A stretch of 64,000 nucleotides of DNA, taken from sequence record NC_135731.1, one strand, 5' to 3'. The translations under genes were made by a program, and so were the position numbers. The first letter of the stretch is position 1. Every line of letters starts with the position of its first letter. Source of the stretch: a phage. Shown piece after piece: positions 1-64,000 of the stretch. Under the pieces are notes generated by a model that ran no database searches, was not told the origin of the DNA, and saw only the letters and a list, made by a program, of their open reading frames with translations.

Positions 1-357
1 TGGTCACGTTATCACAACGCTCTTCCAGCCATGCAATACAAGACTCTGCGTCAGCTTGCGCCCATTCCCAATCAGGATGCTCTTTAGCCCAAGCCTCCTC
101 TTCAATCTCAAAACCAAGCATGTGTGCAAGTGCTTTAGCATCATCATACCACATATCGAAGAAACGACGCAGGTATTCTTCAAAACTAAGCTCCACAGTA
201 ACTTGGCGAAGTGCCTTAACAATATCGTCTGTTAACTGCTCAGGCTTAAGATCACTCTTCATCAAAAGAGATACAGGTCTGTTGTTAGCGCTATAGCCTT
301 GCGCCTTGTGGCACAGGGCAATCCCCTTCTCTTTAATAGTAATCGTTTTTTCAGACA
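1..357 (-). CDS. hypothetical protein, N-terminal part only (gene runs off the window start); sits after the protease-like gene in the head block
   Basis: ATG at 355-357 on minus strand, open to position 1 (MSEKTITIKEKGIALCHKAQGY...); not in ORF track because no stop inside window. Confidence 0.45.
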
Positions 358-789
358 TTATTCATTGCCCTCTTCTACAACACTGATCCCGAAGTTTACG
401 TTGGTAATTTCACCAGTTTCTTCATCAACATTACCTGTTGCCTGAATGCTTAGGCCACCAACAATGCCAGCCTTCTTAGCTTCCCATAATTCAGGATTAT
501 TGTATTTAACTTTAGCAACCCAAGAGCCAGCCTTGATGACCTGCTCAGTGCCAATCACTACAACATCAAACTCTTCTTGAATCCACGTCTTTTCAATGGT
601 GAAAGCATCTGTAGAGGTCAAGTGGAAAAGGTTCTCAGAAACTAGGCCTGCGGCGTATGCTGCGTCCCAGTTATCTTTGGCCTTTTTGATGGTGTCTTTA
701 CTCATCCACTCACCGTGAGCATCTTTAGTGTCAGGTTCGTAGATGATTTCGTAGGAAATCATTTCTTCCTGTGGCATCTTATTCCCCAT
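358..789 (-). CDS. putative prohead protease-like protein (XkdF-like)
   Basis: Track ORF 358..933; start re-set to internal ATG after portal stop (MGNKMPQEEM...); motif YEPDTKDAHGEWMSKDTIKKA resembles XkdF-type phage protease; position after portal. Confidence 0.35.
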   Translation of the reverse strand: MGNKMPQEEMISYEIIYEPDTKDAHGEWMSKDTIKKAKDNWDAAYAAGLVSENLFHLTSTDAFTIEKTWIQEEFDVVVIGTEQVIKAGSWVAKVKYNNPELWEAKKAGIVGGLSIQATGNVDEETGEITNVNFGISVVEEGNE

Positions 790-844
790 GTGGATTATTT
801 TATCACGCCAAAGGAGGTTTTGCAACCCCCTGTGTTGATAATTT

Positions 845-2401
845 TTAATTTTCCATGTTGGATATGGAATTATCTCTGGTTGATGACATCTTAGAAGTGC
901 CGTTGCCAGTGGATCCTGCAGCCATTCCATCACCAGCCCTACTGATGTCCTGGCCCAAAAGCTTCATCAGCTCTTCCTGATCCATGTCCTCGTCAAATCT
1001 TTCATCAAACCCGCCTACTTCAAGAATCTTATTAATTACTGCAGGAGTTTTTGGCAAGTAACCTACAGCACCGATCCTCTGGACAAACTTGGAGAAGCTC
1101 TCCATATCCACTTCTTCAATCAGACCAGGTTTCAGTTTAGGCATATCATCATCTTCGAGGATGATACCATTCAATGCCAGAAGCTGTGGAATAAGATCTT
1201 TATTGAAGGCCTCAGTGATAATATCTATATCACGCTGAACAAAATGACCATGGATAGACTGTTTTGACTCAGACAGAGAGAAAGATCCGACGTTATCGTT
1301 ACCGAGGTTAATAAAGCCAGCACCGAAACGGTCAAGAATCGCCTTCTTACGGGCATCAATCAAATCTTTAGTGGAATACTGCTTACCCATACCGTCAACC
1401 CCTTTCAGGGTCATGGAGTAAAGCTCTTTACCAGACTTATCTCTATCAGACGGGAGTATAAAGAAACTTTGCTCACCACTATGGGCGTTTGCTGCGTCAA
1501 GCATAAGGTCTGCAACCATTCTCCCTTCCATTGAATTCGGGTCAATGCTGGCCTTGTTCAAAATATTGGAAGGAATTTTCAGCTCAAGCACACCACCAAG
1601 GTCTTTGGAACAGCCAACAACCTCAAGGTTTTCAATCAGAACTTTCTCACGGAAAGATCTGTAGCAACCTATCATCGGTGACACACCCGCAGGGTTAGAT
1701 TCTGTTCCTGACAGGGTCATGAGCATAAGCTTTTTAGCAGGGATGAAAATTTCAGGCTCATTAAAGCCTTTTGAAGGCATTGCAGCAAGAGGTCCAGCCC
1801 AGCGTGCATTCTGAGTGTTTAGAAATGCATTAGGTGACTGATAAATACCTGTCAGTGTTCTACTATTCTTGTCAAAGACAAACGGCTCTGATCTGGACAG
1901 ACTGGCCTGAGGTCGGAATGCAATTTTATCAATAAGAAGCATCCCGGCATATTTACCTTCTTTCTCTCTGCGGTATACTTTCTCAAACAGTGAAAAACCA
2001 TACTCGTTAAAGGTAGCTGCGCTTCTTGCAATATCCCGAAGGGTTTGTTGGTTTGCCAAATTACGCAAAGAATACTCTATAAGCTCGGCAGCTTTCTTAG
2101 AGTCTTCACTTTTAACATTATAAAGGATCTTAAAATCATTGAACGCTTTCGTGATGAAAACATATTTTGTATCTAAGGCAGTAGCAACTGTGGAATCACA
2201 TTTCATAGTCTCCACTGTGGCAATCAGCTGAGGCCAACGCAATTCCTCAACCATCATAGATTGCGATTCTGCCATAATTTGGGAAAGTGCGCCAGAACCG
2301 ATCTCACTCATACGAACATTATGAGTTGGTGCGCCTGCGTTCCCAGATTTATTCACAGTTTTGGCTGTGGCGTTGTGTTTCCTGCGGTTCTTTTTGGACA
2401 C
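845..2401 (-). CDS. portal protein (putative)
   Basis: 518 aa ORF directly downstream of large terminase, followed by protease-like gene; size and synteny typical of portal; no motif-level proof. Confidence 0.55.
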   Translation of the reverse strand: MSKKNRRKHNATAKTVNKSGNAGAPTHNVRMSEIGSGALSQIMAESQSMMVEELRWPQLIATVETMKCDSTVATALDTKYVFITKAFNDFKILYNVKSEDSKKAAELIEYSLRNLANQQTLRDIARSAATFNEYGFSLFEKVYRREKEGKYAGMLLIDKIAFRPQASLSRSEPFVFDKNSRTLTGIYQSPNAFLNTQNARWAGPLAAMPSKGFNEPEIFIPAKKLMLMTLSGTESNPAGVSPMIGCYRSFREKVLIENLEVVGCSKDLGGVLELKIPSNILNKASIDPNSMEGRMVADLMLDAANAHSGEQSFFILPSDRDKSGKELYSMTLKGVDGMGKQYSTKDLIDARKKAILDRFGAGFINLGNDNVGSFSLSESKQSIHGHFVQRDIDIITEAFNKDLIPQLLALNGIILEDDDMPKLKPGLIEEVDMESFSKFVQRIGAVGYLPKTPAVINKILEVGGFDERFDEDMDQEELMKLLGQDISRAGDGMAAGSTGNGTSKMSSTRDNSISNMEN

Positions 2402-2503
2402 AAGCTTTACCCCTCAAAACAGTATAACAAAATAGCCCTCGTGTTAGAGGGCTAGTATCTCCGATTACTCTATTCTACCACATCTAATTAAGATTGGCAA
2501 CAC

Positions 2504-3289
2504 TTAGATAAAACGCTTGAACATAGAAGGTGATGAGATTGATGGAATCACACAAGGAAGTGCTACCTCCTCTTTCTCCAGGAAATTAATCGCAGAAGCT
2601 ACACAGTCGGCCCAGTCGTCTTTTCTGTTAAATGTTGATCTTTCCCCGTTGAATTTTTCAAGTTCAGTCAGAAATGCTTCCAGAGTATCAGGATGGAAAC
2701 TGGATTTTACAATCCTCACCATTCCTTGTTGGGCAAGATTGGCAAAAGGTGAGAACCTTGTCAGTTTAGATTTGTTGGAAGGCATCGGGTCTTCTTCAAC
2801 CCTGAACCCTTCGGCGAGCAAGGATCTGGAGGAGGTTAAGAACTCACTCTTACCTGCCTGACCGGGGTCCACAGAGAATACGATTATACAATCATCACCA
2901 TCAAACTGCGCCTGTTTCCTGATGATCACATCTCGTTCACCAGCCTTTTTACAAAACTTACCTTCCAGACCTGTGGAATACCTCCCGTCATCCACGTTCT
3001 CAGGACAATAATCACCGGACAGGTAATAAAAGCCGTCACTATCTTTACTTACCTTAACACTGGCGGTAAAGTCAGGAAATTTATTACCGGAAGTTCTCTC
3101 GGTTCCTGCCTTATCCCATGCCCTGCAAGATACTGATCCAAGAGGTACTCTATCGGCATCACGAAGGAAAGATCTTTGAAAATAGTTTGCACCCTCAGGC
3201 TTTGCAAACCAGTTACCATGGAGAAGCTGAGCTTTTTCCAGCTCTGGTAGACCTTCGAGGAAAGCAAGGTATTCTGGGTTGTCTCTCAA
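2504..3289 (-). CDS. terL: terminase large subunit, C-terminal exon (nuclease domain)
   Basis: 261 aa fragment with no N-terminal ATPase motifs; frame open upstream to about 3310; separated from middle exon by HNH-containing insertion. Confidence 0.6.
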   Translation of the reverse strand: MRDNPEYLAFLEGLPELEKAQLLHGNWFAKPEGANYFQRSFLRDADRVPLGSVSCRAWDKAGTERTSGNKFPDFTASVKVSKDSDGFYYLSGDYCPENVDDGRYSTGLEGKFCKKAGERDVIIRKQAQFDGDDCIIVFSVDPGQAGKSEFLTSSRSLLAEGFRVEEDPMPSNKSKLTRFSPFANLAQQGMVRIVKSSFHPDTLEAFLTELEKFNGERSTFNRKDDWADCVASAINFLEKEEVALPCVIPSISSPSMFKRFI

Positions 3290-4280
3290 ACAGACAGGAT
3301 TATCGAATCCTTATATTCAAAGGTGGTCGCAACACCACCCTCCGCACCATTACGTGCTGCTGCATGTTACCATGCAGAGTAGACTATATCACCACCCATC
3401 TCAGGGTGCTTCGCTTTTCGAGCGCCATAAGCTTGCGCCCTACTCCCTCTCGGGATAGTCGTTGAACTACATTACCAATCGTAATTGTTTGAAATATAGG
3501 TGTAAGTCTTACGGTCTTTTATTCCTTTAACAACACTAAAACTTACTCCCCACTTCTTAGCTATTTTATTTACACACAAAACCCTATCACTAAGATCCTC
3601 GCAGATACCTATTATCTTGTGCTCACTTATCCTATTAGAGGTTGGCACTTTTCTAAAGTTAAACTCTTTAGAAATATCTGGGTATACTGAGCCATTCTTT
3701 ATACCACTTACAAGTGGTTGATTGACACCAAACATTTCACAAATGTCTTTTACCCTTGCACCTTGCTCTAACAGCCTACATATTTCAAGAGCAGTGGCAT
3801 CATCTAGGGACCTGTATTTATTGACATAGTCCTTTTTAAGTCCCATTTCATGAGCGTGATGTGTGTTTTCCTCAGGCGTTGTCCACTCAAGGTTCCATGC
3901 GGCGTTATTCAACTTATTACCATCCAGGTGGTTTACTTGAGTTTTCACGCTGGGATTATCATTATCAACAAAAGCCATAGCGATAACTCTATGGACTAGC
4001 ACTTGGAACTTTTTCCCGCCCTCGCACAAAGTGACCATAGCATAGCCAGTCTTTTTCTGCACATTAGGATGGAGGAATTTATTAGAATACAGACTGTAAA
4101 TTCTGCCATCGTATGTAGCACAATAATGATTGTAGCCTAAAAAGCCTAAATTTCTCATTTCAAACATCTCCCTACTACAGGTTCGGAAGGGTAATTATAG
4201 CTGCTGATTGTCCGTTTAGCAATCGGATTTTCCAGCAATTAACGAAGTTATTCGACGTGCATTTCTGCACGAAGCCACTA
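3290..4280 (-). mobile_element. putative group I intron 2 in terL, carrying HNH homing endonuclease
   Basis: Non-coding GC-rich flanks around HNH ORF; 3' core motif ccatgcaga..agactatatc (plus strand 3372-3395) shared with the other terL intron and, as GATAGTCTGG, with the nrdD intron; boundaries approximate. Confidence 0.5.
3472..4167 (-). CDS. HNH homing endonuclease (intron-encoded)
   Basis: HNH_3-type motif VHRVIAMAFVDN...VNHLDGNKLNNAAWNLEWTTPEENTHHA; located between terL exons. Confidence 0.8.
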   Translation of the reverse strand: MFEMRNLGFLGYNHYCATYDGRIYSLYSNKFLHPNVQKKTGYAMVTLCEGGKKFQVLVHRVIAMAFVDNDNPSVKTQVNHLDGNKLNNAAWNLEWTTPEENTHHAHEMGLKKDYVNKYRSLDDATALEICRLLEQGARVKDICEMFGVNQPLVSGIKNGSVYPDISKEFNFRKVPTSNRISEHKIIGICEDLSDRVLCVNKIAKKWGVSFSVVKGIKDRKTYTYISNNYDW

Positions 4281-4571
4281 TCATTTAATGGTTGCGCCTA
4301 TGAACGAGAATGACAACGGTCTTGGCTTGATCTCTACACCCAGTCCGTTAACCGTGGTGTATTTCTCTATCAACTCTTCCTTAGAGTCTCCCCAAATAAA
4401 TTCACCGTCGCGTCGGATAAAATATCTTTTCTTACCGCATTTTTCCGGATCTGGATACCCTTCATCGTCCAACCACCATCTAACCAGTTTGGCAAGCATG
4501 TGTTCTGAATCGGGGTTACAGCTGATAACCATTCTTGATGGATACTTTGACTGAGATCGCAGACGAGACAT
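4281..4571 (-). CDS. terL: terminase large subunit, middle exon
   Basis: SRMVISCNPD...LVRWWLDDEGYPD typical of terminase middle region; frame open upstream to about 4607; true splice junctions not determined. Confidence 0.55.
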   Translation of the reverse strand: MSRLRSQSKYPSRMVISCNPDSEHMLAKLVRWWLDDEGYPDPEKCGKKRYFIRRDGEFIWGDSKEELIEKYTTVNGLGVEIKPRPLSFSFIGATIK

Positions 4572-5484
4572 CAGGTAGTCTATCTGCTCCCATTCGAATT
4601 GTGTCGTTTATGTTCAGGCAAGGTCGCTAGTCTTGCCCCGCCATTTTCAGGCAGCTGCATGTCTCCATGCAGACCAGACTATATCTTATGAATGTGTAAA
4701 TACTCTGCCGCTCTAAGAATAGTTTCCTCATCTTCTTGGAAGAAACCTAAAGCTCTGTTGCATTTATCACAAAGCAACCCTCTTACAGCACCAGTTTTAT
4801 GGTCATGATCAACACAAAAGAAATCTCTGTACCCTTGCGTCCTATACTCATCGAGAGATATTCTACAAATGGCACACTTATGATCTTGATCTGAGAGTAG
4901 ACGATAGTATTCATCTTTTGTTATGTGAAATTTCTTCTCAATCTGATAAAACTTTTCACACATCTTACACCTGTTCGTAACCAGATATACTTTACCATAG
5001 TCACGTTTTGTGTAAAAACTATCAGCGAGCATACTTTCATGACAAGATTTGCATTCAAAAAGTTCACCTTTCTTCAGCAAGTCTTGAATAAATAATGCTG
5101 CGTCATCTCTCTTAACCATATTTTTGTTTTTACGAGATCCACCCTTCCTGTAGTACATATAGCATTCCTTGCATGTACCTGAGTATCCATCCTTGCTCTT
5201 AGATGATAAAAAGAAATCATCAATAGGTAGAACTCTTTGGCAATCCATACATTTTTTAGTATTACACATTCATCCTCCCGTTTCGAATCGCTTGATTCTA
5301 CGTCTTTCGACTAGTCGTTGAACGTTCATCCTCTCGGATGCTTCGCTGCGGATTATCTAAATTAACACACTGTTACCATACCTTCGATCTCTCTTCGAAG
5401 CCTCTATTATGTTACCATAGCAGGTTGGTGGTGTCAATAATAAAGATTTCCCCGCAATTAGGGAGGTTTTACGAGAGCTACAAA
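4572..5484 (-). mobile_element. putative group I intron 1 in terL, carrying EndoVII-like homing endonuclease
   Basis: Non-coding flanks around nuclease ORF; shared motifs gatatagtctgg and agactag (minus sense) just downstream of the ORF stop; boundaries approximate. Confidence 0.5.
4679..5269 (-). CDS. endonuclease VII-like (zinc-binding) homing endonuclease, intron-encoded
   Basis: Signature CVDHDHKTGAVRGLLCDKCNRALG matches the DHDH-TG-RG-LC-CN core of T4 endonuclease VII family; additional CxxC pairs. Confidence 0.75.
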   Translation of the reverse strand: MCNTKKCMDCQRVLPIDDFFLSSKSKDGYSGTCKECYMYYRKGGSRKNKNMVKRDDAALFIQDLLKKGELFECKSCHESMLADSFYTKRDYGKVYLVTNRCKMCEKFYQIEKKFHITKDEYYRLLSDQDHKCAICRISLDEYRTQGYRDFFCVDHDHKTGAVRGLLCDKCNRALGFFQEDEETILRAAEYLHIHKI

Positions 5485-5913
5485 TTAACCCTCATCGAAG
5501 CAAACCATGGTATACTCAAGCCCCTGGTGGTTAAGCTTATCTTGTACATACTCCATATGGCAGTATTTTACAACAGCTCCCTTTTTGCTTCTATCCCACT
5601 TACCAGTGTTCGGATCAAACCGTGGAAAAATGAACTTATGATCCTTCTCTCTGAACTTTGGCTTAATGTTTTCAGGCAGATCACTATAAATAGCTACTGC
5701 TTTAGGCCATAGTCCACCCTCACCTTCCAACTGTGGGGTTGTTCTTCGGAACATAACCACAGAACTATGGGGGTCATCAATAATTTTAAGTGGCATCAAC
5801 TGCAAGAGGAACGACTTGCCAGACCCTGCGGCACCGCCGATTACCAAAATATCTGCATCGTTTTCTAGGATCATCTTCTGCTTTTCAGAACACGGTCCGT
5901 AAATCTTAGACAT
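5485..5913 (-). CDS. terL: terminase large subunit, N-terminal exon (ATPase)
   Basis: Walker A VIGGAAGSGKSF; ends ...MVCFDEG (Walker B-like) immediately before in-frame stop, as expected at a group I 5' splice site. Confidence 0.65.
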   Translation of the reverse strand: MSKIYGPCSEKQKMILENDADILVIGGAAGSGKSFLLQLMPLKIIDDPHSSVVMFRRTTPQLEGEGGLWPKAVAIYSDLPENIKPKFREKDHKFIFPRFDPNTGKWDRSKKGAVVKYCHMEYVQDKLNHQGLEYTMVCFDEG

Positions 5914-6200
5914 TAACCTCTCTCCTTTGGAAACAGTGTTCTAATATAGTCTTGCAAAATGATCAATTTAGCTCTATCATTGCTACAAGACAGATTATTA
6001 TCCCTCATAATGCCAGAATTCACTGCATCTGGAGCACCTTTCTTCAAAGGCATAGCTTTAGCAGGTGGTTTCATGGCACCTTCCGGGGGTTTAACAATCA
6101 ACCTTCCTACATCCGGAGGGTCAATCTTGTATTCTCTCTCAACGCTGGTTGCACACCCACATAATAACAAGCACACAATAAACAGTGTAGCAACTCTCAT
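5913..6200 (-). CDS. putative o-spanin (outer-membrane lipoprotein, Rz1-like)
   Basis: Signal peptide with lipobox-like LLLCGCATS, proline-rich, 95 aa, overlaps upstream i-spanin-like gene by 4 nt. Confidence 0.4.
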   Translation of the reverse strand: MRVATLFIVCLLLCGCATSVEREYKIDPPDVGRLIVKPPEGAMKPPAKAMPLKKGAPDAVNSGIMRDNNLSCSNDRAKLIILQDYIRTLFPKERG

Positions 6201-6595
6201 CTATCCCCCTGATTGATACTCTCATTATAAATATCTATAAGCTGATCAGGAAGTGTTGACTTCTTACCTTCAGGTGATTGGAGGTAGATAATCTGCTTTT
6301 CTCTACCTGCCCTCTCAGCTATATTTAATTTATCCTGCAGATCAGAAAGAGATTTTTCAAGGTTTTTAACCTCCTCTGCGTGGCCCATTTTAATTTTGTC
6401 GGCCTGCTTTTGTTGCTGATCAAGGATCCGTTCCCACTTTAACTCTGTTGCTGACACACCATCTTGGTAGGCATCATTAAGCTTAGAGTTAAACCAATAC
6501 ACGGCCCCAAGATAAGCTGCACCTATAGCCGCTGCAAAAACTAAACCTTTTATGATCCCTCTATACCTACTCAGCCATGTTAAACCTGAAATCAT
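6197..6595 (-). CDS. putative i-spanin (Rz-like)
   Basis: N-terminal TM segment (LVFAAAIGAAYLGAVYWF) followed by charged coiled-coil-like region; paired with lipoprotein gene. Confidence 0.4.
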   Translation of the reverse strand: MISGLTWLSRYRGIIKGLVFAAAIGAAYLGAVYWFNSKLNDAYQDGVSATELKWERILDQQQKQADKIKMGHAEEVKNLEKSLSDLQDKLNIAERAGREKQIIYLQSPEGKKSTLPDQLIDIYNESINQGDR

Positions 6596-6604
6596 TTTAA
6601 GGCT

Positions 6605-6640
6605 CCAGAAACGAAAAAACCCCGCAGCTATACAGCTAAC
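6605..6640 (-). terminator. rho-independent terminator (minus strand)
   Basis: Minus-sense hairpin CCCCGTTAGCTGTATAGCTGCGGGG followed by TTTTTTCG, downstream of gene 6701..6970. Confidence 0.55.
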
Positions 6641-6700
6641 GGGGCGGGTTAAAATTGAGTAACCTAAATAGATCGAAACTAACTAAAAGGAGACTAATAC

Positions 6701-6970
6701 TTATCGAGGCACTCGGTGGATGATTCTAACAGTAACTGCATTTTCATTCATCAAGTATGCATCTACATCTCTGTAAATATAAAACTTCTGCTCACTATCA
6801 ACAACACAAGCTACCGCCCCTTCAGAGTTGTCTTCAAAAAAGACCACCACTGCATCGCAGCTGAGTTCATGATATGACTCTCGAAGATTTACAGCCAGAG
6901 GATTGAAATCGTCACGAAAATCTACAGTATGGGTTGGATTTACACGCTCTACAATTTTAAGTGTATACAT
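6701..6970 (-). CDS. hypothetical protein
   Basis: 89 aa ORF, minus strand, between tRNA cluster and spanins. Confidence 0.35.
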   Translation of the reverse strand: MYTLKIVERVNPTHTVDFRDDFNPLAVNLRESYHELSCDAVVVFFEDNSEGAVACVVDSEQKFYIYRDVDAYLMNENAVTVRIIHRVPR

Positions 6971-7016
6971 TTTAAAGGTTCCTTTCGTTTGTATATGTTT
7001 AAAGTATAACTAAAGG

Positions 7017-7093
7017 TGGTCTCCACGGAGTGATTCGAACACTCGACCTCCTGATCCCAAATCAGGCGCTCTACCAAGCTGAGCTACGCGGAG
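7017..7093 (-). tRNA. tRNA-Pro (anticodon UGG)
   Basis: Minus sense CTCCGCGTAGCTCAGCTTGGTAGAGCGCCTGATTTGGGATCAGG...GTTCGAATCACTCCGTGGAGACCA; cloverleaf hand-folded, anticodon loop TTTGGGA, encoded CCA. Confidence 0.7.
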
Positions 7094-7104
7094 TATTTAT
7101 AATT

Positions 7105-7179
7105 TGGTGGCCCTGGGTGGAATTGAACCACCGTCTGGCGATTATGAGTCGCTTGCTTGAACCTTCCAGCTACAGGGCC
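7105..7179 (-). tRNA. tRNA with CAU anticodon (Met, fMet or Ile-lysidine)
   Basis: Minus sense GGCCCTG...anticodon loop CTCATAA...GGTTCAATTCCACCCAGGGCCACCA; acceptor and T-arm pair well, D-stem weak. Confidence 0.6.
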
Positions 7180-7180
7180 A

Positions 7181-7256
7181 TGGTGCTGATGGCAGGACTT
7201 GAACCTGCAACCTATTGATTACAAATCAATTGCACTACCAATTGTGCTACATCAGC
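7181..7256 (-). tRNA. tRNA-Thr (anticodon UGU)
   Basis: Minus sense GCTGATGTAGCACAATTGGTAGTGCAATTGATTTGTAATCAAT...GGTTCAAGTCCTGCCATCAGCACCA; all four arms fold. Confidence 0.75.
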
Positions 7257-7262
7257 AAAAAG

Positions 7263-7360
7263 GTGCTAGGTGATGGAATCGAACCATCTATGTATTCAAC
7301 GACTACCTCGTCTATTTTCAGGATTAAAAATCCTCGCCCTTGCCAAAGGGCTTACCTAGC
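7263..7360 (-). tRNA. atypical tRNA-like element (about 98 nt; anticodon unresolved, possibly UUU)
   Basis: Perfect acceptor stem GCTAGGT/ACCTAGC, D-arm GCCC..GGGC and T-arm GATGGTTCGATTCCATC, but about 31 nt lie between anticodon stem and T-stem and CCA is not encoded. Confidence 0.35.
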
Positions 7361-7458
7361 TCAGTATGTTGACCATGTTGCTAGTCGGCGATGACGACTG
7401 TAACATTTGATAATCCGGTTCTGCTTCCGGCTTTCGCTTAATTACAAGGCCAACAATG

Positions 7459-7549
7459 TGGCGGAGAGTAATGGAATCGAACCATCATCGAGTCATCCTC
7501 AATGGGACGGTTTTCAAGACCGCTTGAGCACCATTGCTCCCTACCCTCC
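7459..7549 (-). tRNA. tRNA-Ser (anticodon UGA), type II
   Basis: Minus sense GGAGGGT...anticodon arm GCGGTCTTGAAAACCGT...long variable arm...GGTTCGATTCCATTACTCTCCGCCA; 91 nt; anticodon arm matches E. coli tRNA-Ser(UGA). Confidence 0.65.
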
Positions 7550-7663
7550 TTTATAAATTATACTGATAATGACACTGATTTTCGAGCAGTTAGTGACTAG
7601 TATAAACGACGATAAATATCAATGCCATTATCTGTATTATTTATGCATCTAAAAATATAAATT

Positions 7664-7750
7664 TGGTGGGGAGTGGTGGAGTCGAACCACCCGAGTCGCA
7701 ATGACAATAGATTTACAGTCTACACCGCTACCTCTACGGGATAACTCCCC
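7664..7750 (-). tRNA. tRNA-Tyr (anticodon GUA), type II
   Basis: Minus sense GGGGAGT...TAGACTGTAAATCTA...GGTTCGACTCCACCACTCCCCACCA; 87 nt; anticodon loop CTGTAAA. Confidence 0.65.
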
Positions 7751-7754
7751 AATT

Positions 7755-7829
7755 TGGCACCCCGTACTGGACTCGAACCAGTGTCAACGGCTTAGAAGGC
7801 CGCTGCTTTATCCACTAAGCTAACAGGGT
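7755..7829 (-). tRNA. tRNA-Arg (anticodon UCU)
   Basis: Minus sense ACCCTGTTAGCTTAGTGGATAAAGCAGCGGCCTTCTAAGCCGT...CTGGTTCGAGTCCAGTACGGGGTGCCA; A1:U72 acceptor pair. Confidence 0.6.
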
Positions 7830-7925
7830 ACTGGGTGGCTTTCTTTTACACCTTAGCCGCCAGAAAAGGTGGGAGACCATGTTTACAATATTACACTGTT
7901 AAGCAAAGTTTGTCAAGAAAATATT

Positions 7926-8264
7926 TTAGCTATTGCTAACAGGCTGTATTTCTGTAGTAAATGGCATAAAAGGTGCTGGTTTTTCAGCCTCTTCTACTAC
8001 CACCTCTTCCTCTTCACCAAACATCTCATCATATTCTTCCTGCATTCGGTCTGCCTTATCAAGAACATACTCTGCAATGCTTTGACGAATATTTTGTTTG
8101 GTTTTCGGGTCCAACATCAGCTCTCTTAAAACTTTGTGAGCTTCTGGAACCATCGCTATAAAAGATTCCTTCATATCAAGGATGTTCTTCTCTAGCTGAA
8201 TGGCGTTGGACTCCTCTTTCAGAGGTCTGCCTCTACGGCGACGCTTTTTAGTTGTATCCGCCAT
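7926..8264 (-). CDS. hypothetical protein (basic N-terminus, acidic C-terminus)
   Basis: Track ORF 7926..8384; start re-set to internal ATG (MADTTKKRRRRGRPLK...) after the GC-rich ORF-free segment. Confidence 0.4.
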   Translation of the reverse strand: MADTTKKRRRRGRPLKEESNAIQLEKNILDMKESFIAMVPEAHKVLRELMLDPKTKQNIRQSIAEYVLDKADRMQEEYDEMFGEEEEVVVEEAEKPAPFMPFTTEIQPVSNS

Positions 8265-8610
8265 GTTTCCTCCATTATCACGTGATAGGTGGATTTTATC
8301 ATAGCAAATACTGATTGTCAAGTTCGCCGCAGGGTGGTATTCCCTGCGACTTGTCCAGCGTCCTGGACCAGCAAGACCCAACAAGTGGGTTACCAGAGGC
8401 CTATTACCCGCGCTTCGGCTCGACCTTGTTACAGGTTGGCTGGGGTCACATCGTCATGTGCTGGCTGCCCCTACCATTTTAAGTGTGGTGCACTATCAAG
8501 CCCTCTAAGGGGAACTCAGTCTTCTCCGAACCCTGTTTCAAAGCATCCGGAGATAAAGCCATCAAATTCATCTTTAAATTGGATATTCATCATGATACAC
8601 GAAAACAACC

Positions 8611-8853
8611 TCATTGTAAAGCACAAATAAATAAAACATACTTAATTTGTTTGTTATCAGGCTCAGGGTAGAAGTAGAAGATCTTGCTATCACCGATCTG
8701 AACACCACCATCCCAACAACATAGCCCATAACCTGTATTCATACAAGCTAAGTCGTTGGCAAAATCTATTGCATCATCCAGTGCACGAAATTCACCTTCA
8801 TCTTCTAAATAATCCTCATTCATGGAACGAAAAACGAGCTTAACCTTAAACAT
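8611..8853 (-). CDS. hypothetical protein
   Basis: 80 aa minus-strand ORF. Confidence 0.3.
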   Translation of the reverse strand: MFKVKLVFRSMNEDYLEDEGEFRALDDAIDFANDLACMNTGYGLCCWDGGVQIGDSKIFYFYPEPDNKQIKYVLFICALQ

Positions 8854-8929
8854 AGCATTACCTGTAGACCTCGTAAGTTAAAATTGCATCACATCATATT
8901 GCAGATCTTATCAGGTAACACTATTTTTG

Positions 8930-9139
8930 TCAACAGATTCCGGCCTTATCCTTCCTGTCTGCGTATTCTTTAATCGCAACCTCATCTGCATTAGTGACCA
9001 GGTATTCAAAGTAACTCTCAAGCTCCTCGTCAATGTCAGGAGACCAGCTCTTTTTCCTGTCAGTGTGAATTGCAGACTTGTTGAACTTATTACAGTTCTT
9101 TGCTACCGGGTTGTTCATTAAGCGCTCCTCAGCGTTCAT
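8930..9139 (-). CDS. hypothetical protein
   Basis: 69 aa minus-strand ORF. Confidence 0.3.
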   Translation of the reverse strand: MNAEERLMNNPVAKNCNKFNKSAIHTDRKKSWSPDIDEELESYFEYLVTNADEVAIKEYADRKDKAGIC

Positions 9140-9707
9140 AGTAAATTTTATTTAACATTACCTCATCTTTTGCAGAAAGAATACCGAGATATGCATCACC
9201 GAATCTACCTGCAACAACCTCTGCATGATACATCACTTCGTTAATATCGTCAAGAGTGATAACTGGATGACCGTATCTCTCTGAGTATTGTCTCAGAGTG
9301 CGATGTAGAGAGTCATCATCATAGGCAGACTTTTTAATATCGCAAACACGACGAATAGCCTTGATGTCGAAAAACCCTGTACGATACCAACCAAGAAAAA
9401 GGTTTCGTGCAGTGTCAACATCTACATCAATACCATCAAGAACCTTATCTACAAGATAGCTGTCATCCTTTGGACCTGCTTCCTTAGTGCGAATGTAGTT
9501 GCCATCTTTTCCAGGTGACAGCTCCTTCTCATCACCAACCTGCATGCCATCATTTGGCGGTGTTAACCACTTATCCGGATGCTTACGATCACGAGCGTTA
9601 GAATGATTACGCTGGAAACCCGGCTTCCACTTGAAAGTTTTCTCCATCTGTTCTTCATTCTGATAACGTTTTGCAATCTTTTCACGGTCATCTTTGCGTG
9701 GACTCAT
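9129..9707 (-). CDS. hypothetical protein
   Basis: 192 aa minus-strand ORF, no recognised motif; AGGAGG-like RBS upstream. Confidence 0.45.
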   Translation of the reverse strand: MSPRKDDREKIAKRYQNEEQMEKTFKWKPGFQRNHSNARDRKHPDKWLTPPNDGMQVGDEKELSPGKDGNYIRTKEAGPKDDSYLVDKVLDGIDVDVDTARNLFLGWYRTGFFDIKAIRRVCDIKKSAYDDDSLHRTLRQYSERYGHPVITLDDINEVMYHAEVVAGRFGDAYLGILSAKDEVMLNKIYYER

Positions 9708-10209
9708 AGCTGCCTCCTCTTCAAGTTATAGAAAAACTCACTGTATCGCTTTGTAACGAGCTTTTCTATCAAACTGGTGCGATTGCCTTACTTGGTATAG
9801 TTTATATGGCTGTGGAGCGATTTAGGGGCCTCATTGTCCGTTTCCACACATAAACTTTATCCAAACTCGCTCGGGAGGCTCTCAACCGACTCCTTACGGC
9901 GCTGGCAAGCTTTCGTCGGTGGTCCACATTAGTGCTCGGCCTTTGGCCTGCGCTATCGCTTCGCTCCCACACATGTTAACAGACCTGCATGTATGCACTT
10001 CTGTTATTGTGTGCACTATGGAGGCCAGGCATCTCGCCCCTCGTAGGCGAGTGCCAATGAAGGGCCGACACTACCTATAGAATGTAATAAATTTAAAACA
10101 TGGTACTTAGGATCTAGTATATTCTACATAAGTTAAGTATATGTACTTAGTACCATAAGTACTAGATCTTTTATTTTTTATTATTTAGTTATTTTAGTTA
10201 TATTCTTTA

Positions 10210-10295
10210 TGTGTCCGTATCACGGACAGTTAGTGTCCGTATTACGGACAGATGTGTCCGCGTGACGGGCAGTAGTGTCCGTATCACGGACAGTT
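10210..10295. repeat. four tandem palindromic iterons TGTCCGTATCACGGACAG
   Basis: Copies at about 10212, 10234, 10255, 10276 (two identical, two with 1-4 substitutions); each has inverted half-sites TGTCCG/CGGACA; AT-rich palindromic tract 10085-10200 adjacent. Confidence 0.8.
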
Positions 10296-10367
10296 AATAG
10301 TTTCTGTTCCATGGTGAACATAAAACATACAAATCCTTATAGTACAGATATTTAAGTTTTTACTGGT

Positions 10368-10718
10368 CTAACCAGTTGTTGACATTCGAATAACTTCTTC
10401 TGGTGGCAAAACTTTGGAAAATGTGCATCTTTTACCTCTCCCTTGTGTGGATGTTTCAACAACTCCTGCACATTCTAAAGTTTTAACGCACGCTGCTGCT
10501 TTTGTTTTCTTTATCCCAACATCTGCTGCAATTTTCCTTGTGCTTGGTGTGAAGTGTGAATTTCCTCCAAGCTTATACCAGTTGTGCAGGTAGCAGTATA
10601 CAATCTTGTCATACAAGTCAAGAACAACAACCTCCCCAGTTGTGTCATTCAAAACTTTTGACATAGATAGTATTTCAAGGGGGACTTTAAGATATAGCAG
10701 CTTATCCCCATCTTTCAT
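10368..10718 (-). CDS. hypothetical protein, possible DNA-binding protein
   Basis: 116 aa ORF immediately upstream (minus sense) of the iteron array; HTH-like segment TRKIAADVGIKKTKAAACVKTL. Confidence 0.35.
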   Translation of the reverse strand: MKDGDKLLYLKVPLEILSMSKVLNDTTGEVVVLDLYDKIVYCYLHNWYKLGGNSHFTPSTRKIAADVGIKKTKAAACVKTLECAGVVETSTQGRGKRCTFSKVLPPEEVIRMSTTG

Positions 10719-10765
10719 ATCTCCTGATTCTCCTTGTGTGGCAATTTTCTTTAAAATAGCAGGGA

Positions 10766-11320
10766 TTACTCCCTGCTGTCAATATCAAAACTCATTGCAA
10801 TACGGTATGCCTCTTCTAATGGTAAGAGTCTCCCCCACACATCCCAACCGACATCAAGCTGCCTGCCAAACAACTGTTGTGTGGTTCCGTGAGCATGACC
10901 GAACAGTTGGACTGATCCGTGAGGCTTTCTGTTCCACTTTGCAAACTGGTAATGGCTCATACAGATCAAATTCTTGTTGTGGCGAAGCTCGTAATAATCT
11001 ACAACCTCATGACCGAACTCTTTCATAATTCTGACAGTCGTTCTTGTGTCATGGTTGCCACGAACAAGAATAATATGTCCGTTCAACATATTTAGAATAT
11101 CTGGAAGTAAGTTGTTGATATTCTTATCATTAGTGCACGCAATATCTCCCAGGTGGAACACAGTGTCTGCAGGTGACACAACAGAGTTCCACTCGGCGAT
11201 GATTCCAGCATTCATACTATCAAGATTGTGATCATACTGAGATCTGTGTTTTTGACATGACTCAAACTCCATGACCCGCTGGTGGAGAAAGTGTGTGTCG
11301 CTTGTTACAAAGTATTTCAT
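10766..11320 (-). CDS. calcineurin-like metallophosphoesterase (putative polynucleotide 3'-phosphatase)
   Basis: Track ORF 10766..11422; start re-set to MKYFVTSDTHF; motifs DxH (SDTHF), GDIACTND, GNHD. Confidence 0.6.
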   Translation of the reverse strand: MKYFVTSDTHFLHQRVMEFESCQKHRSQYDHNLDSMNAGIIAEWNSVVSPADTVFHLGDIACTNDKNINNLLPDILNMLNGHIILVRGNHDTRTTVRIMKEFGHEVVDYYELRHNKNLICMSHYQFAKWNRKPHGSVQLFGHAHGTTQQLFGRQLDVGWDVWGRLLPLEEAYRIAMSFDIDSRE

Positions 11321-11327
11321 ACATTCC

Positions 11328-11745
11328 TCATTTAAGTTTAATGCAGTTTTTAAGTTGGCGTTCCATACGATCCACAACCTCGTCTGAAGCATGAATGCTT
11401 TTATTACCGTGGCGGTTTTCAACCACGATCACGGTATAACTATACCCATAACTGATTGCCATGTCAACATATTCCTGCACATGTTTTTCTTTTGTAAAAG
11501 TATTACTTACCACGATACGGTCGTATCCCATACGCATCATATCTTCTACGTTATCTTTGCACCATTTTGCTGCGAGTGTTAATTTACTTGCATCCCAGTT
11601 GTAATTGCCGTCATCGTCATACCAGAACATGTCGTTCTCAAAATGTGGATACAGGCCTTCTAAAGATAGCGCATTTGCCAGTGTTGATTTGCCAGACCCC
11701 GGCAGACCACGCACGATATATAGCATTTTAGACATAGCAATCCTC
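11328..11745 (-). CDS. P-loop kinase (putative polynucleotide 5'-kinase)
   Basis: Track ORF 11328..11792; start re-set to MSKMLYIVRGLPGSGKST with RBS; Walker A GLPGSGKST; about 139 aa; adjacent to phosphoesterase and RNA ligase. Confidence 0.5.
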
Positions 11746-11835
11746 CGTTTTAATTTTAATGATAGTATACCTAACTGTTTTGTTAATTTCAAGTGTTGAC
11801 ACTAGGTTATTTGTGTGGCAGGATAGACTGACAAA

Positions 11836-12771
11836 ATGACAAATGAGGAACGTATGATGAAGTATTTTAATGCAGATGACCTAGTAGACAAAGGTCTTGT
11901 AACCAGTCGGTATTATCCAGATCTTGGATTAAAGATCTATAAATATGCCAGAAAAGTATTCTACAACAATCTGTGGCATTTGTCTCCGCGTTTACTGGAG
12001 TGCCGAGGTATTGTTGTTGGCAATGAGGGGAATGTTGTGGCATGGCCTTTCACAAAAGTATTCAACTTAGGAGAAAACTCCACCAACCTACCGGACAGTA
12101 AACTTGTTACTGCGGTAGAGAAAAAGAACGGATTCCTCGGTGTGGTATCATCTCATAAAGGTGAACTGTTGTTCTCAACAACCGGGTCTCTTGATTCCCC
12201 ATATTGTAACCTCGCAAAAGAAACCATCATGGAGCAATGTGGTAATTTAGATCTTATCAAGAAGGTTATGGGCAATGAAAACATGACATTCATGTTTGAA
12301 ATTTGCCACCCTTCAGATCCGCATATTGTTCAGGAAGATCATGGCGCATATTTGATAGGTTGCAGATATAATGATTCTGGAATAATGCTACCAGAAGCAG
12401 CTTTAGACGGGATTGCCAAATACCTTGGTGCAAAACGTCCTCACACTGTGCGTGAAATTCCGTTCAGCTATGCAAAAGAATTAGCTGCAGAAACAAGAGG
12501 TGAAGGGTATATGATTCGTAAGCCTTACTACCCTTATGATCTGCAGCTGAAGATCAAGTCTCCATACTATCTGGCACGGAAGGCTGTAATGAGGGGTAAA
12601 GCTTGGAAGATTTGGGATGATGATATCTTTAAACGTGTTGACGAAGAGTTTTACGGTATGGTAAAATTTATTCGTAGCAACTATACAGAAGATGTGTGGA
12701 ATTGCTTATTAGAGCAGGAGCGTCGTGAGATACTGGACTACTATTTCCACAACGAGGACTATATGCAATGA
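11836..12771 (+). CDS. RNA ligase (Rnl-type nucleotidyltransferase)
   Basis: Nucleotidyltransferase motif I KKNGFLG, motif IV EGYMIRK, motif V LKIKS; divergent from kinase/phosphatase pair. Confidence 0.55.
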   Translation: MTNEERMMKYFNADDLVDKGLVTSRYYPDLGLKIYKYARKVFYNNLWHLSPRLLECRGIVVGNEGNVVAWPFTKVFNLGENSTNLPDSKLVTAVEKKNGFLGVVSSHKGELLFSTTGSLDSPYCNLAKETIMEQCGNLDLIKKVMGNENMTFMFEICHPSDPHIVQEDHGAYLIGCRYNDSGIMLPEAALDGIAKYLGAKRPHTVREIPFSYAKELAAETRGEGYMIRKPYYPYDLQLKIKSPYYLARKAVMRGKAWKIWDDDIFKRVDEEFYGMVKFIRSNYTEDVWNCLLEQERREILDYYFHNEDYMQ

Positions 12772-13118
12772 AGAAGTGGATTGTGTGGCTTGATGATTTT
12801 AGAGATCCGTCAGATTATGGACTCCCAGACGCTCTGTGGCTAAAGAATTCTTCTGAGTTTATGGATTTTCTTAATGATAAGAGAAAGCTCTACAGACGCG
12901 TATCTGAGTGGTATTTTGACAATGATCTAGGTGAAGTTCTTGAAGGGTACGACTGCTTCTCTGCGCTAGAGGAGAAACTTGTATTCGGAAAGCCACCACT
13001 TATTGACAACGTGATTATTTTCGTGCATACTTCTAATCCATCGGCAGCTCGTAAATTTATGCTTGCTGCTGACTCATTCAAGAAGTTTGGAATAGAGATT
13101 AAACAAAACATCTACTGA
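12768..13118 (+). CDS. hypothetical protein
   Basis: 116 aa, ATGA overlap with RNA ligase stop; immediately precedes Sir2-like gene. Confidence 0.4.
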   Translation: MKKWIVWLDDFRDPSDYGLPDALWLKNSSEFMDFLNDKRKLYRRVSEWYFDNDLGEVLEGYDCFSALEEKLVFGKPPLIDNVIIFVHTSNPSAARKFMLAADSFKKFGIEIKQNIY

Positions 13119-13126
13119 GGACACTT

Positions 13127-13888
13127 ATGCGACGACTGATTATTATCTCCGGTGCTGGTTTGAGCGCTGAATCTGGTATCCCCACCTTCCGATCTGGTAG
13201 TACAGCAATGTGGGAGAATTTTAGCATCGATGAGGTATGCAACATCCACACCTTTGCCAAGAACTACGACAAGGTGCACGCATTCTATAATGCACGCCGT
13301 GCAGCTTTAGGGGGTGTTGAACCAAATATTGCCCATCTCCGCATCGCAGAATGGTATTCTCGTTGGTCTGGGCGTGTGATTAATCTTACAACCAACGTAG
13401 ATGATCTCTTGGAGCGTGCTGGTGTTAAACATGAAGATATCTTACATGTCCATGGGTATTTGCCTGAAATCACCTACGAAGATGCTGAAGGTAACGATGT
13501 AATTAAAAATATCGGATACACTGAGGTAGATACAGGCAAGTATATCTGGGTTAAGCCTAATGTGGTGTTCTTCGGAGAAGTAGCTCCGAAGTATACAGAC
13601 ATGTATGACCTGTTGACTTCTCTCACGAGCAATGATATGGTAATCCTGGTAGGTTGTTCTAACACAGTTATTAATTTTAACTGGGAATTGTTTCCTGCTA
13701 CTTGTAAAGGCACAAAACTGCTGATTGTAAACAAGTATGATTCGCAGAGTGCAGATGGAAGTGGCATTTCACGTAGCGACCTTTATCAATATGAGGATCG
13801 CGGGATCCCTGTATGGTTTAACGGTGCTGTTGACGCTTTCTCTGATAAAGCATTTATTGAAACTGTAGAAAACTTTATGGAACTGTAA
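13127..13888 (+). CDS. Sir2-like protein (sirtuin/NAD-binding fold)
   Basis: N-terminal motif GAGLSAESGIPTFRSG and HVHGYL His motif; no CxxC zinc-ribbon pairs seen. Confidence 0.65.
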   Translation: MRRLIIISGAGLSAESGIPTFRSGSTAMWENFSIDEVCNIHTFAKNYDKVHAFYNARRAALGGVEPNIAHLRIAEWYSRWSGRVINLTTNVDDLLERAGVKHEDILHVHGYLPEITYEDAEGNDVIKNIGYTEVDTGKYIWVKPNVVFFGEVAPKYTDMYDLLTSLTSNDMVILVGCSNTVINFNWELFPATCKGTKLLIVNKYDSQSADGSGISRSDLYQYEDRGIPVWFNGAVDAFSDKAFIETVENFMEL

Positions 13889-13902
13889 GAGGTGACCTTT
13901 TA

Positions 13903-14616
13903 ATGCTAAATACTAAACTGATCGACAACCTGGAAAAACTGTCTCAGCCTGAAAACTACCTTTGGTCTGCCAACTGGGTGGAAAACTGGAACCGTGTGGC
14001 AGCTAAAGTGAAAAAATCATACACACCATTCGAATTACAGCTTAGCTTCATTGAGGAAGAGTTCAATGAGGTTTTGGAAGAGCTGGAGAAAGGTGATGGT
14101 GGAGATCACCTGCTAAAAGAGGCCTGCGATCTTCACGTTGTCACAAGTTATGCAGCCTATCTCGTTAATGACAATCACGAAAAGTGGTCAAACCTGTTTG
14201 ATAATCCACGAGGTCTTAAGTTCAAGATCGGTGAGTTCTATGATACACTGATCGCTGCGAAAAACACATCCAAGCAAAGATCGTCAGCTTACCGCTTAGC
14301 GGAGTTGTCAACAGCTTTGCTGTTCCAGCTTCGCGGCGATGTGTGCGGGATGATGCGTAAGGTTCTCAAATCGAATGACAGCAAGTTTGCACGGGTAAAC
14401 CATCTACGGCATTCACACGGTGCCAGTGCAGATATGCCTGCTGAACAACTCATCGAGTTGGAGATTAAAGATCTTGAGCGTCGTTTTGGTGGTCGCTACG
14501 AAGGTTTCGTTGCTAAAGAGGAGTTCTACAACGGCAATAAAGTTATTATATTCCTTGACAGTAAAGGTAAGATTATGAAGCCTTCGAGCTTCAAGGATGT
14601 AACAGAGTATATTTAA
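13903..14616 (+). CDS. hypothetical protein, possible MazG-like NTP pyrophosphohydrolase
   Basis: Acidic helix pattern EEEFNEVLEELEKGD...LLKEACDLH reminiscent of MazG/HisE fold; weak. Confidence 0.3.
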   Translation: MLNTKLIDNLEKLSQPENYLWSANWVENWNRVAAKVKKSYTPFELQLSFIEEEFNEVLEELEKGDGGDHLLKEACDLHVVTSYAAYLVNDNHEKWSNLFDNPRGLKFKIGEFYDTLIAAKNTSKQRSSAYRLAELSTALLFQLRGDVCGMMRKVLKSNDSKFARVNHLRHSHGASADMPAEQLIELEIKDLERRFGGRYEGFVAKEEFYNGNKVIIFLDSKGKIMKPSSFKDVTEYI

Positions 14617-14619
14617 CAA

Positions 14620-14647
14620 CATAGCCGGGATTACCCGGCTTTACTTA
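14620..14647 (+). terminator. rho-independent terminator
   Basis: Hairpin AGCCGGGATTACCCGGCT followed by TTACTT after stop of 13903..14616. Confidence 0.5.
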
Positions 14648-14678
14648 TTATGGAAAGTATGCAGTGGGGTAGTTAGTT

Positions 14679-14987
14679 ATGTACAAGCATTCCAGAGATC
14701 TTGAAAAAGATGCTGTGTTTGGCGACCAGATGAAGGAGCTGATCAAACTTATTGGTAGAATGGAAGATAAGTTTGACACTAAAATCTACATCGATAGCAA
14801 GATCTTCAACCACAAAATATGGACAAATGTGTGTGTTGGGCTACATGGTGATAAAGATATTGTAAATTTGGTTGTAATAAAGTTCATAGTGTGGCAGAAT
14901 AAGACTATACGTTATTCCGATCCACACTTACTTGTTTATCCTATAAAAGACCTACTACAGAAGGAGGACTGCAATGCCGTTATTTAA
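14679..14987 (+). CDS. hypothetical protein
   Basis: 102 aa ORF. Confidence 0.35.
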   Translation: MYKHSRDLEKDAVFGDQMKELIKLIGRMEDKFDTKIYIDSKIFNHKIWTNVCVGLHGDKDIVNLVVIKFIVWQNKTIRYSDPHLLVYPIKDLLQKEDCNAVI

Positions 14988-15243
14988 TCTTGCTAAACCT
15001 GTAGAAGCCCACCAGTTTGACGGAAGCTCTTCATCAGTATCTGATCTGCAACGGTGGATTGATACAGGTGTGTTTACATCGTCACCTGTTCGGACCAGAG
15101 ATCTTCGTCGCATGTGTGAGCTTGTCGAGCCTTTTGGTAACCTTGTCTTGTACCAGGGAGATTGGCTAGTTGACTTTATGGGAGACTGGTTGGTAATGAG
15201 TAAAGAAGAGATGTTTAAAATTTTTAAGGAAGAGGACGAGTAA
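14974..15243 (+). CDS. hypothetical protein
   Basis: 89 aa ORF, ATGA overlap with ligase start. Confidence 0.35.
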   Translation: MPLFNLAKPVEAHQFDGSSSSVSDLQRWIDTGVFTSSPVRTRDLRRMCELVEPFGNLVLYQGDWLVDFMGDWLVMSKEEMFKIFKEEDE

Positions 15244-16526
15244 TGCATCAGATCAAAACAACACTGTACGCACTGAATAAAGATGGCAGCTACCAACAGT
15301 GGAAAGTATTCACGGATGGTGATAAGGTTATCGTAGAGTTTGGCAAGCTTGATGGTAAACTGCAATACAAAGAGACGATCTGCACACCTAAGAACGTGGG
15401 TCGTGCCAATGAAACTACAGCTGAGCAACAGGCCGAGCTGGAAGCGATCAGTAAGTGGGAAAAACAAGTCCGTCTGGGGTATGTTGAAAACATGGAAGAT
15501 TGCGAGCAGGGTGTTGATCTTTTACCCATGCTGGTGCATGACTACCTGAAGCGTGGCAAGGCACTTAAATTACCTTGCTGGATCTTGCGTAAGTTAGATG
15601 GCCTTCGTCTGCTTGTTGTTTTCCAAAATGGTGAGCCTAAATTTATTTCCCGTGGTAATAAGTCCTACCCTATTCAAGGAAAGCTTTTAGAGCAACTTCG
15701 TTCTTTCCATTCTACCACTGGGATTAAACAACTTGATGGGGAACTATACATTCATGGTCTTCCTTTGCAGAAAATAGTGTCTCTTGCTAAACGGTGGCGC
15801 ACACAGGAAGAGATTCAGGCCGAGATCGATAAAGACTATGAGGCAGATAAAAAACGCCGTCATGCCGCAATTAAGGCAGGCTTATCAACATACAAAAACT
15901 TCAACAAGGTAGATATTCCTGTCGATGTTGAGCCTGTTCGTGATGATTTGCGTTACGGTGGGTACTGTAGCTACGATCTGGAGTATCACATTTTTGATAT
16001 TCCTAGCGACAAGGTGTGGTGGGATCCAGAAACAGAGTCTGGACGCTGCAAGGATCTTATGGATGCAGGGGATACCGTTACCACTCTGATGCTTGACCAT
16101 ATCAAGGTTGTTGACGCAGAGCTTGCGTACACAGTTGATCATTGTGAAGAATCTGTTGGTATATTCATGTCCGAAGGATATGAAGGTACTATCATGCGTA
16201 ATTTCTGCGGTAAATACGAGTACGGTCAGCGAACATCTGAAGCATTGAAATGGAAAAAGTTCAACGACGCAGAGGTGAAAGTTATTGACGTTGAGAAAGA
16301 TAAGAATGACGAAGGTGTTCTTATCTGTGTTGACAAGGAAGGTGTTATTGTTAAAATGAAGATGAAAGGCACGCACGAGGAGCGTAGCTATGACAGGATG
16401 CAGGAAATGATCGGCAAGTTTGTCACCTTCAAATATCAATCAAGGACAGAAGACAACAACTACCAATTCCCTGTCGGTATCTGCGTCCGAAATGTTAACC
16501 CAGATACTTGGGAGGTGCTTGAATGA
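15243..16526 (+). CDS. ATP-dependent DNA ligase (T7-like) with N-terminal extension
   Basis: KxDG adenylation motif in ILRKLDGLRLLV; DGELYIHG and EGTIMRN blocks parallel T7 ligase; ends in OB-fold-like region. Confidence 0.65.
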   Translation: MHQIKTTLYALNKDGSYQQWKVFTDGDKVIVEFGKLDGKLQYKETICTPKNVGRANETTAEQQAELEAISKWEKQVRLGYVENMEDCEQGVDLLPMLVHDYLKRGKALKLPCWILRKLDGLRLLVVFQNGEPKFISRGNKSYPIQGKLLEQLRSFHSTTGIKQLDGELYIHGLPLQKIVSLAKRWRTQEEIQAEIDKDYEADKKRRHAAIKAGLSTYKNFNKVDIPVDVEPVRDDLRYGGYCSYDLEYHIFDIPSDKVWWDPETESGRCKDLMDAGDTVTTLMLDHIKVVDAELAYTVDHCEESVGIFMSEGYEGTIMRNFCGKYEYGQRTSEALKWKKFNDAEVKVIDVEKDKNDEGVLICVDKEGVIVKMKMKGTHEERSYDRMQEMIGKFVTFKYQSRTEDNNYQFPVGICVRNVNPDTWEVLE

Positions 16527-16650
16527 TGTAGGAAGGTTCAGTAGGTAACGGTAGCCAATCGAATGATGGTTTTTCAATTGGCACCTACATAACCACACTG
16601 TGTAGTGTTGTTGATCTGGTTAGTTATGAGTAAACTGGAGAGTATGAAAA

Positions 16651-17148
16651 ATGAAACTTGATAAAAATGTTCAACGAAAAGCTTTCTTGGATCTTATTGG
16701 CTGGGCAGAGGGAACAACAACCCACCCTGCCACCAAATGTGGAGGATACGATGTTGTAGCATACGGGATGGACGGAAAACCTGAAATCTTTACAGATTTT
16801 TCTACGCACCCTTTTGCAAACGGTCGCCCTGGTAAAGTGTTTAACTCAAAAGGGCAAAGAACTACAGCCTGCGGTAAATATCAATTTCTTGTCAAATACT
16901 GGGAACACTACAAAAAACAGCTTAAGTTGCCGGATTTTGGACCAGACAGTCAGGATAAGTGGGCGATCCAGTTGATCAGGGAACGTAAAGCACTTGAAGA
17001 TATAGATAACGGTCATATTAAATCTGCTATACGTAAGACCTCAAATATTTGGGCTTCGTTCCCCTACAACCAGTACGACCAAAATCCAAAAACCATTGAC
17101 AAGTTGCTTAAGAAATTTGTAGAGTTTGGAGGTGTTGTTCTGGATTAA
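16651..17148 (+). CDS. endolysin, lambda R-like lytic transglycosylase
   Basis: Near-collinear with lambda R: QRKAFLDLIGWAEGT...GYDV...CGKYQFL..YW..YKKQL.L.DF.P.SQD..A.Q.I.ER.AL..ID.G.I..AI...SNIWAS.P. Confidence 0.85.
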   Translation: MKLDKNVQRKAFLDLIGWAEGTTTHPATKCGGYDVVAYGMDGKPEIFTDFSTHPFANGRPGKVFNSKGQRTTACGKYQFLVKYWEHYKKQLKLPDFGPDSQDKWAIQLIRERKALEDIDNGHIKSAIRKTSNIWASFPYNQYDQNPKTIDKLLKKFVEFGGVVLD

Positions 17149-17202
17149 TGATTAAAAGGTAGGCCACTCGCCTACCTTGCTACACCAGAGGTGTGTTGAG
17201 AT

Positions 17203-17964
17203 ATGACGATACATTTCTTTTTTAATGATCACTACCCTTATTGGTACAAGGATGGTGATCTAATCTTTTGGAAACCTGGCTGCAGTAGGAATGGAAATAG
17301 GGCTGGACACTACAACAAAAAGACTGGATATTTCCAAGTGTACAATAAGCTGACAAATGTTAAACGTGGCAGACATAGGGAAATTTTTGACATGTTTTAC
17401 GGATGTGTCACAGATACTTGGCATATTGATCATATTATCTCTAAGAAAAATTCTACTAACGGAGTGCCTGTAGACAAGATAGAAAACCTTCAAATGTTGA
17501 AGCCTTGGGATAACTACTGTAAGAGAGCCTTGGAAAATGTGCAAAGCAATAACACCTCTACAGTGACTGGTGTGGTATGGCTGAAAAGAGAGGGTAAGTG
17601 GAGGGCAAGTAGAAGGATAAATAGGGTAAATGTTAGGTTGGGAGATTTTGACACTTTCGAAGAGGCTAAGTCTAGGGTTGAATGGTCAATAGCCAACCCG
17701 GAAGAGGCTTTAAAGATAGTTCCAAACCCGCACAAGAATAATATCCTGCCAGGTATTGATTGGTCTAAGAAAGATACCTGTTGGAGGGCACGAGATAACA
17801 AAGGAAGAAACTTAAGGTGCTTCAACGACAGGAAGTGGCTAAACCCCTGGTGGGAGGCAGTTTGTGCAAGAAAGTCTTGGGAAGTAAACTGTCTCTACGG
17901 AGGAATGTCACTAACTGAGTGGAAGTTATCCAGAGGCTATCCAAGACCTTGTGTTGAGGATTGA
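17203..17964 (+). CDS. HNH homing endonuclease with AP2-like domain (free-standing)
   Basis: HNH_3 motif WHIDHIISKKNSTNGVPVDKIENLQ; AP2-like GVVWLKREGKWRASRRINRVNVRLGDFDTFEEA. Confidence 0.7.
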   Translation: MTIHFFFNDHYPYWYKDGDLIFWKPGCSRNGNRAGHYNKKTGYFQVYNKLTNVKRGRHREIFDMFYGCVTDTWHIDHIISKKNSTNGVPVDKIENLQMLKPWDNYCKRALENVQSNNTSTVTGVVWLKREGKWRASRRINRVNVRLGDFDTFEEAKSRVEWSIANPEEALKIVPNPHKNNILPGIDWSKKDTCWRARDNKGRNLRCFNDRKWLNPWWEAVCARKSWEVNCLYGGMSLTEWKLSRGYPRPCVED

Positions 17965-18027
17965 TCATTGACATAACCACACGGACGTGGTATTGTTGCC
18001 TCATAGAATGTTCGAGAGGGTTTAACC

Positions 18028-18234
18028 ATGAAAGATTTTCTGTTGGCAATTTTGTTCATGGCAGCATGTCTGGCCTGTGGTGTCGTGTTTGCAGGTGAAA
18101 CAGCGTATCTTGTCGATGTATATCGGGACAATGGTAAACGTATTTGCCTTTATGAGACAAGCCAAGGTGAGCTCTACGAGCTTGTGAAACAAGGCGAGGC
18201 TGGATCTTGTCCTCGCACCCATTTCTTTGAATGA
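18028..18234 (+). CDS. small secreted protein or lipoprotein
   Basis: Signal peptide LLAILFMAACLACG (lipobox-like), 68 aa. Confidence 0.4.
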   Translation: MKDFLLAILFMAACLACGVVFAGETAYLVDVYRDNGKRICLYETSQGELYELVKQGEAGSCPRTHFFE

Positions 18235-18243
18235 GGAGAATAC

Positions 18244-18708
18244 GTGGAAGACGGACGTTTAATGAAGTCTGAACGCAGGCTTATTGTGCAACTGATCCCA
18301 GAAACAGCTTGGTATAATAACCTCCGAAACGCTGTGAAGAAGAGTGAGTGGGATAAGATCCGTAAGAAGTGCTACAGAGAAGCCAACTACACTTGTGAGG
18401 TGTGCGGAGGTAAAGGCAGCAAACATCCAGTGGAGTGTCATGAACTTTACACTTTCGAAGAGGGAGTGATCCGGCTTGTCGGACTGATAGCGTTGTGCCC
18501 AGATTGTCACACATCTGTGCATCCTGGGTTAGCAAATATCCGTGGAAAGTATGCTCAGGCAGTTAATCAGTTGGCTAAGGTGAATAAGATCACCAAGGGT
18601 ATGGCAGAGGCCTATTACCGAGACTGCTTTGCAGAGTGGCGTGAGCTTAGTAAAGTTCCAGAATGGAAGACTGACTTTTCGTGGATAGAGGGTTACCTTG
18701 ATGGCTAA
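18244..18708 (+). CDS. HNH-like zinc-binding nuclease (putative)
   Basis: CEVCGG...HPVECHE...CPDCHTSVH arrangement of Cys/His pairs typical of HNH fold. Confidence 0.4.
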   Translation: MEDGRLMKSERRLIVQLIPETAWYNNLRNAVKKSEWDKIRKKCYREANYTCEVCGGKGSKHPVECHELYTFEEGVIRLVGLIALCPDCHTSVHPGLANIRGKYAQAVNQLAKVNKITKGMAEAYYRDCFAEWRELSKVPEWKTDFSWIEGYLDG

Positions 18709-18997
18709 GAAACCTGCAAAAGAGAAATTTGATAAGACAGCTTTTGTATTCGATACACCTCTGGACGATATCATCAGAGGTATGCAAGCCTTGTATAGGA
18801 AGTCTGAATCTGAGCAGTTGTCGGAATCAGAGCTTTACTGGTTGGGTTGGTGGGAGCTTAATCTACCTAAAGCTGAAAGCTCTAATCTAAAAACCGTTAA
18901 AACTTGTGCCCAAGAAAATGCTGCACTTGGAATTTACCACAAAAGAAAAAGATCAACAAAAAGCTCTCCAAGAAAGACTAAAAGTCTTGACAAATGA
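18698..18997 (+). CDS. hypothetical protein
   Basis: 99 aa ORF with basic C-terminus. Confidence 0.35.
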   Translation: MMAKKPAKEKFDKTAFVFDTPLDDIIRGMQALYRKSESEQLSESELYWLGWWELNLPKAESSNLKTVKTCAQENAALGIYHKRKRSTKSSPRKTKSLDK

Positions 18998-19049
18998 GTC
19001 TATGATCTGATATTATCAGTTAACTATTTATTAACTAGGAGAACTAGGT

Positions 19050-19358
19050 ATGCTTAAAATTTTTATTGTTGAAGATAAAGATATCGTCCAGTTGTATGCA
19101 AATGAGAATCACAAAGGTATGATTCTGAAGAAGGCAAGCAACCTTCATGAAAACACAATTCAACCTGGCGATGTAATTAAGATCTGTGGCTATCTGATAC
19201 CAGACTCCTTGATGAAAATAACCCACCACTGGGGGTCTAATCTGTTCCTTTTTGAAAAGTATTGGGATGTTGAGTCACTTATTGCAGAAAGTGATGATGC
19301 ATTTCATTACAGCATCCAACCATCTTGCAGAATAACTAACAGGAGGGGCTTTGAGTAA
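19050..19358 (+). CDS. hypothetical protein
   Basis: 102 aa ORF preceded by GGAG RBS. Confidence 0.4.
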   Translation: MLKIFIVEDKDIVQLYANENHKGMILKKASNLHENTIQPGDVIKICGYLIPDSLMKITHHWGSNLFLFEKYWDVESLIAESDDAFHYSIQPSCRITNRRGFE

Positions 19359-20490
19359 AGAATATCCACTTATTGAATCTGTAGATTGTCTTGCTGATCT
19401 TCTCGAACCTGACGCTATAGTTTATTATGACTTCGACCAGGTTGCATATCAAGCTGCGGCAAGTTGTGAAAAAAGGACAATTGAGGTAACACACAAAGCC
19501 TCCGGACGCAAGAAGATGTTTAAAACACGAACAGAGTTCTGGGGGCGGCAGAAAAACACCGTTGGTGGTTGGTTAAAAGCTGAGAATACCAACCGTGAAG
19601 CCGCATGTAAAAAGGCTGGAAAGGAGTTTATTCCGTGGACACGCGAAGATTTCGATGTCTTGGATATCCAAACCCCTGATCCTGTAGAGAACTGCTTACA
19701 CACAATTAAGTGTAAAGCTAATGCAGTTCTTAACTATCTTGGTATTCCGGAAGAGCGATGTGTCGGGGTGTTGGGAGGCACAGGTAACTTCAGACTAGAT
19801 CTTCCAATGCCGGAAAGATACAAAGCCAACCGTAACAATACTCTTCGACCACTGCTGCTTGGAGATGCAAGACAGTATCTCCAAAAGCAGTATAATGCTC
19901 AAGTGATCAACGGTATCGAGGCTGACGACTGGTTAGCTATCCAGCAATTTGAAGGTTGGAACCACTACCAAAAAACAGGTAAGTTCAACAAGTTTATTAT
20001 CTCTATTGATAAGGACCAAAGAACACTACCTGGACTTGTGTTCGATCCCATGCGAAACGATAAGGGAGATTTTGTAAGGGAAACCCCTATGCTGATCGAT
20101 AACGGCATGGGAAACATCTTCATGAAGCCTAATGGAGAGGTTGGTGGTTACGGAATGCTGTTCTTCGGATACCAAATGCTGTGTGGTGACTCTGCTGACA
20201 ACATCAAGCCGTATCAAGGACTTATCGGTAAGGGTAAGTTCGGGGATGCCTCAGCATTCTACCTGCTGTCTCAGTGCAGCACTCCAAAGGAGATGTGGGT
20301 GGCTATTATTGATCAGTACAAGAAGTGGTTCCCGAAAGGTGTTGTTAAGTATACTGACTTCAATGGCATTGATCGTAGAATTTCCGTAGGTCAATGGATG
20401 AGTATAATTTTTGACTGTTTGTATATGAAGCGAACATTCAATGATCAAACAAAACTTGTTAACGTTCTTAGAAATGTTGGAGCAATTTGA
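19351..20490 (+). CDS. 5'-3' exonuclease / flap endonuclease (FEN-type)
   Basis: GIEADDWLA acidic motif and helix-hairpin-helix-like CGDSADNIKPYQGLIGKG. Confidence 0.6.
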   Translation: MSKEYPLIESVDCLADLLEPDAIVYYDFDQVAYQAAASCEKRTIEVTHKASGRKKMFKTRTEFWGRQKNTVGGWLKAENTNREAACKKAGKEFIPWTREDFDVLDIQTPDPVENCLHTIKCKANAVLNYLGIPEERCVGVLGGTGNFRLDLPMPERYKANRNNTLRPLLLGDARQYLQKQYNAQVINGIEADDWLAIQQFEGWNHYQKTGKFNKFIISIDKDQRTLPGLVFDPMRNDKGDFVRETPMLIDNGMGNIFMKPNGEVGGYGMLFFGYQMLCGDSADNIKPYQGLIGKGKFGDASAFYLLSQCSTPKEMWVAIIDQYKKWFPKGVVKYTDFNGIDRRISVGQWMSIIFDCLYMKRTFNDQTKLVNVLRNVGAI

Positions 20491-20822
20491 TGACTAAAAA
20501 TGCTGTAGATAATGCAATTATGGAAGCTGTTTTTGAGGATGATCATACAACAGGGACACTTAAAACAAAAAACACATTTATTGTTGCCACAGGTATGTGG
20601 CGGTTGTACGAAGATGACACTATTGCATACATCTTGTATACTGATGATTACGCAGATGACCGTGTATGGTCTGCTGTTTTAAAAGAGGATTGTGAGCTGA
20701 TTGAGGGCGAGCGGTTATGCATGTTCACCAGTGTGGAAACAGATGTTAAGCTTTGCTCTCTCGTCTTGTTCAAAGATAAGGCTTATGCTCCTGATGAAGG
20801 AGAGGAGGATGAGAGAGCATGA
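20487..20822 (+). CDS. hypothetical acidic protein
   Basis: 111 aa ORF, ATGA overlap with upstream gene. Confidence 0.35.
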   Translation: MMTKNAVDNAIMEAVFEDDHTTGTLKTKNTFIVATGMWRLYEDDTIAYILYTDDYADDRVWSAVLKEDCELIEGERLCMFTSVETDVKLCSLVLFKDKAYAPDEGEEDERA

Positions 20823-21448
20823 GAGAGCGTCTATTATCCATAGACCAGTCGTTGACACACACAGCTTGCGTTGTATGGGACGATGGAAAGCCTGTTCATA
20901 AGGTTGTGTTACGAACTCAAAGCTCATCTGCAAAAGAGAAGAAACCAGGGACGGTTTCTTTTGCAACAGCTGCTGAGCGCATTGACTGGATCTGCAAACA
21001 GGTCAGATATTATATCCACACGCACGGAGTTGACACCGTGGTTATGGAAGGGCTTTCCTTTGGATCACGCGGTGATGCCACACGTGAGCTGGCTGGGCTG
21101 TTTTACGGTCTTGAAATTATGCTTTGGGATGCCTTAGCTGATTGTGAAAATGACGGCCTGTTTAAGGTCCACACAGTGACACCAACAACTGCCAAAAAGT
21201 TTGCTCGTAGTCATCTTCCTGAAGAACTTGCTTTTGAGGAGAAGAAAAAGCTTGACAAAAAGACAGGTAAAGAGCATACTGTGAAGAAACCTGTTACAAT
21301 GGATAAAAAGTTGATGGTTAAGGCCTGCGAAGTATCTGAACCTGGGTTCCTAGATGGGATCAATTTGGTACAAGGTAAGGCCGATCTCGCAGATGCTTAT
21401 TGGATAGGCAGGGCTCATCTGGAGGGATTATCGCAAAGCGTAAAATAA
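20819..21448 (+). CDS. RuvC-like Holliday junction resolvase (putative)
   Basis: N-terminal LLSIDQSL..TACVV (RuvC-like first acidic residue), VVMEGLSF, C-terminal DLADAYWIGRAHL resembling RuvC DAADALAIA..H. Confidence 0.5.
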   Translation: MRERLLSIDQSLTHTACVVWDDGKPVHKVVLRTQSSSAKEKKPGTVSFATAAERIDWICKQVRYYIHTHGVDTVVMEGLSFGSRGDATRELAGLFYGLEIMLWDALADCENDGLFKVHTVTPTTAKKFARSHLPEELAFEEKKKLDKKTGKEHTVKKPVTMDKKLMVKACEVSEPGFLDGINLVQGKADLADAYWIGRAHLEGLSQSVK

Positions 21449-22005
21449 GAAAGAAAGCTGTCAAAGCCCCAGTTCATAACGGGTGGTTAAAAGATTCTAA
21501 GGACATAGCCAACTTTCGAAAAGAATTGTCAGAGGAGCAGGATGGTCTTGATCCGATCTTGTGCGAGCCACTTCGTAAGCCTTGTTTAGATCATGATCAT
21601 CTGACTGGTCGTTGCAGGGGTGTTTTGTCTCAATGCACTAATACCTTTGAGGGATATGTGCTTAAATACTGGATGAAATACTGTAACGAGTATACAGATT
21701 GCAGTTTATCAGAGGCGTTGCGCCGGATGGCTGACTATTTGGAGAAAGATTACAGCGACTTCCCGCTCCACAAAAACTACAGAGATGATATGACAAAGTT
21801 CTTGAGGAGATGCTCTAAAGCTACGATTATTGCACGAGCAGAATCAGATCTAAATCTTGTCATTAATCCGGAGTGCACCAAGCATGAGGCTATTGAGTTC
21901 TACATGCAGGAGTTTATAAAGAAAACTGAGGAGAGAGATTTCTATGGGGATGAAAAAGGTATTCAATCCTTGCGACTCAGTCCTGATCAGGATGAAATAC
22001 CGTAA
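21400..22005 (+). CDS. endonuclease VII-like nuclease
   Basis: Motif CLDHDHLTGRCRGVLSQCTN; track start overlaps upstream gene by 49 nt, true start uncertain. Confidence 0.55.
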   Translation: MDRQGSSGGIIAKRKIRKKAVKAPVHNGWLKDSKDIANFRKELSEEQDGLDPILCEPLRKPCLDHDHLTGRCRGVLSQCTNTFEGYVLKYWMKYCNEYTDCSLSEALRRMADYLEKDYSDFPLHKNYRDDMTKFLRRCSKATIIARAESDLNLVINPECTKHEAIEFYMQEFIKKTEERDFYGDEKGIQSLRLSPDQDEIP

Positions 22006-22177
22006 CTGGAAAGGTGTTGTTGCAGATCGCTGCGTTACTGAGCCTAATTTATGGTTTGGCTCTACAGAGTATCATAAAGAAGAGCAGTGGTTGATGCGTG
22101 CCTTCGATGTAGACAAGGGCGAATATCGTGACTTCGCTTTAAAAGACATTCTTCAGTTTTACTAAGGAATCTTAACG

Positions 22178-23161
22178 ATGATGACAAAGTTAACTCTTGA
22201 GCAAATTTTAACACTAAAGCAACAGGGATACACTAATAGACAAATTGCTCGTGAATTTTTAGGCCGTGAGTCACGTGAGAGCTGGATCCGACTACAGCTT
22301 AAACGTGCACAAGAGAATATGTCAGAGATTGTAGGAGAAGCAACGGAGCGCTTCCTTGAAGAACACAAAGGTGCTAAAGTTTGGGTGTATGATACAGAGA
22401 CATCCCCAACAAACGGCTGGTTCTTTGGGCACTATAAGACCAACATTCAAACCTGTGGTATTGAAGTTATGCCCTATATGCTAACTTTCGCAGGTAAGTG
22501 GTTAGACAGCCCTAGTGTAGTTGACTGCGCTCTTCCCGATTACAAAATGTGGGATGAGGATATTCACAATGATCTCGAATTGATTCAGGATTTGTGGTAT
22601 TATCTGGATAAATGCGATGTCGCAGTAGCCCACAATTCAGGTTTTGACTGCGGGTGGGCCAACCAACGATTTGCATTTCACGGGTTGCCTCCAACAAGCC
22701 CCTACAAAGAGGTTGATACCCTTAAAATGATCAAGAAGGCATTCCGTTTGAATGCAAACACTTTGGAGTATGCATGCAAATACTTCCAACTGGCCCGACA
22801 GAAACTGATTGATCACACATTTGAAATGTGGATCAAGTGTGTCCATGGCGATCTTGAGGCATTTAAACAGATGCGGGAGTATAATGTTGGTGATATCCTG
22901 TCTCTGGAAGGACTGTATTTGCTGGCTCGCCCGTTTGCTAAGCAGCACCCAAACATGTCATTGTACTACCAGGACGAGGAGCCAAAGGTTCGTTGCCCAC
23001 GCTGTGGTGGAGAACACTTTCACGAGGAAGAAGCTTTGGCATATACTCAGCTGAGTGCATTTAAAACATACCGCTGCGAAGGTTGTGGATCTGTTGTTCG
23101 TGACCGTAACAACATCCGTACCAGAGAAGAAATGAAAAACACCCTGATTCAGATAATCTAA
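22178..23161 (+). CDS. DnaQ-like (DEDD) 3'-5' exonuclease with C-terminal zinc ribbon
   Basis: Exo I VWVYDTETS, Exo II AHNSGFDCGW, Exo III YNVGD; C-terminal CPRCGG...CEGCG. Confidence 0.6.
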   Translation: MMTKLTLEQILTLKQQGYTNRQIAREFLGRESRESWIRLQLKRAQENMSEIVGEATERFLEEHKGAKVWVYDTETSPTNGWFFGHYKTNIQTCGIEVMPYMLTFAGKWLDSPSVVDCALPDYKMWDEDIHNDLELIQDLWYYLDKCDVAVAHNSGFDCGWANQRFAFHGLPPTSPYKEVDTLKMIKKAFRLNANTLEYACKYFQLARQKLIDHTFEMWIKCVHGDLEAFKQMREYNVGDILSLEGLYLLARPFAKQHPNMSLYYQDEEPKVRCPRCGGEHFHEEEALAYTQLSAFKTYRCEGCGSVVRDRNNIRTREEMKNTLIQII

Positions 23162-23167
23162 CAATTA

Positions 23168-23195
23168 TAGGGAGGCTTGCGCCTCCCTTTTCCTT
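23168..23195 (+). terminator. rho-independent terminator
   Basis: Hairpin GGGAGGCTTGCGCCTCCC followed by TTTTCCTTTT after exonuclease stop. Confidence 0.55.
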
Positions 23196-23206
23196 TTGGA
23201 GGCACT

Positions 23207-24025
23207 TTGAGCAAGAAAGAGTCCAACGACAAATATTACACAAACCCTGAGTATGCAGAATATCTTGTTGGTAAAGTAAAAGACAAGTATGGGAATTGTG
23301 CATACGTTGAGCCTTCTGCTGGAAGGGGTTCTTTTTCAAAACTATTTTCAGAAATACTGTCGTACGATTTAGTACCAGATCCTGAATTTGAAGGGCCAAC
23401 ACCGTGCATTCAGGCAAACTTCTTGGAGGTGCACCCCAAGGCAGATGTCTTCATAGGTAACCCACCATTTGGAAAGAATTCATCTTTGGCTTGCAAATTC
23501 TTCAACCATTGTGCATCATTGCTAGAGCTTGGAGGGGCCATAGCCTTCATCTTGCCACGGACATTTGAAAAAATATTTTTTGCAAACAAATTGGACATGT
23601 CGATGCACCTTGTCTACAGCGAAAGGTGCCCTAAGAATTCGTTTTTACTTAATGGCAAACCTTATGACGTGCCGTGTGTTTTCCAAATTTGGGAGAAAAA
23701 GGCGTGTAATAGGGATCCTGTAGAGATTGGAGAGAATAAGTTATTTTCTTTTAGCACTCCAGATGACTACGACTTCTGTGTAAGACGTGTTGGGTATAAT
23801 GCTGGAAAAGTATTGGTGGATGATGACCCAAAATCTGAAGAATCTACATATTTCATAAAATCTTTAGTTGACGGTGTTGACAGAGTGTTTGCTGAATGCT
23901 ATTCTTCTTTTCAAGAAGAAGCAGGTAAGACTGCTGGAATGAAGAGTATAGGCAAGAAAGAACTACAATACATTTTGGAGACCCGGTATGATCAAAAGCA
24001 TAGACTTGACCAAAGAACTTACTGA
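23207..24025 (+). CDS. N6-adenine DNA methyltransferase
   Basis: Motif I-like EPSAGRGSF and motif IV NPPF; track start 23177 lies inside the terminator hairpin, so start re-set to TTG at about 23207 with GGAGG RBS (uncertain). Confidence 0.6.
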   Translation: MSKKESNDKYYTNPEYAEYLVGKVKDKYGNCAYVEPSAGRGSFSKLFSEILSYDLVPDPEFEGPTPCIQANFLEVHPKADVFIGNPPFGKNSSLACKFFNHCASLLELGGAIAFILPRTFEKIFFANKLDMSMHLVYSERCPKNSFLLNGKPYDVPCVFQIWEKKACNRDPVEIGENKLFSFSTPDDYDFCVRRVGYNAGKVLVDDDPKSEESTYFIKSLVDGVDRVFAECYSSFQEEAGKTAGMKSIGKKELQYILETRYDQKHRLDQRTY

Positions 24026-24446
24026 TGCAAAAGCTTTTGGTGAGACAGCGGTACAAAGAGGCCAGGCGATGGGACTGGCACTACCTTTCGTCTTAAAAGA
24101 GCACTTTACAGATTTTCAACTTATCAAAGGTGATAAGGGAATGCTTATCCTGGAGCATAGGTTGAGTAAGAAACGCTACAAAGTTGTTTTTAATTCTAAA
24201 GCCCCAACAAAACTTGGATTCAGAACTTACAATCTCAACCCATCCTATACTAAGGGTGTTGGAAGGGTAGAACAACAGCATTTCAGTGCTAGAGCTTCTT
24301 TAGCCCCTTTGATGCTAAATTTCTCAGGTGTGGCTTTAGGATACCTTGATAAGAAAAGAGTTCTTCATGTCCGTTTCACAGACTTTGTAACGCTTTTAGC
24401 TAACAACGAAGTTGATGAAAAGGGACGTGTAAAAACAAACTTCTAA
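23988..24446 (+). CDS. hypothetical protein
   Basis: 152 aa ORF overlapping methyltransferase 3' end. Confidence 0.35.
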   Translation: MIKSIDLTKELTDAKAFGETAVQRGQAMGLALPFVLKEHFTDFQLIKGDKGMLILEHRLSKKRYKVVFNSKAPTKLGFRTYNLNPSYTKGVGRVEQQHFSARASLAPLMLNFSGVALGYLDKKRVLHVRFTDFVTLLANNEVDEKGRVKTNF

Positions 24447-24461
24447 TAACGCATAGTATGA

Positions 24462-24665
24462 TTGGAGACCGCAATGGCACTAAAGTTAACAATTCCAGAC
24501 AGCTTTTCAGAAAACTTTATCCCAGAAATGATGGGTAAGATGCGATCATTGCTTGATCAGATTGAGGAAGCTGTTTGGGAAGACGATGCTGTAGTGGCTA
24601 ACGAACTGGTAGATAAGTGTAAAAGTATTATTGATGCAGTTGAAGAATACCACGGAGGTTTTTGA
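24462..24665 (+). CDS. hypothetical protein
   Basis: 67 aa acidic ORF, ATGA overlap with downstream gene. Confidence 0.35.
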   Translation: METAMALKLTIPDSFSENFIPEMMGKMRSLLDQIEEAVWEDDAVVANELVDKCKSIIDAVEEYHGGF

Positions 24666-25279
24666 TGGATATTATTGTTCTTAACGCCCCACCCAGCAGT
24701 GGTAAGGATCACATTGCAGATCTCTTGTTGGAAGCTATTCCTAACTCACACCACCGTGAGGTTAAGGAGATGCTCTTCAGCGTGGCAATTAAGGCAGCTG
24801 GTGTAACTCCTCAACTCTGGAATGCACTTTATGACCGCCACTACAAAGAAGAGCCTTGCCCTTTCTTAATGATAGACGGCAAGCATGTTTCTCCGCGAGA
24901 ATGGATGATCCATTGTAGTGAAAATCTGATTAAACCTATCTTTGGTGAAGATGCTTTCGGTAAAGCCGCAGTCGCATCTTTGAAGAAAGATTTCCCTAAA
25001 GGTAAAGGGGTTGTTGTTTACTCTGATGGTGGATTCAAAGAGGAGCTGGCATGCCTTAGCGAGTACGCATACAGCACAGGTGGAGATCTGTTGTTGTTCC
25101 GTATTCACCGTGTCGGATATGACTGGGGAAATGATTCCAGAACCTATCTAAGTCTGGAAAAGAACGGAATAAAAGGGATTGAGTTCGATGTTGTAAATCC
25201 TGAAGGTGCACCTTGGGAATGTGCATCGGAGATTGTGTGCAAGTATATTGATGCTAAAGAGGCCCAAGAAGAATGTTAA
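24662..25279 (+). CDS. P-loop NTPase, possible deoxynucleoside monophosphate kinase
   Basis: N-terminal VLNAPPSSGKD resembles GxxxxGKD/T P-loop of phage dNMP kinases; nucleotide-metabolism neighbourhood. Confidence 0.4.
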   Translation: MMDIIVLNAPPSSGKDHIADLLLEAIPNSHHREVKEMLFSVAIKAAGVTPQLWNALYDRHYKEEPCPFLMIDGKHVSPREWMIHCSENLIKPIFGEDAFGKAAVASLKKDFPKGKGVVVYSDGGFKEELACLSEYAYSTGGDLLLFRIHRVGYDWGNDSRTYLSLEKNGIKGIEFDVVNPEGAPWECASEIVCKYIDAKEAQEEC

Positions 25280-25866
25280 TTGGAATTGATGTAGATTTGA
25301 CACTGGTAGATTCAGGAACAGCATGGTGGGAGTGGCTGGAGCGTTTGTATGGTCCAGCCAGTAAGACAGTCGTTAAACCTTCTAATGGGCTGATGTATTA
25401 CGATCTGTCAAAGTATTGGCCTGATCGCCCCAAAGAAAACATCATAGGACCTTTTGATTTCTGGAGTGATCCGTTCCTCTACGACTTTCTTAAGCCTGAA
25501 GAGGGGGCTATTGAGGTTATGAAAGATTTGGTGGCTCGCGGTCACAAGCTCGCATTTATCTCGGTATGCAAGAAAGGTCACCTTGCATCTAAATCAAGGT
25601 TCTTAAAGCGTTGGACCAGTGATTTTATGGATCTGGATGATCACACCCAGGGCCACGGCTTCTACGCCACACATTTCAAAGGAAATGTGGCTGTAGATGT
25701 TATAATTGACGACAGGCATGAATACCTAAACCAATTCGCTTCACGACCTGAAGTTATTAAAATCCTAAAAGATACGCCTTATGAGCAATTCGAGGAGTTA
25801 AAGGTCAGTGTTGACTATACCGCTAATAGCTGGTATAAAATAGGAAAGTTTTTAGAAGGTATTTGA
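25273..25866 (+). CDS. HAD-family hydrolase, putative 5'-deoxynucleotidase
   Basis: HAD motif I IGIDVDLTLVD at N-terminus; downstream DD motif (VIIDDRHE). Confidence 0.5.
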   Translation: MLIGIDVDLTLVDSGTAWWEWLERLYGPASKTVVKPSNGLMYYDLSKYWPDRPKENIIGPFDFWSDPFLYDFLKPEEGAIEVMKDLVARGHKLAFISVCKKGHLASKSRFLKRWTSDFMDLDDHTQGHGFYATHFKGNVAVDVIIDDRHEYLNQFASRPEVIKILKDTPYEQFEELKVSVDYTANSWYKIGKFLEGI

Positions 25867-25867
25867 A

Positions 25868-26068
25868 ATGGGTAGATGTTCTAAAGGTGGCGATCCTGTA
25901 GTCAGATACGGTGACTGGCTAGAGGTATATGATCTGGGAGGTAAGCTAGTGTATGCCTCCAGGATCACCCAAGACATGTGCTCTGATATGCTTAACAGAT
26001 ACCTTGCATTTAAGGCTAACATAAACCCAGACGAAATTTCCAAAATTAAAACAAGGAGAGCTAAATAA
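25868..26068 (+). CDS. hypothetical protein
   Basis: 66 aa ORF between nucleotidase and thyX. Confidence 0.35.
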   Translation: MGRCSKGGDPVVRYGDWLEVYDLGGKLVYASRITQDMCSDMLNRYLAFKANINPDEISKIKTRRAK

Positions 26069-27051
26069 TGCTAAAACTGTGCACTGCAAAGATCATTGCT
26101 GACAGTATTTCCGAGAAAGGTAAGCGTATCACCACTTTTGAGCTAGAGTATCCTCGAATTATTCACTCAGAGCTTATGACACATCGAGTGTTCAGCCGAA
26201 ACGCCATGTCTTCCCGTGCAGTGCCTGTCGGCAAGATGCTACAACAGATTGTGGAGAATCCGGCAATGCCAGTTCGCTTCGGTGTAAATAAGCGTGGGAT
26301 GGAAGATGGTGGGGAACACGATCAAAAGATCCGTGTAGAGTACACTGACATGGAGTTAACTCCTGAAGAGTTTTGGAAAGAAGCTGCAAAAAACGCCGCT
26401 TGGCATGCAGAGAAGTTCGCCCTTGCTGGTTACCATAAGCAAGTATGTAACCGCTTGGTGGAGCCGTTTCAGCGCATGAAAACAGTTGTAACAAGCACAG
26501 AGTGGAATAATTTCTTCCATCTCCGTTGCTGGCACGATGCTGACCCTACTATTCAGATGTTGGCTAATTGCATGTGGGAGGCTCTTATGAATAGCACTCC
26601 TGAAATCCTTAAACCTGGTCAATGGCACACACCATATGTAGAGCACGTTTATTTGGACGGCGAGTTTAACTATGCTGTACGTGACACAGAAGGAAAGCTT
26701 TGCATTCTCGATACTGGAGAAGCTCTGTCTATTAGTGCTAGTTGCTGTGCACAAGTATCTTATCGAAATATTGACAGCACGTTTGAAAAGGCAGACAGTG
26801 TGGCTAAAAAATTGATTGGTGGGGATCGTATTCATGCAAGCCCTTACGAGCACCAGGCAACACCTATGGATCACGATAACGCAATGGAACGTTTAAACTA
26901 CTATCTATCTTCATGTGAAATCACACAAGACAGCTGTGTTTGGCAGGAAGGTGTAACCCATCAAGACCGTGATGGTAAATTCTGGTCTGCCAACTTTTGT
27001 GGGTGGGTTCAGCACAGACAACTGCTTAATAACCACTTCGTGAAAGGTTAA
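26068..27051 (+). CDS. thyX: flavin-dependent thymidylate synthase
   Basis: ThyX signature RHRxxSxxxxSxR in HSELMTHRVFSRNAMSSRAVP; 327 aa. Confidence 0.8.
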   Translation: MLKLCTAKIIADSISEKGKRITTFELEYPRIIHSELMTHRVFSRNAMSSRAVPVGKMLQQIVENPAMPVRFGVNKRGMEDGGEHDQKIRVEYTDMELTPEEFWKEAAKNAAWHAEKFALAGYHKQVCNRLVEPFQRMKTVVTSTEWNNFFHLRCWHDADPTIQMLANCMWEALMNSTPEILKPGQWHTPYVEHVYLDGEFNYAVRDTEGKLCILDTGEALSISASCCAQVSYRNIDSTFEKADSVAKKLIGGDRIHASPYEHQATPMDHDNAMERLNYYLSSCEITQDSCVWQEGVTHQDRDGKFWSANFCGWVQHRQLLNNHFVKG

Positions 27052-27080
27052 TCCTATCACAGCGATAGGTAACTTCTGTG

Positions 27081-27109
27081 TTGACTAATAGTATTAGATA
27101 GTCTATAAT
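27081..27109 (+). promoter_or_regulatory. sigma70-like promoter
   Basis: TTGACT - 17 nt - TATAAT upstream of 27142 gene. Confidence 0.55.
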
Positions 27110-27141
27110 AATGGCTCACTTTCTTTGTTGGTGAGCCAGAA

Positions 27142-27615
27142 ATGGAGACAGATATGAGTAATGTTATGATTCCTAAAAAGACATTTATTTCAGTTACTTT
27201 AGATTTCCTAGCTACCGTCCCTGGGTTTAACGTTCGCACACGAAACGGTCTCCGAGCTGCACTTTTCGCCGTAGGGTTTGATTTAAAAAATATTGACGTT
27301 CTTCGTGGAAAAAACGTTAGATGCAAAAATAAGCCAACCCATTATCGAAAGGCAGATGTATTTGCTGGTGTCATGCGTGCAGACTTTAGATACCCACAAA
27401 TGTATAACGGTGTGGATATTTTAGATGTAGATAAAGCACCCGGTGAGGCAATGCTTGTTCAAGATCTTCCGTATGATATCCCTGTAGAGGATCGTGTTAA
27501 TGTAAGAAAGTATACAAAACAATCTGAAAAGGCTGAAGATATTCATATTGTTGATGAACCTTTCAATTTTGAAGATCTGCATCGCCTGGAAAAATTATTC
27601 GGTATTGAAAGCTAA
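27142..27615 (+). CDS. hypothetical protein
   Basis: 157 aa ORF downstream of consensus promoter. Confidence 0.45.
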   Translation: METDMSNVMIPKKTFISVTLDFLATVPGFNVRTRNGLRAALFAVGFDLKNIDVLRGKNVRCKNKPTHYRKADVFAGVMRADFRYPQMYNGVDILDVDKAPGEAMLVQDLPYDIPVEDRVNVRKYTKQSEKAEDIHIVDEPFNFEDLHRLEKLFGIES

Positions 27616-27625
27616 GGTGGTGAAG

Positions 27626-27856
27626 ATGAGTCATAACTCCAAGTGGAAGGATCTTGGTTTTGCAAGTCGGGCAGAGTATGTTGGTTGGCTTTGGTTCAAC
27701 GGCCTGACAAACGATATTAAAATGTATGATGATGTTTATTATGACGAGTATACAGGTAAAATTATAAATATCTCTGTAGAAGAGGATACCTTTATCCAGC
27801 AAGATACTGATACCTGCCTTGATAAATACGTTAATGAAGTGGAGGAAGCAAATTGA
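27626..27856 (+). CDS. hypothetical protein
   Basis: Track ORF 27548..27856; start re-set to ATG with AAGGTGG RBS (MSHNSKWKD...). Confidence 0.4.
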   Translation: MSHNSKWKDLGFASRAEYVGWLWFNGLTNDIKMYDDVYYDEYTGKIINISVEEDTFIQQDTDTCLDKYVNEVEEAN

Positions 27857-30168
27857 TCACTAAGGTAATTAAAAGCAACGGATGTGAAGTGGCATTCGAT
27901 CCAGAACGTTTAAATAAGGCAGCTATTTTCGGTGACGACGGTAACGGCAATTGGTCACACATTGCACTGGATGCATACAAACGACTGTATGATGGATGTA
28001 CGACCAAAGAAGTTAACCAAGCTATCATAGACTCCTGTGTTAGCCGTAAAGACGAAGCACATTCCCGTATGGCTGGTCGTGTTCTTATTGGTCAGATTTA
28101 TAAAGAGGCTTTTGGAGGGTTTACAAAGATCCCTTCCTTACCATCATTTTACAATACCATGGTTGAGAAAGGGTATTGGGAGGATATGGGTTATAGCTTT
28201 ACCGAGCTAAATACTTTAGGCGCTGTTATTGACCACAGTAAAGATCTCGGTTACGGCTATGCAGTCCTTAAACAGTTTCGCGACAAATACGGGATCAAGG
28301 ATACTCTTAAAGACACCCTGTTTGAATCTCCCCAGATGATGTTTATGGGGATAGCAATGGCTGTCATGAAGAATATGCCGAAAGAACGTCGTATCGACGA
28401 TGTTGTAAAACTATACAATTATCTGTCCGACTTAAAGATCAATGCTCCGACACCGTACTTAAACGGGCTGCGCACAGGTAAGACAGGGTATGCATCTTGT
28501 TGTGTAATAAAAGCTGACGATACAGCAAAATCTATTGGTGTGGCACGTGAAGTTGCGTACACGATGACGGTTAACCAAGCAGGCATCGGCTACTACTTAT
28601 CCTCAAGATCTGCAGGCGATGGTGTTCGTGGTAACACTATTAAACATATGGGTAAGATTCCGTATTATCGAGGTATTGATGCTGGTGTTAAGGAGAACAG
28701 ACAACAATCACGTGGCGGTTCTGCAACAGTATCATTCCTTGCACTGGACCCGCAGATTGATGAGCTAATCCGTTTGAGAAACCCTATGACTGTTGCTTCA
28801 AAAAGAATCAACACCATGGACTATTCCATCGGTATTAATAGGTCGTTTATCAACCGTGTGGCTAAGAATTTAGATTGGATGCTTGTTTCTTATAAGCACG
28901 CTCCTCAACTGCATGAGGGTATCTTCACCATGTCTATGGAGGAGTTTGATGCAGAGGTTGATCGTATTGCTAAAGATGACAGTATTCCTAAAACATGGAT
29001 CCGAGCCAGAGATCTTGCTGTTGAACTGATCACGCAGCGTACTGAGGTGGGTAGGCTGTATGTATACTGGACAGATGAGATGAATAGACATACACCTTTT
29101 AAAGATGTGATCTATTCAAGTAACCTGTGTGCAGAAATAGCCCTCCCGACAAAAGGCTATTCAGATATGCGTAATATCTTCAAGTACGATGCTGATGATG
29201 GAGAGGTTGCATTGTGCTTCCTGTCATCCCTTGTAGCTGGAAGGGTTACTCCAGAGGAGTATGAGGATGTTGCATACTACACGGTGCTTATGATTGACAA
29301 TGTTATGGAAATCATGACATATCCGTATGAAAATATGGAAAGCACAGTTAAAAAACGCAGATCCATCGGGGTTGGCCTTACCAATGTTGCACATTTTATT
29401 GCCAGCCACAAGATTACTTACGGATCTCCTGAAAGTAAACAGCTCGTTCACGATCTTGCAGAACTTCACAGCTACAGCTTGCATAAGGCAAGTTTACGGT
29501 TGGCAAAAGAGCGTGGTGTCTGCGAGTGGATGCATAAAACAAAATATCCAGAAGGTTGGTTACCAATAGACACCTATAACAAAGAGGTCGATAGCGTGGT
29601 GAAAGATCCTTCTCTTAAACAGGATTGGGAAGGGTTACGTAAAGAAATCATTGAAAATGGTGGGATACGTAATAGCGTTCTTGAAGCATATATGCCTAAT
29701 GAAAGCTCTTCGCTGGCAACAAACACCACTAACGGGGTTTATCCTGTCCGTGAGCACATTATCTTTAAAAAGTCGCCACAAGGGCAGGTGCTGTTTATCG
29801 TTCCTGACTATGATGAGTTGAAAGAGTATTACACTTCGGCTTGGGACGTTGATACTAACGACATGATCGATATGTATGCTGTGATTCAAAAATTCACAGG
29901 TCAGGCAATCAGCGCGGATTTATACATCGACTACACCAAGTTGAAAGATGGTAAAATTTCAATGAAGGAGCAGCTAGGGTACCTTATCCGTGCCACTAAA
30001 TTCGGGATGAAGACATGGTATTATTTAAACTCCAGGGTTGGTGCTGGTGACTCCTTGGCAGAGGAACTTCATGCCAAGAAACAAGCTGAAGATGAAACCA
30101 GAAAGAAATATCCTTTGATTGCAGATAGTTCAGTTGAAGATCCATATTGCGAAAGTTGTGCACTATAA
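27853..30168 (+). CDS. nrdA: ribonucleoside-diphosphate reductase alpha subunit (class Ia)
   Basis: N-terminal ATP-cone (VIKSNGCEVAFDPERLNKA), 771 aa, C-terminal CESCAL redox pair; TTG start with GGAGG RBS. Confidence 0.8.
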   Translation: MITKVIKSNGCEVAFDPERLNKAAIFGDDGNGNWSHIALDAYKRLYDGCTTKEVNQAIIDSCVSRKDEAHSRMAGRVLIGQIYKEAFGGFTKIPSLPSFYNTMVEKGYWEDMGYSFTELNTLGAVIDHSKDLGYGYAVLKQFRDKYGIKDTLKDTLFESPQMMFMGIAMAVMKNMPKERRIDDVVKLYNYLSDLKINAPTPYLNGLRTGKTGYASCCVIKADDTAKSIGVAREVAYTMTVNQAGIGYYLSSRSAGDGVRGNTIKHMGKIPYYRGIDAGVKENRQQSRGGSATVSFLALDPQIDELIRLRNPMTVASKRINTMDYSIGINRSFINRVAKNLDWMLVSYKHAPQLHEGIFTMSMEEFDAEVDRIAKDDSIPKTWIRARDLAVELITQRTEVGRLYVYWTDEMNRHTPFKDVIYSSNLCAEIALPTKGYSDMRNIFKYDADDGEVALCFLSSLVAGRVTPEEYEDVAYYTVLMIDNVMEIMTYPYENMESTVKKRRSIGVGLTNVAHFIASHKITYGSPESKQLVHDLAELHSYSLHKASLRLAKERGVCEWMHKTKYPEGWLPIDTYNKEVDSVVKDPSLKQDWEGLRKEIIENGGIRNSVLEAYMPNESSSLATNTTNGVYPVREHIIFKKSPQGQVLFIVPDYDELKEYYTSAWDVDTNDMIDMYAVIQKFTGQAISADLYIDYTKLKDGKISMKEQLGYLIRATKFGMKTWYYLNSRVGAGDSLAEELHAKKQAEDETRKKYPLIADSSVEDPYCESCAL

Positions 30169-30171
30169 TTT

Positions 30172-30195
30172 TAAAGGGGCTTCGGCCCCTGTCTT
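30172..30195 (+). terminator. possible terminator/attenuator hairpin
   Basis: GGGGCTTCGGCCCC hairpin after nrdA stop, weak T tract. Confidence 0.35.
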
Positions 30196-30207
30196 AGAGG
30201 TAGAATA

Positions 30208-31296
30208 ATGGCTGTATTTAATGCTGAGAACACCGCTCATAAAACTGGTGACTATCCGCTGTTTCTAGGACAGCAAATGGGTATGTACGACTCTATTAAC
30301 AAAAAATATCCACAACTGTTCGAACTGTACAAAAAACAAAAAGAACAAGACTGGGCAGAGGATGAAGTGGATTTGTCGCAATCTATTTCAGATTTTGTAA
30401 CATGCTCCAAGTCAACTTATGACGTGATGGTGCAAACCTTGATGTGGCAATGGGAGGCTGATAGCGTTGCGGCAAGATCGATCATCTGCCTCTTTTCACC
30501 ATTCATCACTAATAGTGAGCTTTTCACTCTATTGATGAAACAGTCGGAGATTGAAGTTCTTCACGCACTAACTTACTCAGAGATTGTTAGACAATGCCTC
30601 CCCAATGCCCGTGAGATTATAGAAGAGATTCAGGAAAACCAAAACGTTCTGAGCAGATCCGGCGTTATTGTCAAATACATGCAAGAGCTTGAGGTTATTG
30701 GTGCAAAATATCGATTGGATCCTTCTAGTGTTGAAGAAGATACTGTGCGGAAATGCATTCTTAGAGCGCTTTTTGCACTTTTAGCTCTAGAAAGTATTGA
30801 GTTTATTGCAAGTTTTGCATGCACTTTCGCAGTAGCTGAGCAAGGTATTTTTGTTCAAGTGGCACAACTTGTTCAAAAAATTATGCTTGATGAAATGCTG
30901 CATTCGAAAGGTGATTTTGCTATCATCGATATCCTGCTTGATGATCCTGCATGGGAGCAAAGCTTCCTTGAGATTAAGGGTGAGTTAAAAGAAATTCTTG
31001 ACGAAGTGCGGACCAAGGAGTACGGTTGGAGTGACTATATTTTCAGCGAAGGAAGAGCGATTATAGGTCTTAATTCACCGTTGCTTAAAGAATGGGTTGA
31101 CTATAACTGCTCACCGATTTATGATTATTACGACATCGACAAAGACTTTGTGCCGCCAACAAAAGACCCGCTACCGTTTATGCAGGTGTGGATGAAACCC
31201 TCACTGCAACAGACGGCTAACCAGGAAATGTCTAACACAGACTACCGCGTCAACACAACCGTTAACGACGCTGAAGAAGAAATTTGGGAGTTTTAA
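30208..31296 (+). CDS. nrdB: ribonucleoside-diphosphate reductase beta subunit
   Basis: 362 aa ORF immediately after nrdA; ferritin-like helices with conserved E/H positions; synteny. Confidence 0.7.
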   Translation: MAVFNAENTAHKTGDYPLFLGQQMGMYDSINKKYPQLFELYKKQKEQDWAEDEVDLSQSISDFVTCSKSTYDVMVQTLMWQWEADSVAARSIICLFSPFITNSELFTLLMKQSEIEVLHALTYSEIVRQCLPNAREIIEEIQENQNVLSRSGVIVKYMQELEVIGAKYRLDPSSVEEDTVRKCILRALFALLALESIEFIASFACTFAVAEQGIFVQVAQLVQKIMLDEMLHSKGDFAIIDILLDDPAWEQSFLEIKGELKEILDEVRTKEYGWSDYIFSEGRAIIGLNSPLLKEWVDYNCSPIYDYYDIDKDFVPPTKDPLPFMQVWMKPSLQQTANQEMSNTDYRVNTTVNDAEEEIWEF

Positions 31297-31299
31297 TAT

Positions 31300-31578
31300 A
31301 TGAGCTGCGAAAAATCTTTTTTCATCATCATTTACGGTAAGGATAACTGCCCACATTGTGTAAGAGCAAAAGAATTTGCAGTCAGCAAAGGCATACCTTT
31401 CGTATACAAGACGCTAGGTGAAGGATATACAAAAGAAGAGCTTATCGAGAAGTGTAGCCCATTTGTTCCCAGAACGTTGCCTCAGATTTTCTTAGAAAGC
31501 GACCTTGACAGTGTCCATATCGGAGGTGCTGACGATTTCATCTCTTTTGTTAAGAATGGTTTTGGAGAGAAAAAGTGA
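31300..31578 (+). CDS. glutaredoxin/thioredoxin-like protein (NrdH/NrdC-like)
   Basis: CPHC active site in YGKDNCPHCVRAKEF; 92 aa; between nrdB and nrdD. Confidence 0.65.
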   Translation: MSCEKSFFIIIYGKDNCPHCVRAKEFAVSKGIPFVYKTLGEGYTKEELIEKCSPFVPRTLPQIFLESDLDSVHIGGADDFISFVKNGFGEKK

Positions 31579-32438
31579 AAGTTGTAAAACGGGACGGTAG
31601 AGAAGAGTTTTATAACGGAATTAAGGTGATCAAGGCGGCAGAGTCCGCCTTACTTGAGTCTGGACATACTGAAGAAGAAGCTTACCGGATTGCCTGCGCG
31701 GTTAATGAAGTTGTTGCCAATAATCTGCCAACCGACCAGTGCACGATTTCTGTAAAAAATATCCATATCCTTGTTGAAGATGCTCTTATGGATATGGGTT
31801 TAAAATGTGCAGCCCGAGAATACATCCAGTATAGACAGACAAGAGATAATAACAGAGAGGCAGGTGGAAAGCTGCTTGCAGATATTAGTGGCTTCTTGGA
31901 TCGTACTTGTGATGAATTTACAAAAGAAAACGCAAATAAGCCTACTAATCATGTACACACTCATCGTGACCTGCTTGCAGGCATCCTTAGCAAACACCTT
32001 GCGTCAACACAGATCCTGCCAGATCGTGTCTCAGAAGAGCACAACAAGGGCTTCATCCATGTGCATGATCTTGACTACTTGATCAGTCCGTTAACAAACT
32101 GTTGTTTGGTAAATTATCCGGATATGCTGGAAAACGGATTCAACATTGGCAACGCCCATGTCAGTAAGCCGAAGTCAATAGGGGTTGCAACAACAATCCT
32201 TAGCCAAATCTCTAGTGCAGTAGCTAGTGCTCAATATGGCGGTCAGACCATGAGCCATATTGATCATTATCTGGCACAGTATGCTGAAGCAACCTATGAG
32301 AAGAACCTTAAATTTTGTCAGGAACATTGGTTGCCAGATGCTGAGACTGTTGCAATGCAAATGACAGATAAAGACGTGTTTGATAGTATGCAAACTTTGC
32401 TCTACCAAATCAATACGTTAACTTCTGTCAACGGTTAA
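31575..32438 (+). CDS. nrdD: anaerobic ribonucleoside-triphosphate reductase, 5' exon
   Basis: ATP-cone VVKRDGREEFYNGIKV; FIHVHDLDY block; GTG start; ORF ends at stop where intron-like insertion begins. Confidence 0.7.
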   Translation: MKVVKRDGREEFYNGIKVIKAAESALLESGHTEEEAYRIACAVNEVVANNLPTDQCTISVKNIHILVEDALMDMGLKCAAREYIQYRQTRDNNREAGGKLLADISGFLDRTCDEFTKENANKPTNHVHTHRDLLAGILSKHLASTQILPDRVSEEHNKGFIHVHDLDYLISPLTNCCLVNYPDMLENGFNIGNAHVSKPKSIGVATTILSQISSAVASAQYGGQTMSHIDHYLAQYAEATYEKNLKFCQEHWLPDAETVAMQMTDKDVFDSMQTLLYQINTLTSVNG

Positions 32439-33286
32439 CAAACTGGCCGTTGTAAAACTCTCCTAACCTCATAAGAGGGGTCGGTAAATCCGGCTAACGG
32501 GGAACGCTAAGGCGAAAGCTATGCCAATCCCGTGACTAGTTCTTACAGGAGTTGGAACGGTTGTAACGACTAACGAAAGGCAGAGATGCTTGACAAACAT
32601 TTCTGAACCAAGTAGTGTAGGGGTTAGTTGAAATACTAACTTCGAAATGGAGAGGCTCTATGAAAAAGATCATTCTTAATGGTGAAGAATCAAACTATGT
32701 GATTGATGAGGTTGGAAACGTATACGGAAAACGTGGAATGCTACACCCAATATTGTGGGGAGGTTATGGAAAAGGTAACAAGCATGTTAAACGCCGTTAT
32801 ATGTACTCTTTCAACCACAAAGGTAAAAAGATTCGAATCCAAACCTCAAGGATTGTTGCCTTGTATTGTTTGCCAGATGTCCCAGAAGACCCTGAAAACT
32901 GGGAAGTGAATCATAAAGACGGCAATACATTGAATGATCATCCGTCTAACCTAGAGTGGGTTTTGCCGGAAGATAATAAGAGACATGCTTTCCGAACAGG
33001 GCTTTGCCCAGGTAAGTGCTATAGGAAAGTGCAGGCATACAAAGGGAAAACCTTGGTTGGTGAATATCCTTCACTCTATGCCTGTGCAAAAGCCTTAAAT
33101 TTGAACGTAGGTAACGTTCATAGGGCTATCGAAGGAAATGCCGAAGGTAAGCATCTCACAATAAAGGGTTATTATCTTATTGAAGTAGAGTAAGAGATAG
33201 TCTGGCCCTGTGGAAACACAGGGAGGAGACAGCAGACTCCATTCATCACATTAAGTTTAGGTCTGGACACCTCAGTATTTGGTAGA
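32439..33286 (+). mobile_element. putative group I intron in nrdD, carrying HNH homing endonuclease
   Basis: About 220 nt structured non-coding 5' segment, HNH ORF, then 3' segment with GATAGTCTGG...CAGACTC shared with terL introns; boundaries approximate. Confidence 0.55.
32660..33193 (+). CDS. HNH homing endonuclease (intron-encoded)
   Basis: HNH_3 motif VNHKDGNTLNDHPSNLEWVLPEDNKRHA; 177 aa. Confidence 0.8.
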   Translation: MKKIILNGEESNYVIDEVGNVYGKRGMLHPILWGGYGKGNKHVKRRYMYSFNHKGKKIRIQTSRIVALYCLPDVPEDPENWEVNHKDGNTLNDHPSNLEWVLPEDNKRHAFRTGLCPGKCYRKVQAYKGKTLVGEYPSLYACAKALNLNVGNVHRAIEGNAEGKHLTIKGYYLIEVE

Positions 33287-34495
33287 ATGATTACCAAAAA
33301 CTACTTGAAAGTCCACAAAATGGGTCTTGGTGAAGAACGTATCACACCTGTGTTCCCTAAAGTGCTGTTCTTCCTAGAAGAGGGTGTCAACATGAACCCT
33401 GGAGATCCTAACTATGATTTGAAACGATTAGCTCTGGAATGCTCTGCAGAGCGGATTTATCCTGACTTTGTTTCTGTTCCACTAAATCGTAAAGTGACAG
33501 GCTCGACAGATGGCAAAGTAACGAGCATGGGTTGCCGGAGTTTTCTTAGCAAATACAATGACTTGGAAACAGGTGAGGAGAAATACCTCGGCAGATTCAA
33601 CTTGGGTGTTGTTAGTCTTAACCTACCAATGATTGCGGCAAAAGCTAAGACGGAAGGTGTTGATTTCTTTGCCGTTCTTGACGAATACCTGGATCTTGCA
33701 TACGAGGCTCACCTTGTAAGGGTTAACCGTCTAAAAGGAACAAAGGCAGGGCAGAACCCTATCATGTGGTGTGAAGGCGCTCTTGCTCGCCTGGATCCTG
33801 AAGAGAGTATTGATAAACTCTTCTATGACGGGTACGCTTCCATCAGTATTGGGTATATTGGTGTGTATGAAACCTGTCAGATTTTGGGCAGGGAGGGTGA
33901 CAAGGCTTTAGCTCTTGGAATACTCCAGCACATGAGAGATGCTTGTGAGCGATACAAGAAGGAAAGTGGACTAGCATTTAGCTTGTACGGAACCCCTTCT
34001 GAGAGTCTATGCTATAAAGCTGCAACCTGTCTGGATCGTGAATATCCTGAAGTGTTGAAGCACGAGCATGAATATCTCACCAACAGTTTCCATCAGCCAG
34101 TATGGATCAATAGCTCTCCTTTTGATAAGTGGAAGTATGAGGAAGGTTTTGCTATGATCTCCTCTGGTGGCAACATCGGATATGTAGAGACACCAAATCT
34201 GAAAAACAACTTAGATGCTTTAGAGGCTCTTGTTGACTTCGGGTATAAACACATTATGTATTTTGGTATTAACCAACCTGTGGATAAATGTCTCAAGTGT
34301 GGTTTCTCTGGTGAGTTTAGTGCAACAGCTAAAGGCTTTGTATGCCCAGAGTGTGGAAACCATGAAGAGGGAACGATCAGTGTAATTCGACGTGTGTCTG
34401 GATACCTTTCCAGTCCTAACTCCCGTCCTTATAATAAAGGTAAGCAAGCGGAAGTTATCGAGAGAGTTAAGCACTATGGAAGTTGTAGTTGCTGA
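33287..34495 (+). CDS. nrdD: anaerobic ribonucleoside-triphosphate reductase, 3' exon
   Basis: Glycyl-radical motif RRVSGYL and C-terminal zinc ribbon CLKCG...CPECG; frame open upstream to 33194, exact exon start undetermined. Confidence 0.75.
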   Translation: MITKNYLKVHKMGLGEERITPVFPKVLFFLEEGVNMNPGDPNYDLKRLALECSAERIYPDFVSVPLNRKVTGSTDGKVTSMGCRSFLSKYNDLETGEEKYLGRFNLGVVSLNLPMIAAKAKTEGVDFFAVLDEYLDLAYEAHLVRVNRLKGTKAGQNPIMWCEGALARLDPEESIDKLFYDGYASISIGYIGVYETCQILGREGDKALALGILQHMRDACERYKKESGLAFSLYGTPSESLCYKAATCLDREYPEVLKHEHEYLTNSFHQPVWINSSPFDKWKYEEGFAMISSGGNIGYVETPNLKNNLDALEALVDFGYKHIMYFGINQPVDKCLKCGFSGEFSATAKGFVCPECGNHEEGTISVIRRVSGYLSSPNSRPYNKGKQAEVIERVKHYGSCSC

Positions 34496-34826
34496 TACTT
34501 GACAAAAGCCACAAGGATGTGGCATATTATTGACACACAGCGAGCTAGGAGGTACAGTATGTCTAAAGGTATTTATAAAATTTGCAAGTGTGGTTGTCGT
34601 TGCAATCTTCGTTGGTGCAAGGCACTGGACGATTTTATTTGGCATTGTCCTGAATGCGACGCGGAGTACTTATAAGCATAAGGGGTCGAAATGCGGAAAT
34701 CTATCAAGAAAATCAAGATAAAATTGTTAGCACTGAAGCGTAAGTATAAAAAGTTATACGGCTTCATCAAATGGACTTTTATAGGTCTATCTTGAATAGA
34801 AGCGCACCACAGAAGAGAGGTTCCTT

Positions 34827-35072
34827 ATGATAGGTGTCTGTGTAAAAGCTAACAGATGGTTTACACTCGGTAAGGATTACGAAATTATCTTTCATTCGGA
34901 CAGAGCCACAACAGTAGAAAGCGATGATGGGTGCTACTGGTTCGTTAGTTACCATGGTGATGGGTATTATAGATCTACCGATTCCAGAGGGGAAGAAGCT
35001 GTTTTCTTAGATCGAGCTTATTGTGGCCTGAATATCCCTACCTCAAAGAGGATAAGGAATGAATGTTGTTAA
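34827..35072 (+). CDS. hypothetical protein
   Basis: 81 aa ORF between nrdD and nrdG. Confidence 0.35.
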   Translation: MIGVCVKANRWFTLGKDYEIIFHSDRATTVESDDGCYWFVSYHGDGYYRSTDSRGEEAVFLDRAYCGLNIPTSKRIRNECC

Positions 35073-35532
35073 TATTATAGAGTGTAGTATGGTTGACGGC
35101 CCAGGCATTAGGACAACGGTGTTCTGTTCTGGTTGCCCACATCACTGCGTCGGTTGCCAAAACAAAAGTGTTTGGTCACCAGCTAAAGGGGAACCGTTAA
35201 CAAATGACACTATTGAGAGTATACTTCACTCTGTAGAGCCGAAACATATTACTGGCGTTACATTATGCGGTGGCGAACCTTTAGCGCCTTATAATATTGA
35301 TGGTATGTACTCGATTATTCGCGCTATCCGTGAACGCTTCGGCAACACAAAAACTATCTGGGTGTACACAGGGTATTTGTTTGAAGAGGTTCCCGATCAC
35401 ATTAAAGATAGTGTCGATTACATTATGGATGGTAAGTACGAGAAAGATAACCCAACCAAAAAACCCTTCAGAGGTAGTGATAACCAAAGAATGTTTAAAA
35501 AGACAGCAGGCGGTTGGGTTCAGGTTGACTAA
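35059..35532 (+). CDS. nrdG: anaerobic ribonucleotide reductase activating protein (radical SAM)
   Basis: DGPGIRTTVFCSGCPHHCVGCQN cysteine cluster; 157 aa. Confidence 0.8.
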   Translation: MNVVNIIECSMVDGPGIRTTVFCSGCPHHCVGCQNKSVWSPAKGEPLTNDTIESILHSVEPKHITGVTLCGGEPLAPYNIDGMYSIIRAIRERFGNTKTIWVYTGYLFEEVPDHIKDSVDYIMDGKYEKDNPTKKPFRGSDNQRMFKKTAGGWVQVD

Positions 35533-35535
35533 TTG

Positions 35536-35565
35536 TTGACAAAGCTTTGTTAAGTTGGTTATAAT
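35536..35565 (+). promoter_or_regulatory. sigma70-like promoter
   Basis: TTGACA - about 18 nt - TATAAT. Confidence 0.5.
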
Positions 35566-35704
35566 TAGCGTAATGAAAGCAGAGGAGGTGCCAAATGGCT
35601 AAAAAAGCCTTGAAGAAGGCGTACAAAAAAGAGATTGCGCTTGAGCTTAAGAAAAAACACAAGCGTGAAAAGAAACATTATGAGGATGAAGAGGGGGTGC
35701 AACA

Positions 35705-36055
35705 GTGACACAAGAACGTATCGATTTAGCTAATAAGTTTGTAGATCTCATTTTGCCACGGTTAGTTACTCAACATGCAGACGCTATTTCCACTAATCTT
35801 GATGGTTTACGCCTAATGCTGAATCGCACAGATGACCCTCGTATTCGGGCTGATTTAGAAGCCTCTGCCAACAAACTGGAAAAGTTCTTGCAAGTAGACA
35901 CGCAAGAAGCCTTGCACAAGATTATGGTGGAGGGTTTCTCTAAAGAATTTACCATTAAAGAGCTTAAGGAGCTGATCCACCAAGAAGAGATGAATATCCG
36001 AGTTCAGGCTGTTGCAAGCAGCATGGAAGCGGCTATTGAAAAACTGTTGCAGTAA
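35705..36055 (+). CDS. hypothetical protein
   Basis: 116 aa helical ORF; a 37-aa basic ORF (about 35595-35708) precedes it. Confidence 0.4.
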   Translation: MTQERIDLANKFVDLILPRLVTQHADAISTNLDGLRLMLNRTDDPRIRADLEASANKLEKFLQVDTQEALHKIMVEGFSKEFTIKELKELIHQEEMNIRVQAVASSMEAAIEKLLQ

Positions 36056-36093
36056 AAGTTCCAGACACATCTCAATCTGAAAGGAGTCCCAAC

Positions 36094-36882
36094 ATGGGTC
36101 GAGCTAAAGAAACAAAACGCATGCGTGATGAAGCTAAAGAGGCTCGCAAATCTGATCGCCTGCGTAAAGCTGCTGAGAAATTTGCTGACGAACGAGAGCA
36201 CACCGCTCCAGCTCTCCGACCGATGAATAAAAAGCAGCAAAAGTATCTTGATTATCTAGGGTCACGTAAGATTATTATTGTAAACGGTGTGTTTGGATCC
36301 GGTAAGACATTCATGGCATCTGCATATGCAGGTGATCTTCTGCGTAAGAATGAGATTGATAAGATCATTGTTGCACGTCCTTATGTACAGACCGGAAAAT
36401 CAAGCGGATACAAACCGGGAACGTCAATGCAGAAGCTTTGGCCTTACCTTCGTAGCATGATGGACACGATTTGTCGTCGTGTTGGCAAAGGTGCTTTTGC
36501 CGCAATGCTGGGAGACGGTCAGAACAGCCGTATCGAGATTTGTGAAGTTGAAAGCATTCGTGGTCGTAGTTTCGATGAGCGGTGCTTTGTCCTGATTGAC
36601 GAGGCACAGCAAACTAACCCTGAAGAAATGTTGTCAATTATCACAAGGATCTCTGATCAGGCCACCCTTGTAATTATGGGCGATAATAGCCAACGTGACA
36701 TCCCTGGTAAATCTGGCCTTGCATGGGTGACGGATTTCTTTACTCGTCATCCAGATCCTGAGGTTGGAATGATCAGCTTTGATAGTCCAGACGATGTCGT
36801 TCGTTCCGGGTTGGGCCGTCAGATCGCACTCAATCTTATTGAGGATCGTGCAAATCATATTTGGACCCCTGTTTCCGAGTAA
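36094..36882 (+). CDS. phoH: PhoH-like ATPase
   Basis: Walker A GVFGSGKTF and overall PhoH-like layout, 262 aa. Confidence 0.75.
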   Translation: MGRAKETKRMRDEAKEARKSDRLRKAAEKFADEREHTAPALRPMNKKQQKYLDYLGSRKIIIVNGVFGSGKTFMASAYAGDLLRKNEIDKIIVARPYVQTGKSSGYKPGTSMQKLWPYLRSMMDTICRRVGKGAFAAMLGDGQNSRIEICEVESIRGRSFDERCFVLIDEAQQTNPEEMLSIITRISDQATLVIMGDNSQRDIPGKSGLAWVTDFFTRHPDPEVGMISFDSPDDVVRSGLGRQIALNLIEDRANHIWTPVSE

Positions 36883-36980
36883 TGCAGAAGGGTGGTTATT
36901 CCACCCTTAAATATCGAAAACAGTTGTTGACAAACAGGTAAAGCTTTAGATATTATTATCGGACAAGAGAAGGAGATAGT

Positions 36981-37292
36981 ATGGCTACAATACAAGAGAG
37001 ACTGAATAAAATATACTGCCTGTTTGTCTATAACGGCGAGACAATTTTGGCATATAAAGGATCCAAGAATGTATGGATCAAGGACAGTGGTGGTAATATA
37101 ATCAACTTAGCGTTGCTACGTGAGCGCCGACACAGATTCTTTATCGAGTCTCGGATTATTGAAAGCAGCACCTGCTACAGAACAGGCGATAAAGTAATTG
37201 TTGACAATGATACGTGGTATGTGGTAGACTGGCAATCATTGAGCTGTGATGCTTCTGACAATCGTAAGTACTCTATAGTGATTGCTAAATAA
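36981..37292 (+). CDS. hypothetical protein
   Basis: 103 aa ORF, GGAG RBS. Confidence 0.4.
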   Translation: MATIQERLNKIYCLFVYNGETILAYKGSKNVWIKDSGGNIINLALLRERRHRFFIESRIIESSTCYRTGDKVIVDNDTWYVVDWQSLSCDASDNRKYSIVIAK

Positions 37293-37352
37293 AGGTAAAT
37301 GTGAATCAGGTTTAAATAAATAGCTTTCAACTTCCAATATTAAGGATTTCTC

Positions 37353-38402
37353 ATGAATTTAACACCTCGCAGCACCATGGTACACGGCATGAAAGAAAAA
37401 CAGAATGGTTTCGAACCTATGAGTAATAAAATGTTTGGTATGCCGGGTGGTATTATGGAAACATACAGCTACCCAACACCTGTTGTTGACCACGTTCTTT
37501 ATATCGACGATTTGGAGGACCTGCAGGATCATATGTCTCGTCTGCAGACGATCCGTATGGCTCAGCCGGAAGAAAGCATTCGGGTGATCATCAATAGCCC
37601 TGGGGGTTGCGTGCACATTGCAATGGCTTATCTGCAGGCATTCCGAGAGTCTCAGGCAAGCGTTGTTGCACATGCTGAAGGGATGTGCTGCTCTGCTGGA
37701 ACAATCTTATGGCTTGGTTGTAAAGAACGTACTGTGGCTCCGGACACGGAGTTTATGTTCCACTACTATCAAGGTGGCACTTATGGTAACGGTGTGAACA
37801 TGAATACTCAGGTCAGCTACTGGAAAAAACGTTTTGAACGCCTGATCGAAAAATACTACGGTGGGGTGCTGACAGAAGATGAGATCGCATCCATCACAGC
37901 TGGTGGCGAAGTGTGGTTGGACGGAGAAGAGCTGGCAGCACGCACTGGAGCTATTATTCTGGATGAAGGCAACATACAACGCATCCAGAACGGACAAAAA
38001 CCGAAAAAGCTTCTGGCAAAAGGTGATGAAGAAGGCGTGTTAGGTGAAGCAGGTCTTCCGGAGATTCATCAGTGCACATCTTTAGATGAGTTAGTTCATG
38101 CTGTTGAATCTGCAAAAGCGGGTGGTTCGAAAGGTGATGTTCACACTGTGTTCCTGAATCTGCAGATGGAAAGTGGCGAGACCGTCCGAATTGCCCTTGG
38201 TGAGATTACTTCAGAAGATCTGCAGAGATTCTCTGTCGTCGAACTTCAGGATATTCTGTCTCAATTGAAGACTACTCTGAACGGCGGTGAAGAGGTTAAG
38301 GTGAAAGACAAGACCCGCAAGCGTCTGATGGACAATATCATTAAAACAGCAAAAGAGCTCAATGAAAAAATCCTGGGTGCAGGAATTGTCGAAGAAGCTT
38401 AA
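37353..38402 (+). CDS. ClpP-like serine peptidase with C-terminal extension
   Basis: ClpP-like blocks INSPGG, AMAYLQAF, HAEGMCCSAGTILWL (Ser motif), FMFHYY (His); 349 aa versus about 200 for ClpP. Confidence 0.5.
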   Translation: MNLTPRSTMVHGMKEKQNGFEPMSNKMFGMPGGIMETYSYPTPVVDHVLYIDDLEDLQDHMSRLQTIRMAQPEESIRVIINSPGGCVHIAMAYLQAFRESQASVVAHAEGMCCSAGTILWLGCKERTVAPDTEFMFHYYQGGTYGNGVNMNTQVSYWKKRFERLIEKYYGGVLTEDEIASITAGGEVWLDGEELAARTGAIILDEGNIQRIQNGQKPKKLLAKGDEEGVLGEAGLPEIHQCTSLDELVHAVESAKAGGSKGDVHTVFLNLQMESGETVRIALGEITSEDLQRFSVVELQDILSQLKTTLNGGEEVKVKDKTRKRLMDNIIKTAKELNEKILGAGIVEEA

Positions 38403-38409
38403 ACATTAA

Positions 38410-38438
38410 TTCTAAAGCCCTCTTCGGAGGGCTTTTAT
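38410..38438 (+). terminator. rho-independent terminator
   Basis: Hairpin AAGCCCTCTTCGGAGGGCTT followed by TTATGA, after ClpP-like stop. Confidence 0.55.
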
Positions 38439-38453
38439 GATCTGGAGATTTGC

Positions 38454-38987
38454 ATGACTTGTGCTAGAAAACCTGATGAACAACGTAACGCCTACGATGA
38501 GTATGTGACACCGGAGTGGTGTGCAGAAGGGCTGTATGACCTTATTCCGTTCCCAGAAGACTGGACCTACTTAGAGCCTTGCAGGAATAGTGCCTCAGGT
38601 GTGTTCTACTCCCGTATGCCGTTAGGATCTGCATGGGGAGAAATACAAGAAGGTGTTGACTATCTGAATACAGAATACAACCATGTTGACTGTATTATCA
38701 CCAACCCACCATACAGCCTGGCTCGTGAGTTTGTAGACAAGGCGTTGAAAGATGCTGACGTAGTTATTATGCTTTTGCGTCTTAATTTTCTGGAAAGCAA
38801 AGCCAGATTTGAATGGTGGCTTGATAATGCACCTACTACTGTGATCACAATATCTAAGCGTCCATCATTTCAATCAAACGGCAGAACTGACGGGCAAGCA
38901 TATGCATATTTTGTGTGGGATAAGAAAAACCGTTTAGACTTGCCGCCGTTTATGTGGTTGGCACCCCCAGAGGTAGACCTGAAATGA
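38454..38987 (+). CDS. N6-adenine DNA methyltransferase (small)
   Basis: Catalytic motif IV NPPY (CIITNPPYSLA), 177 aa. Confidence 0.55.
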   Translation: MTCARKPDEQRNAYDEYVTPEWCAEGLYDLIPFPEDWTYLEPCRNSASGVFYSRMPLGSAWGEIQEGVDYLNTEYNHVDCIITNPPYSLAREFVDKALKDADVVIMLLRLNFLESKARFEWWLDNAPTTVITISKRPSFQSNGRTDGQAYAYFVWDKKNRLDLPPFMWLAPPEVDLK

Positions 38988-39268
38988 AAATGAGTGCTAA
39001 GGACAAATTACACCAGCTAGCGCTAAAACGCCCTGTAACGCTCCCTGACGAGCTTAACTCCATTTATGATGCGATTGTAGGGGAGATACAAAATAAAGCG
39101 TTAGCAGGCTTTCTGGGGTGCGGATTTTCGATAAATCTACCCTCGCATCTCTCAGATTACTTCCCGCACATTGTTGGAGATTTAAGGGCAGGAGGTCTGC
39201 AGGTAGATGTTGTTGGCATCTCCCCAGAGAAAAATAATACGGTTGCCTACTTGACAGTAACCTGGTAG
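38984..39268 (+). CDS. hypothetical protein
   Basis: Track ORF 38954..39268; start re-set to ATGA-overlap ATG (MKMSAKDK...). Confidence 0.35.
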   Translation: MKMSAKDKLHQLALKRPVTLPDELNSIYDAIVGEIQNKALAGFLGCGFSINLPSHLSDYFPHIVGDLRAGGLQVDVVGISPEKNNTVAYLTVTW

Positions 39269-39306
39269 TTGTGTATTGTTGTTTTCAACAAGAGGGGGGG
39301 TCATTT

Positions 39307-39546
39307 ATGTACAAGTCATTTTCAATCTACTCAAGACAGGCGAAACACTACACAGAGATCCTGATCACTCAGAAAAAATCTGTGGAAGGTGAGTGGGAAT
39401 ATCACCATAAAATGTTGCGTCCAGACTGGGTTTTTGATAGACTTATTGCTATGATCCCTCTCGGAGAAGTATACCCTCTGACAGCCCATCGCGATGCTTG
39501 GGATTTAATTGATTACATAGATTCATTTAAGGAGCCTAGATTATGA
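39307..39546 (+). CDS. hypothetical protein
   Basis: Track ORF 39271..39546; start re-set to ATG after G-rich RBS (MYKSFSIY...). Confidence 0.35.
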   Translation: MYKSFSIYSRQAKHYTEILITQKKSVEGEWEYHHKMLRPDWVFDRLIAMIPLGEVYPLTAHRDAWDLIDYIDSFKEPRL

Positions 39547-39941
39547 AGATTGAGATTACTAAAGAAGGTAAGAAAGTGTCCGGCAACTATGCAACAGTAA
39601 TTCGGGATTTAATGTTTGAAGCCACCAAGATCGGTACATCTAAAGTTGGTCAAACTGTTAGTGTGAAAAGTAATATCTCCACAGGAGAGAAGGTATTCAT
39701 TGTGGTCAAAGGGCAGGATCCCGTGGAAGGAACAGTGGGCCGAGGTGGCTACCTGTGCATTTCTGAAGAGCCGCGTATGTTAGTGGCTGACGCTACTATG
39801 GGTGGGAAACGTGTGTGCGAGGCGGATGAGGTAATGATTATCCAACCTGTTGATCCAGATGACCCAGCAACTTGGGTGGTAGGAAATGAAATCTTCTCTT
39901 TAGAAGAGTTATCCTTCCCAGCACCGCGCTCTGTTCAGTAA
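39543..39941 (+). CDS. hypothetical protein, MK[IV]xI-start small-protein family
   Basis: 132 aa; begins MKIEITKEG; ATGA overlap with upstream gene. Confidence 0.4.
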   Translation: MKIEITKEGKKVSGNYATVIRDLMFEATKIGTSKVGQTVSVKSNISTGEKVFIVVKGQDPVEGTVGRGGYLCISEEPRMLVADATMGGKRVCEADEVMIIQPVDPDDPATWVVGNEIFSLEELSFPAPRSVQ

Positions 39942-39978
39942 TAATTTATCTTACCAGGGACGGTAGGTAGGAGGTAGC

Positions 39979-40212
39979 ATGAAAGTTAAATTTCTTACAG
40001 ATTTAGGGTACCCTTCCTTAGTTGACTGCGTTGGTAAAATTGTGGAAGCAAAACGACTATCTGCAAACGATAATGTTGTCATGGTTAAGGGAAAAGATTT
40101 ACTATCTGCAGGTGCAGAGTCTGGCAGGATCTCTCCTGATTATATGTATTACCTATCTTTAAGTAATCTGCCAGAGCGAGGCGGTAAAGGCCTTGAAGTT
40201 GTGGAGGAGTGA
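39979..40212 (+). CDS. small acidic protein, paralog family member A
   Basis: MKVKFLTD...VVMVKGKDLLSAGAESG...LEVVEE; shares the [VI]xx[VI]KGxDLxxxGA core with four other ORFs. Confidence 0.5.
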   Translation: MKVKFLTDLGYPSLVDCVGKIVEAKRLSANDNVVMVKGKDLLSAGAESGRISPDYMYYLSLSNLPERGGKGLEVVEE

Positions 40213-40742
40213 CAGGTATGCTTCTGATTAACTGGGAAGACCTCTATGGGGACAAAGACCCTGTTGTGTTTGTTGATCGTAGGTGGAGATACACTGAAGA
40301 ACAACTGGCGGCAAAAAATTTAACTGCAAAACGCAGAAAGATCATCCAGTGCAAATACAAATACGCACAGTTTGCTGCAAAAGTGTCTCCACAAATCGAG
40401 AGCTTTGTGCTTAAATTGTATGACGAATACCTCGAATTCAAATTGGATTTTGTACAGGTATACCGTGCACAGATACGCCCAGATACCAACATATGTAGAT
40501 GGAAGGTTGTTTGTGACGGTAAAGATTTGCCGCTCAGCTTGACAATTGAGCGGCGTTATGGATATCATGAGTGTGGTCTGTATGATATTTGGGATGTCAT
40601 TGTAGATCCTGCTAAGTACCTGAACACAGAGGAGCTGGAATATATCAATAAGGTTATTCTAGATATGTTTTTCAACTACACCCGTGAAAACTCCGAGAAA
40701 GAACGAGATAATTTTCTTGACACCATCAGCAACCGTCTGTAG
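40209..40742 (+). CDS. hypothetical protein
   Basis: 177 aa ORF, overlaps upstream stop. Confidence 0.4.
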   Translation: MTGMLLINWEDLYGDKDPVVFVDRRWRYTEEQLAAKNLTAKRRKIIQCKYKYAQFAAKVSPQIESFVLKLYDEYLEFKLDFVQVYRAQIRPDTNICRWKVVCDGKDLPLSLTIERRYGYHECGLYDIWDVIVDPAKYLNTEELEYINKVILDMFFNYTRENSEKERDNFLDTISNRL

Positions 40743-40772
40743 TATATAATCTAACCTACAAAGGGAGGACTA

Positions 40773-41009
40773 ATGAGTATAAATGTTGTGCTAATAGGTT
40801 ACCTGGTAATAGCCGTTATAACGGCGGTATTCTTGACAGGTGTATGCATCGTGTTCACACGAAGGGTGAAGTTTGATGATTTTATCATTATCATCACTGC
40901 TGCACCTTTTTGGCCTGTTGTTATCCCCATCGTGATAATGTGCCTGGTGGATTACTACAAGAATATCCGTAAGGAGAAAAAGGAGAGTAGGGATGGAGAC
41001 CGCACCTAA
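40773..41009 (+). CDS. small membrane protein (two predicted TM helices)
   Basis: Hydrophobic stretches VVLIGYLVIAVITAVFLTGVCIVF and IIIITAAPFWPVVIPIVIMCLV. Confidence 0.45.
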   Translation: MSINVVLIGYLVIAVITAVFLTGVCIVFTRRVKFDDFIIIITAAPFWPVVIPIVIMCLVDYYKNIRKEKKESRDGDRT

Positions 41010-41210
41010 AACTGTTTATACTGTTCTTAAAGAGATTGCGTTCTACGCAGATCTTAGCCAGGCACCTTTATGGGAAAAGAGCATGTATTTAAAATGGTGC
41101 GTTAATTTAGGGAGACCTTCCAGTGTTTCAAGCCATGTTTATTGAGATGCTATCTGGGGTATTGTTACTGGTAGCCATCTTAGGTGGTGCAGTTCTGATG
41201 TATAACTATC

Positions 41211-41414
41211 TTGAAAAAGGAGACAGCAATGGCAAAAAATAAATCTTTAGAGCAGGCTGAAAACCTTCTCCACGAGCTGGTAAAGGAGTGGAAAGTTGAA
41301 TACTCAGATTTTAATGCACGGGAGGGTGAAGATTATTGGCCTACGGAGCGATCAGAGGGCGAATGGTATCAAGATTTTATAGAGTGGCTATATCAGACGT
41401 GTGATGAGGGGTGA
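41211..41414 (+). CDS. hypothetical protein
   Basis: 67 aa ORF. Confidence 0.35.
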   Translation: MKKETAMAKNKSLEQAENLLHELVKEWKVEYSDFNAREGEDYWPTERSEGEWYQDFIEWLYQTCDEG

Positions 41415-41872
41415 CGATGTTTGTTAAATATGTAAAAACGTGCCTCAACAATCTTGGTAGAGAGCATTGGTACACCTTGCTTGAAAAAGGAGAAATTCTA
41501 ACAAAATCCGGAAAGATAACTTTGATACCTTTGGACGATAAAGACCCGTCACTCCTTGTCATAGATGATTACGTTACAGGTGTGTCGTACGAGGTCTCTG
41601 TGGAGAGGTTAATACGCAGATCTGGAGGTCCTTATGACCGAAGAGAGTATGTTTTCGATTCTGTTACAGAGAAGGAAGATCCGTCTCTAATGTTCAGGAT
41701 GGTAATCAGAGATATGAGGTCATCTATAGACAGGATCGTAAAGGACATTAAGGAGCCTTTTAGGGTAAAAGTTAAGAAGTTTTTTGATTCTAAGATTAAC
41801 ATACTTGCCGTTGTGCTAGGCGTAATTCAACTTCTGTTAATTTTGCACTATCTTGAACTGTTGTTTAAGTAG
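41411..41872 (+). CDS. hypothetical protein (C-terminal TM segment)
   Basis: 153 aa, ATGA overlap; C-terminal hydrophobic LAVVLGVIQLLLILHYL. Confidence 0.4.
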   Translation: MTMFVKYVKTCLNNLGREHWYTLLEKGEILTKSGKITLIPLDDKDPSLLVIDDYVTGVSYEVSVERLIRRSGGPYDRREYVFDSVTEKEDPSLMFRMVIRDMRSSIDRIVKDIKEPFRVKVKKFFDSKINILAVVLGVIQLLLILHYLELLFK

Positions 41873-41932
41873 TGTGCAATAAGGCACAAAGGATGTGCCA
41901 TAACTAAATAAACTAAGAAAGAGGTAGAGAGA

Positions 41933-42280
41933 ATGCCAAAGATTAAATCGATATTAATGTGGGTAGCTGTTGTAGCTTTTGTAGGATACTGGACTTGGGA
42001 AACTGAATTAAAAGATATTGGATATACCAGTCTTGAGAACAAGGCGTGCATTGGCATAACCGATGCATTCAGGCAAAATGCTATGGATCACGAATGTGTC
42101 GATGCAGACATAGATGAGAAACTGTCTAAGGACAAAGACTTCTACCACGGGTATGCTTTGCTTGATAGTGGGGACACTGTAGAGTTCTGGTCGTGGTTCC
42201 GTAAAGATGGAACAATAAAAACAGCAGTAAAGATCTCTAACAAAGAGTTAATGCTGTTGCAGCAGAAGGAGGCTCAATGA
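41933..42280 (+). CDS. hypothetical protein with N-terminal TM/signal segment
   Basis: 115 aa; N-terminal ILMWVAVVAFVGYW. Confidence 0.4.
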   Translation: MPKIKSILMWVAVVAFVGYWTWETELKDIGYTSLENKACIGITDAFRQNAMDHECVDADIDEKLSKDKDFYHGYALLDSGDTVEFWSWFRKDGTIKTAVKISNKELMLLQQKEAQ

Positions 42281-42564
42281 TCTGGATATCCTATGCTGAT
42301 GGCACCATGCTGTATACTGCAGGTACCAGATATGAAGTTCAGGAGAACGATAAAAAATTTATCGTAAGAACATTTGACAAGGACGACAACCTTTTGCTAG
42401 AATTAACTTACAAGGTTGGGGATGTATCTAGCATCCAATTGGATTGTGGTCATAAAGATAACCCCCTCAAAAAACCTGGAATAGGCAAGGCTTCAGAAGA
42501 ACGTTTGTCTCGTATTGCAGAAAGCGTTTCTAACCAAAAACCCAAAAAGAGGACCAGAAAATGA
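42277..42564 (+). CDS. hypothetical protein
   Basis: 95 aa, overlapping stop/start. Confidence 0.35.
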   Translation: MIWISYADGTMLYTAGTRYEVQENDKKFIVRTFDKDDNLLLELTYKVGDVSSIQLDCGHKDNPLKKPGIGKASEERLSRIAESVSNQKPKKRTRK

Positions 42565-42761
42565 GTGACAAAATTCTTAAATTTAATACCTACTACGAGA
42601 ATGATTTGAACGATCTGTATTATATAGTGCGTAGCGAAAACCCGAATGTAGTGCTGTTTTGCAGAGAACCTTTCAAAAGAGAGGAGATTGAATCTACCAT
42701 GGATGTGGATCAGATTTCACACCTGCTGCTCCTTGGATCATTAAAAGAGGCAGTATTCTAA
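42561..42761 (+). CDS. hypothetical protein
   Basis: 66 aa. Confidence 0.3.
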   Translation: MSDKILKFNTYYENDLNDLYYIVRSENPNVVLFCREPFKREEIESTMDVDQISHLLLLGSLKEAVF

Positions 42762-42780
42762 ACCAGGGTGGAGGGTTTTT

Positions 42781-42966
42781 ATGAAGCACTATTGTCTATC
42801 TGGTAGAATGGGTGCAGATTGTGATTGGGTTTTCTTAAAACTTGTCAGCATTCGAGAGTTCATCCCGGAGGAAGAGCAAGAAAGCGAGCTGATGTCATGG
42901 ATCAACCATTACGGTAACACTTTTCGGCATGTTAAGGTGGAAGAGTTGCCAAGCGAGGCTGATTGA
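42781..42966 (+). CDS. hypothetical protein
   Basis: 61 aa. Confidence 0.3.
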   Translation: MKHYCLSGRMGADCDWVFLKLVSIREFIPEEEQESELMSWINHYGNTFRHVKVEELPSEAD

Positions 42967-43061
42967 CTATGATTGCATCAATATTAACGTTTATGGGCGG
43001 CGTGGCATTCGGATTCATTGTTTGCCTGTTTATAGTGATTATGTCTATGCGAGGCTGAATT

Positions 43062-43358
43062 ATGAAACTTTTTGAGTGGTTTAAAAAGTTTAAATATAAA
43101 GCTGTAGCCATCGTGCCATGGTCCATTCAATGGGTGGACGATGAGGGATTACCAATTCCAGGTGATAAAGACACGGGATACTGGATCATGCTTGAAAACG
43201 GGTTTGGAAAGCGAAAATATACGTGCACAAACTCTACTCGATCTGCACTTAATAGAGTGCCTGGTTACAAACTTATGGTTGTGTGGAAAATGTCAGGCGT
43301 GCCTCCAGCTAACGCTCAATTTCTTACTGACAATCCAACCACGGTGGAGGGAGATTGA
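43062..43358 (+). CDS. hypothetical protein
   Basis: 98 aa. Confidence 0.35.
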   Translation: MKLFEWFKKFKYKAVAIVPWSIQWVDDEGLPIPGDKDTGYWIMLENGFGKRKYTCTNSTRSALNRVPGYKLMVVWKMSGVPPANAQFLTDNPTTVEGD

Positions 43359-43642
43359 CAATGAAAAAGATTAACAGTGGTGAAGTTGAGTTTAAACTTG
43401 TCGGGAAAGGCACTTACTGGGAAGTTCGTCAAAAGGTATATTTGTTCGGTCTTATTCCCTATTGGTCTAAATTCTACTGGGGAGCTAACGAGTGGGGAAG
43501 ATACGCCACCAAATCAATGGCACTTATTGGTATAGCAGAGTACATTGCAGCCAGAGATAGGGTTGGAGACACTTATTACTATACTGCGGACGATATTCGT
43601 AACAGTGTTTACGTCCCACAACCACCTGATGGAGACCGTTGA
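43355..43642 (+). CDS. hypothetical protein
   Basis: 95 aa, overlapping stop/start. Confidence 0.35.
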   Translation: MTMKKINSGEVEFKLVGKGTYWEVRQKVYLFGLIPYWSKFYWGANEWGRYATKSMALIGIAEYIAARDRVGDTYYYTADDIRNSVYVPQPPDGDR

Positions 43643-43866
43643 TGAAAGTTAAAGTTTTAGATTCAAGCTTCTATATTGGTCAGGAGCCTTTAGTAGGAAA
43701 AGTGTTTACTGCTATCCCTAACGAAGATTACCCTGACCTTTTAAAAATAAAAGGAGCAGATCTTATTGCCGCTGGTGCATCTCAGGACTGCTTTGACAGT
43801 CAGTGGACCTACAACTTTGCCCTAGGCGAGGATGTAGAGGTAGTGGAGGACGATCATGAAGGTTAA
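43639..43866 (+). CDS. small acidic protein, paralog family member B
   Basis: MMKVKVLDS...LLKIKGADLIAAGASQD...VEVVEDD; first gene of cassette copy 1. Confidence 0.5.
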   Translation: MMKVKVLDSSFYIGQEPLVGKVFTAIPNEDYPDLLKIKGADLIAAGASQDCFDSQWTYNFALGEDVEVVEDDHEG

Positions 43867-44110
43867 AATTCTTGATTCTAACGTCTACTTGGGACAATCC
43901 TTCCTGAAGGGAAAGGTCGTTCCTGCGGTATACTTTGAAGGGTTGCCGTGGGATGATCCTGTGCGGCAACATCACAGTTATGTAGGCCACAACGTGGTGT
44001 TTATCTTGGGATCAGACCTGATCACCGTTGGTGCACCTGAATATTATTTCGGGGAAGAGTCCTATTATGCCTTTGGGGTAGGGTCAGATGCGGATATTGT
44101 AGAGCTGTGA
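43856..44110 (+). CDS. small acidic protein, paralog family member C
   Basis: MKVKILDSNVYLGQ...VVFILGSDLITVGAPEY...DIVEL; second gene of cassette copy 1. Confidence 0.5.
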   Translation: MKVKILDSNVYLGQSFLKGKVVPAVYFEGLPWDDPVRQHHSYVGHNVVFILGSDLITVGAPEYYFGEESYYAFGVGSDADIVEL

Positions 44111-44122
44111 TGGGTAACTGTT

Positions 44123-44521
44123 GTGAAAAATAAACTGTTTAAAGTTACAATGAAAATTCGCGGAGCTTGGAGCGTAAAGCAAGGGCGTATTCCGGAATTT
44201 GAGAAAGACTTCTACGTAGTCTCCACCTCGGAGGAGGCTGCATGCTGGCAGGCTGGCTATGCCTATGCAAGAACCTGGTACGAAGGATACCAGACTGGGG
44301 GCTATGACGGAGAAATTATCAGCAAGGGTGTAGAAGAAATTAATGTGTTGACAAGTGAAAAAGTTTTTGTTATAGTGCATCCAGATTCCAGAGTGAAGCA
44401 TTACTGGAATGCCAGAACAAAAACTTGGACACCGTTTGCAGATTCTGCTACACCACTTTTAAACCAAAAAGCTCTTGACTCTGCCCCAAGCTATGGGGTT
44501 GTTGAAGAAAAGCTAAACTGA
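44123..44521 (+). CDS. hypothetical protein, X-type (paralog of 46330..46725)
   Basis: Shares VxxHPxSxxxxYWxxxxxxWTP...AT.L block with 46330..46725; third gene of cassette copy 1. Confidence 0.45.
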   Translation: MKNKLFKVTMKIRGAWSVKQGRIPEFEKDFYVVSTSEEAACWQAGYAYARTWYEGYQTGGYDGEIISKGVEEINVLTSEKVFVIVHPDSRVKHYWNARTKTWTPFADSATPLLNQKALDSAPSYGVVEEKLN

Positions 44522-44538
44522 AACAGTGAGGTGTCACT

Positions 44539-44829
44539 ATGATGGATTTAGTTCTGAATATTGATAACGCAGGAGAGGTTAAAGACGATGGTGTAACAAG
44601 CATGGACCAACCATGCCCTGCCAAGATTGACTCAAAATGGACATATAAGTTTGACGGAGAGATCTTTGCAAATGATGAAAAGGTTGTAGATGCTGCAGCC
44701 ATTTTGAACGCTCTAGGGTACGACCCTGTGAATTCTTTGATCAAGGATCCTGTTGAGTTTGCAGAGTATGTTCGAAAAATGGCAGATCTTGCTGTAGATA
44801 TTTTAAGAACTATCGACAACAAGCTGTAA
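44539..44829 (+). CDS. hypothetical acidic protein
   Basis: 96 aa. Confidence 0.35.
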   Translation: MMDLVLNIDNAGEVKDDGVTSMDQPCPAKIDSKWTYKFDGEIFANDEKVVDAAAILNALGYDPVNSLIKDPVEFAEYVRKMADLAVDILRTIDNKL

Positions 44830-44834
44830 AACTG

Positions 44835-44863
44835 TTGACACAACGCTTCAGATTTAGTATCAT
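44835..44863 (+). promoter_or_regulatory. sigma70-like promoter upstream of HPF-like gene
   Basis: TTGACA - 17 nt - TATCAT. Confidence 0.5.
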
Positions 44864-44910
44864 TGTTTTCAAAGAGGGTTTGGTTCCCTCTTCTTTAAAA
44901 GGAACACGTT

Positions 44911-45228
44911 ATGCAAATTGAAATCACTGGCAACGTAGAAATCACTGAAGGTATGGTGTCTTTCATTTCCCACAAAATGTCTAAGCTGGAGCGTTTGCAC
45001 CCATCTGCCAACTATGCACGTGTGAGTGTAAAAGTTGAAAATGATCACCAGGAAGTTATGGCGTTCATTTTTGACAATTCTGGAAAAGAAGTTATTGCCA
45101 AGGCTAAAGGCAGTGATGCTTACGAGGCAACTGACCGTATGGTAGATGTTGCAGCACGTCAGCTGGCTAAATGCGGTGGAAAGAAAGGTAAGGGGAAAGG
45201 CAAAGTAAAGATTGACTTTGGAGAATGA
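44911..45228 (+). CDS. ribosome hibernation promoting factor / YfiA (RaiA) homolog
   Basis: N-terminus MQIEITGNVEITEGM...KLERL aligns with E. coli HPF MQLNITGNNVEITEAL...KLEQ; internal SVKVEN and C-terminal GSDAYEATDRMVDVAARQLAK versus GQDMYAAIDGLIDKLARQLTK; lysine/glycine-rich tail. Confidence 0.7.
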   Translation: MQIEITGNVEITEGMVSFISHKMSKLERLHPSANYARVSVKVENDHQEVMAFIFDNSGKEVIAKAKGSDAYEATDRMVDVAARQLAKCGGKKGKGKGKVKIDFGE

Positions 45229-45365
45229 GGTGCTACAATGGGTGTGATTAAGAAATTAGTCCCAAATGTAGAGATTGCATGCTTTGAAATTATGTTTGCA
45301 ATCGCAGTTGTAGTTAATGTGTTAGGTTACGGCTATTAATATCAAATAATTGAGGAGACCTCTAA

Positions 45366-45635
45366 ATGAAAATTAAATTATTCAAAACCGAGCTGGCAGA
45401 CAAAAACTGTGGACTGGTTGAAGGCATGATCGTTGAAGCACAACCAGTAGACTACATGAAGGTAGTTCGTGATGCCTTGGGTGAAGGTTTTGATCTGATG
45501 GAACCAGCTCTGCGAGAAGATGTTATCGAGATGGCTAAAAAGCACACACCTGAAGGCATGGTGGTGTTTGTTGCACCGGGTAACGGAGAAGAGTTGATTG
45601 TAACCCCTGATGTGTATAAGATTGTAGAAGAGTAA
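45366..45635 (+). CDS. small acidic protein, MKIK-start family
   Basis: MKIKLFKTE...ends YKIVEE; similar architecture to the paralog family. Confidence 0.4.
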   Translation: MKIKLFKTELADKNCGLVEGMIVEAQPVDYMKVVRDALGEGFDLMEPALREDVIEMAKKHTPEGMVVFVAPGNGEELIVTPDVYKIVEE

Positions 45636-45729
45636 TCCTGCTTGGATTAGCATGCTTCCTCAATAAAAAGAGAAGTTTGTAATTATTTGTGGGAAAGGAA
45701 TCCCAATCTCTTACCAGAGGTGATACTAT

Positions 45730-45993
45730 ATGATTGTTTATTTTAAAACTTCAGGTGGATACCCTGATTCTCAAAGCTTGATTGGAAAAACGTGCACAGC
45801 ATACTCGCCTCTAGATGATGAGGTAAGTGATACCCTACGAAATATGTACCGGATTGATCCACAAGAAGCTTTTGATCAAAACCTTGTATTTGTTAAAGGC
45901 TCAGACATGAAGGCTTTGGGGGCATTTCCTGAAGCAGATGATGATGCTGTTTATTCGTTTATGACTCCTTTTGAAGCTATGGTTGTTGGGTGA
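45730..45993 (+). CDS. small acidic protein, paralog family member D
   Basis: ...LVFVKGSDMKALGAFPE...; first gene of cassette copy 2. Confidence 0.45.
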   Translation: MIVYFKTSGGYPDSQSLIGKTCTAYSPLDDEVSDTLRNMYRIDPQEAFDQNLVFVKGSDMKALGAFPEADDDAVYSFMTPFEAMVVG

Positions 45994-46007
45994 TAATATG
46001 AAAGTAC

Positions 46008-46330
46008 GCTTTATTGGTGAAACAATTCCTGTGCATCTTCGGTCGCCTGAGGATTCTGCAGATCTTGCATCTCAAAAGGCCAGAGGGTATGATAAGAAAG
46101 TAACCTCAACCGATGTAGTGCTTGAGGCTACTAGTCTGCCCGACCCTGCTGCATTCTTTAATCATTATGGATACTATTTCAGCAATCTGATGAATATCGG
46201 TGAGCTTGTGTTTATTAGCGGTGGAGAAATTGTTAGCAAGCTTGGCGGCGATCCGGATGTCTTTCATGAAACCTGTCCTTTTGCATTTGTGGTTGGTTCA
46301 GATGTGGAAGTTATTGAGGAGGTGCGGTAA
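46008..46330 (+). CDS. small acidic protein, paralog family member E
   Basis: Track ORF 45971..46330; start re-set to ATG (MKVRFIGET...); LVFISGGEIVSKLGGDPD...VEVIEEVR; second gene of cassette copy 2. Confidence 0.45.
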
Positions 46331-46725
46331 TGGTAAGCCTATACCGTGTTGAGTATAGCTCAGATACTGTGTACAACGTAAGAAGCAAAGATCGCAGCGA
46401 CAGAGTGCAAGAAATGTATGTTCTTGCCGACAGTCCGTTATCTGCAGCGTTCAAGGCAGGGGCTCTTGCATCTCGTTGGAAATTTGAAGGCGGATCTTTC
46501 TATGAAGAAACCCTTGAAGATTCTGTTGTTATTTCTTCTGTAGAGGTTTCAGATGACTACGAAGGGAAAAAGTTCGTAATGCGGCACCCGCACAGCAACA
46601 TTGCGTACTACTGGGATGTTCTTAACAACGAGTGGACCCCAGATCTTCAGAAGGCTACTGTGCTAACACCGTTTTTGGCAGATAAGTTCCCACCAGAAGG
46701 TAATTTATCCGCACTGTTTCAGTAA
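46330..46725 (+). CDS. hypothetical protein, X-type (paralog of 44123..44521)
   Basis: FVMRHPHSNIAYYWDVLNNEWTPDLQKATVLTPFLADK; third gene of cassette copy 2. Confidence 0.45.
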   Translation: MVSLYRVEYSSDTVYNVRSKDRSDRVQEMYVLADSPLSAAFKAGALASRWKFEGGSFYEETLEDSVVISSVEVSDDYEGKKFVMRHPHSNIAYYWDVLNNEWTPDLQKATVLTPFLADKFPPEGNLSALFQ

Positions 46726-46801
46726 TTTTCTTGCACACAGGTGTTGACAACGCCAACCCTGTGTGAAATAATACCTTCATCTTAACAAGACAGGAGACCG
46801 A

Positions 46802-47062
46802 TTGATGAAGATTAAATTGAAAAACCTTGAAACGGCAGAGATTCAGGACGGTGTTGATTTCCGTTCTAAAGATGGTGACATCTTAGAGGTAAATATTCCA
46901 ACCTACGAGCTGATCAAAGGTTTTGGCAACGTCCCAGAGGAAGGTATCGCAGACGTTCTTCTAATGTTAATCGTTAGTGGGACAGTGTTCTTGGGTGAAG
47001 GTGAGAACGCTATTGCAATCCCAAGCCATTTTTATGAAGTAGTTGACGAAGAGGTGCTGTAA
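46802..47062 (+). CDS. small acidic protein, MKIK-start family
   Basis: MMKIKLKNLE...ends YEVVDEEVL; consensus-like promoter at about 46744-46773. Confidence 0.4.
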   Translation: MMKIKLKNLETAEIQDGVDFRSKDGDILEVNIPTYELIKGFGNVPEEGIADVLLMLIVSGTVFLGEGENAIAIPSHFYEVVDEEVL

Positions 47063-47413
47063 ATGAAAGTAGAAATTACTGGTTTTGATGTTAGTGTGGT
47101 TCCGGAAGATATTTTAGCTAACTTGCCGGAAGGTTTTGGTAATGGTGTTGTGGTGGATGCTGTTCCTCCTACCAAAGACATTCTGCTGCAGTATGGTGTA
47201 GCAGAGGAGGATGTCGATAAAGTTCTTACAATGATGGCAATCGATCGTGTTGTCGTTGTTAAAGGTCTCGATAATTTTGAGAGTGATCCTCTGATTATTC
47301 GCGGGGATGACTACCGAATCATTGATAATGAAGGCCAGGAGTTCTATGAGCCTTGTGCAGAAGATATTCTTAACTTGTTACTGGAAGCAGGCACCGCAGA
47401 GGAGAACGAATAA
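47063..47413 (+). CDS. small acidic protein, MKVEI-start family
   Basis: 116 aa, MKVEITGFD..., very acidic. Confidence 0.4.
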   Translation: MKVEITGFDVSVVPEDILANLPEGFGNGVVVDAVPPTKDILLQYGVAEEDVDKVLTMMAIDRVVVVKGLDNFESDPLIIRGDDYRIIDNEGQEFYEPCAEDILNLLLEAGTAEENE

Positions 47414-47742
47414 TGAAGATTGACCAGTTACTGAAGGCTCGTGCAGAAAAAGCGTACACCATTAAGCTGACCAACCTGGTTCCTACTTGTCATCCAGATG
47501 TAGGTTGGCCCGAAGGTTTGGTGGAGGGAACTGTAACAGCTGCATATCTTCCTAACATCAAATACCTTATGGAAATCTTGGAGCTGGATGAGGAAACGGC
47601 AGAAGAGTTCCAGTTGGACATGAAACAAAGTGGGACTCTGGTTATTCATGGGTGGTACAATACTAAAGATGCAGAAGATCCTCTGGTAACTTCTAATCTG
47701 GCATATGAAATCTTAGGGCCTTTGAACCTGGAGGAAGACTAA
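47413..47742 (+). CDS. small acidic protein
   Basis: 109 aa, overlapping stop/start. Confidence 0.4.
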   Translation: MKIDQLLKARAEKAYTIKLTNLVPTCHPDVGWPEGLVEGTVTAAYLPNIKYLMEILELDEETAEEFQLDMKQSGTLVIHGWYNTKDAEDPLVTSNLAYEILGPLNLEED

Positions 47743-48029
47743 TGAAAGATCTGGTTAAGATTAAGATTAAAGATACCAATGGAGAACTCAGCCATTTTGG
47801 AATTAATGATGGTGACGAGCTGATCGCACACCTGCCTACCAAGGAGGTTGTAAGCAAAGCAGTTGCCGGAGAAGAAGCTGCAATGCAGGCTGCAGGTGTG
47901 GATGAAAACTATGTAGCTATGTGCATGTGCCGAGATCAGGTTGTTCTGTACAAAGCGTATCGACCAAACGGAGCCACGGAGTGGCTTGTATTCCGACCCG
48001 AAGGATATGAAATCTTAGAGGCACTATGA
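47742..48029 (+). CDS. small acidic protein
   Basis: 95 aa, overlapping stop/start. Confidence 0.4.
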   Translation: MKDLVKIKIKDTNGELSHFGINDGDELIAHLPTKEVVSKAVAGEEAAMQAAGVDENYVAMCMCRDQVVLYKAYRPNGATEWLVFRPEGYEILEAL

Positions 48030-48118
48030 TAAATCTTGCCAAGGTTGCAACGGCACTGTTAATTATTTGCTGGTCAGTAACCTTAACACTGTGTCTTGTA
48101 TTTCAGTAAGGTGCTTGT

Positions 48119-48382
48119 ATGAACATCCTGATGTGGGTTATAGCAGTGGCGTTTGTTGCATGTTTTTGCTGCTGGGTTGCGGTGAGGATTTCTGTAGCTA
48201 CCCTTCGGAAGTTGGGGTTCTCAGAATGGGATATTAATATCCTTTCTTTTCGCAATGAAACAATCTCAGCCGCCCTGCTTTGTAAGAAATTCAAGTGGGA
48301 ACCTTGTGAGGTCATGAACTATCTAAGAACAGGTGATATTCCTGAAAGATTTAAAAAAGTTCTTGACGGCAAGGATAAATGA
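48119..48382 (+). CDS. small membrane protein
   Basis: N-terminal TM ILMWVIAVAFVACFCCWVAV, 87 aa. Confidence 0.4.
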   Translation: MNILMWVIAVAFVACFCCWVAVRISVATLRKLGFSEWDINILSFRNETISAALLCKKFKWEPCEVMNYLRTGDIPERFKKVLDGKDK

Positions 48383-48537
48383 CAGTATAGTGACTAACAA
48401 GAGGTGAGGAGTGACTGATTTTACTGAAGCTTTAATGATGGCCTTGTCTGTTTTAGCGCTATCGGTGTGTTTTGGGGCGTTATTCACATCTCTGGTTAAA
48501 GTTTTACATACAGTATTATTACCCAAGGAGCGCAGTA

Positions 48538-48789
48538 ATGACGAAGATTGACTTGAATGCTGGCGACCATGTTGTTGTCAAATGCATCGGAGATTATCTT
48601 GGATTCACAATCGGCAATACTTACGAGGCGGTAGTGGCGAAGGTTTATCATGATAAAGTCCTCAGTCTTGTATTTGACTGCGATGATGATGGGGATGACC
48701 GATACGTCTGTGAGGTGCTGGCACGAGACGATAGTGAAGACCAGAAATTCCTGGTTATTGAACTGAACGGTATTTTTGTAGAACGTTAA
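48538..48789 (+). CDS. hypothetical protein
   Basis: Track ORF 48472..48789; start re-set to ATG (MTKIDLNAGDH...) with GGAG RBS. Confidence 0.4.
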   Translation: MTKIDLNAGDHVVVKCIGDYLGFTIGNTYEAVVAKVYHDKVLSLVFDCDDDGDDRYVCEVLARDDSEDQKFLVIELNGIFVER

Positions 48790-48817
48790 TTTAAAACAAC
48801 ATAAGGAGACTCTTACT

Positions 48818-49123
48818 ATGGCTAAATCTAAAGTTGAACTGTTCACCTCTCTTCCTTCTGACACTGCAGAACGTGATCGCCTTCGCAAAACAATCGAAGA
48901 ACTGGTGGAACTCCAGCTTCAGATTAAAGATCTGAAAGATGCCATCAAGGATATCATTCTTGTTGAGAAGCAGGATCATCTGTATTCTCCTAAATTCATC
49001 AAATCTTTGGTGGCTACAGAGTTTGATATCCGCTACGAAGCTGAAAAACGTCGCGCTAAGATTGAAGAAGAGGTTGAGCACATGTCTGAGGCAGACATTC
49101 TGTTCAAACGCTCTGTAGAATAA
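48818..49123 (+). CDS. hypothetical coiled-coil protein
   Basis: 101 aa, AAGGAG RBS, charged helical sequence. Confidence 0.45.
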   Translation: MAKSKVELFTSLPSDTAERDRLRKTIEELVELQLQIKDLKDAIKDIILVEKQDHLYSPKFIKSLVATEFDIRYEAEKRRAKIEEEVEHMSEADILFKRSVE

Positions 49124-49129
49124 TATGGC

Positions 49130-49153
49130 AGAGGGGCTACGGCCCCTCTTTCA
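49130..49153 (+). terminator. rho-independent terminator
   Basis: Hairpin GAGGGGCTACGGCCCCTC followed by TTTC after stop at 49123. Confidence 0.5.
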
Positions 49154-49175
49154 CTATTTGCAAAAGGAACCAGCT

Positions 49176-49502
49176 ATGAGAATGCCAATCACTGTGAAAG
49201 AGCTAAATGAACGTGATGCAGGTGGTCTATGGCCTGCACGAAAAATCCGCTGCGTCTATATGAAAGAGAATCTTGAACATCTTGATCAACAGATCAAGGT
49301 CGGTGATATTTTCGAGGTCTTCTATTCCAATCGTCGCAACTGGGAAACCATTCAGCCTTCTGGTTTTGTTCTTGCCAAACTTGACACTGGAGAAGTGATT
49401 ATCCCTGGGTTGGATATTGTCTTCGAAATTATCCAGGAGTGGGATCCGGATAAGATTAGATACGAAGAATTATTCGGTAAAGGTATTATCAAACCTGTGT
49501 GA
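49176..49502 (+). CDS. hypothetical protein
   Basis: Track ORF 49125..49502; track start lies in terminator hairpin, so start re-set to internal ATG (MRMPITVKE...). Confidence 0.4.
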   Translation: MRMPITVKELNERDAGGLWPARKIRCVYMKENLEHLDQQIKVGDIFEVFYSNRRNWETIQPSGFVLAKLDTGEVIIPGLDIVFEIIQEWDPDKIRYEELFGKGIIKPV

Positions 49503-49510
49503 GGTGGATT

Positions 49511-49810
49511 ATGTCTACAAAGGCGGCTAAATACTCATATATGCCATCAACCTCTGCAGAGGTAGACTTTAGTTTCGATGTATTTCCACTGTTTGAGGTG
49601 GTTCTGGCATACCCTGCAATACTATCTACTCCTGAATCACTTGTGCCTGTTAAGTTGCAGAACGCTATGCATTCCATGCACTACAACAATAAATGTAGGC
49701 ACAGATGGTGTCAGGACGAGGGAAAAGATTTGGATAGTTTGAGGGATTTTGACAGTCACCTTTTGACACCTTTCAGCTACTCCAACCTTGATAAGCCCTC
49801 ATGGGTATAG
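49511..49810 (+). CDS. hypothetical protein
   Basis: Track ORF 49499..49810; start re-set to MSTKAAKY. Confidence 0.35.
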   Translation: MSTKAAKYSYMPSTSAEVDFSFDVFPLFEVVLAYPAILSTPESLVPVKLQNAMHSMHYNNKCRHRWCQDEGKDLDSLRDFDSHLLTPFSYSNLDKPSWV

Positions 49811-50032
49811 AAAATATCAAATTTAAGACACCTAGGACGCTCTGTGGCGTCCTTTTCTTTATCTGGTGCACGATTGCATACCTTGGACAGATAATCTCAT
49901 TACAGAGCGTTTAAGAGCTTCCTACAAACAACTCCATATTTCGAGCGTAGCGAGAACGCACGTCCGTTTTGACCCAAATCACCATACGCTCGGATTTTAA
50001 CCAAACCCTCGCGGCGTTTCTGTTGACACATT

Positions 50033-50061
50033 GCCACTCTCGTGATAGTATCCACACATAG
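50033..50061 (+). promoter_or_regulatory. sigma70-like promoter
   Basis: TTGACA - 17 nt - TAGTAT, upstream of a 29-aa hydrophobic ORF (about 50085-50174) and 50170..50382. Confidence 0.45.
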
Positions 50062-50169
50062 TTTGGAGAATATGAGGTACACAATGAGAACATTGTCCGA
50101 AGTTTTGGTGGTGATCCTGATGATCATTATGTCCATAGCGGCTGTTGCCGGAATACTCACGGGTGGAAC

Positions 50170-50382
50170 ATGATAAACACACATGCATCTGAAGATACAT
50201 CCAAAGGAGTGACTATATGTCCCTTGGCTGAGCCAGTGAAAGAGGAAAACTTCGATTCTGAAGATTCTCCATCTTCGCTCCAGGTAGATCCTGAGGCTGA
50301 CGACCTAACGTGGGAAGACATCGTAGATATCTGGTTCTCTATTATGCCTGAGCACGAAGAGTTCAGGGGTGGTAGACTATGA
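50170..50382 (+). CDS. hypothetical acidic protein
   Basis: 70 aa. Confidence 0.3.
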   Translation: MINTHASEDTSKGVTICPLAEPVKEENFDSEDSPSSLQVDPEADDLTWEDIVDIWFSIMPEHEEFRGGRL

Positions 50383-50503
50383 AGCACCGAGCCCACACAG
50401 GTTCCTCATGCTAAAGCATGGCCTGAAGAGGCAAACGTGTATAATTCTAGCGTATTGGAACGTATAAAACCCTGTTCACACTCTCATTCCCAGAGGAGAT
50501 TTC

Positions 50504-50719
50504 ATGAAGATAGAAATATTTGGTGGAGCTGACAACACTCGTGGCCTGATTTACCTTGAATTCGATGAATCATACCTGCCAGAGGTGTTAAATATAGACT
50601 CTGTTGCTGAGGCTTTGGGAGTAAACCCTAAAGAACTTCACTCTTGTGCTGAGATTGATGGTTGGGAGGAGACCATGAACATCGATTTTAGTGAAGTAGG
50701 GGATGAACCACTGGACTGA
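50504..50719 (+). CDS. small acidic protein, MKIEI-start family
   Basis: MKIEIFGGADN..., 71 aa, last plus-strand gene before the non-coding region. Confidence 0.4.
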   Translation: MKIEIFGGADNTRGLIYLEFDESYLPEVLNIDSVAEALGVNPKELHSCAEIDGWEETMNIDFSEVGDEPLD

Positions 50720-51480
50720 CACACAATTAGCTGCCTGGCTAAAGTGCTGGAGCACCTATAGCACATCTTTCAACTAAATTTCCTACCACCACAATCACTT
50801 ACCTCCCACACATGACTGTTTGCTTGTTTAGTGAGCAGTCATGCCTTGACATTCTTGTCTATCCTGATAAAATTAAGTTCTTCTCTTTTCTTTTACCGAG
50901 TAATTCGGGTTTTCTGTTCTCTTCGGTTTGAAGGGGTATGGAGATACACCTGAGTGAACAGGGTGAACAACCGAACCATTGGCTATGGCATTAGCATGGC
51001 GAAGCGGACGGGTGACGAAAGAGGGGCCGGAGGACACTAGTCACTGCCATATGATATATGGGTGATAACCTGAAGAGTCTGAATAAGTGTTTAAGTACCA
51101 GTCAGAGGAAAAGGTGAATGGTAGCCGAAGGGGGAGGGGGGTTTCTTGTATCTTTAATTTGTATATTATGCATACACTTGTAAACCAATCTCATCTGAAT
51201 CTGTTTACCACACAAAGTGGATTGAGACAAATATTACCTATTAAACCTGAATTATTTATAGAAAATACCACAACACCACTTAAGTCTTTGATTTTACACA
51301 TAAATCCTACAGATATTCACCCTCCATATTTAACATACTTGTAACATATCCCATACTCTACCTGTCTGATCAATTTCCCCAACCACATCCCCATATTTTC
51401 CCTTCCTGTACTACCCCTGCCCCGCCGGGAGTCCCGTCATATCTGGCTTTCCAGCAAATATCACACCCACAAATATCATT

Positions 51481-51631
51481 GCCTGAAGAGGGTTTCATCC
51501 CATAATACATGCCTTACCTGAAGAGCGCTTCATATACCCCGTAAATTTTTTAATTGACCCCCCTCCCCGCCGCCGGAGAGGTTGGCTTTTCCCACACAGA
51601 CCTGAAGAGTCAGCCAGAAATATCTGAAGAG
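51481..51631. repeat. cluster of CCTGAAGAG direct repeats
   Basis: Four copies ((C/T)CTGAAGAG) at about 51481, 51517, 51601, 51623; two more at about 50422 and 51069. Confidence 0.6.
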
Positions 51632-52189
51632 GGTCCAGTTCTACCCTGTCAGGAGCCGGTAGCGACTGGAGTGCTGCCAGGCGGACGAAATGGGAATACT
51701 TCTCATTCTTATAACAATTCTCAAATATCGAGGCAGTGAGGCAAATTAATAGGTTAGGCCGTTCACACAGTGGCACAACATTTGCAACCTATCTTGTGGG
51801 AGTGAATGAGAATACCTATCATTGTGAGAATAGTTATCATTACGGGCAATTTAACATAATACCCATTATGCGCACCACTGGCGATACATACAGGGATTGA
51901 TAACATGAGTTACTGTTTACACACATAACAATTATATTTCTTACTATTTGTGTGGGATATAGTTAGCAGCCGATAGATTAGATATTGACCTGCGGACTTC
52001 TGACCATCTAGACGTCTAAACGCCCACACAACAAGGCTTATACATACATCGCTGAATGTAAACAGGGCCGCAAAAATGCTACCATACAAGCTTGTAAATT
52101 TTTCATGCAGCACTTGACAAAGAGGAGAAAAACTTGTCTGACACAATATGACTTAATTGCCACAACATGACACTTTTGCACACCTGATT

Positions 52190-52575
52190 GTTTGCATATC
52201 TAATAGTTTACATGGATAACTGTTCACATACTTATCATTTACATGATTGACTGTTTACACAGAGATGATAAGCCATGCCATTCGTTTGCATGATAACAAT
52301 TAACCAGTTTACAATTAACAAGTTAATAATCTTTCGCTGGCTATGCCAGGTGACTAGGTCACCCCTTCAGGTGTTTCTATGACATAATATAAAAGCAGGG
52401 CAACTATTAGCAGATCTATAGTTGCCTTGCTTGTCATGTCATGATTAACTAAATACAAGGCAACTATGATCTGATTAATAGTTTGCAGACAAACTATCAC
52501 GGGGGTGATGGTTACTGCTTTTATATTATGTCGCGACTCCGTCGCGCCATGCCATTCGTTTGCATAGTTGCCTTA
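52190..52575. repeat. complex repeat region (GTTTACA-like iterons, 19-bp inverted repeat, GCAACTAT palindromes)
   Basis: Repeated (A/T)GTTTACA(T/C) and CGTTTGCAT units 52205-52315; CCATGCCATTCGTTTGCAT at about 52273 and 52548; inverted repeat TGACATAATATAAAAGCAG (about 52379) / CTGCTTTTATATTATGTCG (about 52515); GGCAACTAT...ATAGTTGCC palindrome. Confidence 0.65.
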
Positions 52576-53179
52576 TTGTTACGAATAAAACAATTGCATT
52601 GTTAATGATTTCTTATCTTTCTCTTAGTCATCTAATGATTCCAGTCAGTATAGTAATGTACAGTAAACATTAGACGACTAAAGATTTCTCTGTTTATTAT
52701 AACTTACCGTTACAATTTCGGACTGTTTACCAAGAATGTTGACACATAAGCTGATTTATGTTATGCAGTTTACACGAATAATTATTTTATGCAGGTATTG
52801 ACTATTCCGTTATTCCATGGTTGGAATAAATACTTAGCAGACTATAGAATGGTGAGCGTACGTAAATTCTGAGATCTGGCGGCTATAGTTATACTCGATT
52901 TTTCACGTAGAACACGCTTTTGTGAGTGTGTAAGTGTATGACTTATAAAGATTTTTAGTTGTTGACAAGATATTGAAGATGTGCATCAGGTTAAATTTTG
53001 TGCAATAGCGGCATTACGTGCAATCTTGAGAGAGAAAACGGGTAAAAATGGCCCTGCTACCACACAATGAAAAATTATGCAATAGTTATTTTACATGTAT
53101 GTTTGTACAGTGTGTGGGATTGATGGCTAGTCAATTATTCCACTTGCCAGGCTGGGCCGTTTGTGGTAGGAGAAATACA

Positions 53180-53215
53180 GACAAAAAGAAAGGGGCCTTT
53201 TAAAGCCCCTGATAG
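53180..53215 (-). terminator. rho-independent terminator (minus strand)
   Basis: Minus-sense hairpin GGGGCTTTAAAAGGCCCC followed by TTTCTTTTT, immediately downstream of 53229..53648. Confidence 0.55.
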
Positions 53216-53228
53216 TTTAGTTAAGAAA

Positions 53229-53648
53229 TTATAATGATTCGTATATTTCATAGATTCGATTTGCCAGGTCGTTACGGTAGCGGAATTTTTCCTCACGTTT
53301 GATCATCAGATCTTTAAAGCCATATTCTTTAAGCACTTCATTAACTTTATGGCGGCATACCTTCATATTATCCTGTGCGTCACCAATAAACCTGTTGCTA
53401 TGGTGCATGGCTTTAATTTCTTCTTCCAGGACCAGGGCAACTATGCGGACCGGATCAAGCTGATAGGCGGTAACATCAATGCGGCATTGTAAACGGCTTT
53501 TTACGTCTGCCACCGGATATACTGCAACCTCTTCCCCGTCAACATTGACAATAATTAGTTTACCATCGATTTCGAATCCTTTCGCCGCCGGACCGTGACA
53601 AAAAGCGTTATCAAAGCTATATGCCGGATTATTAGATTTAATGTTCAT
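53229..53648 (-). CDS. hypothetical protein
   Basis: 139 aa; AGAGG-type RBS. Confidence 0.45.
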   Translation of the reverse strand: MNIKSNNPAYSFDNAFCHGPAAKGFEIDGKLIIVNVDGEEVAVYPVADVKSRLQCRIDVTAYQLDPVRIVALVLEEEIKAMHHSNRFIGDAQDNMKVCRHKVNEVLKEYGFKDLMIKREEKFRYRNDLANRIYEIYESL

Positions 53649-53793
53649 GGTGTTTTTACCTCTTAGTTAATTTTCTTACAACTTCCCTTCAAAAAAGAAT
53701 ATAGCAAAACTGCCGATCCTTGTCAACCAAGGATAGCATAATTTTTATGTGATCAAGGGGCTTTATTGCCCCCTGATCGTGCAACTTGTTGTA

Positions 53794-54057
53794 TTATTTG
53801 TTGCTCATCCAGTTTTCCCAGGCTGCCTGATAATCTGCCTCACTGCGGCGGATCTCTTCTTGCTCTTCAAGTCGGATCTCTTCTTCCAGGTACCCCAAGA
53901 TATCGGCTTTTTTGGTCTGGCGTAACATCCAATCATCTTTTTTACGGGTAAAGATCTTGTACGCTTTCTCGCAAACCTCTTTTTTGCTACCTTTTTGGAC
54001 TTCAAGAACTTTGTAGGCCATGTACTGAACTAGTTTAAGCTGATCAAGACGTTTCAT
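53794..54057 (-). CDS. hypothetical protein
   Basis: 87 aa, charged; RBS and GC hairpin in leader. Confidence 0.4.
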   Translation of the reverse strand: MKRLDQLKLVQYMAYKVLEVQKGSKKEVCEKAYKIFTRKKDDWMLRQTKKADILGYLEEEIRLEEQEEIRRSEADYQAAWENWMSNK

Positions 54058-54117
54058 GATGTTTACCTCTTTGTGTGGTTCTGATTAGTGGGCCTCCCGG
54101 CCCGTGTCATTATCTTA

Positions 54118-54390
54118 TTACTTACGGCGGCAGAATTCAAGCGTTTTTAATTGATAATCTTCCTCAGCCTGGAGTACAACCGCCTCGATCATTTCGTTGG
54201 CATTGTTGAAGCCATACCCTTTAGCGAACTCGTCCGCACCACCTTCGTGATCATGTTCTGCGTTCATCGCTTCCACAAAATGGAATTCCAAATTGTTGAG
54301 GTAGGGGCTTGATGTGCCGTCTTCTTTTTCGATGAGATCCCAAATAGCATTAAAACGTGATTCGACTTCTTGATTAATCCAGCTTGACAT
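54118..54390 (-). CDS. hypothetical acidic protein
   Basis: 90 aa; RBS and GC hairpin (GGGCACCTTTGCCC) in leader. Confidence 0.4.
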   Translation of the reverse strand: MSSWINQEVESRFNAIWDLIEKEDGTSSPYLNNLEFHFVEAMNAEHDHEGGADEFAKGYGFNNANEMIEAVVLQAEEDYQLKTLEFCRRK

Positions 54391-54608
54391 AGTGTTTTCC
54401 TCTCTTCTGGTTGTTGTGTGGGCACCTTTGCCCCTTCAAGATAAATGTTACCCCACCCCCCTGGCAGATGTCAACGGTTTTTATAGTTCTTATATGACAG
54501 GCAGGCCCGGTGATTGTCTCCCCCTGTTCCCAAGTGCCGCCCGTTTAATAAGAATAGCAAAAGGGGCCGAACAAGTCAACCCCAAAATCAGTACCAAAAC
54601 ACTTTTAT

Positions 54609-54920
54609 TTATACGGTCCGATCATTGGCCTTTGTCCAGGACCTGGCGATCCGTTTCCCGGTCACCTGGAACGGAGGCTGCATTGTGTGTAATGAGTCCA
54701 GAGTAAGGGAGGACCGTTTACGGCGTATCTTCAGGATCGCCAATGTATTGTCCATCTCACGGCCAGGTCCTGGGCGGTATGGTGTGCCTCCAGCGTTAAG
54801 GTTGATGATCTCATGTATTGAGATCCGGCGTTGTTTTGCTTCCGCATCTTTGAAGATAGCCAGCGGAGGCGCTATGCGTTGCCGATACCAATCTAAAACG
54901 GTTGGCGTAATAGCGATCAT
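54609..54920 (-). CDS. hypothetical protein
   Basis: 103 aa; G-rich RBS; overlaps plus-strand ORFs judged spurious. Confidence 0.3.
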   Translation of the reverse strand: MIAITPTVLDWYRQRIAPPLAIFKDAEAKQRRISIHEIINLNAGGTPYRPGPGREMDNTLAILKIRRKRSSLTLDSLHTMQPPFQVTGKRIARSWTKANDRTV

Positions 54921-55108
54921 ATTTTACCCCCTATGTAGTCCGGTCGGTTTTTCTCTGTCATACGCTTAAGCAATTCTTGCATGTTGCTTATGGCTTGTAG
55001 TGTATCCTCTTCAAGGGATGAATCAAGATAATCAGGATCATTCTTCACCTTGCAATGATTATGATAACGCAGTACCGCCAGTACTTTTTTAACTTCTTCC
55101 GCTGTCAT
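54917..55108 (-). CDS. hypothetical protein
   Basis: 63 aa; weak RBS. Confidence 0.3.
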   Translation of the reverse strand: MTAEEVKKVLAVLRYHNHCKVKNDPDYLDSSLEEDTLQAISNMQELLKRMTEKNRPDYIGGKI

Positions 55109-55253
55109 TATCGCGCCTAAAACAATGAGTTAATATATAACACCAGATCGCTGACTACCAGGACAACATTAATCAGCACATACCTAACCATAAAGGGAAA
55201 GATCGCCAGCATTGCCGCCACGATCCCCATGGTAATAATTATCTTTCTTATGG

Positions 55254-55538
55254 TTAACGGTTCACGTAAGTTTTCCCGTTCACGGTTATGGGCAGATCCT
55301 CCAGGTCTGGATCTTCCTTAAGGTCGCGAGCAAGCTCACCGCACCGGATACCCTCGAATCCGTAGTACTCTGTTGTGCCGTCCTTAAAAGTTTTAGCGGC
55401 AAGGCATAAGCGATAAGTAACCCCGATTTGATTGACGGCATGAATATCCGTTAGATTAACCTCTTTTGCCAGCTCTTTAGCCATTACAGGCGCATTAAGT
55501 CCAACAACCAGGGTAACCACTGCGATCATCTTTTTCAT
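55254..55538 (-). CDS. small secreted/periplasmic protein
   Basis: Signal peptide MKKMIAVVTLVVGLNAPVMA; 94 aa with two Cys. Confidence 0.45.
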   Translation of the reverse strand: MKKMIAVVTLVVGLNAPVMAKELAKEVNLTDIHAVNQIGVTYRLCLAAKTFKDGTTEYYGFEGIRCGELARDLKEDPDLEDLPITVNGKTYVNR

Positions 55539-55629
55539 TGTGTCTATCCTCTTTCTGCTACGTTTAAGGCGGCGGTAACCGCCTGTTTATGCTTTGTTGG
55601 TTAATTTTCAGGTATCTGTATAAATTAAA

Positions 55630-55869
55630 CTATGCTGTACGCTCAACTATAACAACGGTTTGGGGGATCTCCCCTTCCACCACTAGTAAGGCCTTTTTCT
55701 GCGTGATAGATATCTTTACCCGTTGCAGCGTGGCGGTGAAGTCTTTCATTTCGTCACGCGGTGTTTTAGTGCAGTACCAGATCTCAGGCTTGCCGATCTG
55801 TAAGTTGCGTAAAAATTCCGTTTTGCCTGTTTTGTTTTTGTAACCGTTATAACCTTTATTGCTTTTCAT
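55630..55869 (-). CDS. hypothetical protein
   Basis: Track ORF 55630..55950; start re-set to ATG with AGAGG RBS (MKSNKGYNGYKNK...). Confidence 0.4.
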   Translation of the reverse strand: MKSNKGYNGYKNKTGKTEFLRNLQIGKPEIWYCTKTPRDEMKDFTATLQRVKISITQKKALLVVEGEIPQTVVIVERTA

Positions 55870-56211
55870 GGTGTTTACCTCTTCTTTGTTCCAGGTGGCG
55901 GACCATTCCACCGCCTTATGTATTATGCTTTGTAAGATGGCTGTTGTCAAACTATTTTAACGATAATCATCGTACGCTTTATTAACCTGGCGGATATAAC
56001 ATTCAAAAGCCAGATCAATAGATTTATATTCACGGCTATACTCACCATAGGAAACCACATACATTTCTATAGCTTCCTCATATGCGAGGAGAATAGAATC
56101 TAAGCCTACGATCTCGGTCTTTGCAATAATAGCCATGATTTTTATCCTCTTTGTGGTTGGTGGGGCTTGTTGCTCCCTTTGATTTATATATTACAGTTTT
56201 ATATGGTCATG

Positions 56212-56445
56212 TCAACTATTTTCAAAAAATTTTTCTGCTGTGATATTCTTCCCGGTAGGGTTCGCTACTTTCAAAATTCTATCATGCACCGGACGCCCGA
56301 AAGAATAAGATCCGTATACAGTAAACCAATAATCACCGTCAGGCTGTACTATTACCGCCGCATATGGTACGCCTTTCTCGTTATTGCTAACAAAATAGAT
56401 CACATTGCCATTAATAGCCTCGGTGCGTTTAATTTGTTCCATCAT
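56212..56445 (-). CDS. hypothetical protein
   Basis: 77 aa; RBS. Confidence 0.4.
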   Translation of the reverse strand: MMEQIKRTEAINGNVIYFVSNNEKGVPYAAVIVQPDGDYWFTVYGSYSFGRPVHDRILKVANPTGKNITAEKFFENS

Positions 56446-56509
56446 GATGATTTACCTCTCTTTATTTTCATAATTTTATGCTGTAGGGGCCTTTTCGGCC
56501 CCGCCAGGT

Positions 56510-56794
56510 TTATTTATTGATAGCGTGCAGCGGGAAAGCTACGCCAGGTTGATAAATAACCTTTACAACCTCATCAGGACAAAAGAAGTTGCAGAACTCA
56601 CCGCAGTAGGCCTCATCCTCTTTCAACTCTTCATTAACATACTCAAAAAAGTAGTCGATGCTTGGATAATCCTGGCCGGGATTATAGTCAACCATCGTTA
56701 ATAATAACTCTTGATCATTCCGTAGGATATGCATACCCGCTTTTAAGTATTTTGCTTCCATTTCTACTACATCGCCAGCGGTAACAATAGCCAT
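56510..56794 (-). CDS. hypothetical acidic protein
   Basis: 94 aa; GGGGGCCTCCCCC hairpin in leader. Confidence 0.4.
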   Translation of the reverse strand: MAIVTAGDVVEMEAKYLKAGMHILRNDQELLLTMVDYNPGQDYPSIDYFFEYVNEELKEDEAYCGEFCNFFCPDEVVKVIYQPGVAFPLHAINK

Positions 56795-56926
56795 GATTTT
56801 AACTCCTATCTATCTGGTCAATGATTGGGGGCCTCCCCCTCGACAACTCTTATTATCCATATTGTCGGGAATGATGCAAGTACTTCTTTAAAAATTTTTT
56901 AAGCTCCTTAGGGCCGTTGTAACGTC

Positions 56927-56958
56927 AAAACAATAAAGGCTATGCGATTGCATAGCCT
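56927..56958 (-). terminator. rho-independent terminator (minus strand)
   Basis: Minus-sense hairpin AGGCTATGCAATCGCATAGCCT followed by TTATTGTTTT, downstream of 56996..57346. Confidence 0.5.
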
Positions 56959-56995
56959 GCTAGTGTTTAGGTCGCTGTAGGCCCTGCCTGGGGCC

Positions 56996-57346
56996 TTATT
57001 TTGCATTCTTGCCTGTATTGCCGCCACGGTACCAGCGTTTGCGGTGAAAATGGTAATAATCACCCTCGGCATTAAACATCAGATGATTTTCAATAACCAG
57101 CTTACGAAGGTGGGCCGGATCTTGTTCCATTCTTGCCAGATTCCGGCGGCTGTTACGTAAACGGATAAATTCCATATTCAGGCCGTTGATTGCAGCATGG
57201 ATGTTAAAGTAACCACCTTTGAGACGTTCACGCATGGTGTTAAGCTCAACACAATATACAGATTTCTCACAAATCAAGGTATTAGCTAGGGCGCGGACCT
57301 GGGCAAGGTGGTTAAGCTCATTAAGGTAATATAATTTAACTTTCAT
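56996..57346 (-). CDS. hypothetical basic protein
   Basis: 116 aa. Confidence 0.4.
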   Translation of the reverse strand: MKVKLYYLNELNHLAQVRALANTLICEKSVYCVELNTMRERLKGGYFNIHAAINGLNMEFIRLRNSRRNLARMEQDPAHLRKLVIENHLMFNAEGDYYHFHRKRWYRGGNTGKNAK

Positions 57347-57363
57347 AAAATCACCTGTTGAAA

Positions 57364-57672
57364 TTAGTTTGAGAAAACATCGTTCACAATAGCGATCACA
57401 ATGCCGCCCACCTTGTCACGGTCAACAATGCACAAATCACCATAGATCATGTGGTAGTCTGGATGATCTTTCACAGAATAGTCAATAAGTGTTTTCTTGT
57501 CATCCAGCTTCGTAACTTCCATTCTCATAACGATATGAGAATCATCAAAGGCATTATTCCGAAAAGTCATAGCCTGACCGCCAGGGCACCCAGTGATCTC
57601 CACTTCCACACCATCTACGATCTGACCATCAAAGAAATAAAGATTATTAGCCTGGATAAACATGTCTATCAC
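57364..57672 (-). CDS. hypothetical protein
   Basis: 102 aa; AAGGAG RBS; preceded by the 45-bp palindromic element. Confidence 0.4.
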   Translation of the reverse strand: MIDMFIQANNLYFFDGQIVDGVEVEITGCPGGQAMTFRNNAFDDSHIVMRMEVTKLDDKKTLIDYSVKDHPDYHMIYGDLCIVDRDKVGGIVIAIVNDVFSN

Positions 57673-57709
57673 TCCTTGTTAACTGCGTGGTATTTTAACA
57701 GGGTTTAAA

Positions 57710-57759
57710 TTTACTTTATTGATGGCCCTGGAGTCAAGGCCATCTAAAAATAAATTTTA
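57710..57759. repeat. conserved palindromic intergenic element, copy 1
   Basis: TTTACTTTATTGATGGCCCTGGAGTCAAGGCCATCTAAAAATAAATTTTA; stem GATGGCC/GGCCATC; minus sense contains TTGACT. Confidence 0.7.
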
Positions 57760-57764
57760 CAGGC

Positions 57765-57947
57765 CTACAATCTCTTTGATTCGTTTAACCGCTGCTGGGG
57801 GTAAAAATTATGGTAACCAATCACGCGAGTGATACTAATCGCCGTTTGATGATCTTCATAGTCGCCCTTGAAGATTTCTTGACCGTCAAGCAGCACGGCA
57901 ATTTTTTCTTCTTTTTTGAAGTTAATAACGCGGATATTGTTGCTCAT
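57765..57947 (-). CDS. hypothetical protein
   Basis: 60 aa. Confidence 0.3.
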   Translation of the reverse strand: MSNNIRVINFKKEEKIAVLLDGQEIFKGDYEDHQTAISITRVIGYHNFYPQQRLNESKRL

Positions 57948-58429
57948 TTTGTTTCTCCTTTCTGGTTTTTGTGGTGGTGGGGATTAGCTCCACCGTTGAT
58001 TGTTATTATCCACATTCCGGACCGGATTGCAACACCCCGGAAGAAAAAATTTTTTTTTAAAAGATAGGCCCCCATGATCGGGGGCCGTTATCAGTTACTT
58101 ACAGCGATAAAATACATCCCTACGCCTAACAATATTTCAAGGGCGATGATCTCAAGCCATACCATAGCACGGCGCGCCTTATCGGTGCGGGGCTTATCCT
58201 TGGTTGTCATCGTCTCCCTCTTCCCTCCTGTTAGCAGTTACGTGGTTTGCAATGGCCCCCAGGAGTATTATCACCACGCACATTGCAAGAAAAATTATCT
58301 CTGTCGTTGTTCGATCCATTGTTATAAAATTCCTCAAGATCAGGCCTGAAAATAAAGCGTTCGTTATTGAATCCGTCACGCCAGGCGGCTGGCTTCAAAT
58401 CTTCACTAAAGGGATTAATTAACGTGGCA

Positions 58430-58801
58430 TTATTTAAACGGTTGGCCCACATATTTTCTATTCCTCTCAAATAGGCGATCCGCCTCAGTTAAACATATCT
58501 CATGGGCTTGATCTCTGGTTTTAGCCTCATCAAAAACCTGTTGTGCCAGGCTGCAGCGTAGGGAGACTGGAAGATCACTATAATAGGCGTTGACAAACGT
58601 TTGAGCGTCGTACAGGTCTGAAAATACTTTACCCTTTCTATTATTCCCCTTGTCAACAATTGCAAGGATAACCAATACAGTAGTTGCGACTACCCCCAGG
58701 AAAATAGATATAATAAACCATAAAAAGGCGGATCTTCCCATCTTGCCAGCGATCCAGGCGTTAAACAAGGCAACCAATACAGCCAAAATAATAAATTCCA
58801 T
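58430..58801 (-). CDS. small membrane protein (two TM helices)
   Basis: Track ORF 58430..58834; start re-set to MEFIILAVLVALFNAWIAG with AGAGG RBS; second TM FLWFIISIFLGVVATTVLVILAIV. Confidence 0.45.
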   Translation of the reverse strand: MEFIILAVLVALFNAWIAGKMGRSAFLWFIISIFLGVVATTVLVILAIVDKGNNRKGKVFSDLYDAQTFVNAYYSDLPVSLRCSLAQQVFDEAKTRDQAHEICLTEADRLFERNRKYVGQPFK

Positions 58802-58865
58802 TCTATGTACCTCTTTTACAGTTCTGATTAACAATAAGGCGGCAAATATGCCGCCTGTTACCTGA

Positions 58866-59246
58866 TTAAAAATTATCGCCGTAAATCTTTCCGCTTTCTA
58901 CCCATACCACCACGCGAGGCATACTATCCCACACGTCTTGTTTTAGATTGAGCGCGTGCAATTCTTCGGTGGTGCTCATACCGGGCACGGGCTGATTGTA
59001 TACTGCAAAACGACCGCCTGCATAATCATAGGCCAGGGTTAAATCACACTGGATCATCTTTTTGATCATGGCATTAAGCATGGCGTTAGCCGCATATTGA
59101 TCACGTTTTAAAGGCAACTCTTTGATTAGTTTGCGATAGTTTTCGATATGGTCGCACACTGTTTCACGTGGAAGATCTTTCATATCCTCGCGAAAGGTAA
59201 CCAGGTTAAACATAACGGTGTCAATAGCTTTAGTAGTGTTTTTCAT
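58866..59246 (-). CDS. hypothetical protein
   Basis: 126 aa; promoter, 5' hairpin and AGAGG RBS upstream. Confidence 0.45.
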   Translation of the reverse strand: MKNTTKAIDTVMFNLVTFREDMKDLPRETVCDHIENYRKLIKELPLKRDQYAANAMLNAMIKKMIQCDLTLAYDYAGGRFAVYNQPVPGMSTTEELHALNLKQDVWDSMPRVVVWVESGKIYGDNF

Positions 59247-59299
59247 AATGTTTACCTCTTTGTTTTGTGTGGGGGCAAACGTCTTGCCCCTTGAGTTTT

Positions 59300-59327
59300 A
59301 ATATAGCAGGTTTTTAGATTATTGCAA
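59300..59327 (-). promoter_or_regulatory. sigma70-like promoter (minus strand)
   Basis: Minus sense TTGCAA - 16 nt - TATATT, then GGGGCAAGACGTTTGCCCC hairpin at predicted 5' end. Confidence 0.5.
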
Positions 59328-59335
59328 CACTTTAT

Positions 59336-59959
59336 TTATGAAAAACTCATCTCTCCATATTCATCCACATCAAACCGCCAATCATTGGCCTCAATAAGGC
59401 CGATCAGGTTTTCGGTAGAGAACTGTTCTAGATAGGCCTCCTCCAGGTCTACGTAAACCTTGCGGGATAGCTCCCGTACCGTCTCGGTGATCAGCTCTTC
59501 CAGATCTTCCACTTTATTTTCTTGTTTGGCGGTCAGGTATAGCCATGTAGTATCGATGTACCCGCTTACAGTGTTTTCGTGACTATAGCGGCTATATGGA
59601 TCACGCTCAACGCTTGCGGATAGTTCGCCATCGTGCATTGTGCCGAACAAGTGACGAATTGATCGGAACTTGGTCAGGGCCTTTACTTTACGCAAGAATT
59701 TTTCTAAATCCACGTTTTCCGCACTGATTGACGCGCCGTCACCCTGGCACCAAAAGCCTGACCAATGTACTTCGGTATCTTCAAGGCCATACTCTGGAAA
59801 AACATATTCTTTATAGTATTCAATTACACTTTCTGCAAAAAAGTTATCCCCGCTGTGTTCTTCTCTTTCGCGTACCATTTCAATGGCTTTTTCTTTTTGT
59901 TCGTCGGTCAGCACGTCGAAAGATAAATTGTAACCTGTGGTAATGTTAACGGTGGTCAT
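59336..59959 (-). CDS. hypothetical acidic protein
   Basis: 207 aa, largest gene of this block, very acidic; no motif recognised. Confidence 0.45.
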   Translation of the reverse strand: MTTVNITTGYNLSFDVLTDEQKEKAIEMVREREEHSGDNFFAESVIEYYKEYVFPEYGLEDTEVHWSGFWCQGDGASISAENVDLEKFLRKVKALTKFRSIRHLFGTMHDGELSASVERDPYSRYSHENTVSGYIDTTWLYLTAKQENKVEDLEELITETVRELSRKVYVDLEEAYLEQFSTENLIGLIEANDWRFDVDEYGEMSFS

Positions 59960-60016
59960 GATATTTTCTCCTGTTTTCTTTGTTAGTGGCGGGAAGTTTT
60001 CCCGCCTATGTTTTTA

Positions 60017-60044
60017 ATTATACTTATTGAGATTTACTTGTCAA
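60017..60044 (-). promoter_or_regulatory. sigma70 consensus promoter (minus strand)
   Basis: Minus sense TTGACA - 16 nt - TATAAT, then AGGCGGGAAAACTTCCCGCC hairpin and AGGAG RBS. Confidence 0.6.
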
Positions 60045-60046
60045 CA

Positions 60047-60295
60047 CTATTTTTTTAAATTATTGTGGCGCAAAATGTTTAAAATCTCCTCAACGTCATC
60101 AACACGGCGGCAATTTTTAAACGCTACCAATTGCCCCATGATTTTAATCACTGGGCGGCCTTGCCAGTGCCCCTGAAGAAAGCGCGCCTTGACTTTATCG
60201 GTGGAACTATCGCGCCACCAAATAGCCTTGTTGTTGCAGCAGTAAAAATTATTCAGGATAACATCAACTTTATCAAAATTTTTTAATTTACGCAT
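60047..60295 (-). CDS. hypothetical protein
   Basis: 82 aa. Confidence 0.4.
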   Translation of the reverse strand: MRKLKNFDKVDVILNNFYCCNNKAIWWRDSSTDKVKARFLQGHWQGRPVIKIMGQLVAFKNCRRVDDVEEILNILRHNNLKK

Positions 60296-60327
60296 GGCGT
60301 TTACTCCTTTCTCTCTTTGATGTGGTT

Positions 60328-60355
60328 AGTATAGCTAACCTGTTGACGATGTCAA
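60328..60355 (-). promoter_or_regulatory. sigma70-like promoter (minus strand) with palindrome over the -10
   Basis: Minus sense TTGACA - 16 nt - TATACT; palindrome GGTTAGCTATACTAACC spans the -10. Confidence 0.55.
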
Positions 60356-60479
60356 TGATATTTTTAACGCCATAAAACGGCCCTGGGCGATGTTTTCAGG
60401 TTAAAGGGGGGCGATTGCATAGGTGGGGGCCTTTTTGGCACTTATAGGGCCAACCAGGGGCGCTATTCGTAGGATAGAA

Positions 60480-60512
60480 ATAAAAAGCCCCGCCATTGTG
60501 CGGGGCGTTGGT
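60480..60512 (-). terminator. rho-independent terminator (minus strand)
   Basis: Minus-sense hairpin GCCCCGCACAATGGCGGGGC followed by TTTTTATTTC, downstream of 60515..60712. Confidence 0.55.
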
Positions 60513-60514
60513 TG

Positions 60515-60712
60515 TTATTTGTCTTTATGGCGGTATCGTTCCGCCTGTCGTTCACGTTCCAAAAGCAGGCCCGGTAATTTGCGATCATAGTGATTCCTCC
60601 AGATCTTCCCGAACCTTTTCGGCTTATTCAGTTTATTGTTACGCTGGCGGCGTTCCGGCAGCTCTTCGGAATCGTGGGGGCGCTTTACAATTTTTTCGAA
60701 ATTAATTTTCAT
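60515..60712 (-). CDS. small basic protein
   Basis: 65 aa, Arg/Lys-rich. Confidence 0.35.
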   Translation of the reverse strand: MKINFEKIVKRPHDSEELPERRQRNNKLNKPKRFGKIWRNHYDRKLPGLLLERERQAERYRHKDK

Positions 60713-61056
60713 AAATTTCCCCCTTTACTGATTTCAATATTTGCCTGAATCGCCCGGATACGCCGTTTTATAACCTCCTGATCCTTGCAATCATATCCCC
60801 AAAAGTCTACGATCTTTGCGCCTCCGGCCTTTAGGCGGTATAGTGTTTCTTGCATCTTGTAAGCTGGGATCGGTCGCGGTGTTACCTGGTCGCCTCTCTC
60901 ATCTTTGTACTTGATTATGCAGTCTTCGTTGTCGTTGAATACCCAAAATGGGTATTCTGTGAGCGCGTTGCTATCTTTTTCGTTTTTAGATTGGATCTTG
61001 TTTACAATTAAAGCCGTAGCAATAGCGCCAATAATAAAACTAGCCCCGCTGATCAT
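60709..61056 (-). CDS. hypothetical protein with N-terminal TM segment
   Basis: 115 aa; N-terminal FIIGAIATALIV. Confidence 0.4.
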   Translation of the reverse strand: MISGASFIIGAIATALIVNKIQSKNEKDSNALTEYPFWVFNDNEDCIIKYKDERGDQVTPRPIPAYKMQETLYRLKAGGAKIVDFWGYDCKDQEVIKRRIRAIQANIEISKGGNL

Positions 61057-61129
61057 GTACTTTCTCCTTTCATGGTGTTAATAAATTATCTTTATAGACG
61101 GCCCTGCAGCCAGGACCACCGAAAAATAA

Positions 61130-61375
61130 CTATTTCACAATGCCTACAAAACAGATCCCGCCTTCACCTATATAAGCAATGTCGGTAATTTTATAATTTG
61201 TTAAGATCCGCGTATTCAGCTCGTTAATAAAATCGGTCATCGCGTTGGTGTAGTTGTCTTCCATGTCCAGGGAATAATCCCAGGTGTAAACCTTTTTACG
61301 TCCGAAGCCTTTTACCATGATCCGGGCGCTTTTGGTGTTGGTGGGCGCATAATATTTTGTGATTAGTGCTGCCAT
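61130..61375 (-). CDS. hypothetical protein
   Basis: 81 aa. Confidence 0.4.
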   Translation of the reverse strand: MAALITKYYAPTNTKSARIMVKGFGRKKVYTWDYSLDMEDNYTNAMTDFINELNTRILTNYKITDIAYIGEGGICFVGIVK

Positions 61376-61415
61376 GGTTTTAACTCCTCATTAGTTCAGT
61401 GTTAACAGTGTAAAG

Positions 61416-61465
61416 TTTACTTTATTGATGGCCATGGAGTCAAGGCCATCTGAAAATAAATTTTA
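61416..61465. repeat. conserved palindromic intergenic element, copy 2
   Basis: TTTACTTTATTGATGGCCATGGAGTCAAGGCCATCTGAAAATAAATTTTA. Confidence 0.7.
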
Positions 61466-61804
61466 CTCGTTTTCTTCCAGCTCTGAAAGCTCTTCTTTCA
61501 CTTCTTCCAGCTCTGTCTGCAATTCCTGGTATTCTTCATCGTCCTCAATATCCAGGCTGTCGATGTAGTCGCTAAATCCGCAGCGGTAAGCGATAGGATC
61601 TAACTCCTTGAGGATACGCGACGGAAGAAAAGAAATGTTTCCGATCATAATTTCGCCGTAGATCTCGTCTAACCATTCATCATAGTTTTCGTCGTACTTG
61701 TCCTCGTCGATTTCAAAGTTATCGATCTTGTTCTCAAGGTCTGCGATCTGTTTTTTCAGCGCGGCGATCTGCATAGCTTTTTCTGCGGCGGTCATAGTAG
61801 TCAT
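61463..61804 (-). CDS. hypothetical acidic coiled-coil protein
   Basis: 113 aa, E/D-rich heptad-like sequence. Confidence 0.4.
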   Translation of the reverse strand: MTTMTAAEKAMQIAALKKQIADLENKIDNFEIDEDKYDENYDEWLDEIYGEIMIGNISFLPSRILKELDPIAYRCGFSDYIDSLDIEDDEEYQELQTELEEVKEELSELEENE

Positions 61805-61855
61805 GGTGTTTTCTCCTTTTGTGTGTTCTGGGAAGTTTTCCCGTTTACGTGTTTA

Positions 61856-61883
61856 AGTATACCGATTTGGGTTAGCTTGTCAA
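61856..61883 (-). promoter_or_regulatory. sigma70-like promoter (minus strand)
   Basis: Minus sense TTGACA - 16 nt - TATACT, followed by GGGAAAACTTCCC hairpin. Confidence 0.55.
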
Positions 61884-62037
61884 TTAAAAATTTAAGAAAA
61901 ATTTTGCAAAACTGTTGGCGCTACTCATTAACATTTGCGCCAGGATGTAACCGACAATGCAAACGATAATAGTTACCTTTGTGTATTGGCGTGCAGTGCT
62001 CATCTTAAAGCCCCCTTTTTCGCTTAGTTGAGACTAG

Positions 62038-62085
62038 TTTACTTTATTGATGGCCCTGGAGTCAAGGCCATCTGAAAATAAACTT
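62038..62085. repeat. conserved palindromic intergenic element, copy 3
   Basis: TTTACTTTATTGATGGCCCTGGAGTCAAGGCCATCTGAAAATAAACTTA. Confidence 0.7.
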
Positions 62086-62488
62086 AATAAGTTTTCAGTA
62101 CTTTCCCGTCCAACCTGTCAAGCTGGATCTCGATAGCTGTAGAAAACCTATTGTACACCACGTCGCCCATAGAATCCAACCAGTCTATGACATTATACAC
62201 TTGCTCTTTGTTCTTGCAGGTCCGGATCCGTTTCATGATGTAAGCCGGATCAATATTGGTACTCTCGTTGGTGTTCCCCTGTACCTGGTTTGCCGTATTA
62301 GTTACATCTTTAATGGCCTTTACCACCACCTGGAATGGCTTTAAGGTGCCTTTTGCGTTCATCTCACGCGCTTTTGCGGCGCGGTTGTTATATGTTACAC
62401 AACGGCGGCAAATGTTGATCAAATGCATGTCAATAATTTTTTCATCGTTTGCCAGTTCGTTCATGATGCGGCGTACGTTCTTATTCAT
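62084..62488 (-). CDS. hypothetical protein
   Basis: 134 aa; promoter, 5' hairpin, RBS upstream. Confidence 0.45.
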   Translation of the reverse strand: MNKNVRRIMNELANDEKIIDMHLINICRRCVTYNNRAAKAREMNAKGTLKPFQVVVKAIKDVTNTANQVQGNTNESTNIDPAYIMKRIRTCKNKEQVYNVIDWLDSMGDVVYNRFSTAIEIQLDRLDGKVLKTY

Positions 62489-62536
62489 GATCTTTTTCCT
62501 TCGTGTTGGCGGGAAACATTCCCGCCTTTTGTGTAT

Positions 62537-62564
62537 AGTTTACTTAAATTTTGCAGCGTGTCAA
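62537..62564 (-). promoter_or_regulatory. sigma70-like promoter (minus strand)
   Basis: Minus sense TTGACA - 16 nt - TAAACT, followed by GGCGGGAATGTTTCCCGCC hairpin. Confidence 0.5.
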
Positions 62565-62570
62565 CAATTT

Positions 62571-62969
62571 TTATTCGTGGGCGCATGTTACAATGTGCTT
62601 TTTATAGCCCAGGCGGTCAGCAAGTGCCGACAAAAACTCTTCTTCATAGATCCAGCCGTTGGCAGTGATCCCCATAGCATTTAATGCGCTCTCAAGTGCT
62701 GCGTTAGCTTTATCATAACCGTGACCGCTCGCCTTCCCGCCAGTATAGCCGTACTTATTGTTCTTGTTGTCGTGTATCCAAAAAACGCAGTAGTGAGTGT
62801 TCCCGCTGGCGGCGGCATAATACCGGATCTCAGCTACTTCGTGCAAATTATTGTCATCGTCCAGGCCCACCAGATTATAAGCCTTATAAAATCCACGATC
62901 ACGGCGGCAGTTCTTGACATCAGAAAAAGAAAAGTCCGCATTATCAAAATTAAAGGTGGTGGTTTTCAT
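62571..62969 (-). CDS. hypothetical protein
   Basis: 132 aa, Gly/Tyr-rich. Confidence 0.4.
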   Translation of the reverse strand: MKTTTFNFDNADFSFSDVKNCRRDRGFYKAYNLVGLDDDNNLHEVAEIRYYAAASGNTHYCVFWIHDNKNNKYGYTGGKASGHGYDKANAALESALNAMGITANGWIYEEEFLSALADRLGYKKHIVTCAHE

Positions 62970-63033
62970 GATTTTATCCTCTTGGTGTCTTTTGTGCTTT
63001 TAGTGTATTTGGTGTCGTACTATATGTCAATAC

Positions 63034-63231
63034 TTATTTTTTATTAAACCAGTGGTTGATCTGGCCTTTTGTCAGGGCGCAACGATTAAGCTGTTGCCGG
63101 GTATAGCTCTGACCACGACGGAATTTATAAAGGCCTTGCCCGTTGTTGATGGTTACATCCACCCGGCAAATCACTTGATCCGTGACCACCTGGCGAGTGT
63201 TGCGACGTACTTTGATTCCGTAGGCGTTCAT
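63034..63231 (-). CDS. hypothetical protein
   Basis: 65 aa, AGAGG RBS. Confidence 0.35.
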   Translation of the reverse strand: MNAYGIKVRRNTRQVVTDQVICRVDVTINNGQGLYKFRRGQSYTRQQLNRCALTKGQINHWFNKK

Positions 63232-63469
63232 GATTTTTTATCCTCTTTGTTAATTAGTGCGGTGTTGTTCACCTTGCGATAATAAGAATAACAAGAACTG
63301 CCCGAGCTGTCAACCATTATGTAAAATTATTTTTTGGGTAGAATTCTCCAGCCGCCACCCCCTGCCAGGTTTGCAAGCTTTCACTCTCCCACCTGGTCAG
63401 TTAGGTCCTGCTAGGGCTGGCCCCGCCAGGTTGCAGCGGTTGACGCACTATGTTAGAAAAATTTTTTGA

Positions 63470-63730
63470 AAAGTGTTGACAACGGCCCCACCAGGTGGCA
63501 CAATATACATATCGAAAGGACGGCAGGCACCGGTGACGGGGGAGACAACCACCGGGGATGGGCGCTGCATAAAATGAGAACGGTTATCATTATCATTTAA
63601 AAATTTATGCAAAAAGTCCTTGCTTTCTTTGTCCTGTGTGATACTATAATAACAAGCCGGGGCAGTAGGGGCCGGGAGACAATCACCGGGCCTGCCCGTT
63701 ATTCTGCAAACGAGAATGATTATCATTCAA
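63470..63730 (+). repeat. two tandem promoter-plus-structured-GC units (possible small RNA genes)
   Basis: Unit 1: TTGACA...CACAAT then GGCAGGCACCGGTGACGGGGGAGACAACCACCGGGG...GAGAACGGTTATCATTATCATT; unit 2: TTGCTT...TATAAT then GGGGCAGTAGGGGCCGGGAGACAATCACCGGGCC...GAGAATGATTATCATT. Confidence 0.4.
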
Positions 63731-63829
63731 AATTCTAAATGAGAACTCCTCGCATTTAATAAATTTAATTAGCATGCTAATTACCCTCCGTAACAATTTC
63801 CTATAAAACAGTATCCCATAAAATATTCC

Positions 63830-64000
63830 CATATAGAAATTTTAAAAATCCATTTCTGAAAACGAAAAATCGATTTCGTCCCCAAAAATTTTAGGTCGAG
63901 AGCCGGAACGATTTCCAGAAAATCCGATTCAGAAAACGAAAAACAAATCGAGTACTGAGAAATTTATCGAGAAAAATTTTCAGAAAATTCAATCTTTGAA
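63830..64000. repeat. AT-rich tandem direct repeats at window end
   Basis: Recurring TTTCTGAAAACGAAAAATCGATTT / TTCAGAAAACGAAAAACAAATCGAG / TTTTCAGAAAATTCAA units. Confidence 0.5.

Follow-up and report, generated by a model that had tools for sequence, protein, structure and literature searches.

Is the gene for the large terminase subunit (terL) of this phage a single transcription unit interrupted by two introns, or has it been broken into separate genes by the endonuclease open reading frames (ORFs) that lie within it? The window, a stretch of 64,000 nucleotides (nt) of phage DNA, matches Escherichia phage phiWec196 (LC739542) at 100% identity; this E. coli phage is a Vequintavirus (rV5-like) and a viable isolate. 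Its relatives are rV5-like phages. An earlier note, made from the letters of the sequence, had proposed that terL lies on the minus strand in three exons, separated by two intron-like insertions with different homing endonucleases. Here we find that the proposed arrangement holds; the spliced product is 100% identical to an intact TerL. We put the probability at about 0.93 that terL of phiWec196 forms one pre-mRNA with two mobile, self-splicing group I introns of the IA type, similar to those of td and nrdB.

terL exons and the joined product

The earlier note had placed a Walker A piece of terL at 5485–5913, a middle piece at 4281–4571 and a C-terminal piece at 2504–3289. Profile matches support all three locations (Terminase_6N, E = 1e-5; Terminase_6N profile 117–163; and Terminase_6C, respectively), but the ends given were ORF limits, running from the first start codon to the stop, and were off by 3, 7/33 and 19 nt. 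BLAST comparison with intronless, ORF-less and ORF-containing relatives, in particular with the intronless terL of phage FV3, set the exon and intron limits with single-base precision, so that the junctions are now placed to the nucleotide (Table 1).

Table 1 Features of the terL locus in the window
Feature	Position	Strand	Description
terL exon 1	5488..5913	-	aa 1–142; collinear with FV3 terL to this base; Terminase_6N match
terL intron 1	4605..5487	-	group I, 883 nt; RF00028; absent from FV3, PDX and WM with precise junction
Intron 1, 5′ ribozyme part	5487–5274	-	P1–P7, P7.1, P7.2, P3′
Intron 1, ORF module	5273–4690	-	in P8 loop
Intron 1 ORF	4679..5269	-	196 aa; endonuclease VII-type (His-Me finger) putative homing endonuclease; Pfam PF02945
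Intron 1, 3′ part	4689–4605	-	P7′, P9, P9.x, terminal G4605
terL exon 2	4288..4604	-	aa 143–248, TQFEW...FIGATI; collinear with FV3 terL
terL intron 2	3309..4287	-	group I, 979 nt; RF00028 half-hits; absent from FV3, LL12 and JES2013
Intron 2, 5′ part	4287–4200	-	P1, P2, P3, P4, P5
Intron 2, ORF module	4199–3468	-	in P6 loop
Intron 2 ORF	3472..4167	-	231 aa; I-HmuI-like HNH homing endonuclease; Pfam HNH_3
Intron 2, 3′ part	3467–3309	-	P7, P7.1, P7.2, P3′, P8, P7′, P9, P9.1, P9.2, terminal G3309
terL exon 3	2504..3308	-	aa 249–515 and stop; collinear with FV3 terL; Terminase_6C match
Terminator-like hairpin and T-run	2433..2454	-	intrinsic type; downstream of terL; pattern scan

Joined at these limits, the exons form a 1548-nt frame for a TerL of 515 amino acids (aa). 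The note had suggested aligning the concatenated exons to an intact TerL, and this alignment is contiguous and identical: over 515 aa the product matches the uninterrupted FV3 TerL at 100%. All 39 nucleotide differences between the spliced gene and that of FV3 are synonymous (39/39), and the spliced frame is under purifying selection. The product also matches phrog_979 (aa 1–513, 695 bits) and, in a single stretch, Terminase_6N (aa 25–294, 72 bits, versus 25.6 and 19.1 bits for the separate pieces). The three-exon structure is far beyond chance.

Exon 1 encodes the Walker A (GGAAGSGKS) and Walker B (VCFDEG) motifs, and intron 1 is inserted directly after the DE of Walker B; exon 3 completes the ATPase domain and encodes the RNase H-like nuclease domain. 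Because a search of PDB sequences with the spliced TerL gave no meaningful match, the insertion sites are unplaced on a solved terminase, and the motif positions are stated from sequence alone. In rV5, the site equivalent to the hairpin downstream of terL is annotated as a rho-independent terminator.

Stop codons lie 0–2 codons into each insertion; intron 1 opens with an in-frame TAA directly after exon 1. As the earlier note had argued, splicing would be needed to make TerL, and it would be obligatory for packaging because translation of the unspliced message halts at these codons.

Two group I ribozyme cores

Rfam group I models, another check that the note had suggested, match both insertions on the minus strand. 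At the gathering threshold (50 bits for RF00028) the window yields tRNAs only, and the introns are seen in E-value mode alone, their copies falling just below the gathering score because of ORF insertions of 0.6–0.7 kb. Intron 1 scores 47.6 bits (E = 3e-10, spanning 5497–4655), and intron 2 gives half-hits of 24.3 bits (4297–3936) and 34.9 bits (3598–3360) with the ORF between them. The test was applied to ORF-less orthologues that are 97–98% identical in the ribozyme, and it is through these, at 79–93 bits, that RF00028 membership is reached, the window copies themselves being under the cut-off. For intron 1 the orthologues are those of LL12 and A147 (319/320 nt; flanks 97–99% identical; 79.4/84.1 bits) and for intron 2 those of WM and A147 (266/268 nt; 92.7 and 87.5 bits).

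The structural detail agrees with this assignment. In the Rfam alignment both introns carry the P, Q, R and S elements (AAUUGCGGG / AAUCCGCAGC / GUUCAACGACUA / GAUAUAGUC), and both contain the conserved core helices P3–P9, including the P3/P7 pseudoknot, in sequences collinear with the T4 td core. Each ends in a G and has a P1 helix with the splice site at a U·G pair; the nrdD intron shares both features. In intron 1, GAGGGU|UA pairs with UAGCUCUC, so that U5488, the final base of exon 1, takes part in the U·G pair of P1; in intron 2, CCAU|UA pairs with UAGUGG and the pair is U4288·G. The terminal bases G4605 and G3309 (omega-G) stand directly before the exon sequence set by intronless relatives. 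Between P7 and P3′ both introns have the P7.1 and P7.2 hairpins that mark subgroup IA (td-like, IA2). Intron 1 has GUCGAGAGAC and GAAUCAAGCGAUUC; the pair in intron 2 is UCCCGAGAGGGA and GGGCGC...GCGCUC. By similarity to td rather than by a formal classifier, both would belong to IA2 and not to IA1 or IA3, and the 3′ 79 nt of intron 1 share 82% identity with the corresponding end of the td intron of T4. The minimum-free-energy fold of ORF-less intron 1 recovers P3, P4, P5, P6, P7.1, P7.2, P8 and P9 (z = −4.5). For intron 2, a hand-drawn structure has 98.9% of cells paired versus 33–47% when slid, with three compensatory pairs among four sequences, in P2, P5 and P9.2, which is thin support from covariation. 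Introns 1 and 2 both belong to the T4 td/nrdB type of group I intron, and each has its own homing endonuclease gene. A group II intron reading was rejected.

The earlier note had also read a core motif, shared by the two terL insertions and an insertion in nrdD, as the sign of a single intron family whose endonuclease cargo had been swapped. The motif itself is real: GATATAGTCT and TTCAACGACTA each occur in exactly one copy in both terL insertions, and GAGATAGTCT in the nrdD insertion is a copy with one mismatch. It is, however, the R/S (P7) catalytic core, which is near-universal in group I introns, and the family reading, taken strictly, is not supported. BLAST-detectable likeness between introns 1 and 2 is limited to 35 nt (P7′–P9), in which each resembles T4 td at least as closely as it does the other terL intron, and BLAST detects no similarity between the nrdD intron and either of them. 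Global pairwise alignment of the three cores is uninformative, its identities of 0.63–0.72 being barely above the 0.60–0.67 of shuffled sequences. The scant local likeness, together with the placing of the ORFs in different loops (P8 versus P6), points to different introns of one broad phage IA-type class that were invaded independently by endonucleases.

Endonuclease genes, mobility and alternative readings

The two ORFs proved to be of the kinds that the note had named, endonuclease VII-like and HNH. The intron 1 protein matches PF02945 (Endonuclease_7) at 76.1 bits (cut-off 23.6; aa 110–192) as well as PHROG endonuclease VII families, has the His-Me finger domain with Zn-binding cysteines, contains the CVDHDHKTGAVRGLLCDKCN motif and has a Cys-rich N terminus (CxxC ×4); its nearest solved structures are Hpy99I (3FC3; E = 1e-5) and T4 endo VII (1E7D; E = 6e-4). 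A protein of this type could in principle have another role. The GGAGG Shine–Dalgarno sequence of this ORF (5278–5274) lies within P3′, its stop codon overlaps the P7′ element, and a helix of about 16 bp (−18.4 kcal/mol) between its two ends restores P8. The intron 2 protein has an N-terminal DNA-binding region like that of I-HmuI and matches HNH_3 (29.6 bits; cut-off 24.8), phrog_59 (176 bits) and, over 144 residues that include the HNH (beta-beta-alpha-metal) motif (aa 11–154), I-HmuI (PDB 1U3E; E = 4e-12), and it ends in a helix–turn–helix region. Its true start is likely to be the second ATG, at 4158, 9 nt past GGGAG. The rV5 orthologue is annotated as an ‘HNH homing endonuclease’. Internal promoters for these ORFs are speculative; a sigma-70 promoter scan gave 13 matches versus 8.8 ± 3.2 by chance, which is not above expectation.

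Among the relatives, each intron can be absent, ORF-less or ORF-containing, and 8 of the 9 possible combinations for introns 1 and 2 are found; the 317 bp of exon 2 separate the two insertions. Synonymous exon markers co-segregate with intron presence in 8/8 genomes: the intron 1 site reads GGT|ACA CAA with the intron and GGC/GGA ACG without it, and the intron 2 site reads ACC AT|A with and ACA ATC/ATA without. Every intron-containing allele has U at position −1; intronless alleles have C or A there in the case of intron 1.

From sequence, we infer that both introns are spliced in vivo and that their endonucleases are active, with a target in terL, and support homing. In the scheme we propose, terL would be transcribed as a single pre-mRNA that carries both introns. 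Each ribozyme would use exogenous guanosine and cut after the U of the P1 U·G pair (U5488, U4288), and the exons would be ligated after the terminal G (G4605, G3309) to give the continuous 1548-nt frame. In a mixed infection, the endonucleases would cut or nick intronless terL near the insertion site, and recombinational repair would copy the intron into the recipient gene along with synonymous exon markers close by. A further idea, which we regard as possible but doubtful, is that the introns serve as interference weapons between co-infecting Vequintaviruses, with P8 of intron 1 coupling endonuclease translation to folding. Cutting a rival’s intronless packaging gene would bias inheritance and depress the rival’s packaging, and P8, formed by the ends of the intron 1 ORF, would bury the Shine–Dalgarno sequence and AUG and so could couple translation of the endonuclease to folding of the ribozyme. 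The set of 8/9 states would offer a natural, tractable system for the full homing cycle and for co-conversion tract lengths.

The same survey bears on whether the introns have decayed, such that splicing needs a protein cofactor (from the host, the phage or an ORF-encoded maturase) or the ORFs are inactive and mobility has been lost. Intron 1 occurs in at least about 64 phage records and its ORF (at least 95% identity) in at least 29; for intron 2 the counts are at least about 34 and at least 14. Vequintavirus records number about 127 in all, and these frequencies are approximate. ORF-less forms are common, as would be expected in the loss phase of homing. We nevertheless consider decay unlikely: the ORFs are intact and near-identical across many isolates (the endonuclease VII-type ORF at 99% identity or more in at least 22 records), both endonucleases retain their catalytic motifs, the ribozyme cores are canonical and close to td, and the eight states found across exon 2 imply ongoing exchange.

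It is far less probable still that free-standing homing endonuclease genes have fractured terL into three polypeptides that assemble without RNA splicing. Genes split around free-standing endonucleases are known from other phages, many GenBank records list each piece as a ‘terminase large subunit’ coding sequence of its own, and PHROGs has families for the fragments. Both ORFs, however, are flanked by complete group I ribozyme cores, and free-standing endonucleases cannot explain the ORF-less forms of both insertions. Neither a start codon nor a Shine–Dalgarno sequence stands at the true 5′ end of exon 2 or exon 3, and translation from the first in-frame ATG/TTG would lose 11 and 6 conserved residues, respectively.

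An intein or other protein-level element is scarcely credible, even though the divergent relative TH18 has an intein in Walker A of its terL, and is refuted by the sequence itself: both insertions begin with in-frame stop codons and contain structured non-coding RNA, each ORF has its own frame and its own ribosome-binding site, and Pfam gave no match to a Hint domain or intein in the window insertions. An assembly artefact is likewise out, the same structure being present in many independent genomes.

Relation to known introns

Two self-splicing group I introns in terL are an arrangement that is already known, real but ordinary. For rV5, terL has been described as a gene in three parts that contains a homing endonuclease (Kropinski et al. 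2013, Virol J 10:76; GenBank DQ832317, ORF64ABC and ORF65). Phage rV5 shares with phiWec196 the gene, both insertion sites, both ribozymes (~98% nt identity), the HNH ORF of intron 2 and the three-exon terL; it differs in that its intron 1 is ORF-less. Like phiWec196, the HdK5 and A13b/A140/A141/A142 records carry in addition the endonuclease VII-type ORF, within P8 of intron 1, and JES2013 and many others have the ORF form of intron 1 alone, deposited as ‘endonuclease VII’.

Outside these phages, the closest parallels are the td, nrdB and nrdD (sunY) introns of T4 (I-TevI/II/III), which likewise have P7.1/P7.2, an in-frame stop just past the 5′ splice site and a peripheral helix from which the ORF loops out, and are sited in conserved catalytic regions of essential genes. 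Local identity between T4 td and the terL introns is 82–92% (P7′–P9–P9.2); for the nrdB intron of T4 and T4-like phages, local BLAST gives 71.6% with intron 1 and 81–84.5% with intron 2. The terL introns differ from those of T4 in their host gene and in carrying endonuclease VII-type and I-HmuI-like HNH proteins instead of the GIY-YIG I-TevI/II, and their splicing and homing are predicted. In the Bacillus phages SPO1 and SP82, DNA polymerase introns encode I-HmuI and I-HmuII, HNH homing endonucleases that nick DNA; the intron 2 protein is, like I-HmuI, intron-encoded and aligns with it across the HNH motif, but it sits in another intron and another host gene and has a longer C-terminal helix–turn–helix region. 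Group I introns also interrupt terL in Lactobacillus phage LL-H (Mikkonen & Alatossava 1995) and in the related Certrevirus Pectobacterium phage CB7, where RT-PCR demonstrated splicing of an HNH-containing terL intron (PMC7344957); both have a single intron, unlike phiWec196.

The case leaves knowledge of group I introns and of terminases unchanged. What it offers is a clean textbook case of mobile group I introns at catalytic motifs of an essential phage gene, with population data that cover every stage of the homing cycle. Its value lies chiefly in annotation: the exact junctions yield the correct 515-aa TerL, and in the source record LC739542 all seven ORFs here are labelled hypothetical. 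In GenBank, the terL intron of LL12 is annotated.

A terminase gene in three exons

The earlier note had read terL, the large terminase gene, as split by two introns with endonucleases, and this reading of the locus was correct. Over window 2400-6000 (minus strand, 3.6 kb) the sequence matches Escherichia phage phiWec196 (LC739542) at 100% identity and about 125 rV5-like (Vequintavirus) records at 96-99%, and its spanin/terL/portal order is that of rV5. All five open reading frames (ORFs) described in that note were recovered, each in the family assigned to it, although the values it had offered as exon ends are ORF limits rather than exon limits. We placed the junctions by aligning the window to the natural deletion series of its relatives, which comprises eight intron-state combinations, and a one-base ambiguity at each junction was settled by group I rules, which call for a U.G pair at the 5′ splice site and G as the last intron base.

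Features of the terL and nrdD regions (window coordinates)
Feature	Position	Strand	Basis or remark
Spanin genes	6595-5913	-	upstream of terL
terL exon 1	5913-5488	-	alignment to relatives with or without introns
Intron 1	5487-4605	-	883 nt; alignment to relatives
Intron 1 ORF	4679-5269	-	Endonuclease_7, 76 bits
terL exon 2	4604-4288	-	alignment to relatives with or without introns
Intron 2	4287-3309	-	979 nt; alignment to relatives
Intron 2 ORF	3472-4167	-	HNH_3 match
terL exon 3	3308-2504	-	alignment to relatives with or without introns
Terminator-like hairpin	2454-2433	-	downstream of terL
Portal gene	2401-845	-	downstream of terL
nrdD gene	31575-34495	+	interrupted by third group I intron
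nrdD intron	32436-33232	+	boundaries from intronless rV5 nrdD
nrdD intron ORF	32660-33193	+	HNH (I-HmuI-like); within nrdD intron

Joined, the exons give 1548 nt in frame, encoding a 515-aa protein that is the same at every residue as the annotated TerL of FV3, a relative with an uninterrupted gene. The spliced phiWec196 coding sequence differs from that of FV3 at 39 nt across all three exons, and all 39 differences are synonymous, which argues that selection acts on the spliced frame and not on fragments. Terminase_6N matches both upstream pieces and Terminase_6C the downstream one; the spliced protein matches Terminase_6N in a single stretch (72 bits, versus 25.6 and 19.1 bits for the separate fragments) and phrog_979 from end to end (695 bits). 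In both introns a stop codon comes 0-2 codons after the 5′ splice site. PHROGs keeps separate families for terL fragments (phrog_9526, aa 1-282; phrog_9453, aa 279-513).

The terL intron finding is already known. The paragraph 'Introns in terminase' of the rV5 paper gives terL in three segments, one with a homing endonuclease, and the location of the intron is credited to D. Shub in the acknowledgement (Kropinski et al. 2013). GenBank DQ832317 (rV5) joins the three pieces as ORF64ABC, with ORF65 as an HNH homing endonuclease; a terL intron is annotated in the LL12 announcement and record, and many records call the intron 1 ORF 'endonuclease VII'. RT-PCR has demonstrated splicing of an HNH-containing terL intron in CB7, a related Certrevirus (PMC7344957), and reviews name terminases as favoured phage targets of group I introns. 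The sole increment is that phiWec196 has both introns in ORF-containing form, as do HdK5 and four other deposited genomes; the practical value lies in correct annotation of the 515-aa TerL in phiWec196 and its relatives.

LC739542 labels all seven terL-region ORFs hypothetical. Window position p is record position 39301 - p, so the 64-kb window would overrun the start of the linear record; it presumably derives from a differently permuted genome copy. A cluster of at least six tRNA genes (7020-7829, minus strand) lies directly upstream of the spanin/terL block. Among these are a 97-nt tRNA match of low score (7264-7360) and two long-arm tRNAs (7463-7549 and 7668-7750) that score tRNA-Sec-like but probably belong to the type II Ser/Leu tRNAs, like those of rV5.

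Group I ribozymes and their endonuclease modules

Each insertion was matched by the Rfam group I model on the minus strand, intron 1 at 47.6 bits (E 3e-10) and intron 2 as two half-matches flanking its ORF (24.3 and 34.9 bits). These fall just under the gathering score of 50 bits because ORF modules of 0.6-0.7 kb interrupt them; ORF-less orthologues, with ribozyme parts 97-98% identical, score 79-93 bits. In both introns P1 brings a U.G wobble to the very junction (↓) that the intronless alleles define (GAGGGU↓UA with UAGCUCUC in intron 1, CCAU↓UA with UAGUGG in intron 2), and the final base is G. Both have canonical P/Q/R/S elements (AAUUGCGGG, AAUCCGCAGC, GUUCAACGACUA, GAUAUAGUC) and, between P7 and P3′, the P7.1/P7.2 hairpins that characterize subgroup IA. 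For intron 2, we scored 13 helices drawn by hand on four orthologues, one of them from phage TH18 (75% identical): 98.9% of cells are paired, versus 33-47% in slid controls, and compensatory double changes occur in P2, P5 and P9.2, evidence that is thin but consistent with the drawn fold.

The intron 1 ORF (196 aa) has a cysteine-rich N-terminal half and a C-terminal endonuclease VII/His-Me finger domain (PF02945), with Hpy99I and T4 endonuclease VII as closest solved relatives. Its module (5273-4690) stands where the ORF-less intron has a 22-nt P8 hairpin (GUAAGCGGUUGUUGUCGCUUAU), and pairing between the module's first 16 nt and last 17 nt (-18.4 kcal/mol) restores P8. The module ends (5280-5255 and 4705-4676, minus strand) are inverted repeats (ATGAATGTGTAA-TACT and AGTATTTACACATTCAT). 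The restored helix holds the endonuclease AUG. The GGAGG Shine-Dalgarno before it forms the 3′ strand of P3, and at the other end of the ORF the stop codon and P7′ overlap. This arrangement suggests that ribozyme folding may limit endonuclease translation by occluding initiation, as is known for T4 intron ORFs.

The intron 2 ORF (231 aa) aligns to I-HmuI (PDB 1U3E; E 4e-12). Its module (4199-3468) replaces a 21-nt P6a hairpin of the ORF-less form, so the two introns have their ORFs in different loops. Upstream of the HNH ORF is a sigma-70-like TTGCTA-17-TATAAT (4222-4194, minus strand), its -10 hexamer within the module missing from ORF-less intron 2; the sigma-70-like pattern scan across the region gave a match count that did not exceed chance.

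Intron states among relatives

Eight of the nine combinations of two introns in three states were observed, despite the mere 317 bp between the introns.

Intron states in rV5-like phages
Phage	Intron 1	Intron 2
FV3	absent	absent
LL12	ORF-less	absent
WM	absent	ORF-less
A147	ORF-less	ORF-less
JES2013	with endonuclease VII-type ORF	absent
PDX	absent	with HNH ORF
rV5	ORF-less	with HNH ORF
phiWec196, HdK5	with ORF	with ORF

Among the matches listed, about 64 of roughly 127 close relatives have intron 1 at an identity of at least 95% and about 29 have its ORF; intron 2 occurs in about 34 and the HNH ORF in about 14. Of 44 close relatives listed at an identity of at least 95%, 21 match the query over just 48% of its length, as intronless FV3 does, which suggests that about half have neither intron. 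In each of the eight genomes examined, synonymous exon bases beside the insertion sites co-vary with the presence of the intron (intron 1, GGT↓ACA CAA when present versus GGC/GGA ACG; intron 2, ACC AT↓A versus ACA ATC/ATA). Such co-segregation is expected from homing with co-conversion, combined with the need of P1 for U at -1 and, in intron 2, also C at -3; the alleles may mark endonuclease-resistant targets. For phiWec196 we propose that both introns would self-splice and that their endonucleases would mediate homing, a mechanism to which both the sequence and the comparison of relatives lend good support.

About 18 'UNVERIFIED Campylobacter phage' records (MG0656xx) share about 98% identity with E. 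coli rV5-like phages and probably carry the wrong label.

Relation to other phage introns

A BLAST of the introns against all phage records returned local similarity to T4. The 3′ end of the td intron is 82% identical to the last 79 nt of intron 1, and td is 92% identical to P7′-P9 of intron 2; the nrdB intron of T4 and T4-like phages matches locally at 71.6% (intron 1) and 81-84.5% (intron 2). Both are thus ordinary members of the phage td/nrdB-like class. The motif that the earlier note saw shared among the terL and nrdD introns is present, but it is the R/S pairing (P7) of the core, found in most group I introns. The note's suggestion of one family with swapped cargo gained no support in the strict sense: introns 1 and 2 have just one BLAST-detectable stretch in common (35 nt, 86% identity), neither has one in common with the nrdD intron, and we saw no sign of one backbone exchanging endonucleases. 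All three belong to one broad phage type within group I.

The nrdD intron, in the anaerobic ribonucleotide reductase gene, has its 5′ splice site after U32435, ends on G33232, pairs AACGGU↓U with GGCCGUU in P1 and, as found in the window, scores just 27.7 bits on Rfam. rV5 nrdD does not have it, and phage AlexBoehm has a 257-nt ORF-less form. phiWec191 (LC739540), which is without this intron, has instead an insertion of about 770 nt at another nrdD site (1212-1981 of the compared sequence; window 33532/33542) with a different 'endonuclease' ORF; in EPFV3-03/2025, another relative, the match is in three pieces and contains a 'winged helix-turn-helix' ORF.

In Escherichia phage TH18 (ON075799), a divergent member of the Vequintavirinae, terL is interrupted still further. 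An intein of about 340 aa lies within its Walker A motif (GGAAG↓CLSKDH...VVVTGN↓SGKS), and about 10 codons before the intron 1 site there is an additional group I intron with no ORF (Rfam 34 bits, E 5e-6). TH18 also has the intron 2 homologue with its HNH ORF.

What the first reader, a model, noticed from the sequence alone, without database searches (positions are those of the whole stretch)
8289..8610. GC-rich ORF-free structured segment (candidate ncRNA or intron-like element)
About 320 nt between small minus-strand genes has clearly higher GC than its surroundings, many local hairpins (GCAGGGTGGTATTCCCTGC, GCGCTTCGGC) and no credible ORF; the track's plus-strand ORF 8289..8630 looks like an artefact of composition. 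It does not carry the GATAGTCTGG motif of the three introns.
Basis: seen in the sequence. Interest (0 to 1): 0.45.

Follow-up and report, generated by a model that had tools for sequence, protein, structure and literature searches.

The report
Unannotated structured RNA shared by phages
The GC-rich gap holds a gene for a folded non-coding RNA whose pseudoknotted three-way-junction core recurs in rV5-like phages, T4-like phages (T4 included) and many uncultured phages, usually beside tRNA genes, matches no catalogued RNA family, and has no known function.

Summary
Window 8324-8520 has 57% GC against 42% for the window. Its only long ORF (+ strand, 113 aa) matches no protein family, and its frame is not kept in relatives. 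The window is an rV5-like Vequintavirus.

The segment is not an intron. It encodes, on the minus strand, a structured RNA of about 190 nt. The core (8471-8393) has these parts:
- hairpin P1, whose internal loop forms a pseudoknot with the 3' tail;
- a three-way junction, P2/P3/P4, with near-invariant sequence AACCUGUARYAAGGUCRAG...CGGUAAU.

A covariance model of the junction scores 62.6 bits here. It finds 100 copies (71 distinct) in held phage loci. These include T4 itself (between denV and the true start of vs.8), at least eight other T4-like genera, a 360-kb jumbo-phage contig and marine contigs.

Covariation supports P1, P2, P4 and the pseudoknot: 0 of 500 shuffles and 0 of 20,000 partner swaps reach the observed values. 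Rfam 15 gives no match even at E ≤ 10, and I found no paper describing the element.

Outside T4-likes it usually lies on the same strand as tRNA genes, within 50-1000 nt. Function is untested. My best guess is a free-standing early RNA that binds a conserved partner. The rivals are a riboswitch-like aptamer and a self-cleaving ribozyme.

The parts
8592..8620 (-). Candidate sigma70-type promoter (TTTACA-17-TATCAT) that could start the RNA transcript. The stronger gene B promoter at 8905-8933 also reads through this region.
   Evidence: Consensus scan only, 10 of 12 matches. Relatives L009-L012 instead carry TTGACA-17-TATACT directly upstream of the conserved block.
8472..8512 (-). Block 1, a 5' domain specific to the Vequintavirus lineages: CCCCUUAGAGGGCUUGAUAGUGCACCACACUUAAAAUGGUA.
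   Evidence: 97.6% identical to L010 while the flanking genes are 68-71% identical. The exact 18-mer occurs only in Vequintavirus-like contigs. It shows weak, marginal similarity to pieces of the phage's own tRNA-Tyr and tRNA-Thr (p about 0.03 each, uncorrected for seven tests).
8442..8471 (-). P1 hairpin. Outer helix P1a is GGGG 8468-8471 paired with CCCC 8442-8445. The 5' internal loop is CAGCCAG. Inner hairpin P1b is CACAU-GACG-AUGUG at 8447-8460.
   Evidence: The sequence diverges (40% identity to L010) but the pairing is kept: GGGG/CCCC here, GGAAC/GUUCC in L009, GGGAA/UUCCC in T4, GCGU/ACGC in L024, and others. Swap test: native 120 against 98.1 ± 3.5, 0 of 20,000.
8461..8464 (-). Pseudoknot 5' strand, CCAG, inside the P1 internal loop.
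   Evidence: Pairs with CUGG at 8393-8396. Other lineages have different complementary pairs at the same positions. Swap test 0 of 20,000.
8438..8440 (-). P2 5' strand, GCC. P2 is the closing helix of the three-way junction.
   Evidence: Pairs with GGC at 8399-8401. The two inner pairs are never broken in 71 distinct sequences (CG/GC/AU and CG/UA/GC/AU).
8423..8436 (-). P3 hairpin, ACCU-GUAACA-AGGU, with a GURRNA hexaloop.
   Evidence: The stem is invariant in almost all members. The first pair changes A-U to G-C in 4 of 71 distinct sequences (e.g. Salmonella phage CGG4-1).
8410..8419 (-). P4 mini-hairpin, GCC-GAA-G(C)GC.
   Evidence: The middle pair covaries: C-G 51, U-A 11, G-C 2.
8402..8409 (-). 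Junction strand J4/2, GGGUAAUA (family consensus GGUAANR).
   Evidence: GG and UAA are invariant in the 34-sequence seed alignment.
8399..8401 (-). P2 3' strand, GGC.
8393..8396 (-). Pseudoknot 3' strand, CUGG.
8329..8390 (-). Lineage-specific 3' hairpins: P5 (8376-8390), P6 (8350-8375, GACG loop) and P7 (8329-8347). No U-tract terminator follows.
   Evidence: Compensatory changes between the window and L008: P5 is ACCC/GGGU against UCCC/GGGA, and P6 is GUCCAG/CUGGAC against GCUCAG/CUGAGC. No terminator was found here.
8293..8321 (-). Boundary feature, not part of the RNA: the promoter of the next gene (7926-8264), TTGACA-17-TAAAAT with an extended TG.
   Evidence: 11 of 12 consensus matches.
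7017..7829 (-). Context: a cluster of seven tRNA genes on the same strand, downstream.

Best explanation
The segment is a gene for a structured non-coding RNA of about 190 nt, read from the minus strand with the early genes and the tRNA cluster by host RNA polymerase. It belongs to a phage-wide RNA family that no catalogue I could search describes.

The family fold is as follows. Hairpin P1 has a 5' internal loop that pairs with the tail downstream of the junction, forming a pseudoknot. P1 sits directly against a three-way junction, P2/P3/P4, whose junction strands and P3 hairpin are almost invariant in sequence.

I propose that the RNA acts as a free-standing, trans-acting molecule. The pseudoknot would lock the junction into a rigid pocket that binds a partner conserved across hosts. 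That partner is most plausibly a component of the tRNA or translation machinery, or a host defence factor. On this reading the RNA resembles the other orphan RNAs of phage tRNA islands: ROOL, GOLLD and T4 RNA C/D.

What is shown: the fold, its conservation, its strand, its distribution and its genomic contexts.

What is inferred: that the RNA is transcribed and stable, that it acts in trans, and what it binds.
For: Identity of the window: an rV5-like Vequintavirus. All 118 close relatives in the phage collection carry the segment.

Conservation pattern expected of an RNA: block 1 is 97.6% identical, P1 40% identical with its pairing kept, and the flanking genes 68-71% identical.

Covariation:
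- P2 and P4 in 34 seed sequences: 93.8% paired against 83.7% in shuffles, covariation score 0.295 against 0.113, 0 of 500 shuffles reach it.
- The same pairs in 71 distinct sequences: 95.0% paired, score 0.326 against 0.097, 0 of 500.
- Native against swapped partners: P1a 120 against 98.1 ± 3.5, and the pseudoknot 93.0 against 68.4 ± 3.6, each 0 of 20,000.
- Within T4-like genera the pseudoknot covaries in a fixed register: CCUGG/UCAGG, CUCGA/UCGAG, CGCCGA/UCGGUG, CAC/GUG, CGC/GCG, ACCA/UGGU.

Strand: G-U pairs occur only in the minus-strand sense, and all neighbouring genes are on that strand.

Family membership and spread: the covariance model scores 62.6 bits here. It gives 100 hits in 100 held loci and 35-72 bits in T4-like genera. 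The core pattern gave only 2 hits in one genome from each of 185,579 bacterial and archaeal species, so the element is phage-specific.

Signs of an autonomous unit:
- It has its own sigma70-type promoter in L009-L012 and L025.
- It has its own terminator in L066, L080 and L120, and terminator-like ends in L033 and L023.
- No protein family is shared next to it across lineages.
- In T4-likes the upstream gene varies and the downstream gene also differs in KPV15.
- Two complete tandem copies occur in two T4-like contigs.

tRNA context: same-strand tRNA genes lie 46-1000 nt away in most non-T4-like lineages. ROOL and GOLLD are likewise 'often near tRNA islands' (PMC12286853).
Against: No expression data were available, so neither the transcript nor its ends are shown.

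Folding energy of the single sequence is not beyond shuffles. An energy test of the pseudoknot with wide windows was also not significant (mean z 0.1).

In this window and in T4-likes no terminator follows the element. The RNA would therefore be part of longer transcripts and would need processing to act in trans.

In nearly all T4-likes it sits directly upstream of the vs.8 ribosome-binding site, which fits a cis role equally well.

The loop and tail windows used in the pseudoknot swap test were delimited by hand.

The binding partner is pure inference. An idea that the core mimics rRNA did not survive a shuffle test (p = 0.11-0.9).
Confidence: 0.5

Rival explanations
1. The element is a cis-acting aptamer (a riboswitch or a protein-binding leader). 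The pseudoknotted junction would sense a small molecule or protein and control transcription read-through or translation of whatever lies downstream.
For: A compact junction plus pseudoknot with invariant unpaired nucleotides is the typical anatomy of riboswitch aptamers (established knowledge). In T4-like genera it lies 30-70 nt upstream of the vs.8 start, in the 5' UTR. Tandem copies exist, as with several riboswitch classes. Several members are followed by a terminator.
Against: The downstream genes are unrelated across lineages. Several copies are followed by tRNA genes or sit between them (L046, L083, L107, L119). In this window a strong independent promoter separates the element from the next gene. 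In L066 I could not find an alternative pairing between the aptamer and the terminator by reading the sequence. No known riboswitch model matches.
Confidence: 0.2
2. The element is a self-cleaving ribozyme of a new class that helps to process long tRNA-cluster or early transcripts.
For: Invariant junction nucleotides inside a pseudoknotted fold are typical of small ribozymes. The helix order (P1a, pseudoknot, P1b, junction domain) is the same nested double-pseudoknot topology as HDV-like ribozymes. HDV-like 'theta' ribozymes are known next to phage tRNAs (PMC10879173). The distribution is sporadic and phage-only.
Against: The position equivalent to J4/2 has no conserved cytosine (it reads CU, U, AA, A, G or UUACAU in different lineages). 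The P3/L3 equivalent (P1b) varies in length and sequence and is absent in some members. Distance to the nearest tRNA varies from 46 to more than 1000 nt, whereas theta ribozymes lie within ±5 nt. No ribozyme family in Rfam matches at E ≤ 10.
Confidence: 0.12
3. The element is a DNA-level feature or an evolutionary relic: a recombination or homing-endonuclease target, debris from horizontal transfer, or decayed tRNA genes, with no RNA function.
For: More distant Vequintavirinae have tRNA genes at this position instead. Block 1 weakly resembles pieces of tRNA-Tyr and tRNA-Thr. HNH endonuclease genes, recognised by eye from the translated ORFs, lie next to two copies (L020, L033). The core is 88-93% identical between T4-like and rV5-like phages, which suggests transfer.
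Against: Compensatory changes that keep pairing, including strand-specific G-U pairs, are not expected for debris or for a double-stranded DNA site. The conservation exceeds that of neighbouring genes. No flanking repeats or target duplications were found. Neither ARAGORN nor the tRNA model sees a tRNA remnant.
Confidence: 0.05
4. The segment is a protein-coding gene (the 113-aa + strand ORF or a small minus-strand ORF), or it is a group I intron.
For: Some GenBank annotations place 'hypothetical protein' features over the region.
Against: The ORF has no Pfam or PHROG hit. Frame-breaking indels occur in relatives. No intron model matches, while a real intron candidate elsewhere in the window does. 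The flanking genes are complete.
Confidence: 0.02

Closest known systems
ROOL and GOLLD RNAs (large ornate RNAs of phages and prophages)
   Same: They are phage-encoded, of unknown function, rich in pseudoknots, lack a dedicated protein partner gene, and are 'often near tRNA islands' (PMC12286853). The new family is likewise found on the same strand as tRNA clusters in most non-T4-like lineages.
   Different: ROOL and GOLLD are 500-800 nt or longer. This RNA is about 130-200 nt with a core of about 80 nt. Their Rfam models give no match even at E ≤ 10. Their hosts are mostly Firmicutes and Actinobacteria, whereas this family is in enterobacterial and marine phages.
T4 RNA C and RNA D (stable small RNAs of the T4 tRNA region)
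   Same: They are small phage RNAs of unknown role encoded among tRNA genes (PMC3014915; annotation).
   Different: The T4 copy of the new family is at a different locus (denV-vs.8). The covariance model finds nothing in the T4 tRNA region. The 3' part of RNA C reads like a tRNA T-arm, which this RNA lacks.
HDV-like and theta ribozymes
   Same: The order of helices is the same (a hairpin nested in a helix, with a pseudoknot to the 3' tail that encloses a further domain). Theta ribozymes are associated with phage tRNAs (PMC10879173).
   Different: There is no conserved catalytic cytosine in the J4/2-equivalent. The P3/L3 equivalent is variable. The most conserved part here corresponds to their least conserved part (P4). 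The element is not placed at tRNA 3' ends.
Riboswitch aptamers built from a junction plus a pseudoknot (for example SAM-I, THF-I, glutamine)
   Same: The design logic is the same: a multi-helix junction with invariant unpaired nucleotides, clamped by a long-range pseudoknot. Tandem copies also occur.
   Different: No sequence or structure match to any Rfam class. There is no consistent downstream gene. Many copies lie among tRNA genes.
HK022 put RNA (RNA that makes RNA polymerase resist terminators)
   Same: Both are short phage RNAs made just downstream of early promoters and act without a dedicated protein (PMC9378689).
   Different: put consists of two stem-loops of about 70 nt and must lie upstream of the genes it affects. 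This family has a junction plus a pseudoknot and lies upstream of, within or downstream of tRNA clusters.

Membership tests
New phage RNA family (P1-pseudoknot plus P2/P3/P4 junction), defined here | Three-way junction with P2, invariant P3 (ACCU-GURRNA-AGGU), the P4 mini-hairpin and J4/2 GGUAANR | tested here: met
   Covariance model R1 scores 62.6 bits (E 4e-21) at 8391-8445, minus strand.
New phage RNA family (P1-pseudoknot plus P2/P3/P4 junction), defined here | P1 hairpin abutting P2, with its 5' internal loop complementary to the tail 0-7 nt after P2 | tested here: met
   P1 lies at 8442-8471. CCAG at 8461-8464 pairs with CUGG at 8393-8396. Family-wide swap tests give 0 of 20,000.
Group I intron | Match to the conserved catalytic core (Rfam RF00028) | tested here: not met
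   No hit at E ≤ 10. The same model gives 27.7 bits at 32936-33223 elsewhere in the window.
Group I intron | Interrupts a gene whose exons flank it | tested here: not met
   The segment lies between complete genes. Relatives keep both genes and the element.
tRNA / tmRNA | Cloverleaf or tmRNA model | tested here: not met
   ARAGORN and the Rfam tRNA and tmRNA models find nothing in 8289-8610.
HDV-like / theta ribozyme | Nested double-pseudoknot helix order | tested here: inconclusive
   The order of strands is the same, but the helix lengths and the P1.1 element have no counterpart.
HDV-like / theta ribozyme | Conserved catalytic cytosine at the first position of J4/2 | tested here: not met
   The equivalent spacer reads CU, U, AA, A, G or UUACAU in different lineages.
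HDV-like / theta ribozyme | Self-cleavage | not testable with these tools
   This needs an in vitro transcription and cleavage assay.
ROOL / GOLLD | Match to the Rfam models; length above 500 nt | tested here: not met
   No Rfam hit. The element is about 190 nt.
ROOL / GOLLD | Phage-encoded and near tRNA islands | tested here: met
   PMC12286853.
Riboswitch (generic) | Consistent class of downstream genes, and an expression platform overlapping the aptamer | tested here: not met
   No neighbouring protein is shared across lineages. An independent promoter separates the element from the next gene here.
Riboswitch (generic) | Ligand binding | not testable with these tools
   This needs in-line probing or ITC.
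Protein-coding gene | Conserved reading frame or a family match | tested here: not met
   No Pfam or PHROG hit. Frame-breaking indels occur in relatives.

The most novel reading that the evidence does not exclude
The junction-pseudoknot core is a new catalytic or ligand-binding RNA class. It could be a ribozyme, or an aptamer or 'sponge' for a host signal or defence factor. Very different phages, T4 among them, would deploy it early in infection. That would make it the first functional structured regulatory RNA of this kind recognised in T4.
Probability: 0.25. Interest if true: 0.92.

Novelty: categorically new. Interest (0 to 1): 0.8.

Why it matters
T4 and its relatives are among the most studied viruses. 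A 2010 review states that no riboswitch or trans-acting small RNA had been functionally characterised in T4 (PMC3014915). This analysis finds a complex RNA fold with strong comparative support, unannotated, in more than a thousand sequenced phage genomes. It is shared with unrelated rV5-like phages, a jumbo-phage contig and marine contigs.

The invariant junction implies a specific molecular partner or a chemical activity. Its habitual place in tRNA islands links it to the unsolved question of what the orphan RNAs of phage tRNA clusters do.

The family is small enough (a core of about 80 nt) for direct structural and biochemical work. T4 genetics makes the function directly testable.

It also corrects annotation. 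The first 37 codons of the long vs.8 ORF in T4 (the ORF that starts at the first ATG) and several 'hypothetical proteins' in rV5-like genomes lie over this RNA.

Tried and rejected
1. Known RNA families. I ran Rfam 15 at gathering threshold on the whole window, at E ≤ 10 on 7800-10300 and on 8300-8560, and on eight related loci. Only tRNAs were found.
2. Host origin. There is no match in 5,426 E. coli genomes.
3. Vs.8 pseudogene. tblastn of T4 Vs.8 against the region matches only 13 residues, and these lie over the RNA core. The '4MG tail fibre' match was chance (E 0.19).
4. Single-sequence folding energy, and an energy test of the pseudoknot with wide windows: not significant.
5. RNAalifold on a MAFFT alignment gave a poor consensus. 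It did reveal the P2 pairing.
6. A second copy in the window at 16065-16117 (18 bits) is antisense inside a 427-aa ORF, so I treated it as chance.
7. Distant Vequintavirinae (KB57, SSE121, 4MG, Hena1) have no copy.
8. Neighbouring proteins: none is shared across lineages.
9. rRNA mimicry. The window and L025 cores share GUAACAAGGU with 16S 1497-1506, and the T4 core shares CGCGGUAAU with 16S 526-534. The longest matches are no better than for shuffled cores (p = 0.11-0.9).
10. CRISPR-repeat mimicry. By recollection, GAGUUCCCC matches the start of the E. coli type I-E repeat, but the sequence is not conserved in relatives, so I dropped the idea.
11. Mobile element. No flanking direct or inverted repeats were found.
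12. Homology to T4 RNA C/D: no match.
13. Literature. Eight full-text searches, including one for the core sequences themselves, found no description.
14. Acceptor-like closing stem. GUUCCCC near the 5' end could pair with GGCGAAC near the 3' end in this lineage, but the L009 group has no equivalent, so I did not adopt it (reading of the sequences).

Full report
**What the window is.** The 1.1 kb around the finding is 100% identical to Escherichia phage phiWec196 and 95-100% identical to 118 rV5-like Vequintavirus genomes. Every gene in this part of the window is on the minus strand. Gene B lies at 8611-8853 and gene A at 7926-8264, and both match PHROGs of unknown function. Seven tRNA genes follow at 7017-7829. 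Near-consensus sigma70-type promoters precede gene B (8905-8933), gene A (8293-8321, TTGACA-17-TAAAAT) and the tRNA cluster (7888-7916). A weaker candidate lies at 8592-8620.

**Checking the observation.**
- The interval 8324-8520 is 56.9% GC, against 42.4% for the window.
- The only long ORF is the + strand ORF 8289..8630. It has no Pfam or PHROG match.
- Relatives carry indels of 1, 2, 8, 14 and 24 nt across that ORF, so no frame is conserved.
They are P7 and P4 below.
- Folding energy alone does not stand out (z = -1.7 on the minus strand, -0.7 on the plus strand).
- Rfam 15 has no match, even at E ≤ 10 on a 261-nt search.
- ARAGORN finds no tRNA or tmRNA there, and E. coli genomes hold nothing similar.

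**The first lead: a match to T4.** A sensitive BLAST of the segment found, besides the rV5-like phages, a 44-nt match of 86-90% identity in several hundred T4-like genomes. In T4 it lies just downstream of denV, inside the first 37 codons of the long vs.8 ORF. Several T4-like contigs have an in-frame stop there. Their vs.8 must start at the later MRTFLTG methionine, so the matched stretch is non-coding. In T4-like genera outside Tequatrovirus the same place is an unannotated gap of 155-195 nt. I checked Jiaodavirus, Moonvirus, Karamvirus, Tegunavirus, Mosugukvirus, Gelderlandvirus, Dhakavirus and Mosigvirus.

**The second lead: intermediate relatives.** IMG/VR contigs L009-L012 encode a gene A protein that is 68-72% identical and keep the same gene order. 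The aligned identities to L010 are:

| Region | Identity to L010 |
|---|---|
| Flanking genes | 68-71% |
| Block 1 (8472-8512) | 97.6% |
| P1 hairpin (8442-8471) | 40%, pairing kept |
| Junction (8399-8441) | 73% |

Block 1 is nearly as conserved as the neighbouring tRNA-Tyr gene, which is 100% identical. P1 keeps both of its helices through compensatory changes. The differences in the junction fall in paired positions and in the P4 loop. In L009-L012 a TTGACA-17-TATACT promoter sits directly upstream of block 1.

**Extent of the family.** Pattern scans for the core gave the following (false positives such as L021, L034/L039 and L116-L117 set aside by eye):
- 21, and later 69, stretches in viral contigs;
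- 32 in metagenomes;
- only 2 in one genome from each of 185,579 bacterial and archaeal species, both in metagenome-assembled genomes.

The element is therefore phage-specific. Carriers include T4-likes, both Vequintavirus-like groups, a 360-kb jumbo-phage contig, contigs of 46-47 kb and about 70 kb, and marine (TARA) contigs.

**The fold** (RNA sense = window minus strand; coordinates).
- P1a: GGGG 8468-8471 pairs with CCCC 8442-8445.
- The 5' internal loop of P1 is CAGCCAG. Its CCAG (8461-8464) pairs with CUGG (8393-8396) to form the pseudoknot.
- P1b: CACAU-GACG-AUGUG at 8447-8460.
- P2: GCC 8438-8440 pairs with GGC 8399-8401.
- P3: ACCU-GUAACA-AGGU at 8423-8436.
- P4: 8410-8419.
- Junction strand J4/2: GGGUAAUA at 8402-8409.
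- Lineage-specific hairpins P5-P7 follow at 8329-8390.
- Block 1 (8472-8512) is a 5' domain found only in the Vequintavirus-like lineages.

**Comparative support for the fold.**
- On a 34-sequence core alignment, 93.8% of cells pair, against 83.7% in shuffles. The covariation score is 0.295 against 0.113, and 0 of 500 shuffles reach it. Every slid register falls to 20-39% paired.
- A covariance model built from that alignment scores 62.6 bits at 8391-8445. It finds 100 copies, 71 of them distinct, in 100 held loci.
- On those 71 sequences the two inner P2 pairs are never broken: CG 46 / GC 17 / AU 7, and CG 50 / UA 9 / GC 7 / AU 2 plus two G-U.
- The first P3 pair changes from A-U to G-C in four sequences. 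The middle P4 pair is CG 51 / UA 11 / GC 2. This alignment was fitted to the model, so it leans towards the structure. The MAFFT alignment does not have that bias.
- P1a and the pseudoknot vary in length, so I tested them by swapping partners between lineages. Native P1a strands give a summed helix score of 120 against 98.1 ± 3.5. Native pseudoknot strands give 93.0 against 68.4 ± 3.6. Each is 0 of 20,000 permutations.
- Within T4-like genera the pseudoknot covaries in one fixed register: CCUGG/UCAGG, CUCGA/UCGAG, CGCCGA/UCGGUG, CAC/GUG, CGC/GCG, ACCA/UGGU.
- G-U pairs occur only in the minus-strand sense.

Two caveats apply. I delimited the loop and tail windows for the swap test by hand. An energy-based test with wide windows was not significant.

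**Genomic context.**
- No protein family recurs next to the element across lineages. Reading the translated neighbouring ORFs, I recognise a lysozyme, a T7 gp2.5-type SSB, a topoisomerase subunit, a thymidylate-synthase-like enzyme and HNH endonucleases (by eye, not tested).
- Several copies have their own promoter (L009-L012, L025). L066, L080 and L120 have their own intrinsic terminator, and L033 and L023 have terminator-like ends.
- In most non-T4-like lineages, tRNA genes lie on the same strand 46-1000 nt away. They lie upstream of, downstream of or on both sides of the element.
- Two T4-like contigs carry two complete tandem copies.
- More distant Vequintavirinae have tRNA genes at this position and no copy of the element. 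The core is 88-93% identical between rV5-like and T4-like phages. Together these suggest horizontal transfer of the RNA module on its own.

**Interpretation.** The element is a structured RNA gene of a family I could not find in Rfam 15 or in the literature.
- It is not an intron. No intron model matches, and no gene is split. A real group I intron candidate elsewhere in the window registers with the same model.
- It is not an HDV-like ribozyme, although the order of helices is the same. No cytosine is conserved in the J4/2-equivalent, the P3/L3-equivalent is variable, and its position relative to tRNAs is not fixed (PMC10879173 for the defining features).
- It is not a homologue of T4 RNA C or D.
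- The closest analogues by context are ROOL and GOLLD, large phage RNAs of unknown function that are 'often near tRNA islands' (PMC12286853).
- Its autonomy, its variable neighbours and its position among tRNA genes favour a free-standing RNA that binds a conserved partner through the invariant junction.
- A cis-acting aptamer fits the T4-like arrangement upstream of vs.8. A new ribozyme class also remains possible.
- Transcription, stability, mode of action and partner are all inferred, not shown.

**Confidence.** I put about 0.9 on 'conserved structured RNA of an uncatalogued family' and about 0.5 on the trans-acting mechanism.

Noticed in passing
window 10211-10296: Four tandem 21-22-bp palindromic repeats (GTGTCCGTATCACGGACA...) lie in a 660-bp ORF-free stretch. 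The stretch is upstream of a 116-aa gene (10368-10718, minus strand) that some records annotate as a replication initiation protein or transcriptional regulator. The repeats look like iterons or operators. The stretch is less conserved among rV5-like phages (92-96%) than the RNA region.
   Followed up: partly
The other two 'intron' motif sites (36975, 57453) are one-mismatch matches, and such matches are no more frequent than chance.
   Followed up: partly
L002 1443-1553 (T4 GT7, KJ477686.1 about 64,780-64,891, complement): The first 37 codons of the long T4 vs.8 ORF (starting at the first ATG) lie over the RNA element. Several T4-like phages have an in-frame stop there, so the true start is probably the MRTFLTG methionine. 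A conserved hairpin, GCCA-NGGAA-UGGC, sits just before the vs.8 ribosome-binding site.
   Followed up: partly
L111 9019-9184; L103 5088-5252: Two complete tandem copies of the junction-pseudoknot unit lie about 110 nt apart in two T4-like contigs.
   Followed up: partly
window 7262-7360 (-): A 97-99-nt tRNA-like gene is called by ARAGORN with a four-base anticodon (tRNA-???). It scores weakly in Rfam (37.5 bits) and is annotated tRNA-Lys(TTT) in phage Gotham. It may be an unusual or intron-bearing tRNA.
   Followed up: no
window 8548-8568 (-): A 21-nt block, AAAGAUGAAUUUGAUGGCUUU, downstream of gene B is conserved with L009-L012. There it forms a possible 8-codon mini-ORF (MKDEFDGF) with a Shine-Dalgarno-like AGGA. 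Its function is unknown.
   Followed up: no
window 8472-8530 (-): Block 1 and the bases before it weakly resemble the 5' part of the phage's own tRNA-Tyr (GAGUU-CCCCUUAGAGG against GAGUUAUCCCGUAGAGG) and the D-loop of tRNA-Thr (UUGAUAGUGCA against UUGGUAGUGCA). Each gives p about 0.03, uncorrected for seven tests.
   Followed up: partly
phage collection records MG0656xx ('Campylobacter phage' C2, C7, A112b and others): Eighteen records labelled Campylobacter phages are 99-100% identical to E. coli rV5-like phages over this region. The host labels look doubtful.
   Followed up: no
L046, L083, L085, L091, L107, L113, L119: In this subgroup an extra long-range helix (GUUGUGAC/GUCACAAC, and GUUGUGAA/UUCACAAC in L046) encloses the whole core. 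A conserved A-rich linker, GAAAGCAAA, precedes P1 and may be an RNase E processing site.
   Followed up: no

Follow-up and report, generated by a model that had tools for sequence, protein, structure and literature searches.

A candidate lambda-type iteron origin beside a gene for a small winged-helix protein in Vequintavirus phages

We identified a candidate replication origin in a 64,000-nucleotide stretch of phage DNA (sequence record NC_135731.1; the whole stretch is referred to as the window). It is composed of four tandem TGTCCG-N5-CGGACA palindromes and an adjoining AT-rich tract, and is located downstream of a gene for a 116-residue winged-helix protein (ORF79 in rV5 numbering). With a probability of roughly 60%, we consider the array and the adjacent tract to be a functional iteron-type replication origin of the lambda kind, judging by its likeness to known origins. 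The initial annotation had proposed a candidate origin or operator array, and this proposal was supported, the evidence being comparative and anatomical. No origin of replication has so far been located in the rV5-like phages, which are isolated widely and serve in typing and therapy cocktails. The candidate involves approximately 210 bp and a single 116-aa protein, and is precise and cheap to test.

The window belongs to a Vequintavirus (rV5-like) phage. A 3-kb stretch at the locus was 100% identical to Escherichia phage phiWec196 (LC739542.1) and 97-99% identical to approximately 110 further Vequintavirus genomes (rV5-like myoviruses). Genes on the minus strand occurred in the order P-loop kinase (AAA_33), metallophosphoesterase, ORF79, a 660-nt gap, ORF77, small ORFs and a tRNA cluster, and no convincing gene was found in the 660 nt between ORF79 and ORF77. 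In addition, 18 GenBank records (MG0656xx) named 'Campylobacter phage', with Campylobacter jejuni as the host, were ~97% identical to E. coli Vequintaviruses in this region, which suggests that they are mislabelled or contaminant genomes. Features of the locus are as follows.

9129..9707, minus strand: ORF77.
9735..10084, no strand: GC-rich non-coding island between the AT-rich tract and ORF77, defined by composition; its membership in the module is uncertain.
10085..10211, no strand: AT-rich tract, candidate DNA-unwinding element (composition, stability, conservation, inverted repeats).
10165..10177, plus strand: 13-mer GATCTTTTATTTT, the sole perfect match in the window to the consensus GATCTnTTnTTTT.
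10212..10228, no strand: iteron 1, TGTCCG-TATCA-CGGACA, the copy closest to the AT-rich tract; arms invariant in nine genomes.
10234..10250, no strand: iteron 2, TGTCCG-TATTA-CGGACA; right arm CGGGCA in most relatives.
10255..10271, no strand: iteron 3, TGTCCG-CGTGA-CGGGCA; shows the arm polymorphism (position 15, A/G).
10276..10292, no strand: iteron 4, TGTCCG-TATCA-CGGACA, the copy closest to ORF79.
10368..10718, minus strand: ORF79, 116 aa, proposed iteron-binding initiator consisting of a DNA-binding domain only (Pfam, PHROG, hhalign).
10753..10782, minus strand: predicted sigma-70-like promoter upstream of ORF79 (TTGACA-18-TATTTT, TG-extended).

The array (10212-10292) contained four 17-bp palindromes with 6-bp arms and a 5-bp centre (6-5-6), with start-to-start distances of 22, 21 and 21 bp. 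The initial annotation had described four tandem copies at about 21-bp spacing, each an inverted repeat of TGTCCG/CGGACA, two of them identical and two with 1-4 substitutions, and this description was confirmed: iterons 1 and 4 were identical, iteron 2 carried one substitution and iteron 3 carried four. When up to two mismatches were allowed, TGTCCGN5CGGACA had six matches in the window versus 0.89 expected, and none of 100 shuffled sequences reached six. Copies with no more than one mismatch numbered four, all of which were in the array, and no others were present in the 138,673-bp phiWec196 genome. Among the tandem repeats in this genome, the array also ranked first, at TRF scores of 110-128 compared to no more than 56 elsewhere. 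It begins 75 nt past the ORF79 stop codon and has stop codons in all frames, and is therefore extragenic and outside the initiator reading frame. Its position relative to the gene had to be corrected: the gene at 10368..10718 had been described as upstream of the array, but it is encoded on the minus strand, and the array lies downstream (3') of it rather than at its promoter. No DnaA box TTATNCACA was found within 7 kb of the array, and a blastn search of E. coli genomes gave no match to the array, although arrays with different centres would escape such a search. Sites for LexA, CRP, FNR and NrdR, judged by eye against consensus sequences, did not fit the 6-5-6 geometry. Several database records mark these repeats as 'repeat_region' with no comment. 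Public assemblies also break inside the array (the ends of L186, L187 and L188, and position 1 of MG065672.1), most likely through an artefact of assembly at the repeat rather than a physical genome end.

The AT-rich tract, which lies 1 nt from the array, had a G+C content of 19%, a minimum for the window and for the genome alike, whether measured over 60, 100, 125 or 150 bp. Its nearest-neighbour duplex stability was also the lowest within the window. Thus, the AT-rich stretch noted earlier beside the repeats corresponds to the genome minimum. The palindromes reported in it were also recovered: the tract contains two GATC sites and imperfect inverted repeats, including those of the GTACTTAG/CTAAGTAC type, whose 11-nt arms (10100-10110 and 10146-10156) were 91% complementary. 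Folding of the tract as single-stranded DNA was no better than that of shuffled sequences (z = -0.98). The consensus matched by the 13-mer at 10165..10177 is the E. coli oriC 13-mer consensus of the unwinding element (Bramhill & Kornberg 1988).

On the side of ORF77, this most AT-rich tract is abutted by the GC-rich island (9735-10084), which reaches 58% G+C and is among the GC-richest 200-bp stretches genome-wide. In rV5, a 56-aa ORF78 is annotated in the region of the island, and an 18-nt deletion within the island removes one hairpin. Variation in the island was near neutral (79/350 variable columns in nine genomes), and its fold z-scores were only -1.9 and -2.5.

We analyzed conservation of the locus by counting variable columns in an alignment of nine Vequintavirus genomes, in some of which ORF79 was only 88% identical. 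Variable columns accounted for 2/48 positions in the iteron arms (twelve positions in each of four units), 0/13 in the spacers between units and 9/127 in the AT-rich tract, compared to 23/75 in the spacer between the ORF79 stop codon and the array. In codons, variability was 27-35% at third positions of three flanking genes and 4-10% at second positions. Arms, spacers and the AT-rich tract are therefore constrained approximately like second codon positions, whereas the DNA between the stop codon and the array drifts like third positions. The array and the AT-rich tract are under purifying selection. The five-base centres were more variable (4/20), as expected of an uncontacted spacer between half-sites. 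Relatives had either three or four copies of the iteron, and all differences in copy number were exact deletions of 21-bp units; three units were present in phages nimi, bov25_3, FFH2, JES2013 and V18. The sole arm polymorphism involved position 15 (A/G), which is a T/C change at arm position 3 in the orientation of the genes. This change recurred in three different copies across lineages, resulted in a C-A mismatch in the transcribed strand and was never compensated by the other arm. Half-sites read by a protein on duplex DNA, with a centre that it does not contact, account for this pattern better than selection for an RNA hairpin would.

The product of 10368..10718 had been noted to contain an HTH-like segment, and our analysis identified this segment as a winged helix of the HTH_36/DUF6945 type. 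ORF79 scored 29.2 bits against Pfam DUF6945 (PF22182, cut-off 28), i.e., above threshold, and 24.9 bits against HTH_36 (PF13730, cut-off 25), i.e., just below it; its near relatives P0001 and P0003 have a precomputed PF13730 match. Weaker Pfam similarity was observed to many winged-helix families, including the CodY, LexA, TrmB and MarR types. The protein was assigned to PHROG 12838 ('replication initiation protein') and had weak matches to phrog_8102 and phrog_428 (both 'replication initiation protein') and to phrog_22534. Its closest solved relative was 4ro3, an uncharacterised 120-residue protein (E = 1.7e-5), and RepA_N initiators were matched only at E ~0.2. No match was found to Pfam Phage_rep_O (PF04492), against which lambda O scores 123 bits, and comparison of the ORF79 family with lambda O by hhalign gave a probability of 0.04%. 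Pfam also revealed no Rep_3-type match. ORF79 is composed of the winged helix only, with no C-terminal or helicase-/loader-recruiting domain detected. Its relatives included 5 proteins in a set of 5.8 billion proteins and 10 in a representative set of 1.8 billion; in both sets, all significant matches were from Vequintavirus, the rest being marginal HTH_36/DUF6945 proteins. Two remote relatives, P0011 and P0014 (the latter on a 1.7-kb contig), were encoded in tightly packed gene rows, and no tandem array was present in the 6.2 kb of DNA at the P0011 locus. A single-sequence AlphaFold model of ORF79 was too poor for use (pLDDT 45). GenBank labels ORF79 a 'putative transcriptional regulator', and annotation pipelines already name it 'replication initiation protein'. 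We regard it as quite probable, and as more probable than origin function, that ORF79 binds the candidate iteron array.

A distant homolog of ORF79, gp255 ('replication initiation protein'), was found in phage 4MG of the sister genus Seunavirus, with 35% identity over the helix-turn-helix. Its gene is located beside two 18-bp direct repeats AGCCTAnnCTCAAATTGA, 23 bp apart (L128, 1987-2175), and is adjoined by an AT-rich tract with three GATC sites. Alignment of the AT-rich tract with the 4MG intergenic region was weak and gave one common segment of 20 nt; the sequence GATCTA(G)TATATTCTAC is shared between 4MG and positions 10112-10128 of the window, but 8 of 500 shuffles did as well or better. 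The 4MG repeat locus may represent an equivalent origin with changed specificity.

We further searched IMG/VR, bacterial genomes and metagenomes for the palindrome in runs of two or three units and detected 8, 37 and 8 loci, respectively; the metagenomic loci represented in part the same lineages as the others, and one of them was from Vequintavirus. A scan of IMG/VR for single units was uninformative, as the matches listed were mostly single chance matches. In all viral and metagenomic loci except that of Vequintavirus, the array (3-7 units with a 20-25 bp period) was located inside a frame of 280-510 codons. In at least eight independent lineages, the array-bearing protein had an N-terminal winged helix and matched initiator-type PHROGs or Pfam HTH_36. 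These lineages are represented by L088/L189, by L134-137 with L192, L193 and L196, by L087 and by L190, and, among those with an assigned taxon, by L142 (Actinoplanes), L144 (Treponema), L145 (Kiritimatiellae) and L149 (Parachlamydiaceae). The PHROGs matched were named 'replication initiation O-like', 'DnaD-like helicase loader', 'replisome organizer' and 'replication initiation protein', and HTH_36 was matched in L144 and L145 with E = 1e-9 to 2e-11. Arrays in these lineages begin 25-50 codons past the winged helix, and the Vequintavirus array begins ~120 nt past the segment coding for it. The iteron units were translated in different reading frames among lineages, so the DNA motif, not the peptide, is the conserved feature. 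In most such loci, 0-45 nt separated the array from the AT-richest 40 bp, which lay downstream of it with respect to the gene, i.e., with the same polarity as in the window; for example, patches of 22-25% G+C occurred inside contigs of 61-65% G+C.

The loci with O-like and DnaD-like 'replisome organizer' genes, which come from uncultivated phages and prophages, share with Vequintavirus identical arms, the 6-5-6 geometry, a 20-25 bp period and the order of an HTH_36-type winged helix, iterons and an AT-rich patch. Their proteins also share with ORF79 the weak matches to phrog_8102, phrog_428 and phrog_22534. However, they are 280-510 aa long and have C-terminal domains, with the array forming a translated linker, whereas ORF79 has no such domain and the Vequintavirus array is extragenic. 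Similarity between ORF79 and these initiators was detected only at the level of profile comparison: when the ORF79-family profile was aligned with the N-termini of the array-bearing initiators by hhalign, the probability was 85.7% (E 5.5e-6) over the helix-turn-helix and wing. BLAST comparisons of ORF79 and ORF77 with the array-bearing initiators, and the reverse comparison with positions 9000-10800, gave only translated-iteron matches. We also considered ORF77 as a detached C-terminal domain of the initiator, but this is unsupported, as ORF77 did not match the C-terminal domains of those proteins.

Additional arrays lacked such a link. In L039/L194 and L120/L191, the array was inside a long frame with no assignable class. 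Many metagenome-assembled genomes (MAGs) of Myxococcales and Burkholderiales contained arrays of mostly 2-3 and up to 5 units, mostly with a 20-bp period, for which no initiator link was found; PHROG scans of nearby ORFs in Myxococcales/Kofleriaceae and other MAGs were empty. The motif alone is therefore not diagnostic. One Kofleriaceae MAG possessed the palindrome at at least three loci (L139 6348-6451, L150 1017-1113 and L153 2308-2344), with the centre AATAC nearly throughout, a 20-bp period and no detectable initiator gene. These arrays look like a different type of element that uses the same palindrome.

Among the closest known systems, the lambda origin has a geometry that the Vequintavirus locus matches unit by unit. 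In the lambda record, ori has four TCCCTC-N5-GAGGGA-type 6-5-6 palindromes spaced by 20, 24 and 23 bp, the first of which starts at codon 117 of gene O, immediately past the Phage_rep_O DNA-binding domain (residues 22-115), and the iterons are followed by an AT-rich stretch. Lambda O binds these iterons as dimers, and the AT-rich tract is the site of unwinding (PMC7466680). Both lambda and Vequintavirus thus have four tandem imperfect palindromes with 6-bp arms and a 5-bp centre, with a period of 20-24 bp in the former and 21-22 bp in the latter, and in both the AT-rich tract is on the side of the array away from the region coding for the DNA-binding domain. In both, the iterons start approximately where a DNA-binding domain of ~115 residues ends, ORF79 being 116 aa long. 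Transcription traverses the lambda origin (PMC7466680), and the same is proposed for Vequintavirus. [quoted passage not shown] The C-terminal domain of lambda O recruits P-DnaB, and no such domain is present in ORF79; rV5-type phages, unlike lambda, bring their own T7-like primase-helicase (PMC3606486). The iteron arms also differ (TCCCTC in lambda and TGTCCG in Vequintavirus). Our proposal is that ORF79 may work like lambda O, with no claim of homology.

Plasmid iterons are usually asymmetric and are bound by monomers of Rep proteins, which are winged-helix initiators, and iteron-plasmid origins normally include DnaA boxes. In contrast, the Vequintavirus locus has neither a nearby DnaA box nor a Rep_3-type match. 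Origins of iteron plasmids (F, R6K, RK2, pPS10 and the P1 prophage) nevertheless resemble it in having tandem sites with ~22-bp (two-turn) spacing, an AT-rich unwinding element that contains 13-mer-like sequences, and an initiator gene placed next to the origin instead of enclosing it (PMC4980987). REP/BIME elements, like the array, are short GC-rich tandem palindromes between co-oriented genes; however, they occur in many dispersed copies, whereas the TGTCCG motif was present at a single locus of the 138.7-kb genome, where it is coupled to the AT-rich tract and, elsewhere, to initiator genes.

In the mechanism that we propose, ORF79 dimers would bind the three or four TGTCCG-N5-CGGACA sites, which are two helical turns apart and hence on one face of the DNA. 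The resulting complex would distort the DNA and, aided by supercoiling, open the AT-rich tract. Transcription from the predicted ORF79 promoter, at a position matching an annotated promoter in rV5, would cross both the array and the tract and would probably help this opening. The T7-gp4-like primase-helicase and Pol A-type polymerase of the phage, both of which are encoded in rV5 (PMC3606486), would then load on the opened DNA. The missing recruiting domain could be tolerated by a helicase able to load itself once the DNA is open, which we presume by analogy with T7 gp4. We also infer binding of the array by ORF79, melting of the tract and initiation of replication at this locus. The global minimum of cumulative GC skew was found 1.5 kb from the locus, at the divergence of two gene blocks; it coincides with a switch in transcription direction (PMC3606486), and is therefore confounded and carries little weight. 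Skew analysis in the rV5 paper likewise gave only such switches and did not define the origin (PMC3606486). Against the origin reading, ORF79 is linked to initiators only through profile comparison, and winged helices form a broad class. The absence of a helicase-recruiting C-terminal domain, the lack of similarity to lambda O, the MAG arrays with no initiator link and the tightly packed gene rows around P0011 and P0014 also count against it. In addition, large virulent phages may replicate from several sites or via recombination.

The array could instead be an operator, with ORF79 acting as a regulator that binds the four sites and has no role in replication; it might block, pause or activate transcription that runs from its own operon into ORF77, the downstream genes and the tRNAs, or silence a promoter in the AT-rich tract. 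Palindromic sites suit dimeric repressors, the GenBank label and the weak similarity of ORF79 to CodY-, LexA-, TrmB- and MarR-type winged helices point in the same direction, and an array between two co-oriented genes could serve as a roadblock. However, the search for sigma-70-like promoters gave no match within or next to the array or the AT-rich tract, no half-site was visible on reading the ~100 nt upstream of ORF79 (including the promoter-like site), and elsewhere the classifiable arrays are in replication-initiator genes and not at promoters. Because the array is not at a promoter, the upstream region has no half-site and the motif recurs in initiator genes, the origin reading is favoured over an operator, which would also leave the strong conservation of the 127-bp AT-rich tract unexplained; we consider an operator rather unlikely. 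An RNA element is less probable still. Four hairpins in the ORF79-ORF77 transcript might form a REP-like stability barrier, a processing site or a platform for proteins, and the array is indeed intercistronic in a row of co-oriented genes, its stems are kept while the loops vary, and a free energy of -43.1 kcal/mol (z = -7.3) was calculated for the fold of minus-strand RNA from 10200-10305. However, tandem palindromes fold stably automatically, and the uncompensated C-A mismatch that recurs in three copies argues against selection on the hairpins. The array hairpins are not followed by a T-run, as a GC-rich hairpin of an intrinsic terminator would be, and no terminator-like site was found on either strand in 7800-12000. 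Rfam searches (at the gathering threshold for the whole window and in E-value mode for 7800-10400) gave only chance-level matches at the array, the AT-rich tract and the GC-rich island. Unlike REP elements, the motif occurs at one locus; moreover, hairpins explain neither the invariant spacers between units nor the conserved tract, and the link to winged-helix initiators elsewhere points to recognition of double-stranded DNA.

Two other explanations have no specific support and appear very improbable. One is a pac site, or another site of DNA transactions (partition-like or recombination), bound by the small winged-helix protein. Vequintaviruses package DNA by a headful mechanism and are circularly permuted (PMC8407724, PMC13211470), and must therefore have a pac site at some place; repeat arrays are a common target of small terminase subunits, and one GenBank record begins inside the array. 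However, contig ends in the array are typical of assembly breaks at repeats, ORF79 had no terminase-type match in Pfam or PHROG, and its gene has nucleotide- and RNA-repair genes for neighbours (those for a kinase, a phosphoesterase and an RNA ligase), a long way from the terminase region of rV5 (PMC3606486). The comparative link also leads to replication initiators. The other explanation, to which we assign a similarly slight chance, is a captured fragment of an O-like module (DNA-binding domain and iterons) that no longer fires, or that at most titrates or blocks initiators of competing phages with the same iterons. ORF79 does resemble an O-like gene truncated right past the DNA-binding domain, its significant matches are restricted to the genus Vequintavirus, and lambda ori fragments are reported to inhibit lambda replication in trans (PMC3349717). 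Purifying selection throughout the genus, affecting arms, spacers and the entire AT-rich tract, is at odds with an inactive relic; an interference device would not need a conserved unwinding tract, and no E. coli genome matched the array at blastn sensitivity.

Iteron origins beside or inside initiator genes are textbook knowledge. What is new is an explicit candidate origin for Vequintavirus, a layout with a domain-only initiator and an extragenic ori, and a 6-5-6 TGTCCG iteron common to initiators of phages that are very far apart. Knowing the origin and its initiator would aid the engineering of these phages, the design of shuttle replicons and the reading of sequencing coverage profiles, and would help explain how a minimal winged-helix protein opens DNA for a T7-type replisome. 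Recurrence of the iteron in initiator genes of distant phages provides a natural series for examining how initiator specificity stays or shifts. A broader reading is tentative and, in our view, doubtful: a large virulent myovirus with a T7-type replisome might fire a lambda-style origin through a bare 116-residue winged helix, with TGTCCG-N5-CGGACA as a 'pan-phage' iteron. If this joint reading were true, an origin could be opened with no helicase-recruiting domain, the primase-helicase loading itself, and the iteron would be recognised by a widespread and barely alignable clade of O-like initiators. Contigs of this clade are assigned to Actinoplanes (Actinomycetota), Treponema (Spirochaetota), Parachlamydiaceae (Chlamydiota) and Kiritimatiellae, in addition to the Enterobacteria phage analyzed here, and the protein-DNA recognition code would then be unusually conserved among replication origins.

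Several other features were observed in the window. A further GC-rich (57%), partly non-coding stretch at 8303-8554 is located upstream of, and overlaps the start of, the ORF at 7926..8384. On the minus strand, a 99-nt tRNA-like gene (7262-7360) between tRNA-Ser and tRNA-Thr is not annotated in phiWec196; ARAGORN predicted a four-base anticodon (atcc) for it, and its Rfam tRNA score was 37.5 bits. At the end of the window, the non-coding region 63300-64000 contains repeats that recur every ~132-142 bp beside another GC-rich patch, and positions 63754-63878 form the second most AT-rich segment of the genome. These repeats could be repeated promoter or small-RNA units.
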